Shown in pieces: positions 1 through 32,000 of a stretch of 32,000 bases of DNA. The stretch lies in NCBI GenBank assembly GCA_008080745.1, contig SHMX01000004.1, forward strand, positions 270,001 through 302,000, written 5' to 3'. The notes under the pieces are model-generated. The model searched no databases. It was not told the origin of the DNA and was given only the letters and a program-made list of their open reading frames with translations. Position 1 is the first letter of the stretch. The number at the start of each line of letters is the position of its first letter. This stretch comes from Candidatus Thorarchaeota archaeon. Its GTDB lineage: Archaea; Asgardarchaeota; Thorarchaeia; Thorarchaeales; Thorarchaeaceae. The position numbers were made by a program, and so were the translations under genes.

Positions 1-1908
1 AAGATATTGTTCATTGAGAGCTGAGACCATAGCAGATATGTCCTTTTTTGATCTCCCTGCAATTACAACCTCAAATGTATCGCTAATTAGAAATGATAAG
101 GCATTAAGCATCATCGTATACGCTGTTGGATTCTGTAGTATATCAGTTGAAAAGAAGTGAATGATCTCAGATGCTTTGTCCTCTAATTTTGCTTGTCCTA
201 TTAGTCTGGCCAACCTAACTAGATTATAAGAAGCAACGGAATTGCCTGAGGGAATAGCACCATCATATGCATCTTTTTGTCTCGTAAGTAGATCTTCAGC
301 ATGATCTGCAGTAAAGAATAAAGCTCCTTGTTCTTCATCCCAAAAATAGGCTAACATATTTTGAGCAATATCTTTTGCTAATTCAAGATAATCCGGGTTC
401 AGGGAAGCTTGATAGGTCTCCAAGAAACCCCATAATAGAAATGCATAGTCGTCCAGAAATCCAGTAATTGTTATCTCATCGTCTTTCATTCGATGGTAGA
501 GTATATCGTCTGAATACATCTTTTCAGCAATCATATCAGCTGCATTTTCAGCCATCTTGATATATTCGGATTCTCCAAGTACTCTGCCAGCGTAAGCGAG
601 AGCCGCAATCATCAATCCGTTCATATCAGCTAAAATTTTATCATCTGTGAGCGGATGAACTCGTGTTTTTCTCGCTCGAAATAGTTTCTCTCGAATGGTT
701 TCAATGATCTTGCTAAGCTCCTTCTTGTCCATTCCCAGTTTTTTTGCATAAACCTCGATTTTATAGATGAGATGGGGAATATTCATTCCAGTTGGTTCTC
801 TACTGGACTCGTCCAAGAAGTTCCCATTTTCTTTGATGTTAAAAATCTCCTTTGCTATCTGAAATTCCTTGTCCTCTAGAATCTCCTCAATTTCCTTTTG
901 TGCCCAGACATAGAATTTACCCTCTTCACCTTCGCTATCCGCATCTTGCGCAGTATAGAAGAGACCTTCATCACTTGTCATTTCTCGATTCACATAAGTG
1001 ACGATTTCACGAACTGTTTCAGCATATTCTTTCTCACCTGTAATTTGATATGCTTCAGAATATGCGATTATTAGCATAGCTTGATCGTAAATCATTTTCT
1101 CAAAGTGAGGGAGCAACCACTCGCGGTCCGTAGAATATCGATGAAATCCAAATCCTATCTGGTCATAGACACCTCCTTTTCTCATCTCTGTTAGTGTCTT
1201 TTCGACCATTGCCAAGGCGTTTTTTTCTCCGGTTTCTTTCCAGTATCTTAGTAGAAATAATAGATTATGTGGGGATGGAAATTTTGGAGCGATTCCAAAT
1301 CCTCCAAGTTCTGAATCAAATCTTTGGAGTAAAGTATCATACGCTCTTCTGAGAATTGACCTGTCTAGTTCCTCTTTTTCTTTATCTTGGCGGATTGAGA
1401 AGTTCTCTCTGATTTGTTTTGTTACATCCTCTACTTTGTATCGTTGATCTTCCCAGATTTTTTCAATCGCAGGTATCAGCTTTTTCATCCCCATTTGACC
1501 ATACTTGTCTTCTTTAGGGATGTAGGTGGCAGCAAAGAATGGTTCCTTATCAGGTGTCATAATTATAGTTAGTGGCCATCCACCACGACCTGTCATCATC
1601 TGTGCAACCTGCATGTATATCTTATCTATATCTGGTCGTTCCTCTCTATCCACTTTGATATTGATGAAGGTTTCATTCATCATCTTTGCTATTTCTGGGT
1701 CTTCAAAAGATTCGTGTTCGAAAACATGACACCAATGACAAGTACTATACCCTATAGAAAGAAAGATGGGTTTATCCTGTTTTTTTGCTGTTTCAAATGC
1801 CTCATCTGACCAGGGATACCAATCTACTGGATTGTATGCATGTTGTTGGAGGTATGGGCTTTTCTCATCAATCAATCTGTTTGGCTTTTTATCCGACTCT
1901 TTTGCCAC
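1..1908 (-). CDS. Thioredoxin-domain-containing protein, YyaL/SPATA20 (DUF255 + alpha/alpha-barrel) family; 3' end runs off the window
   Basis: Manually translated; absent from the ORF track because there is no stop in the window. GTG start at 1908, then [98 protein letters not shown]. All are hallmark YyaL motifs. The frame reads open to position 1. Confidence 0.92.
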
Positions 1909-2024
1909 ATCTATTACCCAAATAACGTAACAATAGTTAACTTATTAAGGTATTCATTGTGAGCATTTTGAGGTTGCTAAAAAGTGTCTTTCCACAGACA
2001 TAGAAAGCAGTATTTTGCAATTGG

Positions 2025-2939
2025 TCATCGTACTGGTACTAATTCTTCATTGATCAGTTGAATAAGATTTTTTTCAATCAATGAATTAATGTGGTGTTCA
2101 ACCATCCATTTCTCGAACTGCATGTATACAATATTGGATAGAGATGGATAGATGACAGGACTGAGAATGATATCATATACCGTTTTTGCTCCATTGGCAA
2201 TTGACGCAAAAATAATGTCCTCTCTATATTGAATCTGTTGGGAGTATTCTGACAAATTCTTTTTGTAATCTCTAACGACAGGCTCTTCCAAATGCCCGCT
2301 TATGTATATGTCATAATCTGTCTGTTGAAGTTCTCTAATTGAACTTCGAAAGTCTTTGATTGAGGAGTTAGGGTGACCATAGAATGGCCCAAAAGGGGTA
2401 CAGTCAATGTCTGCTGCAAAGATAGCATTCATCTCTAGAATCTCAATACACATATGATCTGGTAAATGTCCTGGAGTATATTTTATCCTGAGTGTGAGGT
2501 TTCCCAGAGTGAATTTATCGCCATCATGCAATTCTTCATCGACTCTTCCCTCATCCAAAGCACCAAACATCCTCTCATCGACTAGTTTTTCCCATGCAGC
2601 TCTTACTGGGTGATATTTTTCGAATCCCAAAAACTGTTTCATTTTTTCCTTGTCGTTGAATAATGGTGCAGTTATTGTATTGGTCGCGATTCTGCACTTT
2701 GATAGTCTATGTATTCGCATGGTATGTGTAATATGGTCGGGGTGGATATGACTGAGAATAATTGTGTCGATATCTTTTAGATCTTTGTCATATCCTTGTA
2801 ACAGTTTCCTTAACGGTTCGATTTTGCAACCTGGGTCTACTAGGACAATCTCGTCATTAAAAATCACGAGTGTGTTACAATAGGGAAACTCTCCACCTAT
2901 AACAAGATGGACATCATTTCCAATATCTACTATCCTCAT
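2025..2939 (-). CDS. Metallo-beta-lactamase fold hydrolase (glyoxalase II-like, probable C-terminal winged helix)
   Basis: HxHxDH motif (SHIHPDH), TPGH, AADID and ISGH metal-ligand segments. Confidence 0.85.
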   Translation of the reverse strand: MRIVDIGNDVHLVIGGEFPYCNTLVIFNDEIVLVDPGCKIEPLRKLLQGYDKDLKDIDTIILSHIHPDHITHTMRIHRLSKCRIATNTITAPLFNDKEKMKQFLGFEKYHPVRAAWEKLVDERMFGALDEGRVDEELHDGDKFTLGNLTLRIKYTPGHLPDHMCIEILEMNAIFAADIDCTPFGPFYGHPNSSIKDFRSSIRELQQTDYDIYISGHLEEPVVRDYKKNLSEYSQQIQYREDIIFASIANGAKTVYDIILSPVIYPSLSNIVYMQFEKWMVEHHINSLIEKNLIQLINEELVPVR

Positions 2940-2960
2940 ATCATATAATTATACACTTGA

Positions 2961-3004
2961 AGAAATAAAAAGGAGCTTGGGTCTGGCGGTCTGAACAGGC
3001 CAGA
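2961..3004 (-). terminator. Putative terminator hairpin plus U-rich tract downstream of the 3023-3412 gene
   Basis: tctggc (2982-2987) pairs with gccaga (2999-3004), with an inner ctg/cag. On the minus strand it is followed by CTTTTTATTTCT (2972-2961). That tract may double as the TATA box of the MBL gene. Confidence 0.4.
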
Positions 3005-3022
3005 GCACCAGTATCCCAGTAT

Positions 3023-3412
3023 TCAAGAAGTCCGAACTCGTACTTCTGCTGCGCTCCTTACGGTTTGACGCCAGGTTCGGAAATTGCTCCACATTACTGG
3101 AATCATAGCAGAAAGAAGGAGGAACATAATGAGCAAGGTGTTTACAACCACTACTGTATTGGCTGGAGTACGTCCTGCAAGAAGACCATCTATCCAGATT
3201 CCTTCCATTACCATTAGCACTGCGGGAACCATGGAGATAGTCAATGCTAGAAAAACAAAGAATCCTCGTGCTGGTGATGCTTGGATGAATCTAGCAAATG
3301 CCCCAAGAAATCGATGCTTCTGCCACCTTGTACCTTCCTGCACTATCCAGAAAATGACGAACAGGATCACGATTACAATTAAGGGAATAGACATAATTTC
3401 AAATAATACCAT
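3023..3412 (-). CDS. Hypothetical membrane protein (about 3 TM helices)
   Basis: 129-aa ORF with three hydrophobic stretches. GGGAG RBS-like sequence upstream of the ATG and TTTATA at 3464-3459. Confidence 0.65.
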   Translation of the reverse strand: MVLFEIMSIPLIVIVILFVIFWIVQEGTRWQKHRFLGAFARFIQASPARGFFVFLALTISMVPAVLMVMEGIWIDGLLAGRTPANTVVVVNTLLIMFLLLSAMIPVMWSNFRTWRQTVRSAAEVRVRTS

Positions 3413-3540
3413 TCTGGTGCGCTCCCTTTATTCTAACCTCAAGCCTCACAATGTCACCTATAAAGGCTTCTGTCTGAGTGTTTACAAATTGTTTGTACTC
3501 ACTTCGAAGCAAGTTTAAATCTGGGTTCGACAAGTATCAT

Positions 3541-3942
3541 ATGAACTCAACTAGAAGGGTGATGAATGTGAATATATCGATTGGTAGTACTAAGTTAACA
3601 GATTTGTTGCGTGTCATTCCAATATTCGGTCTACTGCTCTATTATATTGGAGGCTTAATAGTGAGCCTAGATGTTTCAAATAATATCGTTTTTGTTCTAC
3701 AGGTGGTTTTGTTTTCACTTCTCTTGGTGGTAGGTCTTTTCATATATCACAGAATTGCAGTGATGATTGGTTCTGTTCTAGCTATTATTGGCACAGCTGG
3801 ACCTATTGCACAACTCCTGTTGACATTATTAGATGGGTGGGTTGGTGCCAGCGCTCTGGGAGGTATTCTGGTTCTGATAGCGGACATTCTCTTTGTCATA
3901 ACCTTATTCGCATGGGCGAAACAAAATGACTTGGAGGCGTAA
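3541..3942 (+). CDS. Hypothetical membrane protein (about 4 TM helices)
   Basis: Four hydrophobic segments. Start moved from 3478 to ATG 3541; GTG 3568 after a GGGTGA RBS is an alternative. TTTAAA box at 3514-3519. Confidence 0.6.
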   Translation: MNSTRRVMNVNISIGSTKLTDLLRVIPIFGLLLYYIGGLIVSLDVSNNIVFVLQVVLFSLLLVVGLFIYHRIAVMIGSVLAIIGTAGPIAQLLLTLLDGWVGASALGGILVLIADILFVITLFAWAKQNDLEA

Positions 3943-3968
3943 TCGAGATAATCGGTTAACTAAATCTC

Positions 3969-5042
3969 TCATCTGTAGTCCAAACGCCTCTCCATCAATT
4001 CACTCCCTGTTGTCCAATCTCCATCTACGGATGTCTTTTGACCACTTGGTTTAATCTTTGTCTTTTTTGTTGTTACTTCTCTTTGGTCTGTTTCTAACCT
4101 CTCAGACACAGAGTCACTCGAAATCCGTACAGCTTCCAAAATATTATGAATATAGAGATAAACAAAGAATTCCTTCCCATAGACTGCACGATTCTTTCGC
4201 AGATTATGTAACATTCTACAACCTTCGCAATCGCATTTTGAAAAATCAACCAATCTTACCGGTCTAGAATTAATGCCAATCAGATACTTCTTTCTTGCTG
4301 ATAAATAGAGTAACAATGAAGTGTCTACGGAGTCGAAACCCAATTTTCGAAGATAATACGTAAGGAGAAAAACCCGGGGAAGACCAAAGGTATGAAGCCA
4401 ATATCCTGTCGTAATCTCTCTGCTTTTTTGCAATACTTGCTCGAATAACTTTGTATCATATCGATAGAGTGGAATTACGCCTCCTCTTGCAAAGTACCGA
4501 ATTCCGCACTCTTTATAGAAATCGAATAGAGATTCGATAGTTTGTGAATTGCATCCTTGGATTACCCCTATGACCTGACTACTTGGAAAAAAACTCAATA
4601 TCTGTAGCAAATTATTCTTGATCTTCGTCACCTTTTTTCTTACGATATCTTTGGTGTCAAGAGGAGATATGATTTCATCAGGAGCCACAAAGAAATCAGC
4701 ACCGGATATCTCATAAGCCTGAAATATTTCTTCATTTGACAATTCGAAATCAACATTGATTCCAAGTTTATTAGAGATACCCGCCTTTTTGGCTTCTACT
4801 TCAAAAATCCCTGTATCAGCCATCAGAGTTACATCTTTTGGAAAACCTAACTCCATTAGCCCCTCTTTGAGGGTCTTGCCCTCTCGCATCATTTCATCTA
4901 TCCAAAAAGAACTGGATCTATACACATCGTAAGCCGTGAAGAGGATAGACTTGGTATATTTCCAGCTGATAAGTGGCTCCTCTCTAAATAGAAAGAACGA
5001 ACAGAAATGATTCTTTGGTATCAATCTTGATAGCTTCTTCAT
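3969..5042 (-). CDS. tRNA-guanine transglycosylase (TGT)-fold protein, catalytic core only; substrate unknown
   Basis: Motifs in TGT order: MADTGIFE (cf. DSGGF), APDE, GVIQG, RGGV, HTFG, FDSVDTS (nucleophile Asp), and a Zn site CDCEGC...HN. No PUA or archaeosine-TGT C-terminal domains. Confidence 0.75.
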   Translation of the reverse strand: MKKLSRLIPKNHFCSFFLFREEPLISWKYTKSILFTAYDVYRSSSFWIDEMMREGKTLKEGLMELGFPKDVTLMADTGIFEVEAKKAGISNKLGINVDFELSNEEIFQAYEISGADFFVAPDEIISPLDTKDIVRKKVTKIKNNLLQILSFFPSSQVIGVIQGCNSQTIESLFDFYKECGIRYFARGGVIPLYRYDTKLFEQVLQKSREITTGYWLHTFGLPRVFLLTYYLRKLGFDSVDTSLLLYLSARKKYLIGINSRPVRLVDFSKCDCEGCRMLHNLRKNRAVYGKEFFVYLYIHNILEAVRISSDSVSERLETDQREVTTKKTKIKPSGQKTSVDGDWTTGSELMERRLDYR

Positions 5043-5048
5043 GCCCTA

Positions 5049-5097
5049 TTTGCCCCCGGAACAGGAACGCCCCTCGTTCGGCTGCTGGCGGCGCAAA
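5049..5097 (-). promoter_or_regulatory. GC-rich stem-loop forming the 5' leader of the TGT-like gene
   Basis: The minus strand folds as UUUGC/GCAAA, CC/GG twice, AGCAG/CUGUU (G-U pair only on this strand) and GAACG/CGUUC. It ends 6 nt before the ATG at 5042. TTTATAA box at 5124-5118. Confidence 0.45.
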
Positions 5098-5197
5098 GTT
5101 TTATGCCATATCAGGTCTTATAAACTACACAAATTCGACTATACTCTATTCGTTAACTCTATATTGGTTTCAGATATCTTATTCTTGGGATTTTACA

Positions 5198-5785
5198 ATG
5201 GCAAAAACTTGGTTTACGAGAAAGGCATTCTGTTACTTCGGAGGCGCTTTCATTATTTTACTTGGGGGCGCAATTGTAGTGCTAGCTCCTTACAATTACA
5301 TCGGTTATGTGGCTACCAGTACAGACGATGGACCTTTTTACATATACGACCGGCCAGGATATTATCCTCAACTTGAGATTGCTGTGTCGGTGAGTCCACA
5401 GAATAGTACGAATATCGATATAGATATTCTAGTAGTTAATGATATTACAAACGATGAGCAGTGGGCCAACTTCTCTCTGGGTCCTTCAGATGCGGTCTCT
5501 CATGGAGAATATGAAAAATATGAGGATCGAATAGTATTAGATGTAGATTATGGGAACTACACAATTTCGGTTGAGCATATTGATGGGGCAAGTTGGTTTG
5601 ATATTGGCCTCAAGCAGATGAGCGATTCTCGGCTCTACATTGTCACCGGAGGTTCGATGAATATAATTGGGCTCATTATGGGTGCTGTTGGTTATTTCCT
5701 TCCTGGCTCCATGATTCCATCTGGTGATGAAGTGATTGTAGATTGGGGATTCGATGAAGACGAGGAGTACGAATACGAAAGTTAA
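5198..5785 (+). CDS. Hypothetical membrane protein: N- and C-terminal TM helices, beta-rich extracytoplasmic domain, acidic tail
   Basis: Start reassigned to ATG 5198 (MAKTWF), since the upstream part overlaps the divergent intergenic region. TM segments at both ends; C-terminus DWGFDEDEEYEYES. Confidence 0.65.
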   Translation: MAKTWFTRKAFCYFGGAFIILLGGAIVVLAPYNYIGYVATSTDDGPFYIYDRPGYYPQLEIAVSVSPQNSTNIDIDILVVNDITNDEQWANFSLGPSDAVSHGEYEKYEDRIVLDVDYGNYTISVEHIDGASWFDIGLKQMSDSRLYIVTGGSMNIIGLIMGAVGYFLPGSMIPSGDEVIVDWGFDEDEEYEYES

Positions 5786-5799
5786 CCCTCATTAGGTGA

Positions 5800-5822
5800 A
5801 TTGACTCCGTCATGGAGTCAAT
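5800..5822. terminator. Perfect 9-bp inverted repeat after the 5785 stop (terminator or operator)
   Basis: attgactcc-gtcat-ggagtcaat. Confidence 0.4.
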
Positions 5823-5905
5823 ATTACACACCGTGTGTTACACTGGTTATCTTAGGGTCTTACACAATCTAATCTATGTATGATGTAACTCAAGCATGAG
5901 CAGCC

Positions 5906-6136
5906 ATGAAACAAGATGACATGAAGTGGCTCTTGAAGGATAAGCTGGTTCGTGACTTCAAGGGTTTCACCATTGGCAAAGTGAAGAAAATTTGGTTCGA
6001 CGAGAATGATGGTCCACTAGTAGTAGTGGAACGCGATTCTGATAGACTAACATCATCATGGGAAGCTATTCCTCTTCGCGAAATCGCATCAGTTCAAGAT
6101 GATGTCCGACTGAAGCCACCCATTTTTGGCGAATAA
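5906..6136 (+). CDS. PRC-barrel domain protein
   Basis: 76 aa with the typical PRC pattern: L.dK.VrD..G..IGKVK.I.FD...G.lvvv...IPl..I..V.DdV.L. Confidence 0.7.
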   Translation: MKQDDMKWLLKDKLVRDFKGFTIGKVKKIWFDENDGPLVVVERDSDRLTSSWEAIPLREIASVQDDVRLKPPIFGE

Positions 6137-6218
6137 TGAAACTATGATTCTGTGGTGCTTAAGTTCCAATATACAACAAAATAATGAGTCTACAGATAGT
6201 GAAAGAGGTTCTGTGGCA

Positions 6219-6566
6219 ATGAACGAGAAAAGTAATGACCCATATGGTTCTCCCAAACCATTGAATACTGATAATCCCAATAGACCCACCATAATAACCG
6301 TCTATACCATGAAGAAATGTGCTTTTTGCGATGTTGCAGTGCAGACCCTTCGGGAAGTTACCAAGACCGCAGAATCCTCTAGACTTATTCCAAAGATAAT
6401 AGAATCCTCTTTAGATAGGGCCCCGGAACTAATGGAAGAAATGAGCATAGAAGGAATTCCTACAATTATTCTGGGCAATTCACGAATTGTGGGTCTTCCT
6501 ACCAGAGAAGATATTGTGGATTTGCTAAATCGAGAGTTATTTTTAGGTTTGAGCTATGAAGAATAG
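6219..6566 (+). CDS. Thioredoxin/glutaredoxin-like protein
   Basis: VYTMKKCAFC CxxC motif and GIPTIILG cis-Pro loop. Start set at ATG 6219 after GAGG. Confidence 0.75.
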   Translation: MNEKSNDPYGSPKPLNTDNPNRPTIITVYTMKKCAFCDVAVQTLREVTKTAESSRLIPKIIESSLDRAPELMEEMSIEGIPTIILGNSRIVGLPTREDIVDLLNRELFLGLSYEE

Positions 6567-6567
6567 T

Positions 6568-7332
6568 TCAACAATAATCCAATCCCAAGAGTTGCCATGC
6601 ATTCTGCTGTCTTACTAATCTGCTAGACTCGATGTTTAGATTGATCATATTCAACGCAGCCATCAAGTCTGGATATTCCGAGTGATGTTCTGAGCCAAAC
6701 ACCAATTTACTCACTCCTACTTCTTGTATCATTGCATCAAGAAACATTCTGAGTGGGGATTCAACCAGACGAATTAGAGTGACCGATATCTCACAGTATA
6801 CGTTACGTCTAGTAATCAGTGGGAGTACTTGTGGGAACCCAAATAGGCCCCCCATGTGCAAAATTATGAATTTGCCATCAGGATAGTGTATTGAAAGCCT
6901 ATCTACAAGTGATAACGTAGCTGCACTCATTTGGTCGCTATGAAAATAAATTGGTAGCTGTAATTCTATTGCTCTATCCACTAATTTGTCAATAGAAGGA
7001 TCCTCAGGGTGATACATCTTATCATCTAGCACCAATGCAACAGCTCCATCATTGAAATACAGATCCAATTTCTTGAGAGCATCATCTAAAGGACGTGGGG
7101 ATATTGAACAAGCATAATGAATACGATCGGGAGTGATGTGGCTAGCATCTGCATATAGTTTGGTTGGAATAACTGGCTCAATGGGGGTTAATACTACATG
7201 ACGAATACCGAAAGTATCCATCCGGTCCAACAGGATATCTACCTGCTCAGGAAGGTCTTTTTCCTCAACTCGGTCTATTGTCATTCGTTGAGTTCCCAGA
7301 TGCGTGTGAATATCTGTAGTCATAGTATACAA
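6568..7332 (-). CDS. Amidohydrolase family (amidohydrolase_2-like TIM barrel) protein
   Basis: DIHTH at beta1, IYFH, ILHMG, VYCEIS, KLVFGSE. Confidence 0.75.
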   Translation of the reverse strand: MYTMTTDIHTHLGTQRMTIDRVEEKDLPEQVDILLDRMDTFGIRHVVLTPIEPVIPTKLYADASHITPDRIHYACSISPRPLDDALKKLDLYFNDGAVALVLDDKMYHPEDPSIDKLVDRAIELQLPIYFHSDQMSAATLSLVDRLSIHYPDGKFIILHMGGLFGFPQVLPLITRRNVYCEISVTLIRLVESPLRMFLDAMIQEVGVSKLVFGSEHHSEYPDLMAALNMINLNIESSRLVRQQNAWQLLGLDYC

Positions 7333-7432
7333 CCATCCATACTACTCATATTCAATTGTATAGCATTATATATTATCTTAGGCTCTAACGTCAGGGATAT
7401 ATACAGGCTCTAGAAATAGGAACCGAATCACG

Positions 7433-8050
7433 TTGACAGAAGACACGCAAAGGAGTCTTGAGTGGCACTTACGAGAGATCTCCAAGGCAATCAATGAAGA
7501 TCAATATATGATAATGGAATTTCTATCTCCTATCGTGGATGGGTGTCGAGCTGCATTCAACGTAGACCTAGATAGAGCTAGAAATATTCACAAGTTATCC
7601 GAAGATGAATTTCAAGAGTATATGGATATGATTGGTGATTCGTATGAGAATCTCAGTATTTGTTTTAAAGATCTAGATGGAAATATCTTCTCTCTCACGT
7701 TTGAGCACGGTTTTACGGAAATCTCTGACGAGTGTATTGATCCTGATGTGGTCATCATAGGAGATCGTGATGCCCTTACGGACCTTCTTGATACCGATTC
7801 AAAAATTTCCCCTGTTGATGCTATAGCCAATAAGACAAAAGTGGTAGGTACTGATACCGACACTGTTGTAGAAGCTCTGGGTTTTTTGGCGTATCCTACA
7901 CTACTCAAGATGGCACAATCAGGGATAGATCCGTCCTCTCTTCTAGCTGAGGACGCAGATTCAGTAATAATGGCAGCCGCAACAGATTTGATTACAAAAA
8001 TGGTTAAGAAATGGGTGGATACACAGTTATCAGAGAAAGAATCTGCTTAG
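7433..8050 (+). CDS. SCP2 (sterol carrier protein 2)-like lipid-binding domain protein
   Basis: TTG start. The central segment FSLTFEHG..EISDECIDPDVVIIGDRDALTDLL...SPVDAIANKTKVVG follows the SCP2 pattern (pdvtitgd.e.l..ll....P..A...k.kv.G). Recognised by eye. Confidence 0.55.
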   Translation: MTEDTQRSLEWHLREISKAINEDQYMIMEFLSPIVDGCRAAFNVDLDRARNIHKLSEDEFQEYMDMIGDSYENLSICFKDLDGNIFSLTFEHGFTEISDECIDPDVVIIGDRDALTDLLDTDSKISPVDAIANKTKVVGTDTDTVVEALGFLAYPTLLKMAQSGIDPSSLLAEDADSVIMAAATDLITKMVKKWVDTQLSEKESA

Positions 8051-9192
8051 AGACCATGATATGGAAATATTATCTCCTCAATTTTCCTAATTTGTCGATC
8101 TAAATCAAGAGTGACGTCTTCACGAGAATAATACATCTGTTCTACGTCATTATTGTCTCGCATTCCTTCTGGGCATCGGTCATAACCCATATTGTTACAG
8201 GCTAAGATGAAGTCATCTGAGAATTTCTGTGGGACTTCTTCATCCAGCATCAAAGCAAGGAATAATGTCCACAATCTAGCAACATTGACAGGATGATAGC
8301 CTCCTCCGCCAACTGCTAACCAACCAATATCACAATATTCTCCTGTAAGGTCTTTCATTTTATTGATTACAGTTTCGTATGCATGAGAAGTGTAGGCAAG
8401 ATGTGCTAAAGGATCCATGAAATGTCCATCTACACCAAGTTGAGTGACTAAAAGATTTGGCCTGAATGATTCGAATAAAGGAACAATTACTTCATTTAGG
8501 ATTCGAACCAGTTCTATGGTTCCTGCTCCAGGAATAACAGGTACATTAACAGAATATCCTACTCCCTCAGCTCCACCCGCTTCGTATACATTTCCTGTTC
8601 CTGGAAATAGTGTCTTCCCAGACTGATGAACTGAGATAGTCATAACATCCTTAGATCTGTAGAACGCATTTTGTACCCCATCGCCATGATGGGCATCAAT
8701 ATCCAAGTAGAGCACTTTGCATTTTTTCTTGTTGAGCAATTGCATTATTGCGATGGCAATATCATTGAATATACAGAAGCCGGAAGCCCGACTTCGTTGG
8801 GCATGATGGAGACCACCCGAGATACAGAAAGCGTTTGAAGCTCCTGCCATTATTTCTTTCATTCCTTCAAGAGTTGCACCAACATATCGTGCTGCAGCAT
8901 CATATATTCGAGGAAAGATGGGATTATCTGGAGTACCCAACCCGTATCTAAGGCTTGCACATGCCTGTTTTCCACAACTGATCACTGCATCTATGAACTC
9001 TGGAGTATGAAAGAGTTCAAGGTCTTGACGAGTGGCTACTTTGGGTTCAATCTGTTTTACTTTATCTAGAAGACCCAACTGCTTTGAGAGCTCGTAGGTT
9101 AATTTCAGTCTATCAGGCTTCAGTGGATGATCTTTCTTAAACTCGTACTGAAGTAGTGCATCGGAATATGGGTAGACTAACTTGCCTCTCAT
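8047..9192 (-). CDS. Zn-dependent deacetylase, class I HDAC / AcuC-like
   Basis: HPLKP.R, GGLHHA, SGFCIFND, DIDAHHGDG, QLGVDGHFMDP and GGGGY are all intact. Start reassigned to ATG 9192 (MRGKLVYPYS), with a TATAAG box at 9225-9220. Confidence 0.9.
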   Translation of the reverse strand: MRGKLVYPYSDALLQYEFKKDHPLKPDRLKLTYELSKQLGLLDKVKQIEPKVATRQDLELFHTPEFIDAVISCGKQACASLRYGLGTPDNPIFPRIYDAAARYVGATLEGMKEIMAGASNAFCISGGLHHAQRSRASGFCIFNDIAIAIMQLLNKKKCKVLYLDIDAHHGDGVQNAFYRSKDVMTISVHQSGKTLFPGTGNVYEAGGAEGVGYSVNVPVIPGAGTIELVRILNEVIVPLFESFRPNLLVTQLGVDGHFMDPLAHLAYTSHAYETVINKMKDLTGEYCDIGWLAVGGGGYHPVNVARLWTLFLALMLDEEVPQKFSDDFILACNNMGYDRCPEGMRDNNDVEQMYYSREDVTLDLDRQIRKIEEIIFPYHGL

Positions 9193-9277
9193 AGTATTAT
9201 CATCTTCTGCATAATCGCGCTTATACCTTATGGCTATGGCTGTCTTACTGTCATAGAGGATAAGAATCAGCACTTGT

Positions 9278-9396
9278 CGTGGTGCGCCCAGGACCCTCAA
9301 CGGAAAGGGTGTTCCTGGGTCGAGATTTGCCATTAGTATCAATGGATTCTCGATCCGATTTATGCCAAAATGGCTCGGACAATATATAGCACCACG
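9278..9396. ncRNA. Candidate structured RNA: four-way junction (8-bp closing helix enclosing three stem-loops)
   Basis: P1 9278-9285/9389-9396. P2 9287-9297/9306-9319. P3 9320-9334/9341-9353. P4 9354-9367/9371-9379. The helices abut with 0-1 nt linkers. No family recognised and the strand is ambiguous. Confidence 0.45.
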
Positions 9397-9501
9397 TAAT
9401 GTTAGGGAAATGGCAGTTACCGCTAACACTAACGCATATAATGCGCATGAACTAATATGAATGGTGTGATTTAAGGATTCGGAATTGTATTCCCAATCCG
9501 G

Positions 9502-11061
9502 TCAATACCATTCAATCGTGCCCGGAGGTTTTGATGTGACATCATAAACCACACGATTAATTCCTTTCACTTGATTTGCAATTCGAGAAGCGATTCTCAG
9601 TAACACATCCCAGTCCAATCTACTAACAGATGCAGTCATAGCATCTGAACTTTCGACTACCCTGATTACAGCGGCTTGGTCGTAAGTTCGTTCATCTCCC
9701 ATAACCCCAACTGATCTTACTGGTAACAGAACACAGAACGATTGCCATATGCTAGGATATGATGAGTCCTTTTCTAACTCCTCTTGGAGTATTCTATCAG
9801 CGTTCCGAAGGATCTCCAATTGTTCTTTTGTAACAGGACCTCCTATTCTGATTGCGAGAGATGGTCCTGGGAAGGGTTGCCTGTGAATCATCTTTGATGG
9901 GATATTGAGTTTATCTCCTACCTTTCTCACTTCATCCTTGTAGAGGTCTTTAAGAGGCTCTACCAAACTCATCTTCATCCAATCAGGTAATCGGACATTG
10001 TGGTGACTCTTGATAACAGAGGTTTCTTTACCAGTGGCAGCACTTTCGACACGATCCGGATAGATTGTTCCTTGTCCTAGAAAGGCAAACTCACCATACT
10101 CTTTCTCAAGTTCTTTTGCTTTTCTTTCGAAAACTCGAATGAAGGTTTCAGCTATGATTTTGCGTTTCTCCTCAGGGTCGATTACTCCCTGAAGCCCCTC
10201 AAGGAACTCATCCGATGCATCCACTGTAACAAAATGCTCGAAACCCATATCTTCAAAGGCCTTCTCCACTTCTTCTCGTTCTTGATATCGAAGTAGTCCA
10301 TTGTCAACAAAAACGCAATAGAGCCTTTCGCCAATTGCCTGTTTAATGAGATATGATGCAACTGTCGAGTCAACACCCCCGCTAGTGCCCATCAGAACTC
10401 GTCCATCTCCTACAGTTTGTTTGATTTCTTCTAATATAATGTCTATCTCCTTTCCAGGACTCCATTTTTCCTTATACTGACATATATCTCGTAGAAACGA
10501 GTTGAGAATTGACATACCATTCGGTGTATGGGTAACTTCAGGATGGAATTGGACACCGAAAATCAGGTTGTCTTTACTGGCAAAAGATGCTATGTGATCA
10601 TTACCGCTTATAGCTAATGGGATAAGGCTCTCAGGCAACTCAGAAACTTCATCACTATGGCTCATCCAGACGTTCTGTGTCTTGTCCAGACCAGATAAGA
10701 GAGGAGTGTCACTAACTACCTGAATCTTCATCTCTCCGTATTCAGGATTTCCTCCAGGTGCAAGGTTCGCTCCACAAGCGTAGGCTAGAATTTGGTGACC
10801 AAAACAAATACCTAGTACAGGAATTTTTTCCTTTCTAATCATCTCAAAATTCTTATTGAAAGGAGGACCAATATCTTGCTCTGTGGCGGTACGTGGGCCA
10901 CCTGAGAGAATAATCCCTCTTACACCCGCTAAGATTTCATCATTCAGAACTGTGTCTTTTGTGATAATTTCAGCGTATACTCCTAATTCTCTACATCTTC
11001 GAGCAATTAGATGAGTATATTGACCACCATAATCCATCACAAGGGTTTTTTCATCAGTCAA
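9502..11061 (-). CDS. guaA: GMP synthase (glutamine-hydrolysing), single-chain GATase + ATP-pyrophosphatase
   Basis: DYGGQY, LGICFGHQ, QFHPEV, SGGVDS, IKSHHN, RQPFPGPSLAIR, VGVMGDERTY, KPPGTIEW. TTG start after GAGGA. Confidence 0.97.
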   Translation of the reverse strand: MTDEKTLVMDYGGQYTHLIARRCRELGVYAEIITKDTVLNDEILAGVRGIILSGGPRTATEQDIGPPFNKNFEMIRKEKIPVLGICFGHQILAYACGANLAPGGNPEYGEMKIQVVSDTPLLSGLDKTQNVWMSHSDEVSELPESLIPLAISGNDHIASFASKDNLIFGVQFHPEVTHTPNGMSILNSFLRDICQYKEKWSPGKEIDIILEEIKQTVGDGRVLMGTSGGVDSTVASYLIKQAIGERLYCVFVDNGLLRYQEREEVEKAFEDMGFEHFVTVDASDEFLEGLQGVIDPEEKRKIIAETFIRVFERKAKELEKEYGEFAFLGQGTIYPDRVESAATGKETSVIKSHHNVRLPDWMKMSLVEPLKDLYKDEVRKVGDKLNIPSKMIHRQPFPGPSLAIRIGGPVTKEQLEILRNADRILQEELEKDSSYPSIWQSFCVLLPVRSVGVMGDERTYDQAAVIRVVESSDAMTASVSRLDWDVLLRIASRIANQVKGINRVVYDVTSKPPGTIEWY

Positions 11062-11120
11062 TGGATATCCTCTCGACCGGGAGCGAGAATTGAGTCCTTA
11101 TATGACTAACTCTTTGAAAC

Positions 11121-12377
11121 TTATGTGATGTCTTTAGCAATATCTGAACGAAATCTGACGGCACCAGTAATTTTCTGAGCAGAATCATAAGCTATCTTTC
11201 TAGCTTCAGAGATGGAGGCTCCCTTTCCAAGAACACCAAGTGACCGACTTCCTGTGGTGAAGACTTGTTCGTCCTTCTGATATACAGATGCATAATAGAG
11301 TTCTGCTTGAATGCCTTCTTCAATTGTGATTGGCTTATCCTTTTGCACACTTTTACCTGGATAGCCCTCAGGTACAACATATACACATACCGTAGCTTGC
11401 TCTCTAAACTCAGGTTTAATCAGTTTTCCATCAATTATACTAAGACAGATGTCGTCCATCGAGGTATCCAGTATTGATAACACATTCATAGCTTCAGGGT
11501 CTCCAAATCGAGCATTGAATTCAATAACTTTAGGTCCCTTGTTGGTCTTCATAAATTGACCATAAAGAATCCCTTTGTAATCATACCTCGTCCTCTTTTT
11601 GATTTCCTTAACCACAGAAGTCATGACTTTCTTTGCTTCTTCTAGGTCATTATCACTGACATATGCTAGATTATGGTCACTCCTAGAATAGGACCCCATT
11701 GAGCCTGTGTTGGGCCCTTCATCATTGTCATAGGCTCTCTTGTAGTCTCTAACAAGAGGCATGATCTCAATGTTCTTTCCATCTACAAACGATTGCACTG
11801 TGAATTCTGTACCAACCAGTTTTTCTTCTAGGATAACAATCCCATGGTTACCGATTTCTTCGGTAGCATAGGCTTCGAGTTCTTCTCTTGAATGCAAATG
11901 TTCTCCAAAGATCTTGACGCCTTTTCCTCCAGTCAACCCATCAGGTTTGACTACTATATTATCTACACCTACTTTTTCCTCAAAGTGTTGTATTCCATCA
12001 AGGCTACGAACTATGGCAAATTCTGGATTTGCACGTTTGGCTGCTTTTTGGATAATTTCACGAGCAAATGACTTACTAACCTCGATCTTTGCACATCTCT
12101 GAATTGGACCGATACTAGGCACTCCCTGTCCCTCTAGATAATCTGCTATCCCCACTGATAAAGGTCCTTCTGGTCCGATCACTGCATAATCAAATCCTGA
12201 CAGAGGGGGAAGTTTTCTATAATCCATGAGAGTATTAATTGTTGTAGATGTTGCAAGGGCGGCAATACCTGGATTCAATTTATCCATATGTGCGTGCAGC
12301 TCAACGTCTGCTCTGGTCAATGCCGATGCAATTGCATGTTCTCTAGCTCCATTTCCAATGAGAAGAACTTTACTCAC
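11121..12377 (-). CDS. purD: Phosphoribosylamine--glycine ligase
   Basis: [58 protein letters not shown]. Confidence 0.96.
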
Positions 12378-13806
12378 TAATTGTCACTCCATATGGCTCG
12401 ATGACGACTGAACCTCTTTCAGCTTCTTCAATGACTCCTAGTTTGTAAACATTGTCCAAGTCACCGATAATCTTCATAGCTTCGGCCGCTTGATCCGCAG
12501 GTACAATGATAATCAGTCCAATTCCCATATTAAAGGTGGTAAACATATCGTACCAGTCTATTTTGCCAATATCTTTCAACAATGGAAATATCGGTTGTAA
12601 TTCAGGATACTTGTTCATCTTGAATTTCATGGAGCTCAAGCGTAGGATCTTTTTGAATCCTGATCCCGTGATATGAGCAAGACCTCTTACATCAATACCC
12701 TGTTCTTTCAGAGCCTTGAAGTGCTTCACATAAATCCGGGTTGGACGTAACATCTCGTCTGCCACCGTAATACCCCAAGGAAGCACATCTGTTATAGAAT
12801 ATTTTGAGAATATCAATTTCCTCGATAATGTGTATCCATTAGAATGAAGTCCATTTGAAGCAACACCGAGAATGATATCACCCTTTTGAATTCCACTTCC
12901 ATCAATCAGTTCATTGGGGTTTGCTATACCGACAGCAGTACCTGCCAAATCTAATCCTGGTTCATGGAGCCCTCTTATGATTTCTGGGAGAATTGCAGTT
13001 TCACCTCCCAAAATGGGAATGTCTGATTCCTTACAAGCCTCGTAAAGACTCTGACCAATTTGACTAAGAATCCAATCTGGCATTGGCTCCTCAGACGCGA
13101 GATAATCTACGAAACCTACTGGAGTAATTCCTACGCATATCAAATCATTCACATTCATAGCAACGCAGTCTTGTCCTATGGTATCATATCTTCCTGCAAG
13201 TTCAGCAACAAGTATCTTGCTTCCTACACCATCGGTTGAAAGACCAATACAGAGATCATCGTTTATCTTTACAGTATTTGCATAATGTCCATACTCTTGC
13301 ATTACTTTACCATGTTCAAAGGATTTTTTCACGTACTCGCCAATTGTCTTGAGTCCTCGTGAAACCTCCTCTTCGTCCACTCCAGCTTCTGCATAACTTG
13401 AAGGAAGGGGCAAACTATCGGTTTTTACACCGAGGATACGTGCTGCCAAATGTGCAGCATTTTGCCCATTGTCAATTCCTACTGTAGCAACAGGCACACC
13501 TTTGGGCATTTGAACAATGGATAATAATGCATCAAGTCCACCTAACTTTGCTGCTACTGGTACACCAATGACAGGCCGATTAGTTATTGATGCAACAACA
13601 CCGGGAAGAGCTGCGGCAAGCCCTGCAATTGCAATGATAACCTTCGCTGTACTTTCTTTAACTATCTTGTGCAGACGGTCAGGGTTTCGATGAGCTGAAG
13701 CAATCTCCAGTGCATAGACAATACCCAACTCCTCTAGAGTTTGGGTTACCTTGTCTGAGATATGTGCGTCACTTTTACTACCACAAATTATCAAAACATC
13801 TGTCAC
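12370..13806 (-). CDS. purE-purM: Fusion: N-terminal PurE (AIR carboxylase/N5-CAIR mutase) + C-terminal PurM (AIR synthetase)
   Basis: aa ~1-125: [29 protein letters not shown]. aa ~135-478: [50 protein letters not shown]. One uninterrupted ORF. Confidence 0.92.
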
Positions 13807-13812
13807 TGTATT

Positions 13813-15981
13813 CTACTCCATGAATTTTGCTATTCCTTTTCGGTACACTTCTCGTGCTTTTCCAATTGAAATACTGAATGACCCAAAGTTTGCTACTTTA
13901 TCGGTTACAACTAAACCTAGTTCAGTAATCGGGATATTATTTTCCTCCATCAATTCATGAAACTCTGGCTGATTTGATTCTGTTACCTCTGCAAGATATC
14001 TTGCCGATGTTTCCGAATAGAGATTTTCAGTTAGTGTCTTAGACGTACCTGGGATTTCATCTGCATTAATGGTGAAACCCACCTCACTATTCATGATCAT
14101 TTTCATTAATGCGATAGCTAATCCCCCTCTACCAATGTTATTACAAGAACGCATAATTCTTCGTTTATGCGCCTCTAGCATAGCTCCCATGACTTTTGCT
14201 TCAACTTGCGGTTGGTAGATAGGCGGAATTCCCTTCACTTTGTCTATAGTCAATCTCTGAAACTCTGAGCCATTAAGTTCTCGGTGTGTTGTACCTACTA
14301 GAAAGATGTTTGCTAGTGGCGTGGTTAGGTTTCTTCGAACTGGAGCTATACCCTGTTCGAATATTCCTCCAATCATGATTTGGGGAGTTGGATTGATTCT
14401 CTTATGTTCACCCTCGACTACTGCTTCATTGTAGAGTGAAACATTTCCACCAACTACAGGTATATCAAAATCGTGGGAAAATTGACCTAAACCTCTAACT
14501 GCCTCAACGAATTGTGAATACGATTCCGGCCTTTCAGGATTGCCAAAGTTCAAACAATCCGCAATGAAAATTGGTCTAGCTCCCATCGCTACTAGATTTC
14601 GTAAAGATTCAGCAGCAGAATTGGCGGCACCACTTCTCGGATCCAAAAGACACCAATATGAATTACAATCGCTGGAAAACGCAAGCATCTTGCCTTTTGG
14701 AAATTCTATTACACCCGAATTTTCACCAATATCTACGATTGTATTTGCTTGTACGTGTTGGTCGTACTGACTGTAAACCCATGAACGATCACAGATATTG
14801 AGAGATTCTAACATTCTTAGTAAAAATTCGGCATGGTCTTCTGGTTCTTGGAGCCAAGCGTGGGATCCACTACCCATTTGAAGCTGTTCTTCAATTCGTT
14901 CTGGCACTGGAAATCCTTCAACAAGAAGATTAATCGGCAACCTTGCACGAATCTCTCCGTTTTCCATTACTGTGTAGAATGCATCATCAGTTACCTTCCC
15001 TATCGCCCCATAGGGTGTATCGTGTTTCTCAAGAATCTCAAACACTGCTTCTTTATTAGCGGGATCCACTATTGCCAGCATACGTTCTTGTGACTCTGAA
15101 ATAATGATTTCTTGTGCTATCATACCTTTTTCTCTAAGTGGGACATTATCTACTTCAATTAGAACACCTGTACCGCCCTTTGATGCCATTTCACCCGCAG
15201 CTGAGGTCAATCCACCACCACCTAGGTCCTGAAGTCCCGCAAGTAGCTCTTTCTCTATTAGTTCCTCAAGGACATCCAATACAACCTTCTTTGCTAATGG
15301 GTCTCCAATTTGAACTGCACCTCTATTCTCGTCCTCTTCATCTGAAAACGACTCTGAGGCAAAACTGACGCCAGCAATGCCATCTCTTCCTGTAGTAGAG
15401 CCAAACATAATCAGGAGATGACCAGGTGTCTTGGCAGTACTTCTTACAATTTTATCGGGAGTCAAAGTTCCGATACATACAACATTAATTAGACAATTAT
15501 CATCGTACGAAGAATCGAATTGTACTTCTCCACCAATCATTGGTATACCTACACTATTACCATATTGTGAAATTCCATGTACCGAATTTTCAAGGAGATA
15601 TGCATTGTGAGGTTTGCTCAGAGGTCCAAATCGAAGACAGTTCATCAGCCCTACTGGTCTACATCCCTGTGAGATAACATCACGGATAATTCCTCCAACG
15701 CCTGTTGCTGCACCATTATATGGATCAATCTGACTGGGATGATTATGCGATTCCATCGCAACACCTACCAGAACATCATCCCCTATATCTACTAAACCAG
15801 CTCCTTCTCCTGGACCAAGAAAAACTCGTTCACCCTCTGTCTTGAAAAGATGAAACCAACGTTGAGAACTTTTGTAAGAGCAATGTTCTGACCACAGAAC
15901 GTCCAGCATATTTAGCTCTGTTTCTGTAGGTTCTCTTCCCAGAACTTTGGTTGCATGTTCCAGTTCCTGTTTTGTAAGCAT
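13813..15981 (-). CDS. purL: Phosphoribosylformylglycinamidine synthase subunit PurL (small form)
   Basis: WSEHCSYKSS, ESHNHPS, GAATGVGGIIRD, TGRDGIAG, QDLGGGG, SESQERM, CLNFGNPE, GGNVSLYNE. Confidence 0.97.
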   Translation of the reverse strand: MLTKQELEHATKVLGREPTETELNMLDVLWSEHCSYKSSQRWFHLFKTEGERVFLGPGEGAGLVDIGDDVLVGVAMESHNHPSQIDPYNGAATGVGGIIRDVISQGCRPVGLMNCLRFGPLSKPHNAYLLENSVHGISQYGNSVGIPMIGGEVQFDSSYDDNCLINVVCIGTLTPDKIVRSTAKTPGHLLIMFGSTTGRDGIAGVSFASESFSDEEDENRGAVQIGDPLAKKVVLDVLEELIEKELLAGLQDLGGGGLTSAAGEMASKGGTGVLIEVDNVPLREKGMIAQEIIISESQERMLAIVDPANKEAVFEILEKHDTPYGAIGKVTDDAFYTVMENGEIRARLPINLLVEGFPVPERIEEQLQMGSGSHAWLQEPEDHAEFLLRMLESLNICDRSWVYSQYDQHVQANTIVDIGENSGVIEFPKGKMLAFSSDCNSYWCLLDPRSGAANSAAESLRNLVAMGARPIFIADCLNFGNPERPESYSQFVEAVRGLGQFSHDFDIPVVGGNVSLYNEAVVEGEHKRINPTPQIMIGGIFEQGIAPVRRNLTTPLANIFLVGTTHRELNGSEFQRLTIDKVKGIPPIYQPQVEAKVMGAMLEAHKRRIMRSCNNIGRGGLAIALMKMIMNSEVGFTINADEIPGTSKTLTENLYSETSARYLAEVTESNQPEFHELMEENNIPITELGLVVTDKVANFGSFSISIGKAREVYRKGIAKFME

Positions 15982-15990
15982 ATAATCACC

Positions 15991-16689
15991 TTAAGGTGCC
16001 TTTGTGGCTCTAACAAAATTCTCCAGAATTGCAAGACCATCCGTAGAACCCAAAATAGCTCTCGAAGCCCTTTCCGGATGTGGCATCATTCCTAAGACAT
16101 TTCCTCTCTCATTCACAATACCTGCAATATTATCCAAAGAGCCATTGGGATTGACTTCTTGCGTTGGCTCTCCTTCACTATTACAATACCGAAATGAAAC
16201 TCTCCCTTCTCCCTTAAGCATATGCAAATCTTCCTCTGAACAATAATAATTGCCTTCCGCATGGGCTATAGGGATCCTCAGGATTGCTGAATCAAGGCCT
16301 TCGGTATAGATACTCTTTGTTTCACAAGTTCGGAGATTTATCCATTTACAGACAAACCTAGCAGATTTATTTGGCAATAATACTCCTGGAAGAAGTCCTG
16401 CCTCTGCTAAAATCTGAAATCCATTACAGATTCCAATTACAGGTTTTCCTGCCTTAGCAATCTCGACAACACCATCAATTATCGCTTCAACCGAGGCTAC
16501 TGCACCTGCGCGAAGGTAATCTCCATAGGAAAAACCTCCTGGAATGAATACACCATCTGCACGAGCTAATGGTCCGGGACCATCATAGTTTGGTACCAGA
16601 TAGGGGTCTCCACCAGGAATTGAAGCGAGAACTCTCATTACATCTTTCTCATTATTTGTTCCTGGAAACCTGATGACTGCAATTGCCAT
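15991..16689 (-). CDS. purQ: FGAM synthase glutaminase subunit PurQ
   Basis: FPGTN, PGGFSYGDYLRAG, GICNGFQIL, IAHAEG, NPNGS, GMMPHPER. Confidence 0.97.
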   Translation of the reverse strand: MAIAVIRFPGTNNEKDVMRVLASIPGGDPYLVPNYDGPGPLARADGVFIPGGFSYGDYLRAGAVASVEAIIDGVVEIAKAGKPVIGICNGFQILAEAGLLPGVLLPNKSARFVCKWINLRTCETKSIYTEGLDSAILRIPIAHAEGNYYCSEEDLHMLKGEGRVSFRYCNSEGEPTQEVNPNGSLDNIAGIVNERGNVLGMMPHPERASRAILGSTDGLAILENFVRATKAP

Positions 16690-16690
16690 G

Positions 16691-17656
16691 CTAGCTTAAC
16701 CTCACTTCATGTGTTTCAGCAATTGGGTTAGTAAGCAATTTGATATTCATCAATTCAAGACCCTTGAGAAGGCTACTGGTAAGTGGTCTGGTTAGTACTA
16801 TTTTGAACTCCTTACCCACTCTTACCTCTTTAACATCTTGGAATCCTAGACGAATCAATCCTTTTCTAGTGACTTCTCCTGGTGGATTCTTAATCCCCTC
16901 TTTGGGCATGACCATTACATGAACCTCCTCCGATCTGATTGGAATAATTTTTGGATCTGTTTTTCGTAGTATATCTAGTAGTCCAACATAAGCAGATAGC
17001 AAATCTCCCGAGTCTTCTCTGAAAAGGTCCTTATCAAGAGATTCGCCCTCTTTATTCCAAATACGCATAGTGTCTCCTGATATCTCATCAGCCACAACTA
17101 ACCTACCATCGGCTGTTCGTCCAAACTCTAATTTGAAATCGACCAATCTAAGGTTTTGTTGTGCAAATAACTCGCTCAGATAGTGATTTACACTCAGGGC
17201 AATGGATTTCATAAAACCGATATCAGACCTATTGACTAATTGGAGACGCATTACTGCTTCTTCAGTGATTAAGGGGTCTCCTAATTTGTCATCCTTTAGG
17301 AAGAACTCGACTAGAGGCTCAGAAAGCTCAATTCCTCTATCTATCCCATAACGTCTACAAAAAGAACCTGCAGCAACATTTCTGCAGACCACCTCTACCG
17401 GAAGAATAGCTGCTCTGAAACATCTGATTTTTGGACCCTCCAGTGTTTCAACATAATGAGTTTCTATTCCCTTATCTGATAGATATTGCAATAGAAATTC
17501 AGTAATATCACATGCTAATCGACCTTTTCCCTCCAGTTCCTCTTTTTTAGCACCATCACCAGCTGTCACGAAGTTCGTGAATTCGATAATCACATGTTGG
17601 GATGATTCCGGGTCTTCGAGGACTCTTTTTACTTTCCCTTCGCGGATAACACTCAT
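16691..17656 (-). CDS. purC-purS: Fusion: N-terminal PurC (SAICAR synthetase) + C-terminal PurS
   Basis: PurC motifs: EGKVK, TAGDG, EVVCRNVAAGS, EFFLKDDKLGDP, LVDFKLEFG, ADEISGDTMRIW. The last ~80 aa match PurS: V.V.PKEGIKNPPG..L..LGF..V..VRVGK.F...KLLTNPI.E. Confidence 0.9.
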   Translation of the reverse strand: MSVIREGKVKRVLEDPESSQHVIIEFTNFVTAGDGAKKEELEGKGRLACDITEFLLQYLSDKGIETHYVETLEGPKIRCFRAAILPVEVVCRNVAAGSFCRRYGIDRGIELSEPLVEFFLKDDKLGDPLITEEAVMRLQLVNRSDIGFMKSIALSVNHYLSELFAQQNLRLVDFKLEFGRTADGRLVVADEISGDTMRIWNKEGESLDKDLFREDSGDLLSAYVGLLDILRKTDPKIIPIRSEEVHVMVMPKEGIKNPPGEVTRKGLIRLGFQDVKEVRVGKEFKIVLTRPLTSSLLKGLELMNIKLLTNPIAETHEVRLS

Positions 17657-17715
17657 ATCCTAACCTCTCGGTGTTGTTTCAGACCTGTGTGTTGCCTGAT
17701 TTTAATAGTTATGAA

Positions 17716-18789
17716 TTATGTGGAAGCATCACTTAGAGCATCTTCTTGAGCTGCTCTAGCGATATCAATCATACAGAGGTCCATTGGAGTCTGTACATCT
17801 CTTTTGAATTTTAGTGAAAGCCTTCTCATTTCGGGACTGGTGGGTCCCACACAAGGAGCTCCAGGTACTCGTGGACTAAGATCAAACACAACAAACTCGG
17901 ATTCTTTCGTTATTGCTCCTTGAAGTGAGAAAAGACCGATCATTCTTGGAGGAAAGTGCTTCTTCACTCCTGTAAGGAGTAATTCCGCAGCTTCGTATAC
18001 CAATGGTTTCTTACTCTCACGCATAGTCACTCCCTTATGACCAACTTCCTCATTTACTATCTTAATGTCTAATTTCATTTGATCCTCTGCAGGGAGATTC
18101 AGGAGTCCTGAAAGATTGGTCTGTACTCTATCATCAAATCCTACAAGATCAATATCACCAAAGTAATTGTTCATTGCATATGCTTGAAAGTTAGCGTTGA
18201 ATCGTGGTGCTACTATAAATTCTTCAACAGTTGCTAGTCGTAAATCCTCCTCAGTTATCAACCCTTCATCTATCATTCTCTGGCTAGTCTTATCGTAATC
18301 TGTGGGGTTGGATACATAGAAGAAAGCTCGTTCTAGAGGTCTATTTTTTTGTTGCACCTTCACAATCGCCAGTCTATCGATGGTGTCAGGAGTCATCTGT
18401 TTCGGGATTCTAATACCCGATTGTTCTAGAAGCCAATATTGGTCCTTTGGAAAACCTCGCTCTTCCACACGTAGAATACTTCTGTTTCCGTAGATTGGAA
18501 CCTCAAATTTTGTTTCAATCTCGTCGTATCCTACATATACTGAGAATGATCTATTCGGTATCCATAGAGTATCCAGTTCCATCAGTTCGTCTTGAACTTC
18601 TTTATTGATTATATCTCCGAATTTGTCTAACACGATGATGTGATCATAGAGATGATTATTGTATATAGAGTATAGTTTGTCTCTTCCTTTTTGACAAACA
18701 ACGACAGTTTCAAATCCATTTGCTTTAGCTGCAACACCTATTTCCTCGGCACTGTGTGAACCTATCATACCTATGGTTGGTTTCTTCAT
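17716..18789 (-). CDS. purP: PurP-family ATP-grasp protein (divergent paralog of FAICAR synthetase)
   Basis: IGSHSA, PNRSFSVYVG, GNRSILRVEER, RAFF, EEFI, NEEVGH, GLFSLQ, DLSPRVPG. Confidence 0.8.
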   Translation of the reverse strand: MKKPTIGMIGSHSAEEIGVAAKANGFETVVVCQKGRDKLYSIYNNHLYDHIIVLDKFGDIINKEVQDELMELDTLWIPNRSFSVYVGYDEIETKFEVPIYGNRSILRVEERGFPKDQYWLLEQSGIRIPKQMTPDTIDRLAIVKVQQKNRPLERAFFYVSNPTDYDKTSQRMIDEGLITEEDLRLATVEEFIVAPRFNANFQAYAMNNYFGDIDLVGFDDRVQTNLSGLLNLPAEDQMKLDIKIVNEEVGHKGVTMRESKKPLVYEAAELLLTGVKKHFPPRMIGLFSLQGAITKESEFVVFDLSPRVPGAPCVGPTSPEMRRLSLKFKRDVQTPMDLCMIDIARAAQEDALSDAST

Positions 18790-18896
18790 CGTATCGGCTC
18801 CTATAAAGTCACTTCGAGGCCGAGTTACATCGTTTGTAAGTCTTCCTATCGTTTCATTAGTTTGTAGTAGAAATATCTCTGAAGGAACATTTTCTT

Positions 18897-19853
18897 TCAG
18901 GGCAAGAACACAGACTCCAACTTACCGGATTCCATTAATTCTTTCAACTCCCGAGCAATTCTCTTCCCCATCCACATCTCTTCTCCAAATTGGAGGTATG
19001 AATAGGGCGAATAAGGAATCCATACATTGGTACCTGCAACAATTCTCCCGCTAAATTCGAAAGTGTATATATTCTGTTCTTTGTCAATTATTGTTTCAAT
19101 GCAGAATGGGCCTGGTATAGTTTCGCCTGTTAGTTCTTCAAATCCCGAAACAAAATTCCTCCCCATCTCGAAATATGTTGCGAGAGTAGATTCTCTTAGA
19201 ACCATGGGGAGATTTCCAATCACCACAAAAGAGGGCCTATCATCGAATCGTAAGTTTGCATCTGCATCAGTTTCATATCTGATATCCGCTCCAAAAACCT
19301 CTATTCGCTCTCTACTCAGCGAGTTAAAATAGGTAACAAATACTTTTGTTCCCACTACATATTGTTGGATACCGTATTGCATATTGGGATCCATTTTATT
19401 CCTTGCTTCATCTCGGTCTTTTGCAATGAAGTATCCCTCTCCACCTGCAGCACCATAAGTTTTCACAATGACAGGGGTGTCTATATCATCGACGGAGTCG
19501 AATTCCTTTGGTACTCTCAGACCTGATTCCTTCATTAATTGAGACTTTAATTCTCGATCTTCTTCCCATTTGAGAAGCTCTTTATTTCCGTACAGATTCA
19601 AATCTGATTGAAGAATCTTCTCAGCTCCAATATAGGCCACAAATGAACCATGAGGGATTATAATGACATCTTCAGTGTCCATATCTAAAATCTCGTCAAA
19701 TGATTGTACTTCGACAATTGAATCTTTTAGACCGAACGATTCGTAGAACTCTCGTCTTTTGGGCTGACAGTATAGTACGGTTTGAAACCCCTCTGATTTT
19801 GCTCCAGACATTATATTTAGAGCACTATGACTTGCGATGGTTCCAATCTTCAT
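18897..19853 (-). CDS. purP: PurP-family formate-dependent AICAR formyltransferase (FAICAR synthetase)
   Basis: IASHSAL, PHGSFVAY, GGEGYF, DIRYET, GNLPMVLRES, GPFCIE, FEFSGRIVAGTN, MGKRIARE. Confidence 0.88.
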   Translation of the reverse strand: MKIGTIASHSALNIMSGAKSEGFQTVLYCQPKRREFYESFGLKDSIVEVQSFDEILDMDTEDVIIIPHGSFVAYIGAEKILQSDLNLYGNKELLKWEEDRELKSQLMKESGLRVPKEFDSVDDIDTPVIVKTYGAAGGEGYFIAKDRDEARNKMDPNMQYGIQQYVVGTKVFVTYFNSLSRERIEVFGADIRYETDADANLRFDDRPSFVVIGNLPMVLRESTLATYFEMGRNFVSGFEELTGETIPGPFCIETIIDKEQNIYTFEFSGRIVAGTNVWIPYSPYSYLQFGEEMWMGKRIARELKELMESGKLESVFLP

Positions 19854-21244
19854 CCAATCACCCGTTCGTAATCTCGACTATCGGATTCCTCTTCGTCTTG
19901 CAATTGCTCTTGGATATATCGAGCATGTTCTGTTGGATAATCCCCATCCAAGCATGCTAAACAAAGGTCTTTGAGACCTATTGCGTTAACTAAATCATTG
20001 ATATCTTGATAGATCAGGGCATCAGCTCCAATATATTTTCTAATCTCTTCTTTTCTGCTATTAGAGGCAATCAGTTCCTTTCCGGTGGAGATGTCAATGC
20101 CATAGTAACAGGGATGGTCCTGAGGTGGGCATGTTGCTGCAAAATAGACTTTAGATGCACCTAAACCCTTCAAGTCCTTTACAATCATCTTTGCGGTCGT
20201 ACCTCGAACAATAGAGTCATCTACGACAAGAATCGTCTTATTCCTGATTTTATCGGTAAGATAGATGTATTTGCTCTTGGCCATCGCATTCCGTTCTTCT
20301 TGAGTTCTAACAATAAAGGTTCGCCCAAGATATCTATTTTTTAAAATAATTTCTCGCATGGGAACATCGAGAGCTTCTGCTAATGCTTGTGCGGCTGGTC
20401 TACTGGTATCAGGCACTGGTACAACATAATCAGGTGTTTCTATGTTCATTTTTTTAAACGCACTCGCCAGAGCCCTTCCCAATCGAAATCTAACATCGTA
20501 GACTAATTGGTTCTCAATGGTTGTAGCTGGATGAGCAAAATAGACATATTCAAAAAAACAATGTGAATGGAGGGCATTCTGAGATATTGAAAATGATTCT
20601 AATTTTCCATCTTGACTAAATATGAGCAGCTCTCCCGGATACACATCACGTTCCACATCAATACCTATCATTGAATGGACTGTACTCTCTGACGCAATGA
20701 CCGTCAGATCTTTACTTCTTCCAAATACTAACGGTTTGAAGCCTCTAGAATCTCTGAAAGCAAAGAGTTTTCCTTCATGAATTCCTACGATACTGAAAGC
20801 TCCATCCAACTCAGATGACAGCTTTCGTATTGCGTCTGGGAGGATATTGTTATTCTCACTCAGATACTTTGCCAATTTGTCTGTGATGAATTGAGCATCC
20901 GTGAAATAATCTTTCTCAGCATAAACCGCCATATTAGTGATATTCCCATTATGAGTAAGTGCAATCTGCTCTGCTTGAAAAGGTCCGACGAAGATATCAA
21001 GATCTTTCTCTGTTCCCACCCGTTTACCAATAGTTGGATATCGGGTACTTCCTAAGATAATCTTGGGTGATTCATCAGGCAGTTCAATAAAAGCAGGGCT
21101 GCCCATTGCTTTTGCTTCAATGTATTCGTTTCCTGATATCCATAGTAAACCTGCTGCATCTTGACCTCGATGAGCTAAGAGAAGGAGTAATTCTCTTGCC
21201 ATACTCAATGGCATTTTCCCTAGAATTCCCAATACTCCACACAT
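19850..21244 (-). CDS. purF: Amidophosphoribosyltransferase
   Basis: N-terminal MCG nucleophile, HRGQDAAG, HNGNI, CFFEYVYF, PVPDT, VVDDSIVRGTT, CYYGID, CLAC. Confidence 0.97.
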   Translation of the reverse strand: MCGVLGILGKMPLSMARELLLLLAHRGQDAAGLLWISGNEYIEAKAMGSPAFIELPDESPKIILGSTRYPTIGKRVGTEKDLDIFVGPFQAEQIALTHNGNITNMAVYAEKDYFTDAQFITDKLAKYLSENNNILPDAIRKLSSELDGAFSIVGIHEGKLFAFRDSRGFKPLVFGRSKDLTVIASESTVHSMIGIDVERDVYPGELLIFSQDGKLESFSISQNALHSHCFFEYVYFAHPATTIENQLVYDVRFRLGRALASAFKKMNIETPDYVVPVPDTSRPAAQALAEALDVPMREIILKNRYLGRTFIVRTQEERNAMAKSKYIYLTDKIRNKTILVVDDSIVRGTTAKMIVKDLKGLGASKVYFAATCPPQDHPCYYGIDISTGKELIASNSRKEEIRKYIGADALIYQDINDLVNAIGLKDLCLACLDGDYPTEHARYIQEQLQDEEESDSRDYERVIG

Positions 21245-21246
21245 TG

Positions 21247-21855
21247 CTATTCACCGTTAATTTTTGTTCTTCGTCCTTGAATGTGAATTTTGCCTTCAGA
21301 GAGAAGTTGAACTGTTTCAACAAGAATCTCGTGTTCCTTTTCCAGAATTCTCTCTGCAAGTGTATCACGAGTGTCAGTATCGAATATAGGTACATATTCC
21401 TGCAGAATTATCGGACCAGCATCCATCTCAATTGTGACAACATGAGTGGTACACCCAGTGATCTTCACCCCATAGTCCAGGGCTTGTTGTTGTGCGTCGA
21501 TTCCCGGAAATGCTGGTAACAATGATGGATGAATATTGATTATCTTGTTTTCAAAAGGCTTGATCAAGTGTTCAGTTATGAGCCGCATATATCCCGCCAA
21601 CACAACAATATCAACATTGTATTGCTTGAGAATCTCAACAACGCGTTTATCATGTTCCTCACGAACTGGGTGTGTCTTTTTAGTCACAATCTCTGTACTG
21701 ATATTTGCAGTTCGTGCTCGTTCGAGACCGTATGCCTTGCTTTTGTTACTGATAACAACTGCTATCTCTGCACCGAGGCGATCTTGTTGCTGTGCATCGA
21801 TGAGTGCCTGAAGATTTGTTCCTCTTCCGCTAATTAGAACCCCAATTCGTTTCAT
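21247..21855 (-). CDS. purN: Phosphoribosylglycinamide formyltransferase (folate-dependent)
   Basis: LISGRGTNL, LAGYMR, NIHPSLLP, GCTTH, DAGPII, EH. Confidence 0.96.
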   Translation of the reverse strand: MKRIGVLISGRGTNLQALIDAQQQDRLGAEIAVVISNKSKAYGLERARTANISTEIVTKKTHPVREEHDKRVVEILKQYNVDIVVLAGYMRLITEHLIKPFENKIINIHPSLLPAFPGIDAQQQALDYGVKITGCTTHVVTIEMDAGPIILQEYVPIFDTDTRDTLAERILEKEHEILVETVQLLSEGKIHIQGRRTKINGE

Positions 21856-21857
21856 GG

Positions 21858-21890
21858 TATGGCGACGGAATTTGATGCCATATAACTTCT
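21858..21890 (-). promoter_or_regulatory. Putative purine operon promoter (BRE-TATA) overlapped by an inverted repeat
   Basis: AGAAG-TTATAT (21890-21880) lies 25 nt upstream of the purN ATG, a leaderless geometry. Inverted repeat tatggc (21858-21863) / gccata (21877-21882). Confidence 0.45.
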
Positions 21891-21900
21891 ATGCCTCTAC

Positions 21901-22428
21901 TTAGAAAAATTCCCGCATTAGCGCTCCAACAAGAGAGCCAAGAAGATTAGCAAAGATAACAAACAGGAAATATACCGCACTTATGACCATTCCCGATATG
22001 AAGAACTCGCCAATATCCAGTTCTGGAGCAATTAGAGCCGGTGAAATAAGGAATAGTATGAATATGACAATGAAGAACATCGAAGAAATCAATGATGCAA
22101 AAAGCGCATTCTTGGTTTGATGCACTGTCAATCCTATTGGTATTGCAGACACCATTGGCACAACGAACATATAGAGTGCCACTTCTTCCAGAATATCAAC
22201 AATGACCAACGCATAAATATTGGCGTTTATTACGGCCGCAAGGAAGGGAACGAGAAACATAACAAGCAGATCTCTGTTTCTTTCGTACATTTTAACTCCT
22301 AGGAATTTTACTACTGGTTGTTGTTTTACACCTTCAACCTTTTTCTTCTCTGGGAGTGGTCTGAAGAAACCTTTCTTCTCTTCTGGTTCCTCTTCAGCAT
22401 CTACACGATATTTTGTTTCATCGGACAT
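21901..22428 (-). CDS. Hypothetical membrane protein (about 4 TM) with a charged N-terminus
   Basis: Start set at ATG 22428 (MSDETK). Four hydrophobic segments follow an E/K-rich N-terminus. Confidence 0.65.
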   Translation of the reverse strand: MSDETKYRVDAEEEPEEKKGFFRPLPEKKKVEGVKQQPVVKFLGVKMYERNRDLLVMFLVPFLAAVINANIYALVIVDILEEVALYMFVVPMVSAIPIGLTVHQTKNALFASLISSMFFIVIFILFLISPALIAPELDIGEFFISGMVISAVYFLFVIFANLLGSLVGALMREFF

Positions 22429-22564
22429 AGCATCCACTGAATTAAAAACTAGTAATAACTGACAATAAAGGCTTCGCATTACGCAAGTGCATGAAAGTTA
22501 TCGAATCTTTTTTGACCGTAACGCCTATGAAGCGAATAGGCTTAGAAATATCGAGGATACTCTT

Positions 22565-23713
22565 ATGGCACGAGACCAACCAATCGAAAGAAGTGATTCT
22601 GTTGAAGAACTAACAGAGGCTAGTCTAACGAAGAGAAGGAAAATAGAGCACATCGAGATTTGTCTTGATGAAGATGTCCAATGCAGGAGATCAACGATGT
22701 TCGAAGATATCAAACTTTTACATAACGCTCTGCCTGAGATCAACAAAGATACTATTGATCTAACTACTAACTTCTTTGGTCTAAGGGCTGATTATCCTAT
22801 CGTCATAGCTGCCATGACTGGAGGTCATCCTGAGACTTACAAAATCAATCAACGTCTAGCCGAGGCTGCAGAGGAGCTTAAGATTCCTATAGGTGTGGGG
22901 AGTCAGAGATCCGGGTTAGAGAATCCTGACCTAGCTGACACATTCAAAGTTGTTAGGGATTGCGCCCCCACTGTTCCCGTGATTGCAAATATTGGAGCAA
23001 CCCATGTCAATCTGGCTGCAGAAGCTGTTTCGATGGTTGAGGCAGATATACTAGCAATTCATCTTAATCCTCTTCAAGAGGCTATCCAACCTGAAGGTGA
23101 CTGTAATTCTATTGGTGTGATTGATAATATTGCACAAATTGTAGATATTGTTGATGTTCCTGTCATCTGTAAAGAAACTGGTGCTGGAATATCTGGTGAA
23201 GTCGCCAAAGCTCTTGAGAATGTTGGTGTTGTCGGTGTGGATGTCGGGGGAGTTGGTGGAACGAGCTGGGCAGCAGTTGAATATTATCGTGCTTTGAAAG
23301 AGGATGATGCTATCAAAGCTCAAATGGGTCTCGAGTTTTGGGACTTTGGGATTCCCACCGCCCTGAGTGTCATTATGGTGAGTGATGCAACTGACTTGGA
23401 TATTATTGCTACTGGTGGTATACGCACAGGTCTTGATGTATCGAAAGCTCTAAGCTTGGGTGCAATTTCAGCTGGAGTAGCACACCCATTTCTATATCCT
23501 GCAACCCGTGGTAGAACTGAAGATGTGGTTGGTGAAATTTCAAAGTTCATTGAAGGCCTTCGAACAGCAATGTATCTAACTGGCTGTGATTCTATCGAAA
23601 AATTACAGATTCGCCCTCTAATTATTGGAGGAAAACTCCTTGAGTCCTTGAATTCACTCGGAATAGATTATGAACAACTAGTTTCCGGTACTCAGATCGA
23701 TTTCGATATCTGA
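22565..23713 (+). CDS. fni: Type 2 isopentenyl-diphosphate delta-isomerase (FMN-dependent)
   Basis: RRKIEHI, AAMTGG, GVGSQR, ANIG, HLNPLQEAIQPEGD, KETGAG, GGTSWAAVE, ATGGIRTG. Start set at ATG 22565 after GAGGA. Confidence 0.96.
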   Translation: MARDQPIERSDSVEELTEASLTKRRKIEHIEICLDEDVQCRRSTMFEDIKLLHNALPEINKDTIDLTTNFFGLRADYPIVIAAMTGGHPETYKINQRLAEAAEELKIPIGVGSQRSGLENPDLADTFKVVRDCAPTVPVIANIGATHVNLAAEAVSMVEADILAIHLNPLQEAIQPEGDCNSIGVIDNIAQIVDIVDVPVICKETGAGISGEVAKALENVGVVGVDVGGVGGTSWAAVEYYRALKEDDAIKAQMGLEFWDFGIPTALSVIMVSDATDLDIIATGGIRTGLDVSKALSLGAISAGVAHPFLYPATRGRTEDVVGEISKFIEGLRTAMYLTGCDSIEKLQIRPLIIGGKLLESLNSLGIDYEQLVSGTQIDFDI

Positions 23714-23720
23714 TTTCACG

Positions 23721-24119
23721 TCATTTATAAACGGAGGGACATCCTCTGCAGGGGTTCCCAAATATGGGGCAATTCTCACAATTTGACCCACAGGGAGGCG
23801 ATTCCTGTTTATCACTCTCATACGGATTTGCATCGAATAAAAATACAAGTCTGTCATCGCGCACAAAAGACACGGATTCAGCACCAATAAGTTCAGGATT
23901 CTCTACTAGTGTGTTTTCTTCGTTAGAAAAATTACCATGTTGTTGGTAGACGGATTCGATAGCTACCACTCGTAATTGGTTGGGTTCCTTTCCCTTCTCT
24001 ATTATTGGCCAATTTGGACATTCTCGATACTTCTTAAGAAATGCATTGGCTTTCCACTCGCTAGAAAATGTAAAAATGTAGATCCCCCCCATGAGAGCTC
24101 TTTTATCTGATTCTCTCAT
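23721..24119 (-). CDS. Hypothetical protein with a C-terminal Cys cluster (DUF3795-like, possible Fe-S or Zn site)
   Basis: C-terminus CGSNCENCPIFGNPCRGCP (CX3CX2CX6CX2C). Alternative start at ATG 24092. Confidence 0.55.
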   Translation of the reverse strand: MRESDKRALMGGIYIFTFSSEWKANAFLKKYRECPNWPIIEKGKEPNQLRVVAIESVYQQHGNFSNEENTLVENPELIGAESVSFVRDDRLVFLFDANPYESDKQESPPCGSNCENCPIFGNPCRGCPSVYK

Positions 24120-24136
24120 TGGGGGTTCATCCAGTT

Positions 24137-25543
24137 TTATTTAGCTCCAATACGCCTTAGGTATTGCGATCGCTGATCCATACCGTGAAGCATCTGTACA
24201 GCCTCCTCAATGGTGTCGCCAACGGGTATTCCATTGAGTTCAAAGCCTCGGATAATTACTTCATATTTCTCTAAATCCGGAACATACGCTACAATTGTTT
24301 TCTCGTATTTCTTTCCAACATTAGCCACTCTCGCACCTACCTGTAGTGATATGCCGGGTGCATAGGGCAACATGAGAAGCAATGCAGCATCAACCTTTTC
24401 AAGATCAAGCATCACATCAAGTACTCGTTCATAGTCCAAGTCTGAAGCACTACCAGTAAGATCGCATGGGTTTCTAAATGAAGCTATATTTTGATATGCT
24501 GGTGTCATCTGTTCTCTAAGCTTCTTCTGATCATCTTCTGAAAATAATGGTAACTTCAAATCATAGTGATCTGCCTCATCTGTGGCTATCACACCGTGGC
24601 CTCCACTTACAGTTAAACATCCGATGTTGGGTCCCCTCATAATTGTGGGTTTGAATGAGAATACCTTTGAGAATGCCATCACTTCATCCTCATCAATTGC
24701 TTCAATAACTCCATACTGTTTGAAAGCAGCAGAAGCTACAACTCGATTTCCTGCCAGGGATGATGTGTGACTCTGAGTTGCTCGATGACCGGCTTCAGAT
24801 TGACCTCCTTTAAGCACAACTACTGGTTTCTTATCAGCAATCTTCTTAGCGGCTTCTACGAAGGCTCTTCCTTCACCTTCAGCAAAACCCTCAATGTAAC
24901 AGAGAATAACATTGACTTTGTCATCGTTTCCAAAATGTTGAACGAAATCTGTTACTTTAGTTTGAGCTGCATTTCCAATTGATACTGCAGCTGCAATGCC
25001 GACATCTCGAGAAGCAAATTCTTCTAATCGCTCAATAAGCCAGCCTCCACTCTGTGATATCAGTGCTACTGATCCTTTGATTGGTCGTGCTACACGTTCA
25101 GATGGCAGGAAGAATGTATCAAGAGCTTCAGGCACAAATACACCAATGCAGTTTGGACCCACCATGGTGATGTTATATTTTTCAGCTAATTCCACTATCT
25201 CTTTCTGTAGACTCTCGCCAGTTTCTCCAGTTTCACTAAAACCTCCCGATACAACGATGACTGATTTGATACCTTTTTCTCCAACGTCCTTCAAGACTGA
25301 AGGAACATATTTTGCAGGAACTGAAATTACTACCAACTCGATATCATCAGGAGCTTCTGCAACTGATTTGTATGCTTGAACACCTTCAATCATACCTCCC
25401 TTAGGGTTGATTGGGTAGGTCTTGAGACCGTTCTCAAAAGCTAGCTTTCTAAATATCACGTTACCGGGGCTGAATGGATTCGAAGTCGAGACGCCCACTA
25501 CTGCCGTTACTTTCGGACTTAGCATCTTCTTTAGGCCAGACAT
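24137..25543 (-). CDS. Acyl-CoA ligase (ADP-forming) alpha subunit: CoA-binding + ligase domains
   Basis: VVGVS, YPINPK, SGGFSE, GPNCIG, ISQSGG, SIGN, KGGQSEAG, SHTSSLAG (phospho-His), NPCDL. No ATP-grasp domain. Confidence 0.88.
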   Translation of the reverse strand: MSGLKKMLSPKVTAVVGVSTSNPFSPGNVIFRKLAFENGLKTYPINPKGGMIEGVQAYKSVAEAPDDIELVVISVPAKYVPSVLKDVGEKGIKSVIVVSGGFSETGETGESLQKEIVELAEKYNITMVGPNCIGVFVPEALDTFFLPSERVARPIKGSVALISQSGGWLIERLEEFASRDVGIAAAVSIGNAAQTKVTDFVQHFGNDDKVNVILCYIEGFAEGEGRAFVEAAKKIADKKPVVVLKGGQSEAGHRATQSHTSSLAGNRVVASAAFKQYGVIEAIDEDEVMAFSKVFSFKPTIMRGPNIGCLTVSGGHGVIATDEADHYDLKLPLFSEDDQKKLREQMTPAYQNIASFRNPCDLTGSASDLDYERVLDVMLDLEKVDAALLLMLPYAPGISLQVGARVANVGKKYEKTIVAYVPDLEKYEVIIRGFELNGIPVGDTIEEAVQMLHGMDQRSQYLRRIGAK

Positions 25544-25725
25544 ATCTTAACCCTCTTCTATGTTGCATTCGGATAGAAATTATACCCTTATATCGCTACG
25601 GGTGACTTTGGTAATAGCCATTCTGCCAATGCCACCAGAACCTTTAGTTTTTAAGCAAAGATACGGTTGTGAATATAAATACACTCTACGGAGGAATATC
25701 TCGCGTGTCATGGAAAAAACATACT

Positions 25726-26022
25726 ATGAAAGCTCCGAAGATTCATGAGATGAATCGGGAATTCAACAAAAAGATGGAAAAAAAGGTAGACGAATTGATA
25801 GCCGCTCTAGCAGATACTGAGGATGCAATAGATTTAGAGTTCTTGGAGGACTACTTTGTCCTCAGTGAGGATGATAATCAGGCCATTCAGGAACTAGCAC
25901 ATATTTTGAGAGTTCACGGTAAGTACGCTCACAAGGTCGTACCTCTTAGAGAGGAAAAAATGGTCTATATTCAGTTTTATACAAAGAAAGACGACGACGA
26001 AGATGACGAAGATGAGGATTAG
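25726..26022 (+). CDS. Small hypothetical protein with an acidic C-terminal tail
   Basis: 98-aa ORF ending KKDDDEDDEDED. TATAAA at ~25673 and a terminator-like hairpin after the stop. Start uncertain. Confidence 0.6.
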   Translation: MKAPKIHEMNREFNKKMEKKVDELIAALADTEDAIDLEFLEDYFVLSEDDNQAIQELAHILRVHGKYAHKVVPLREEKMVYIQFYTKKDDDEDDEDED

Positions 26023-26058
26023 TCCCGGCTGGGACTACCTCTTTCTTGTTTTTATTTT
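26021..26058 (+). terminator. Hairpin + U-tract between convergent genes
   Basis: agtccc-ggct-gggact (26021-26036) followed by tctttcttgtttttatttt. Confidence 0.5.
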
Positions 26059-27148
26059 ATGGTTTCATCTGAGCCAGAATCTCACGAAGTCTTGGTTCAG
26101 CAAGGATTGCATGTTGTAATTTGCATAGCAATTTTGTAATTTCTGCATAGATAACTTGTCGCTGGGGATCACTACCAGTTTCTGCATTCTGTAATGCTTC
26201 TTCGCAGCGTTGGTTGATTCTTTTTATGAGGCGCTTCTCCAAGTCCGGTCCTCCCCAACCAAATCCATCAAAAGCAGTGTGTGCGTCCAATATTTTTTCC
26301 TGAACATTGAAATCTTCGCCTTTGAGTATTCCTTCAATGCCTGCAAAATATTTAGACACTGCTCTTTCTACTCGTTCCATCTCTGACCCATCAAGATAAT
26401 TTTCTTGAGCTCTTTTCTTCATCAAGTCCTGCAAAAGCCTTGCACCGGGTGCCTCTGTTAGCAACCCTTTAACTATACGTACAACAACTCGAGCAGGTAT
26501 CTCGATTGCATCGCCAATATATGGTGAATTGGATTCGTATCTATGAAGCTCTCGTAGAACTTCTAGCCAGAATGTTGGTAATAATGCATGGCAACGCTTA
26601 GAATATTGTTGTATCATCCGCTGAGTCTGACCAATCAGTCCCCACTCATCATTTTCAACACCTACTTTTTTGTAGGGCTCTTTTGGTTCTGGTGGTTCGG
26701 GAGAAGCCAGTTCTAATAGCGGCTCTAATTTTTCTTGGTCTGTTGTAACACTTGATGCAGCTTTTACAACTTCTTTTGGTATCGGCCGAGATCCTTCGCC
26801 TCCATCAAGGAGATGCAGTATCTCAGCAGTAGGTGTTCCTCTGTCCTCGGCTTTCTTGGCAATCTCTGAGAGTTTGGGTAGAACACTCTCTATCTGAGAA
26901 AGTCGCTTTACCAGCAGACCCACTATATTTTGAGTTGATGGTGGTATCTTTGTTGAGGTTGTTAAATCCTCCAACCAACTTCTTGTTCGAGTAAGCCCCT
27001 GAGTTAGAGAATCAACTCTATCAGGATCAATAGAACCCTCAACCTGAGATGTAATTAGGAAATGAATCAAGGTAGAGTTTAGTGTGGCTATGAGGAGCAT
27101 TCGCTCGATTAAGTCAACATTCCCAATTTCTTCAGTCAAATCACTCAC
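26057..27148 (-). CDS. Hypothetical all-alpha protein, two helical domains with a Pro-rich linker; third gene of the tubulin-like operon
   Basis: 363-aa ORF with a GTG start 3 nt after the tubulin-like stop. Linker LASPEPPEPKEP. Confidence 0.75.
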   Translation of the reverse strand: MSDLTEEIGNVDLIERMLLIATLNSTLIHFLITSQVEGSIDPDRVDSLTQGLTRTRSWLEDLTTSTKIPPSTQNIVGLLVKRLSQIESVLPKLSEIAKKAEDRGTPTAEILHLLDGGEGSRPIPKEVVKAASSVTTDQEKLEPLLELASPEPPEPKEPYKKVGVENDEWGLIGQTQRMIQQYSKRCHALLPTFWLEVLRELHRYESNSPYIGDAIEIPARVVVRIVKGLLTEAPGARLLQDLMKKRAQENYLDGSEMERVERAVSKYFAGIEGILKGEDFNVQEKILDAHTAFDGFGWGGPDLEKRLIKRINQRCEEALQNAETGSDPQRQVIYAEITKLLCKLQHAILAEPRLREILAQMKP

Positions 27149-27151
27149 ACC

Positions 27152-28534
27152 CTATTCCATCGTTTCTCCAGGTGTCATATAATAGCTAAATAGTTCTCTG
27201 AAGTCACTAATGGCACTGACTAGTTCTTTTCTCGTGGTACCTTTGGATCGCATAAACCAACCTTGTTTCAAGGGAGAAGAACCACTGTGAAGATTAACGA
27301 GCTGAGTGGCCTCGTTAATGATTTGAACTAGCTCGGGTATCTTAGGTAGACCAAGTAAGAGCAATAGGTTTGTGGAGGGGTCTTTGTCATAATACTGCAC
27401 ATAACATGGAGTTATTGCTGCTCCCGGTGCAATGAATTTATCCAGTGATTCCTTAAGATGCATTCCATATTCTGCCTTTGAAATATGTCTTGGTCCACTG
27501 AATACATAATATACACTCTCTGCATTTGGTTGATCTCCAACGTCTGCATAGGAGGTTTCTTTGATTGCATAATCCACCATTGCACGAAGCTGTTTAGGCA
27601 TACTTCCTGCATCAGGAATAAGACCGATATCTTGGTAGAGTGCTGGAACAACAACTGGATCAAGTTTTCTAGAGTAATCTGCAAGGTCCGTTGTGGGAAA
27701 CACATCCTTGTTACCTTCGTAGACACCAGGTGATAACATCGCCTCAATCACGTCCAGTGCCAGAGGGTTAACCAATTCAACAAAAGCTTGTTCCGTTCGT
27801 TTATCCATATCTTCCGTTTCATCAAGGGTTGAGGGCACCTTTGTTTCAATCTGATCGATACTTGCAATATCCACATCAAGTTCTCGCTGAAGATAATCAA
27901 CGCTGTCAGATTTTCTTGAATTGAGAATTCTTTTGAGCATAGTACGATTACTAAGCAATATGGTAAGATCTGCACCCCTCTCTTGCAACTGTGCCCGGAG
28001 GAGTTTGGATACCGCCCAAATAGAATTCAATGCCTCACTGGATTGACCCTCGAATGGGAGTACTCCGATTACGTATACAAAGATACGCCTTCCCTCTTCC
28101 TCTTGGAATCTCTGTTTGAGAAGTTCAATGATTGCAGGTGTTCCACCACAACCTGTACCTCCGCCAAGACTAGTAAAGATACAGAATCCAGAAACTCCTT
28201 CAAATCCGAGGTTTCCCAGCTGATCAAAGATAATATCTTTTGACTCCATCATGGCGTTGTATCCATCCATGAACCGGCCACCCACACCAATCTCTGATGC
28301 ACCATATAGCATCGTATTTTCCTTGGGGATACCATATTTTGATCGCACCTTTGTCAAGTCAGCTCGGTCTGTATTCATCAACATGTAGCCTCTAACTCGA
28401 GATGGGAGTTTCTTGTCTCTACTTGTCTGTAGATAAGAGCCTACTATGTTTGAACCACATTCTCCTATGCCGATGGCAAAGACCTCGGCTGCTTTGGTCG
28501 TTTCGTCGCTTTCGCTTCCTCTCATTCTATGCAT
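27152..28534 (-). CDS. Divergent tubulin/FtsZ/CetZ superfamily GTPase
   Basis: T1 IGIGECGSNI, T2 MNTD, T3 GVGG, T4 SLGGGTGCG, T5 GVLPF, T6 NSIW, T7 TTDLADY. FtsZ/CetZ-like C-domain (VFSGP...LLLLGL). AGGGGT RBS. Confidence 0.9.
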   Translation of the reverse strand: MHRMRGSESDETTKAAEVFAIGIGECGSNIVGSYLQTSRDKKLPSRVRGYMLMNTDRADLTKVRSKYGIPKENTMLYGASEIGVGGRFMDGYNAMMESKDIIFDQLGNLGFEGVSGFCIFTSLGGGTGCGGTPAIIELLKQRFQEEEGRRIFVYVIGVLPFEGQSSEALNSIWAVSKLLRAQLQERGADLTILLSNRTMLKRILNSRKSDSVDYLQRELDVDIASIDQIETKVPSTLDETEDMDKRTEQAFVELVNPLALDVIEAMLSPGVYEGNKDVFPTTDLADYSRKLDPVVVPALYQDIGLIPDAGSMPKQLRAMVDYAIKETSYADVGDQPNAESVYYVFSGPRHISKAEYGMHLKESLDKFIAPGAAITPCYVQYYDKDPSTNLLLLLGLPKIPELVQIINEATQLVNLHSGSSPLKQGWFMRSKGTTRKELVSAISDFRELFSYYMTPGETME

Positions 28535-28553
28535 GATCTATAACCCCTTTTGA

Positions 28554-31256
28554 CTATCCGCGTGTTTCTACCATTGCACGAACCAATACTTGTACGGCCC
28601 AGGATAGATACGAGCTAATGTCTTCTCTGCTAAAGGTCTCACGTATCTTCCTCGTAGAATCGTCAATAAACTTACTTCGTTCGTCTGCGCTCGCACTTGC
28701 ACTGAAGCCTGCCATGTATACACGGAGTGATTTATGCCAGTCATCCATCTTTGCAGCTTTTTCTACCCAATCAACTCGCATCTTTGAGAGTTCATTAAAC
28801 CATTCGATGGCATTGTCCAGCGATTTTGCATTCTTGAGTTGTTGCTCAAGTTTGTCCATCTTTTTCAAATCAAAGATAAGCCGACTGAAATCATCGGGAT
28901 GCAACTTGTATACTCTTTCAATAGTTGAGTAGTATTTGCTCTTTGCACGAATATCTTTATCGTGTGCTTCCTTGTCTTTTGCTGCAATACCTTTGATCAC
29001 ATCAAGCATCTCTTCCTGGATGTTTGCCAAGGTCAGACAGACATCCAATGCTTCATTTACATGCTTAGAGCTCTCTGAGAGTTGCGATGGTACTCGGTCC
29101 AATAGAGTTGATAATCGTTGGACAAAGTCTGACATTCCTTGTTCTTCAAAAATTGACACAGCATCCTTGATTTGACGATATGCATCATTTGCTCTGGAAC
29201 GAACTTTCTTGTGAACAGCTTCTGAAGTTGTGAGGTTTTCTAGCTTGTCGAATGCGTCAGCTGCCTCATCTAATTCTTCTGGAGGCGATTCCTTAATCTC
29301 ACTAACGATTCCAATCTCCTTATCCACGTCAACTCCAATGCTTTGAGCTTTCTCAAGCATTCCTAGAAGACCATCTACCTCTTCCTCTAATACTTCAAGT
29401 ATCTTGTCTGTAATCTTGTGTTCATATAATTCAATCATTCTTCGAGCTATTGCAGGTAGGCTGAAGACATTGTCAGCTGCTACACCTACATTATTCAATT
29501 CACTAATAGCTTCTTGAATCTCTCCCGGAATCTCAACTCCTGCACCCATCAGTTTAGCTGCCGCCAGTCGAATCTTCACTTGAAGTCGATATCTCAAGTT
29601 TTCCAGAGCATCTTTTGCTTTGGCTAGAATTGTATCCTTTATTGTTCTCATCTCTGAACGAATCTCGCTGAACTCGTTCATCCCTTGGATACGCAAGGAA
29701 CCTTCTTCCAATTCAACATTGATAGGCATGAAAATTTCTGCATATTGTGGTTTGATTGTCTGAAGATCTTGTACAATTGCATCAATCTCTTGTTGGCAAG
29801 CCTCTCTAAATGTTGCAACACCACTTTCGACAGCTTGTCGAAGATTCTTCAAAGATTCTAGGAGAAAGACGATTCCTCCTTCCAGATCTTCTACCTTTGG
29901 TGCTTTCTTGCTTAGCTGCGCATAATCTAATACACGATCTGCAGAAGTAGCTAATTCGTTGAATCTTGTAATGTAGCTCTTAATCAGATCGGTCACATGT
30001 GTTCGATATTCTTCTTCTCTCTCTGAGGCTTTCAGGTATATCTTGATCATACCATCTATATCTGCAGAAGATAGATTCTTCTTCCATTCAGCAATGTCCT
30101 TTCGAGCTTCAAGAACATCATCAATCCCACAATCATCAGGTTTATCTGTTGCCTTTGCCAACTCCTCTAGTGATTCTTCAATCTCTTGTTTGAGTGAGAT
30201 TCGTACCTGACTTGTCCATTCTACCATTTTTTGATAGGAAGCAAGAAGATTTGCAATATCATTACCTTCCACTCCAACGGTAGGTGCCTCAGGGATAATA
30301 TCTGAGGTTGTGGGGATTCCGCCTGCGACTATTTTTGTTGTTATCTCATGCTTTAGGTTGATAATTTTGTCACGGAGCATATTTCCCATTTGAAGTCTAG
30401 CTGTCTGTAATTGGTTTTCTAGGCTTATCAGCGTGGTAAGATTTGATGCCTTTGAAGCATCACGAGCAAGAATCCTCAGTTTTTGAGTGAAATCCATGGG
30501 GAGATCCAAACCAATTTTAGCAGCAGTTTCAACATATGCTTGTAAAGCTTCAACATCCGTCATGAGTGCTGTCGTAAGCATTCTACCGACTTCATCCTTT
30601 CTTCCATCCAGATACGTTCTTTCAACCTGCAGTTTCTCCATGATTCGAATGAGGTCAGCTAGAGACATATGTGATACATCATCGTTTGAGATAGTGGTAG
30701 TCACTTCTCCTCTATCGATAGTGATGTGTCGTTCATAGGTTTCAACAATTCTTTTGTTCTCATCAAGAAGAGATTTAACCTCACGGGCAAAGTCTTCATG
30801 AAGCGATGTAACCATGCTTGAGAATTTTTTCATAAATTGATAAAGAGCATTAAGATCTTCTGGTTGCCCTGTCCCTACACTGGGTATTGATAGTCCCTTA
30901 AGGGCACTTGCCTCCTTAGGCTTCAGGGTTTGAAGATTTGGTACAATAGACATAATTTTCCTGTGTTCTTTAGTTGAGAGGTCTCCAAAGTCTCGGGTGA
31001 CTCTCATAAAATCTTCTTCAAATTCAGATTGAACCTTTTCAAATTGACCTTCGACTTTTCGTTTTTTTAGAAATCCTGCTTCTTCAACTTCTTGTTCCAA
31101 TTTTGTTAGTGAGGCAAAAACGTCAAAGAGATGACGAACCTGTCTACTAACGTTCTCTTCCAGCGAAGGATTAAGAGAAATCAGTATTCCTTTCAAATCA
31201 GCGAGCTTATCCAGCTCACGCCTCCATGCATGAGTATCCAAATGAGTTTCCTCCAT
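28554..31256 (-). CDS. Large alpha-helical repeat / coiled-coil protein (900 aa, ~65-aa periodicity); first gene of the tubulin-like operon
   Basis: E/K/L/A-rich with no catalytic motif or TM segment. Recurrent helix-break motifs AKIGLDLP, AGGIP, DCGID, GAGVEIP, QSIGVDVD, EQGMSD. Confidence 0.8.
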   Translation of the reverse strand: MEETHLDTHAWRRELDKLADLKGILISLNPSLEENVSRQVRHLFDVFASLTKLEQEVEEAGFLKKRKVEGQFEKVQSEFEEDFMRVTRDFGDLSTKEHRKIMSIVPNLQTLKPKEASALKGLSIPSVGTGQPEDLNALYQFMKKFSSMVTSLHEDFAREVKSLLDENKRIVETYERHITIDRGEVTTTISNDDVSHMSLADLIRIMEKLQVERTYLDGRKDEVGRMLTTALMTDVEALQAYVETAAKIGLDLPMDFTQKLRILARDASKASNLTTLISLENQLQTARLQMGNMLRDKIINLKHEITTKIVAGGIPTTSDIIPEAPTVGVEGNDIANLLASYQKMVEWTSQVRISLKQEIEESLEELAKATDKPDDCGIDDVLEARKDIAEWKKNLSSADIDGMIKIYLKASEREEEYRTHVTDLIKSYITRFNELATSADRVLDYAQLSKKAPKVEDLEGGIVFLLESLKNLRQAVESGVATFREACQQEIDAIVQDLQTIKPQYAEIFMPINVELEEGSLRIQGMNEFSEIRSEMRTIKDTILAKAKDALENLRYRLQVKIRLAAAKLMGAGVEIPGEIQEAISELNNVGVAADNVFSLPAIARRMIELYEHKITDKILEVLEEEVDGLLGMLEKAQSIGVDVDKEIGIVSEIKESPPEELDEAADAFDKLENLTTSEAVHKKVRSRANDAYRQIKDAVSIFEEQGMSDFVQRLSTLLDRVPSQLSESSKHVNEALDVCLTLANIQEEMLDVIKGIAAKDKEAHDKDIRAKSKYYSTIERVYKLHPDDFSRLIFDLKKMDKLEQQLKNAKSLDNAIEWFNELSKMRVDWVEKAAKMDDWHKSLRVYMAGFSASASADERSKFIDDSTRKIRETFSREDISSYLSWAVQVLVRAMVETRG

Positions 31257-31484
31257 TAATAGAGCGGCTATAGATTCATTTCATATCTACTATATTAGTG
31301 TGTTTTGGCTGTTTAGATAAATCTTGGCGCGGTTTTTTGCTCCTTTTTCGAGCTATTTTCGATAAATCGACATATTTTTGCCATGAGAAACAACCTCTTA
31401 ACGGGTAAATGATACATGAGGAAATCCCTTAAGAGATTAAAAGTATCGATTTTGGTAGCGAATGTTTAGTAGGACTGAATAATT

Positions 31485-32000
31485 GTGTCCACAGCGGGAG
31501 GAGCAGCTGAAAGTCTGACTCTAATACATGAAACTGTTGCGGTTCTGGAAATGAATGCAACACATATTGTTCATGATACGAGTTATCTTTACGCTGCCTG
31601 TTCAGATCAGCGGGTGCGAGTAATATCTCGCGAAGATTGGCAGATTAAGGCTGTCTTAGGTGAGACTAGTTCTGAACCATTGTCTGTTCATGTTGACGAT
31701 GAGCACATCTATGCAACTTGTGAGAAACGTGTCTACGTTTGGAAGAAAGAGACCTGGGGCATGCTTGGATGGTTTGAATTGAGCTATCAAGCTGTAACTT
31801 CTACTCTCAGAGGCGATTATCTCTATGTGGGAGCTAAAGAAGGACGACTTGTAGCTATTAAAAAAGACACACATGAAACCTCAAGTTGGCAACTTCACAA
31901 AACCGACATAACGACTTTATGGTCAGATGAAACTCATATTTGCACGGGAACGAAAAAATCCGTGCCAACTGTCTGGTCTCACAAGAAGAATAATCAGCCG
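31485..32000 (+). CDS. WD40-like beta-propeller protein, 5' part only (runs off the window)
   Basis: Manually translated from GTG 31485. Repeats: HDTSYLYAACSDQRVRV, VDDEHIYATCEKRVYVW, GDYLYVGAKEGRLVAI, LHKTDITTLWSDETHICTG...VW. No stop up to 32000. Confidence 0.75.
   Translation, partial: MSTAGGAAESLTLIHETVAVLEMNATHIVHDTSYLYAACSDQRVRVISREDWQIKAVLGETSSEPLSVHVDDEHIYATCEKRVYVWKKETWGMLGWFELSYQAVTSTLRGDYLYVGAKEGRLVAIKKDTHETSSWQLHKTDITTLWSDETHICTGTKKSVPTVWSHKKNNQP

Follow-up and report, generated by a model that had tools for sequence, protein, structure and literature searches.

A probable structured RNA between guaA and a deacetylase gene in one Thorarchaeota genus, with a candidate antisense target

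The spacer between guaA and a deacetylase gene in this Thorarchaeota genome raises the question of whether it encodes a structured RNA and, if so, from which strand and to what end. An earlier note, made from the letters of the DNA, had put forward a four-way junction in this spacer as a candidate novel non-coding RNA. The window, by which we mean the whole stretch of DNA that was analysed (32,000 nucleotides; G000:C4:270001-302000), belongs to a 3.16-Mb, 98%-complete assembly. The features of the locus are collected in Table 1. Of the 17 Thorarchaeota loci whose upstream sequence was long enough to read, 10 keep guaA and the deacetylase gene adjacent (that of the genus studied here and nine others). 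A 460-aa deacetylase open reading frame listed as starting at GTG 9429, which would cover the RNA element, was rejected as an artefact because of the lengths of the homologues (mostly 381-382 aa, range 379-402, in the 120 matches listed), the equivalent ATG start in the congener, and the frame breaks of the extension in the congener. Because the deacetylase TATA box lies about 27 nt ahead of the ATG, the deacetylase mRNA should have no leader or almost none. The box CATAAGGTATAAGCG is common to this genome, the congener and a locus of another genus without the RNA element (L016). As an observation in its own right, this promoter box is kept across Thorarchaeota genera (window 9193-9232; L016:2431-2500).

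Table 1. Features of the guaA-deacetylase locus, of the proposed RNA and of its candidate target. Positions are those of the window unless a contig or locus is given.
Feature	Position	Strand	Remarks
purD	11121-12377	minus	
guaA (GMP synthase)	9502-11061	minus	Upstream neighbour; last gene in the purine-synthesis cluster; Pfam GATase and GMP_synt_C
guaA-deacetylase spacer	9193-9501		309 nt
Promoter-like BRE/TATA box AATCCTTAAAT	9469-9479	minus	Inside a 17-nt stretch identical in the congener; proposed from likeness to the 5S rRNA and RNase P RNA boxes
Proposed whole RNA, about 180 nt	9262-9446	minus	Hairpin A, hairpin B, four-way junction, short 3' tail; both ends inferred
Hairpin A, GCGCAU-UAU-AUGCGU	9432-9446	minus	GCGC-CUUAU-GCGC in the congener; one G-U to G-C change
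Hairpin B	9397-9431	minus	9-bp stem UAGUGUUAG/CUAACAUUA; 17-nt loop at 9406-9422; directly adjoins P1; one G-U to A-U change
Invariant 19-nt segment CUGCCAUUUCCCUAACAUU	9398-9416	minus	Proposed antisense seed; identical in both species
P1 closing helix, 5' strand CGUGGUGC	9389-9396	minus	Identical in the congener
Junction hairpin 1 (P4 of the earlier note)	~9353-9380	minus	Lower stem, 5-nt bulge on the 3' side, GCCA/UGGC
Junction hairpin 2 (P3 of the earlier note)	~9320-9353	minus	Lower stem covaries; apical part differs in the congener
Junction hairpin 3 (P2 of the earlier note)	9287-9319	minus	7-bp lower stem, bulge, upper stem, conserved UCCGUU loop
P1 closing helix, 3' strand GCACCACG	9278-9285	minus	Followed by a conserved ACA
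TATA box of the deacetylase gene, AAGGTATAAG / CATAAGGTATAAGCG	9220-9229	minus	Outside the RNA; 27 nt before the ATG at 9192
Deacetylase gene (Hist_deacetyl/AcuC-type), 381 aa	8047-9192	minus	ATG at 9192; Pfam E = 3.6e-88
69-aa Lys/Glu-rich small basic protein gene	G000:C3:439342-439551 (L092:1043-1252, L093:1501-1710)		Candidate target; on another contig than the RNA

The junction described in the earlier note was recovered from both the sequence and the MFE fold: cgtggtgc (9278-9285) pairs with gcaccacg (9389-9396), and three abutting hairpins lie inside. The four-way junction was the MFE fold on both strands, with energies of -52.7 kcal/mol on the plus strand (z = -5.33) and -54.4 kcal/mol on the minus strand (z = -5.85) when compared with dinucleotide shuffles. 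None of 200 such shuffles folded as stably, and the fold is thus much better than chance. For the 185-nt unit spanning 9262-9446, read on the minus strand, the fold z-score was -6.0, and for the congener's copy of the RNA it was -4.35.

The sole relative found to carry the element is a genome of the same genus (G001, record WJMJ01000002.1), in which it occupies the same position between guaA and the deacetylase gene. Comparison of the orthologous spacers, which the earlier note had named as a check, found the junction conserved and its pairs kept, with about 86% identity between the two species in the element core. At four-fold degenerate sites of the two flanking genes, identity between these species is only 33-36%, and neutral sites are therefore saturated; first and second codon positions in the same genes are 90-91% identical, and the value for the element lies near that. 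When the two copies were compared on their consensus structure, 12 of 102 positions in paired columns differed, and 33 of 70 unpaired positions differed or were gapped. Each of the 51 consensus pairs is canonical in this species and in the congener, including all 10 that changed, and the one clear double change is G-C to A-U in junction hairpin 2 (the middle hairpin); as covariation, these counts come from two sequences that are kin to each other and are without statistical power. Judged from the alignment, this pair-preserving pattern is the one predicted for a structured RNA. Because indels of 1-2 nt relative to the congener break every frame, no reading frame is conserved. A coding reading, in the form of a 65-aa open reading frame, was rejected on account of these frame-breaking indels, and the frame has no Pfam hit. 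The fold, the conservation and the Rfam result given below are all in accord with the candidate put forward in the earlier note, and we hold it to be very probable that the element is a real, selected, minus-strand structured non-coding RNA.

The two copies also bear on the strand. Nine of the 10 pair changes are of the G-U type when read on the minus strand, and would be A.C mismatches if read on the plus strand. The two-sequence consensus fold reached -57.05 kcal/mol on the minus strand (the gene sense) versus -44.65 kcal/mol on the plus strand. On this comparison, the RNA is assigned to the minus strand, in the sense of guaA and the deacetylase gene. With the RNA on the minus strand, the plus-strand word matches to U1 snRNA that the earlier note had listed fall away.

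As shown in Table 1, the proposed RNA consists of two small hairpins followed by the junction and a tail, and its 3' end was placed near 9262, where the block of high identity shared with the congener stops. The earlier note had also listed further hairpins flanking the junction. The one at about 9397-9431 (hairpin B) is conserved and forms part of the element; those at 9235-9257 and 9475-9499 are present here, but their sequences are not conserved in the congener. Among the single-stranded parts of the RNA, the 17-nt loop of hairpin B is the best conserved. The nucleotides of the hairpin B loop have a predicted unpaired probability of about 1, and the invariant 19-mer CUGCCAUUUCCCUAACAUU is made up of part of this loop together with the 3' strand of the hairpin. 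Within the junction, the congener shows C-G to U-G and A-U to G-U changes in hairpin 1, which give valid pairs on the minus strand only, and A-U to G-U and C-G to U-G changes in hairpin 3, both of which are tolerated by the minus strand alone. In hairpin 2, in addition to the G-C to A-U change in the lower stem, the apical stem of the congener is re-formed from other bases and is still a helix. The tail after P1 (ACAAGUGCUGAUUCUUAUCC here, ACAUGGUGCUAAUUAUGAAG in the congener) is poorly conserved.

Several smaller observations were made on these parts. The sequence CAUU(A) just 5' of P1 (9397-9401) has two possible, mutually exclusive partners, the 5' strand of hairpin B (9427-9431) and an AGUG located 3' of P1 (9271-9274). 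The opening of hairpin B, for example upon target binding, would let P1 gain 4 bp. For the base of P1, a bulge-helix-bulge processing site was considered and rejected, as the 1x3 internal loop there is unlike that motif. Between the RNA and the deacetylase promoter, a small hairpin is found in both species (window 9235-9257; L006:2440-2460); the sequences are unrelated, with CUAUG...CAUAG here and CUAAAC...GUUUGG in the congener. This hairpin might be a marker of the 3' end of the RNA.

The promoter-like box AATCCTTAAAT resembles the boxes of other non-coding RNAs in the same genome, namely AACCTTTAAAT, located 24 nt before the 5' end of 5S rRNA, and AATCCTTTATAC, located 25 nt before that of RNase P RNA. 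A genome-wide count of the promoter-like motif gave few sites. By analogy, a start at 24-25-nt spacing would fall at about 9446-9443, at the base of hairpin A, and the 5' end of the RNA was placed there because of this spacing. The unit thus appears to follow the order promoter-like box, hairpin A, hairpin B and junction (about 9446-9262), and by the same analogy transcription of the RNA is probably driven by a BRE/TATA-like box of its own that lies just past guaA. The sequence after P1 holds no clear oligo-T terminator.

The distribution of the RNA was found to be narrow. A covariance model built from the two copies (R1) matched in 2 of 86 family genomes, both from one genus; the same model had no match in 5 further Thorarchaeota genomes and, with filters off, gave no further homologue in 17 deacetylase-upstream loci. 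Searches with blastn in 40 relatives returned the congener's copy only, and no counterpart of the RNA was seen in two metagenome pattern scans, one IMG/VR scan and blastn against phages. In a search of 5.8 billion protein sequences, no third member of the genus was present among the matches listed, the next-closest deacetylase being 73% identical. No extra copies were found in the own genome down to word size 7, and the RNA is single-copy. In the nine other Thorarchaeota loci with guaA directly upstream of the deacetylase gene, the spacer measures 52-79 nt in 7 and 144 nt and 411 nt in the remaining two; relative to the spacer of other genera, the RNA sits in about 230 inserted nucleotides. 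By these sequence comparisons, the RNA is a genus-specific insertion and a new family restricted to one Thorarchaeota genus, which is known from two metagenome-assembled genomes only. As a separate observation, the site carries another insertion in one Thorarchaeota genome, where the 411-nt spacer (L008:2092-2499) contains an opposite-strand open frame of about 135 aa.

Comparison with known RNA families was carried out on both copies. There was no Rfam match at gathering score in the whole window, and at E <= 10 only chance hits were obtained over 9100-9600 on both strands and in the congener's copy, the sub-threshold hits being mir-67 (14.5 bits) and IS605-orfB-II (20.9 bits). The Infernal/Rfam check named in the earlier note thus yielded no known family at gathering score in the window and no convincing one at E <= 10 in either copy. 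The same note had stated that the element lacks the diagnostic motifs of tRNA, 5S rRNA, SRP helix 8 and RNase P, and it is indeed none of these RNAs: ARAGORN called no tRNA in the window, there was no Rfam tRNA hit at E <= 10, and the other three RNAs are found elsewhere in the genome (5S rRNA at C2:514232, 62.7 bits; SRP RNA at C2:303444, 94.1 bits; RNase P RNA at C12:4769, 163 bits). We observed in passing that the SRP RNA (G000:C2:303444-303753) scores just below the Rfam gathering score of 96.5, so that annotation at the gathering threshold would miss it.

With tRNA and tRNA-like cloverleaves, the element shares a closing helix and three hairpins on 0-1-nt linkers; it differs from them in its 8-bp closing helix, its 6-8-nt first linker, its long bulged arms, and the lack of D-loop and T-loop signatures. 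The two species have wholly different apical sequences in the middle hairpin, and the position equivalent to U33 is not a U in the congener. One feature of H/ACA RNAs is present, in that the two species share GCACCACG-ACA, in which the ACA directly follows the basal stem on its 3' side. Nevertheless, an archaeal H/ACA guide RNA was rejected, as the basal stem opens into a four-way junction rather than a pseudouridylation pocket and no Rfam H/ACA family matched. A C/D box guide RNA was likewise rejected, there being no C box (RUGAUGA) and the CUGA after P1 being CUAA in the congener. None of the arms carries a K-turn (G.A/A.G) signature. A Ro60/TROVE protein (PF05731) was not found in the 98%-complete genome, in which positive controls were detected, and this argues against a Y RNA.

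A candidate target came from hairpin B. A pattern search with the complement of the hairpin B loop gave a site in both genomes that overlaps the start codon of an orthologous gene for a 69-aa protein. This gene is flanked by genes for an MFS transporter and a PHP-domain protein and has a long AT-rich spacer upstream. The protein has no Pfam or Atlas match and is conserved in 6 of the 16 Thorarchaeaceae genera searched; the GGGAA abutting the AUG of its gene is found in the RNA-bearing genus only. The start region of the gene can fold into a hairpin that encloses the AUG. The predicted duplex of CUGCCAUUUCCCUAACAUU with this gene comprises 18 bp with one bulged U, extends over mRNA positions -16 to +7, and includes the GGAG-to-AUG interval. 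Among 17,970 candidate start windows, the best duplex of CUGCCAUUUCCCUAACAUU was that with the 69-aa gene, at -27.6 kcal/mol, followed by a runner-up at -22.8 kcal/mol. None of 89 shuffled 19-mers reached -27.6 kcal/mol (null best: mean -22.5, sd 1.55, minimum -26.6), a comparison to be read with the fact that the 19-nt query was picked post hoc, after a first hit with a 13-mer. With a 29-nt query, the runners-up were close in energy (-29.7 and -29.1); one is inside a fumarase-like gene and the other belongs to a doubtful open reading frame, and they are unlikely to be true starts.

Cofolding of the full RNA with the mRNA also gave a predicted intermolecular duplex in both species. With the opening of hairpin B paid for, the net gain was -19.2 kcal/mol in the own genome and -11.5 kcal/mol in the congener. 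A second contact was predicted between GUUAG(C) of the RNA and CUAAC of the mRNA at +19 to +25. Moreover, the antisense of 9391-9416 aligned to positions -19 to +7 of the target with a score of 30 (null 19.2 +/- 2.4); on this alignment, hairpin B resembles the target start region copied in inverted orientation. An accessible and conserved segment is thus predicted to pair with an initiation region beyond chance, as in antisense RNAs, the query for this having been chosen post hoc. The conservation of the seed and of the start region in both species could have separate causes, because a ribosome-binding region is conserved anyway. If the target mRNA is nearly leaderless, only a partial duplex (about -5 to +7, plus the downstream contact) could form. 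In genus g5, a search for a comparable antisense partner to the start region of the orthologous small-protein gene returned only the gene itself.

Taken together, these data make a genus-specific trans-acting small RNA the most likely reading of the element. More specifically, we give a probability of roughly 0.4 to its being a trans-acting antisense regulator of the 69-aa gene. In such a mechanism, the open 17-nt loop of hairpin B would first contact the start-codon region of the mRNA for the 69-aa protein. From there the pairing would extend into the stem of hairpin B, to give the 18 bp over -16 to +7 together with the second contact at +19 to +25. The resulting duplex would cover the Shine-Dalgarno-to-AUG region and would block translation or alter the stability of the mRNA, and the four-way junction might serve as a stable body or a protein-binding platform. 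A simple antisense role leaves the need for a large, well-conserved four-way junction unexplained. As to origin, we tentatively propose that hairpin B arose by inverted duplication of the target start region (-19 to +7) and was then fused to a new four-way-junction body, to produce a lineage-specific Asgard riboregulator. If this were true, the RNA and the 69-aa gene would be the first small RNA and target to be predicted as a pair in Asgard archaea, and some RNA chaperone may use the junction as a binding platform.

In another reading, the element is a structured RNA that stands alone and functions through the junction itself, as a protein scaffold or as a tRNA-like or cloverleaf-like RNP component, and the complementarity to the 69-aa gene is coincidental. 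The junction is the largest and best-conserved part of the RNA: P1, the UCCGUU loop and the lower stems do not vary, and hairpin 2 changes its apical sequence yet stays helical there, which is typical of RNAs selected for shape. However, no partner protein is indicated, Ro60/TROVE being absent from the genome; the sequence carries no K-turn, Sm-site, C/D or H/ACA pocket signature; and a function confined to the junction explains neither the 19 invariant nucleotides of hairpin B nor the outlying duplex with the start region. We regard a stand-alone RNA of this kind as rather doubtful. That the element is instead a structured 3' UTR of guaA, or an RNA processed from it, which stabilises or terminates the purine-operon transcript and has no promoter of its own, seems unlikely. 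Such a 3' UTR would fit the shared strand, the start of the element about 30 nt past the guaA stop codon, the near-continuous conservation from 9485 to 9262 (which takes in the 22 nt that separate the putative start from the TATA-like box), and the lack of an obvious terminator in the sequence between guaA and the element; it fits poorly with the 7 of 9 other syntenic Thorarchaeota loci whose 52-79-nt spacers lack such a structure, and with a conserved box much like the non-coding RNA promoters of the same genome. Given that a small RNA derived from a 3' UTR could still act in trans, this explanation overlaps with the antisense reading.

On the other side of the element, its position upstream of the deacetylase gene and on the same strand might indicate a long riboswitch-like regulatory leader of that gene, and four-way junctions are known in some riboswitches. 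No riboswitch model matched at E <= 10. As the earlier note had argued, the deacetylase gene has its own TATA box downstream of the RNA (9229-9220); this ancestral box is kept 27 nt before the ATG, is conserved across genera, and occurs also in a genus that does not carry the element. The 45 nt that separate this box from the RNA are only 45-50% conserved. The retention of the box and the poor conservation of these 45 nt indicate that the RNA is not the deacetylase leader, and we hold that reading to be very improbable. Equally little weight is given to an inert relic of a mobile element, such as a MITE or the remnant of an IS605-type guide RNA, to which the insertion of the element relative to other genera and the weak IS605-orfB-II hit might point. 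This hit (E = 0.26) falls in the congener's copy only, is absent from that of the own genome, lies on the strand opposite to the RNA, and is far under the gathering score of 88 bits. That the RNA is single-copy even at word size 7, with no phage or IMG/VR matches, makes a relic unlikely, and strong purifying selection with pair-preserving changes would be unexpected of one. The speculation in the earlier note that the element is a U1-snRNA-like RNA, an Asgard forerunner of spliceosomal RNA, is given almost no credence. Like U1 snRNA (RF00003), the RNA has a four-way junction of similar size (a closing helix and three stem-loops) followed by a single-stranded stretch and a hairpin, and this resemblance is topological only. 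In contrast to U1 snRNA, it gave no hit to the U1 model at E <= 10, either over 9100-9600 on both strands or in the congener's copy; the U1-type 5' single-stranded sequence ACUUACCUG is absent from the minus strand, a splice-site-pairing sequence is absent on either strand, and so is an Sm site (RAUUUUGR) after the junction. The caveat attached to that speculation, that ACUUAC, AUUGCAC and the Sm site are lacking, was correct, and the matching words lie on the wrong strand. Restriction to one genus, with 2 of the 86 family genomes matched, is moreover unlike an ancestral spliceosomal RNA.

For the antisense reading, parallels exist in known systems. The plasmid kissing-loop antisense RNAs CopA/CopT and RNA I/RNA II are transcribed from the strand opposite to their targets. 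The RNA described here resembles them in that hairpin B mirrors a hairpin that can be formed by the target start region, and loop-loop contact followed by helix spreading would therefore be a natural pathway; it differs in being encoded on another contig than its candidate target and in carrying a large extra domain. An archaeal precedent is provided by sRNA162 of Methanosarcina mazei, which masks a ribosome-binding site (PMC3510493). Both sRNA162 and the RNA described here are intergenic, lineage-restricted and structured, measure 100-250 nt, and have an accessible segment complementary to the start region of a distant mRNA (PMC3510493). Masking of translation initiation is likewise common to the two, being here the proposed effect only. 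The two RNAs have no homology in sequence or structure; the seed lies here in a hairpin loop and not in a linker, and the body here is a four-way junction. A literature search on the topic found no work on regulatory small RNAs of Asgard archaea. These archaea are the closest known prokaryotic relatives of eukaryotes. A selected RNA with a fold, a strand and a testable target would offer an entry point for asking whether Asgard archaea have riboregulators that act by base pairing, and with which helper proteins. The finding has no bearing on the origin of the spliceosome, and, being restricted to one genus, it is of limited reach.

One further observation concerns the tRNA genes of the same genome. 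When the whole G000 genome was searched with ARAGORN, only 39 tRNAs were called, many of them with introns, and Trp, Asn and several other isoacceptors were not detected. There were two tRNA-SeC candidates (C1:403018-403135 and C5:28105-28195), and odd calls included a tRNA-Lys and a 'stop' tRNA (tta), whose introns measure 1283 nt and 109 nt, respectively. This pattern of calls suggests that the genome has non-canonical tRNA genes that standard finders miss.

Follow-up and report, generated by a model that had tools for sequence, protein, structure and literature searches.

Several described tubulin-superfamily systems are comparable with the locus analyzed here. The best solved-structure sequence matches to its GTPase are the CetZ proteins (PDB 4b46, 3zid and 4b45), which are likewise archaeal and additional to FtsZ1 and FtsZ2; their genes, however, have a different neighborhood, and no dedicated partners have been described as encoded alongside them. 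The bacterial BtubA/B-BtubC and TubZ-TubR-TubY systems share the logic of the locus, i.e., a divergent tubulin-superfamily GTPase combined with dedicated non-enzymatic partners in one small operon. Asgard archaea also encode bona fide tubulin relatives, namely AtubA/B (likewise encoded in an operon) and OdinTubulin. A CetZ-like Asgard group, Asg.Tub, was named by Santana-Molina, del Saz-Navarro & Devos (2023, Front Microbiol; PMC9871819); it comprised four sequences (KXH77455.1, OLS30664.1, OLS26264.1 and PWI48967.1), and its distribution was called sparse. 'Unknown coiled-coil genes' near Asg.Tub were remarked upon in that study, and the neighbors were treated as 'unknown and unrelated' (PMC9871819). 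The 'CetZ-related Asgard archaeal clade' serving as the outgroup in a 2026 preprint (10.64898/2026.02.15.705738) is possibly the same group.

The locus lies in a window (the whole stretch of DNA analyzed) of 32,000 nucleotides. The host, for which a previous sequence-only reading of this DNA raised an Asgard archaeon as a possibility, is indeed a member of Thorarchaeota. That reading had proposed a novel, undescribed tubulin-family module, which is correct in part: the GTPase family was already named as Asg.Tub in 2023, whereas no description of the fixed rod/GTPase/partner trio was found in the searchable literature, and no characterized family with a described operon takes in this GTPase. 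Since the GTPase family had been named, the advance lies in the conserved trio and its distribution, and not in the discovery of the protein.

Organization of the locus

The locus consists of three co-oriented genes with very short spacers, as the coordinates read from the sequence confirm (Table 1). The first spacer contains a purine-rich AAGGGG sequence upstream of the gene 2 ATG. The starts of two genes are ambiguous: in gene 3, a TTG four codons inward is the start of most orthologues and would leave a 12-nt spacer, and in gene 1 a TTG at codon 6, the start in most orthologues, may be the real one. In some relatives, the stop of gene 2 directly abuts the ATG of gene 3. Two apparent gene fusions were ruled out, one of the GTPase gene with gene 3 (locus L055; TAG stop directly before the ATG) and the other a '1596-aa open frame' (genome G187; TAA stop between the two genes). 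Longer relatives in which the genes are fused were sought without success, a result of little weight.

Table 1. Coordinates of the features of the three-gene locus (positions in the window).
Feature	Position	Strand	Basis
Gene 1 (P0001): 900 aa, ATG start	28554..31256	minus	ORF
Gene 2 (P0002), tubulin/FtsZ-superfamily GTPase: 460 aa, ATG start	27152..28534	minus	ORF + PF00091
Gene 3 (P0003): 363 aa, GTG start	26057..27148	minus	ORF
Gene 1/gene 2 spacer, 19 nt: TAG, TCAAAAGGGGTTATAGATC, ATG	28535..28553	minus	sequence
Gene 2/gene 3 spacer, 3 nt: TAG GGT GTG	27149..27151	minus	sequence
Divergent intergenic region, 228 nt, presumed operon promoter	31257..31484		sequence; promoter function inferred
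GC-rich hairpin GTCCC-GGCT-GGGAC, between operon end and convergent ORF	26024..26037		sequence

The description of the trio as a self-contained unit also holds. On one side, the divergent intergenic region separates it from a WD40-like gene (from 31485 onward) and contains a TATA-like CTAATATAG approximately 35-43 nt 5' of the gene 1 ATG. On the other side, a convergent ORF of 117 aa (25669-26022) ends 34 nt from the operon stop, and the hairpin between them is a possible bidirectional terminator. The other scanned genes of the window are those of housekeeping metabolism, including purine biosynthesis beside the locus. In the sequence-only reading, neither the usual FtsZ neighbors nor TubZ/TubR partition genes were seen in the window; SepF is encoded on another contig (C2), and no TubR-like or HTH family was found in the partners. 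Because the genome encodes SepF and two canonical FtsZ proteins at other sites, the trio constitutes an additional system and not the divisome. Transmembrane segments are predicted in none of the three proteins. Two sequencing runs contain the stretch, both of DNA and from one marine-sediment study, and these runs may be its source; no RNA run is listed.

The GTPase and its affiliation to Asg.Tub

Judged by its sequence, P0002 is a GTPase of the tubulin/FtsZ superfamily. Residues 17-201 match positions 1-187 (of 190) of Pfam profile PF00091 with 71.4 bits (cut-off 33; E 1.6e-19), and the sole other Pfam match, to PF13809 (Tubulin_2; E 0.0024), is below the cut-off. With the NCBIfam model of the FtsZ cell-division equivalog (TIGR00065) the score is 34 bits, short of the cut-off of 295.2, and the Pfam scan gave no match to CetZ_C (PF21011). 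Among PDB sequences, the best matches are CetZ 4b46 (E 4e-13) and 3zid, in the N-terminal domain only. The relationship to AtubA (E ~6e-5) and OdinTubulin (2.6e-5) is distant and also confined to this domain. BtubB and TubZ are matched only weakly, with E-values of 2.5e-5 and 3e-4, respectively. An hhalign comparison of the GTPase family with the FtsZ of this genome was again limited to the N-terminal domain, and residues 190-460 have no sequence relative in PDB and no detectable sequence likeness to any solved tubulin-family protein. P0002 differs from CetZ in three respects: (i) it lacks CetZ_C, (ii) its C-terminal half is undetectable by sequence, and (iii) it carries an acidic insertion of approximately 40 aa (208-248) between H6 and H7.

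The nucleotide-binding motifs are conserved in the two alignments used for scoring invariance (23 + 12 sequences, identity down to 42%). T1 (GIGECGSN) contains the GxGxxG motif as GIGECG (22-27), invariant in both alignments, and T4 is the equally invariant GGGTGCG (124-130), with Cys at the S/T position of GGGTG[ST]G. The invariant columns include G22, G24, G27, N29, G124-G130, N196 (T6), N256 (H7), D283 and D286.

The T7 'synergy' loop, with the consensus NxDxx[D/E], activates hydrolysis in the next subunit (PMC12583498). The candidate for this loop in P0002 is TTDLAD (281-286), whose D283 and D286 are invariant in 35 sequences: the stretch T281-T-D283-L-A-D286-Y, followed by SRKLDP, resembles NVDFAD of FtsZ, with Thr replacing the usual Asn. 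It also resembles the D-L-T-E-F...L-V-P pattern of alpha-tubulin. The assignment rests on motif resemblance, because the C-terminal half has no detectable similarity and the FtsZ profile alignment is N-terminal only. Another stretch, NPLALD, whose acidic position is variable, was rejected as T7; it more plausibly represents helix H7, which carries the conserved Asn256.

Sequence comparison places P0002 in Asg.Tub. The Thorarchaeales members KXH77455.1 and OLS30664.1 (supplement sequences) have the same N-terminus and the same GIGECGSN, GGGTGCGGTP, SNRTML, NPLALD and TTDLADY motifs. The LC_3 protein ('Tubulin-like protein CetZ') corresponds to P0117 of our set (51% identity, 97% coverage), and the AB_25 contig, from the assembly of one Asg.Tub member, to locus L041 (88% identity).

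The two helical partner proteins

Gene 1 encodes an acidic, all-helical protein, whose AlphaFold model (pLDDT 85, pTM 0.39, 100% helix/loop) predicts a chain of helical bundles. Only to this extent, on the level of predicted structure, is the earlier designation 'helical-repeat rod' appropriate; self-comparison of the sequence detected no internal repeat (best probability 14%). P0001 has no Pfam or NCBIfam family and, by profile search, no PDB sequence match. Structural searches were similarly unspecific: with the whole model as the query, Foldseek against PDB gave a best E of 0.03 and no specific relative, VIA-align wide returned only generic three- or four-helix bundles (Z <= 10.8, where helical proteins need approximately 13), and ESM Atlas contained nothing above TM 0.31 apart from the protein's own cluster. 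P0001 also matches rod-like surface proteins of the GA/LMP type. On sequence criteria, it represents an orphan family that is confined to Asgard archaea.

The product of gene 3 is composed of (i) an N-terminal three-helix bundle (~10-103), (ii) a disordered Pro/Glu-rich linker (115-151) and (iii) a C-terminal helical domain (~160-360); the model has an overall pLDDT of 80, rising above 90 in the C-terminal domain. The alignment revealed in this domain an FDGFGWGGP-LEKR motif with an invariant F..G/E.R core. A search of 1.84 billion proteins for relatives of P0003 retrieved only 47 cluster representatives, each at E <= 1e-10. No Pfam family and no meaningful PDB match by profile search were found; searches with the whole model gave a best Foldseek E of 0.56 against PDB, only generic helix bundles with VIA-align wide, and nothing above TM 0.31 in ESM Atlas. 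For both P0001 and P0003, the AFDB fold search retrieved uncharacterized proteins only. The sequence-only reading had cited EzrA, BtubC, TubR and TubY as examples of dedicated filament partners; the fold searches showed no specific likeness of either protein to these four, and no homology to the partners of the BtubA/B and TubZ systems was detected. Prediction of a complex of P0002 with P0003 (ipSAE 0.00 and 0.02, against a mark of 0.32) weighs neither way on binding.

Distribution and conservation of the trio

Adjacent genes in the order gene 1, GTPase, gene 3 were found in approximately 60 Thorarchaeota loci (wherever the contig was long enough) and in nine further loci from five more GTDB families; those of the nine that bear a label are assigned to Heimdall-/Hodarchaeota or Borrarchaeum. 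All three genes are also adjacent in a Sifarchaeum-labeled locus, and the trio occurs in Hermod-labeled genomes. Compared with the four sequences of PMC9871819, Asg.Tub is present here in 115 of 301 Asgard genomes (approximately 38% of those sampled, Hodarchaeales included), accompanied by two partner families in fixed order; gene 1 and gene 3 are carried by 118 and 114 of the same genomes, respectively, and the few discordant genomes that were cross-checked are 70-88% complete. Each of the three families occurs in 32 of the 90 high-quality genomes. At a higher rank, all three are found in the same 9 of the 30 sampled Asgard families, and the other 21 have none of them. Apart from the three genes, nothing in the neighborhood is conserved across classes. 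Synteny thus strongly bears out the unit proposed from the sequence alone, with the trio conserved in order across Asgard classes, and the recurrence of this arrangement is far beyond chance.

Some variation was observed in Hodarchaeales. A paralogue of the GTPase in this order has kept gene 1 and lacks gene 3, and gene 3 is therefore not obligatory for every member. An ORF of 311 aa, situated upstream of the second paralogue in Hodarchaeales, was considered as a displaced gene 3 homologue and rejected. In a few Hodarchaeales, other genes are inserted between gene 1 and the GTPase gene.

Within Thorarchaeota the GTPase is under strong purifying selection and at least equals FtsZ in conservation: its identity across genera is 79-90%, compared with 74-86% for the FtsZ of these genomes. 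The partners share 57-69% identity across Thorarchaeota. The gene order is still fixed, with near-zero spacers, where identity falls to 42% for the GTPase and to approximately 20% for gene 1. The GTPase tree tracks taxonomic groups, which is consistent with vertical inheritance. The locus is found in almost every Thorarchaeota genome, mostly in a single copy. In contrast to the BtubA/B and TubZ systems, the trio is chromosomal and apparently vertically inherited in Asgard archaea, not carried by plasmids or phages; unlike the Atub genes, which are rare and have no conserved context, it is widespread in several Asgard classes and has conserved partners.

Possible function of the module

We lean towards the view that the trio forms one co-transcribed, probably translationally coupled operon, encoding an Asgard-specific tubulin-family system with a polymerizing GTPase and its dedicated partners. 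It is probably a filament system, because the same trio, in the same order, recurs across many Asgard lineages. Asg.Tub would bind GTP through the canonical T1-T6 loops and assemble head-to-tail into protofilaments, in which D283 and D286 would complete the active site of the neighboring subunit, an arrangement known from FtsZ, CetZ and tubulin, so that hydrolysis would occur in trans. P0001 and P0003 may bind this polymer as dedicated partners and scaffold, cross-link, position or regulate it in the cytoplasm. The sequence-only reading had proposed that they are bundlers, anchors or regulators and, for an Asgard host, that they bear on the origin of microtubule-associated proteins; both proposals are conjectural. 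Several observations count against the preferred view: the H6-H7 insertion, the C-terminal half with no detectable similarity to solved tubulin-family proteins, the Thr in place of Asn in the T7 candidate, the Hodarchaeales paralogue that lacks gene 3, and the genes inserted between gene 1 and the GTPase gene in a few Hodarchaeales.

The very tight co-inheritance with two large helical proteins would also suit a non-filamentous, defined complex, in which the GTPase is a GTP-regulated switch or cap in a stoichiometric assembly, following the logic (not the homology) of gamma-tubulin with its GCP scaffold or of tubulin and its folding cofactors. Divergence of the C-terminal half agrees with this reading, as does the H6-H7 insertion, which could alter longitudinal contacts, and the very high conservation of the GTPase would also suit many fixed protein-protein interfaces. 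The invariant T7-like acidic pair, however, is best explained by one subunit completing the active site of another, and gene 1 has, among the matches listed, no fold match to GCP/GRIP or the cofactors, which counts for little; overall, we judge such a complex unlikely, though it deserves attention.

Less probable again is a CetZ-like filament organizing cell shape or the envelope, with the partners linking Asg.Tub to surface or motility machinery. It agrees with the nearest solved sequences being CetZ, with the CetZ clusters that are the language-model neighbors of P0002, and with the literature grouping of Asg.Tub as 'CetZ-like', but not with the missing PF21011 match, the C-terminal half unrelated by sequence or the differing published CetZ gene neighborhoods; nor does any of the three proteins show an evident membrane-binding segment.

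A DNA segregation system of the TubZRC/PhuZ type, belonging to a plasmid, virus or integrated element, appears very improbable: TubZ systems are likewise small operons of a divergent tubulin with adaptors, and the sub-threshold PF13809 match and the TubZ match point in this direction, but the locus is chromosomal, mostly single-copy, near-universal in Thorarchaeota and located beside housekeeping genes, its tree is congruent with taxonomy and neither patchy nor mobile in appearance, and P0001 and P0003 contain no HTH or DNA-binding Pfam family. That adjacency reflects co-regulation only, with the three proteins acting separately, is hardly credible, for although their interaction is so far predicted from gene context, the identical phyletic pattern over the 30 sampled families, the fixed order with near-zero spacers at low identity and the lack of any further conserved neighbor all speak against it.

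More tentatively, and with somewhat less than an even chance, the trio could be an ancestral Asgard cytomotive filament system, in which a GTP-hydrolyzing tubulin-family polymer has its own, structurally novel associated proteins (a long helical-bundle scaffold and a two-domain adaptor), predating the split of Thorarchaeia, Sifarchaeia/Borrarchaeaceae and Heimdallarchaeia/Hodarchaeales and duplicated in Hodarchaeales. If so, it would be a second tubulin-family cytoskeleton of Asgard archaea, with a much broader distribution than the AtubAB microtubules, which are rare, and an independent case in which filament-associated proteins evolved in the lineage ancestral to eukaryotes. Should filaments form, the trio would add a new branch to the tubulin-superfamily cytoskeletons together with two new families of filament-associated proteins, and it would be a tractable system of three soluble proteins encoded in one operon, with which the rise of filament-partner systems close to the origin of eukaryotes could be tested directly.

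Organization and genomic setting of the locus

The three co-oriented minus-strand genes described in the sequence-only reading, with spacers of 19 and 3 nt, were confirmed as written from the ORFs and the nucleotide sequence. The spacer between gene 1 and the GTPase gene (gene 2) contains a purine-rich AAGGGG stretch ahead of the ATG, and the one between the GTPase gene and gene 3 reads TAG GGT GTG. The starts of genes 1 and 3 are uncertain by a few codons, since most orthologues use an internal TTG (codon 6 of gene 1; four codons further in for gene 3). The proposed boundaries of the unit were also found: upstream, 228 nt that include a TATA-like element separate the operon from a divergent WD40-like gene, and a GC-rich hairpin together with a convergent ORF of 117 aa closes the 3′ end. 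The divergent gene, which has the presumed 228-nt promoter region in common with the operon, shows weak WD40/beta-propeller matches and runs off the window; it was not one of the conserved neighbours in the loci compared. The 117-aa ORF lacks a Pfam family and has a tail rich in Asp/Glu; its conservation is 80% within the genus and 35–39% in a few other Thorarchaeota loci, where it occupies the same position, and it is outside the phylum-wide module.

Features of the three-gene locus and of related loci
Feature	Position	Strand	Description
Gene 1	28554-31256	minus	900-aa ORF (P0001)
Gene 2, GTPase	27152-28534	minus	460-aa ORF (P0002)
Gene 3	26057-27148	minus	363-aa ORF (P0003)
Divergent gene	31485-32000	plus	WD40-like
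Convergent ORF	25669-26022	plus	117 aa
CoA-binding gene	24137-25543	minus	468-aa succinyl-CoA-ligase-like protein (ADP-forming acyl-CoA synthetase type)
CoA-binding gene, Borrarchaeum locus	L091:11441-12862		directly after gene 3
Paralogue locus, Hodarchaeales-labelled	L157:1554-6314		CP070695.1, about 2.89 Mb
Intervening gene, B3_Heim	L170:3355-6963		1202 aa; NJBF01000007
Intervening gene, YT2_065	L171:9069-11390		773 aa
Rejected fusion, L169	G187:C79:41123-42460		GTPase match with a listed 1596-aa "open frame"

The assembly (3.16 Mb, 98% complete) encodes two canonical FtsZ proteins and one SepF, all on another contig. The remainder of the window consists of housekeeping metabolic genes: purine biosynthesis, GMP synthase, a deacetylase and an ADP-forming acyl-CoA synthetase-like gene. 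It follows that the locus is chromosomal and comes in addition to the division machinery. Among publicly available genomes, related contigs bear the titles Candidatus Thorarchaeota or Promethearchaeota, and the nearest of them is 97% identical. The stretch is also present in marine-sediment metagenome runs. The 468-aa CoA-binding gene, which sits on the downstream side of the trio in Thorarchaeota and recurs in the Borrarchaeum locus, probably represents unrelated metabolism. Among the loci compared, no neighbouring genes beyond the trio are conserved across classes.

Conservation and distribution of the three genes

In tblastn comparisons of the three proteins with about 85 related loci, gene 1, the GTPase gene and gene 3 were adjacent and in this order wherever the contig was long enough, including genomes whose GTPase is 72, 61, 53 and 42% identical; the conserved synteny asked about in the sequence-only reading thus holds in all such loci. 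Searches with HMMs of the three families showed the trio side by side in another nine loci, spread over five additional GTDB families; those loci that have a record title are labelled Heimdall-/Hodarchaeota or Borrarchaeum. All three genes were also present in one Sifarchaeum-labelled locus.

The phyletic counts come from a single, evenly drawn set of 301 Asgard genomes in 30 families. Gene 1 was found in 118, the GTPase in 115 and gene 3 in 114 of these genomes, and exactly the same 9 families hold each of them, which, with the fixed gene order, clearly establishes the co-occurrence and adjacency on which the earlier proposal relied. The counts, given in the order gene 1, GTPase, gene 3, were 67, 66 and 65 of 76 genomes for the Thorarchaeota family, 16, 15 and 16 of 19 for a second one, and 20, 19 and 19 of 21 for the Hodarchaeales-labelled family; none of the three was found in the other 21 families, including ones with 68 and 28 genomes. 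Among the 90 genomes at least 90% complete, each gene occurs in 32, and the few discordant genomes that were cross-checked are 70–88% complete.

The GTPase

P0002 matches the Pfam Tubulin model (PF00091) well above the cut-off and fails the FtsZ equivalog model (34 vs. 295 bits needed); the Pfam scan found no CetZ_C domain. Its best sequence matches among solved structures are CetZ proteins (4b46, 3zid), followed by beta-tubulin, BtubB, OdinTubulin, AtubA and TubZ (E 1e-4 to 1e-6). All of these are limited to the N-terminal domain: residues 190–460 have no match among solved-structure sequences, and the profile comparison of the family with the FtsZ of this genome ends at residue ~200.

Invariance was judged on two alignments, one with 23 and one with 12 members of the family, at identities as low as 42%. 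The residues invariant in both include (i) G22, G24, E25, G27 and N29 of loop T1, (ii) GGGTGCG of T4, (iii) the T6 asparagine (N196, within SNRTML), (iv) N256 in the presumed helix H7, and (v) both aspartates of T-T-D283-L-A-D286-Y. The latter motif is a candidate for the T7 ("synergy") loop, assigned by motif, with Thr in place of the canonical Asn; it was preferred over NPLALD because both Asp residues are invariant and the SRKLDP behind them is similar to the start of tubulin H8. An acidic insertion of ~40 residues separates H6 and H7.

The family is already named: the supplementary Asg.Tub sequences of Santana-Molina et al. (2023; PMC9871819), their "novel CetZ-like group in Asgardarchaeota", plainly belong with P0002. 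That group rested on four sequences (two from Thorarchaeales, plus those of Heimdall LC_3 and B3-JM-08), has an unstable, long-branched position between CetZ and tubulins, and was reported in a genome context of mostly coiled-coil unknown genes, judged "unknown and unrelated" (PMC9871819). Nearly all database names of the family are "hypothetical protein", and the searchable literature yielded no paper that describes the partner proteins or the operon or reports an experiment. In the module proposed as undescribed, the GTPase thus belongs to a family that already has a name, and what is new is the conserved partners and how they are distributed.

The helical partners

P0001 is acidic (net charge -38), with no hydrophobic segment detected and no Pfam or NCBIfam family or PDB sequence relative. 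It is modelled with confidence as entirely helical (pLDDT 85, pTM 0.39), and the low pTM is as an elongated chain of bundles would give. Conserved patches of P0001 include residues ~550–570 and 838–887. Fold searches returned only generic three-/four-helix bundles and rod-like bacterial surface proteins, with bundle matches at Z ≤ 10.8, under the level meaningful for helical proteins. Of the helical-repeat rod envisaged earlier, the modelled chain of helical bundles holds, but an internal sequence repeat is not detectable.

P0003 begins with a three-helix bundle, continues through a disordered linker rich in Pro/Glu and ends in a helical domain whose model has pLDDT >90; its invariant residues gather in the loop F-D-G-F-G-W-G-G-P-x-L-E-K-R, and no PDB fold match was found. 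When 1.84 billion representatives were searched exhaustively by HMM, no more than 47 relatives came up, each at E ≤ 1e-10. The family is small and has sharp bounds, and it is apparently confined to the module. In AFDB, the C-terminal domain (~169–360) aligns, at probability 1.00, with the last ~200 residues of the uncharacterised 1096-aa U1PAW8, and also with residues 279–459 of the 461-aa A0A2H9NDX8; judging from these models, this domain may therefore occur in other architectures too.

Evolution and paralogues

Across Thorarchaeota genera the GTPase is 79–90% identical; in these genomes FtsZ reaches 74–86%, and identity of the two partner proteins is ~57–69%. In a maximum-likelihood tree of 29 GTPases the sequences group by taxonomic label, which is consistent with vertical descent. 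The tree also traces a second Hodarchaeales copy to a duplication inside the Heimdall/Hodarchaeales branch (support 100/98), after which this copy evolved fast (stem length 1.14). In this copy a gene-1 homologue (~1140 aa) lies directly upstream of a GTPase gene of ~441–448 aa, and a convergent gene comes next instead of a gene-3 homologue. Besides L157, paralogue loci are L152, L158, L161, L166 and L169.

A Hodarchaeales sub-lineage carries a further large gene directly upstream of the GTPase gene, between it and the gene-1 homologue. The two products (L170 and L171) are 61% identical to each other, unrelated to gene 1 and without a Pfam family; in L171 several more genes also occupy this interval. 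Two apparent gene fusions were removed as artefacts, one of them because a TAA stop separates the gene-1 homologue from the GTPase gene in L169.

Proposed function

The intact nucleotide pocket, the invariant T7-like acidic pair and the FtsZ-level conservation suggest that P0002 would be a GTP-hydrolysing, self-associating tubulin-family protein, and the strict co-inheritance, fixed order and near-zero spacers suggest that the two helical proteins would work with it. On these grounds a cytoplasmic filament system, with one partner as a long scaffold or cross-linker and the other as a two-domain adaptor or regulator, is moderately favoured. That the three proteins form a non-filamentous GTP-switch complex is possible but doubtful. 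A role in cell shape or the envelope like that of CetZ, which would be one particular form of the filament system, is rated slightly lower. A TubZRC-like segregation system and mere co-regulation of the three genes both appear very improbable.

The locus is a real, conserved three-gene tubulin-family module, so far uncharacterised, through which an Asgard tubulin-family system with partners of its own can be tested directly.
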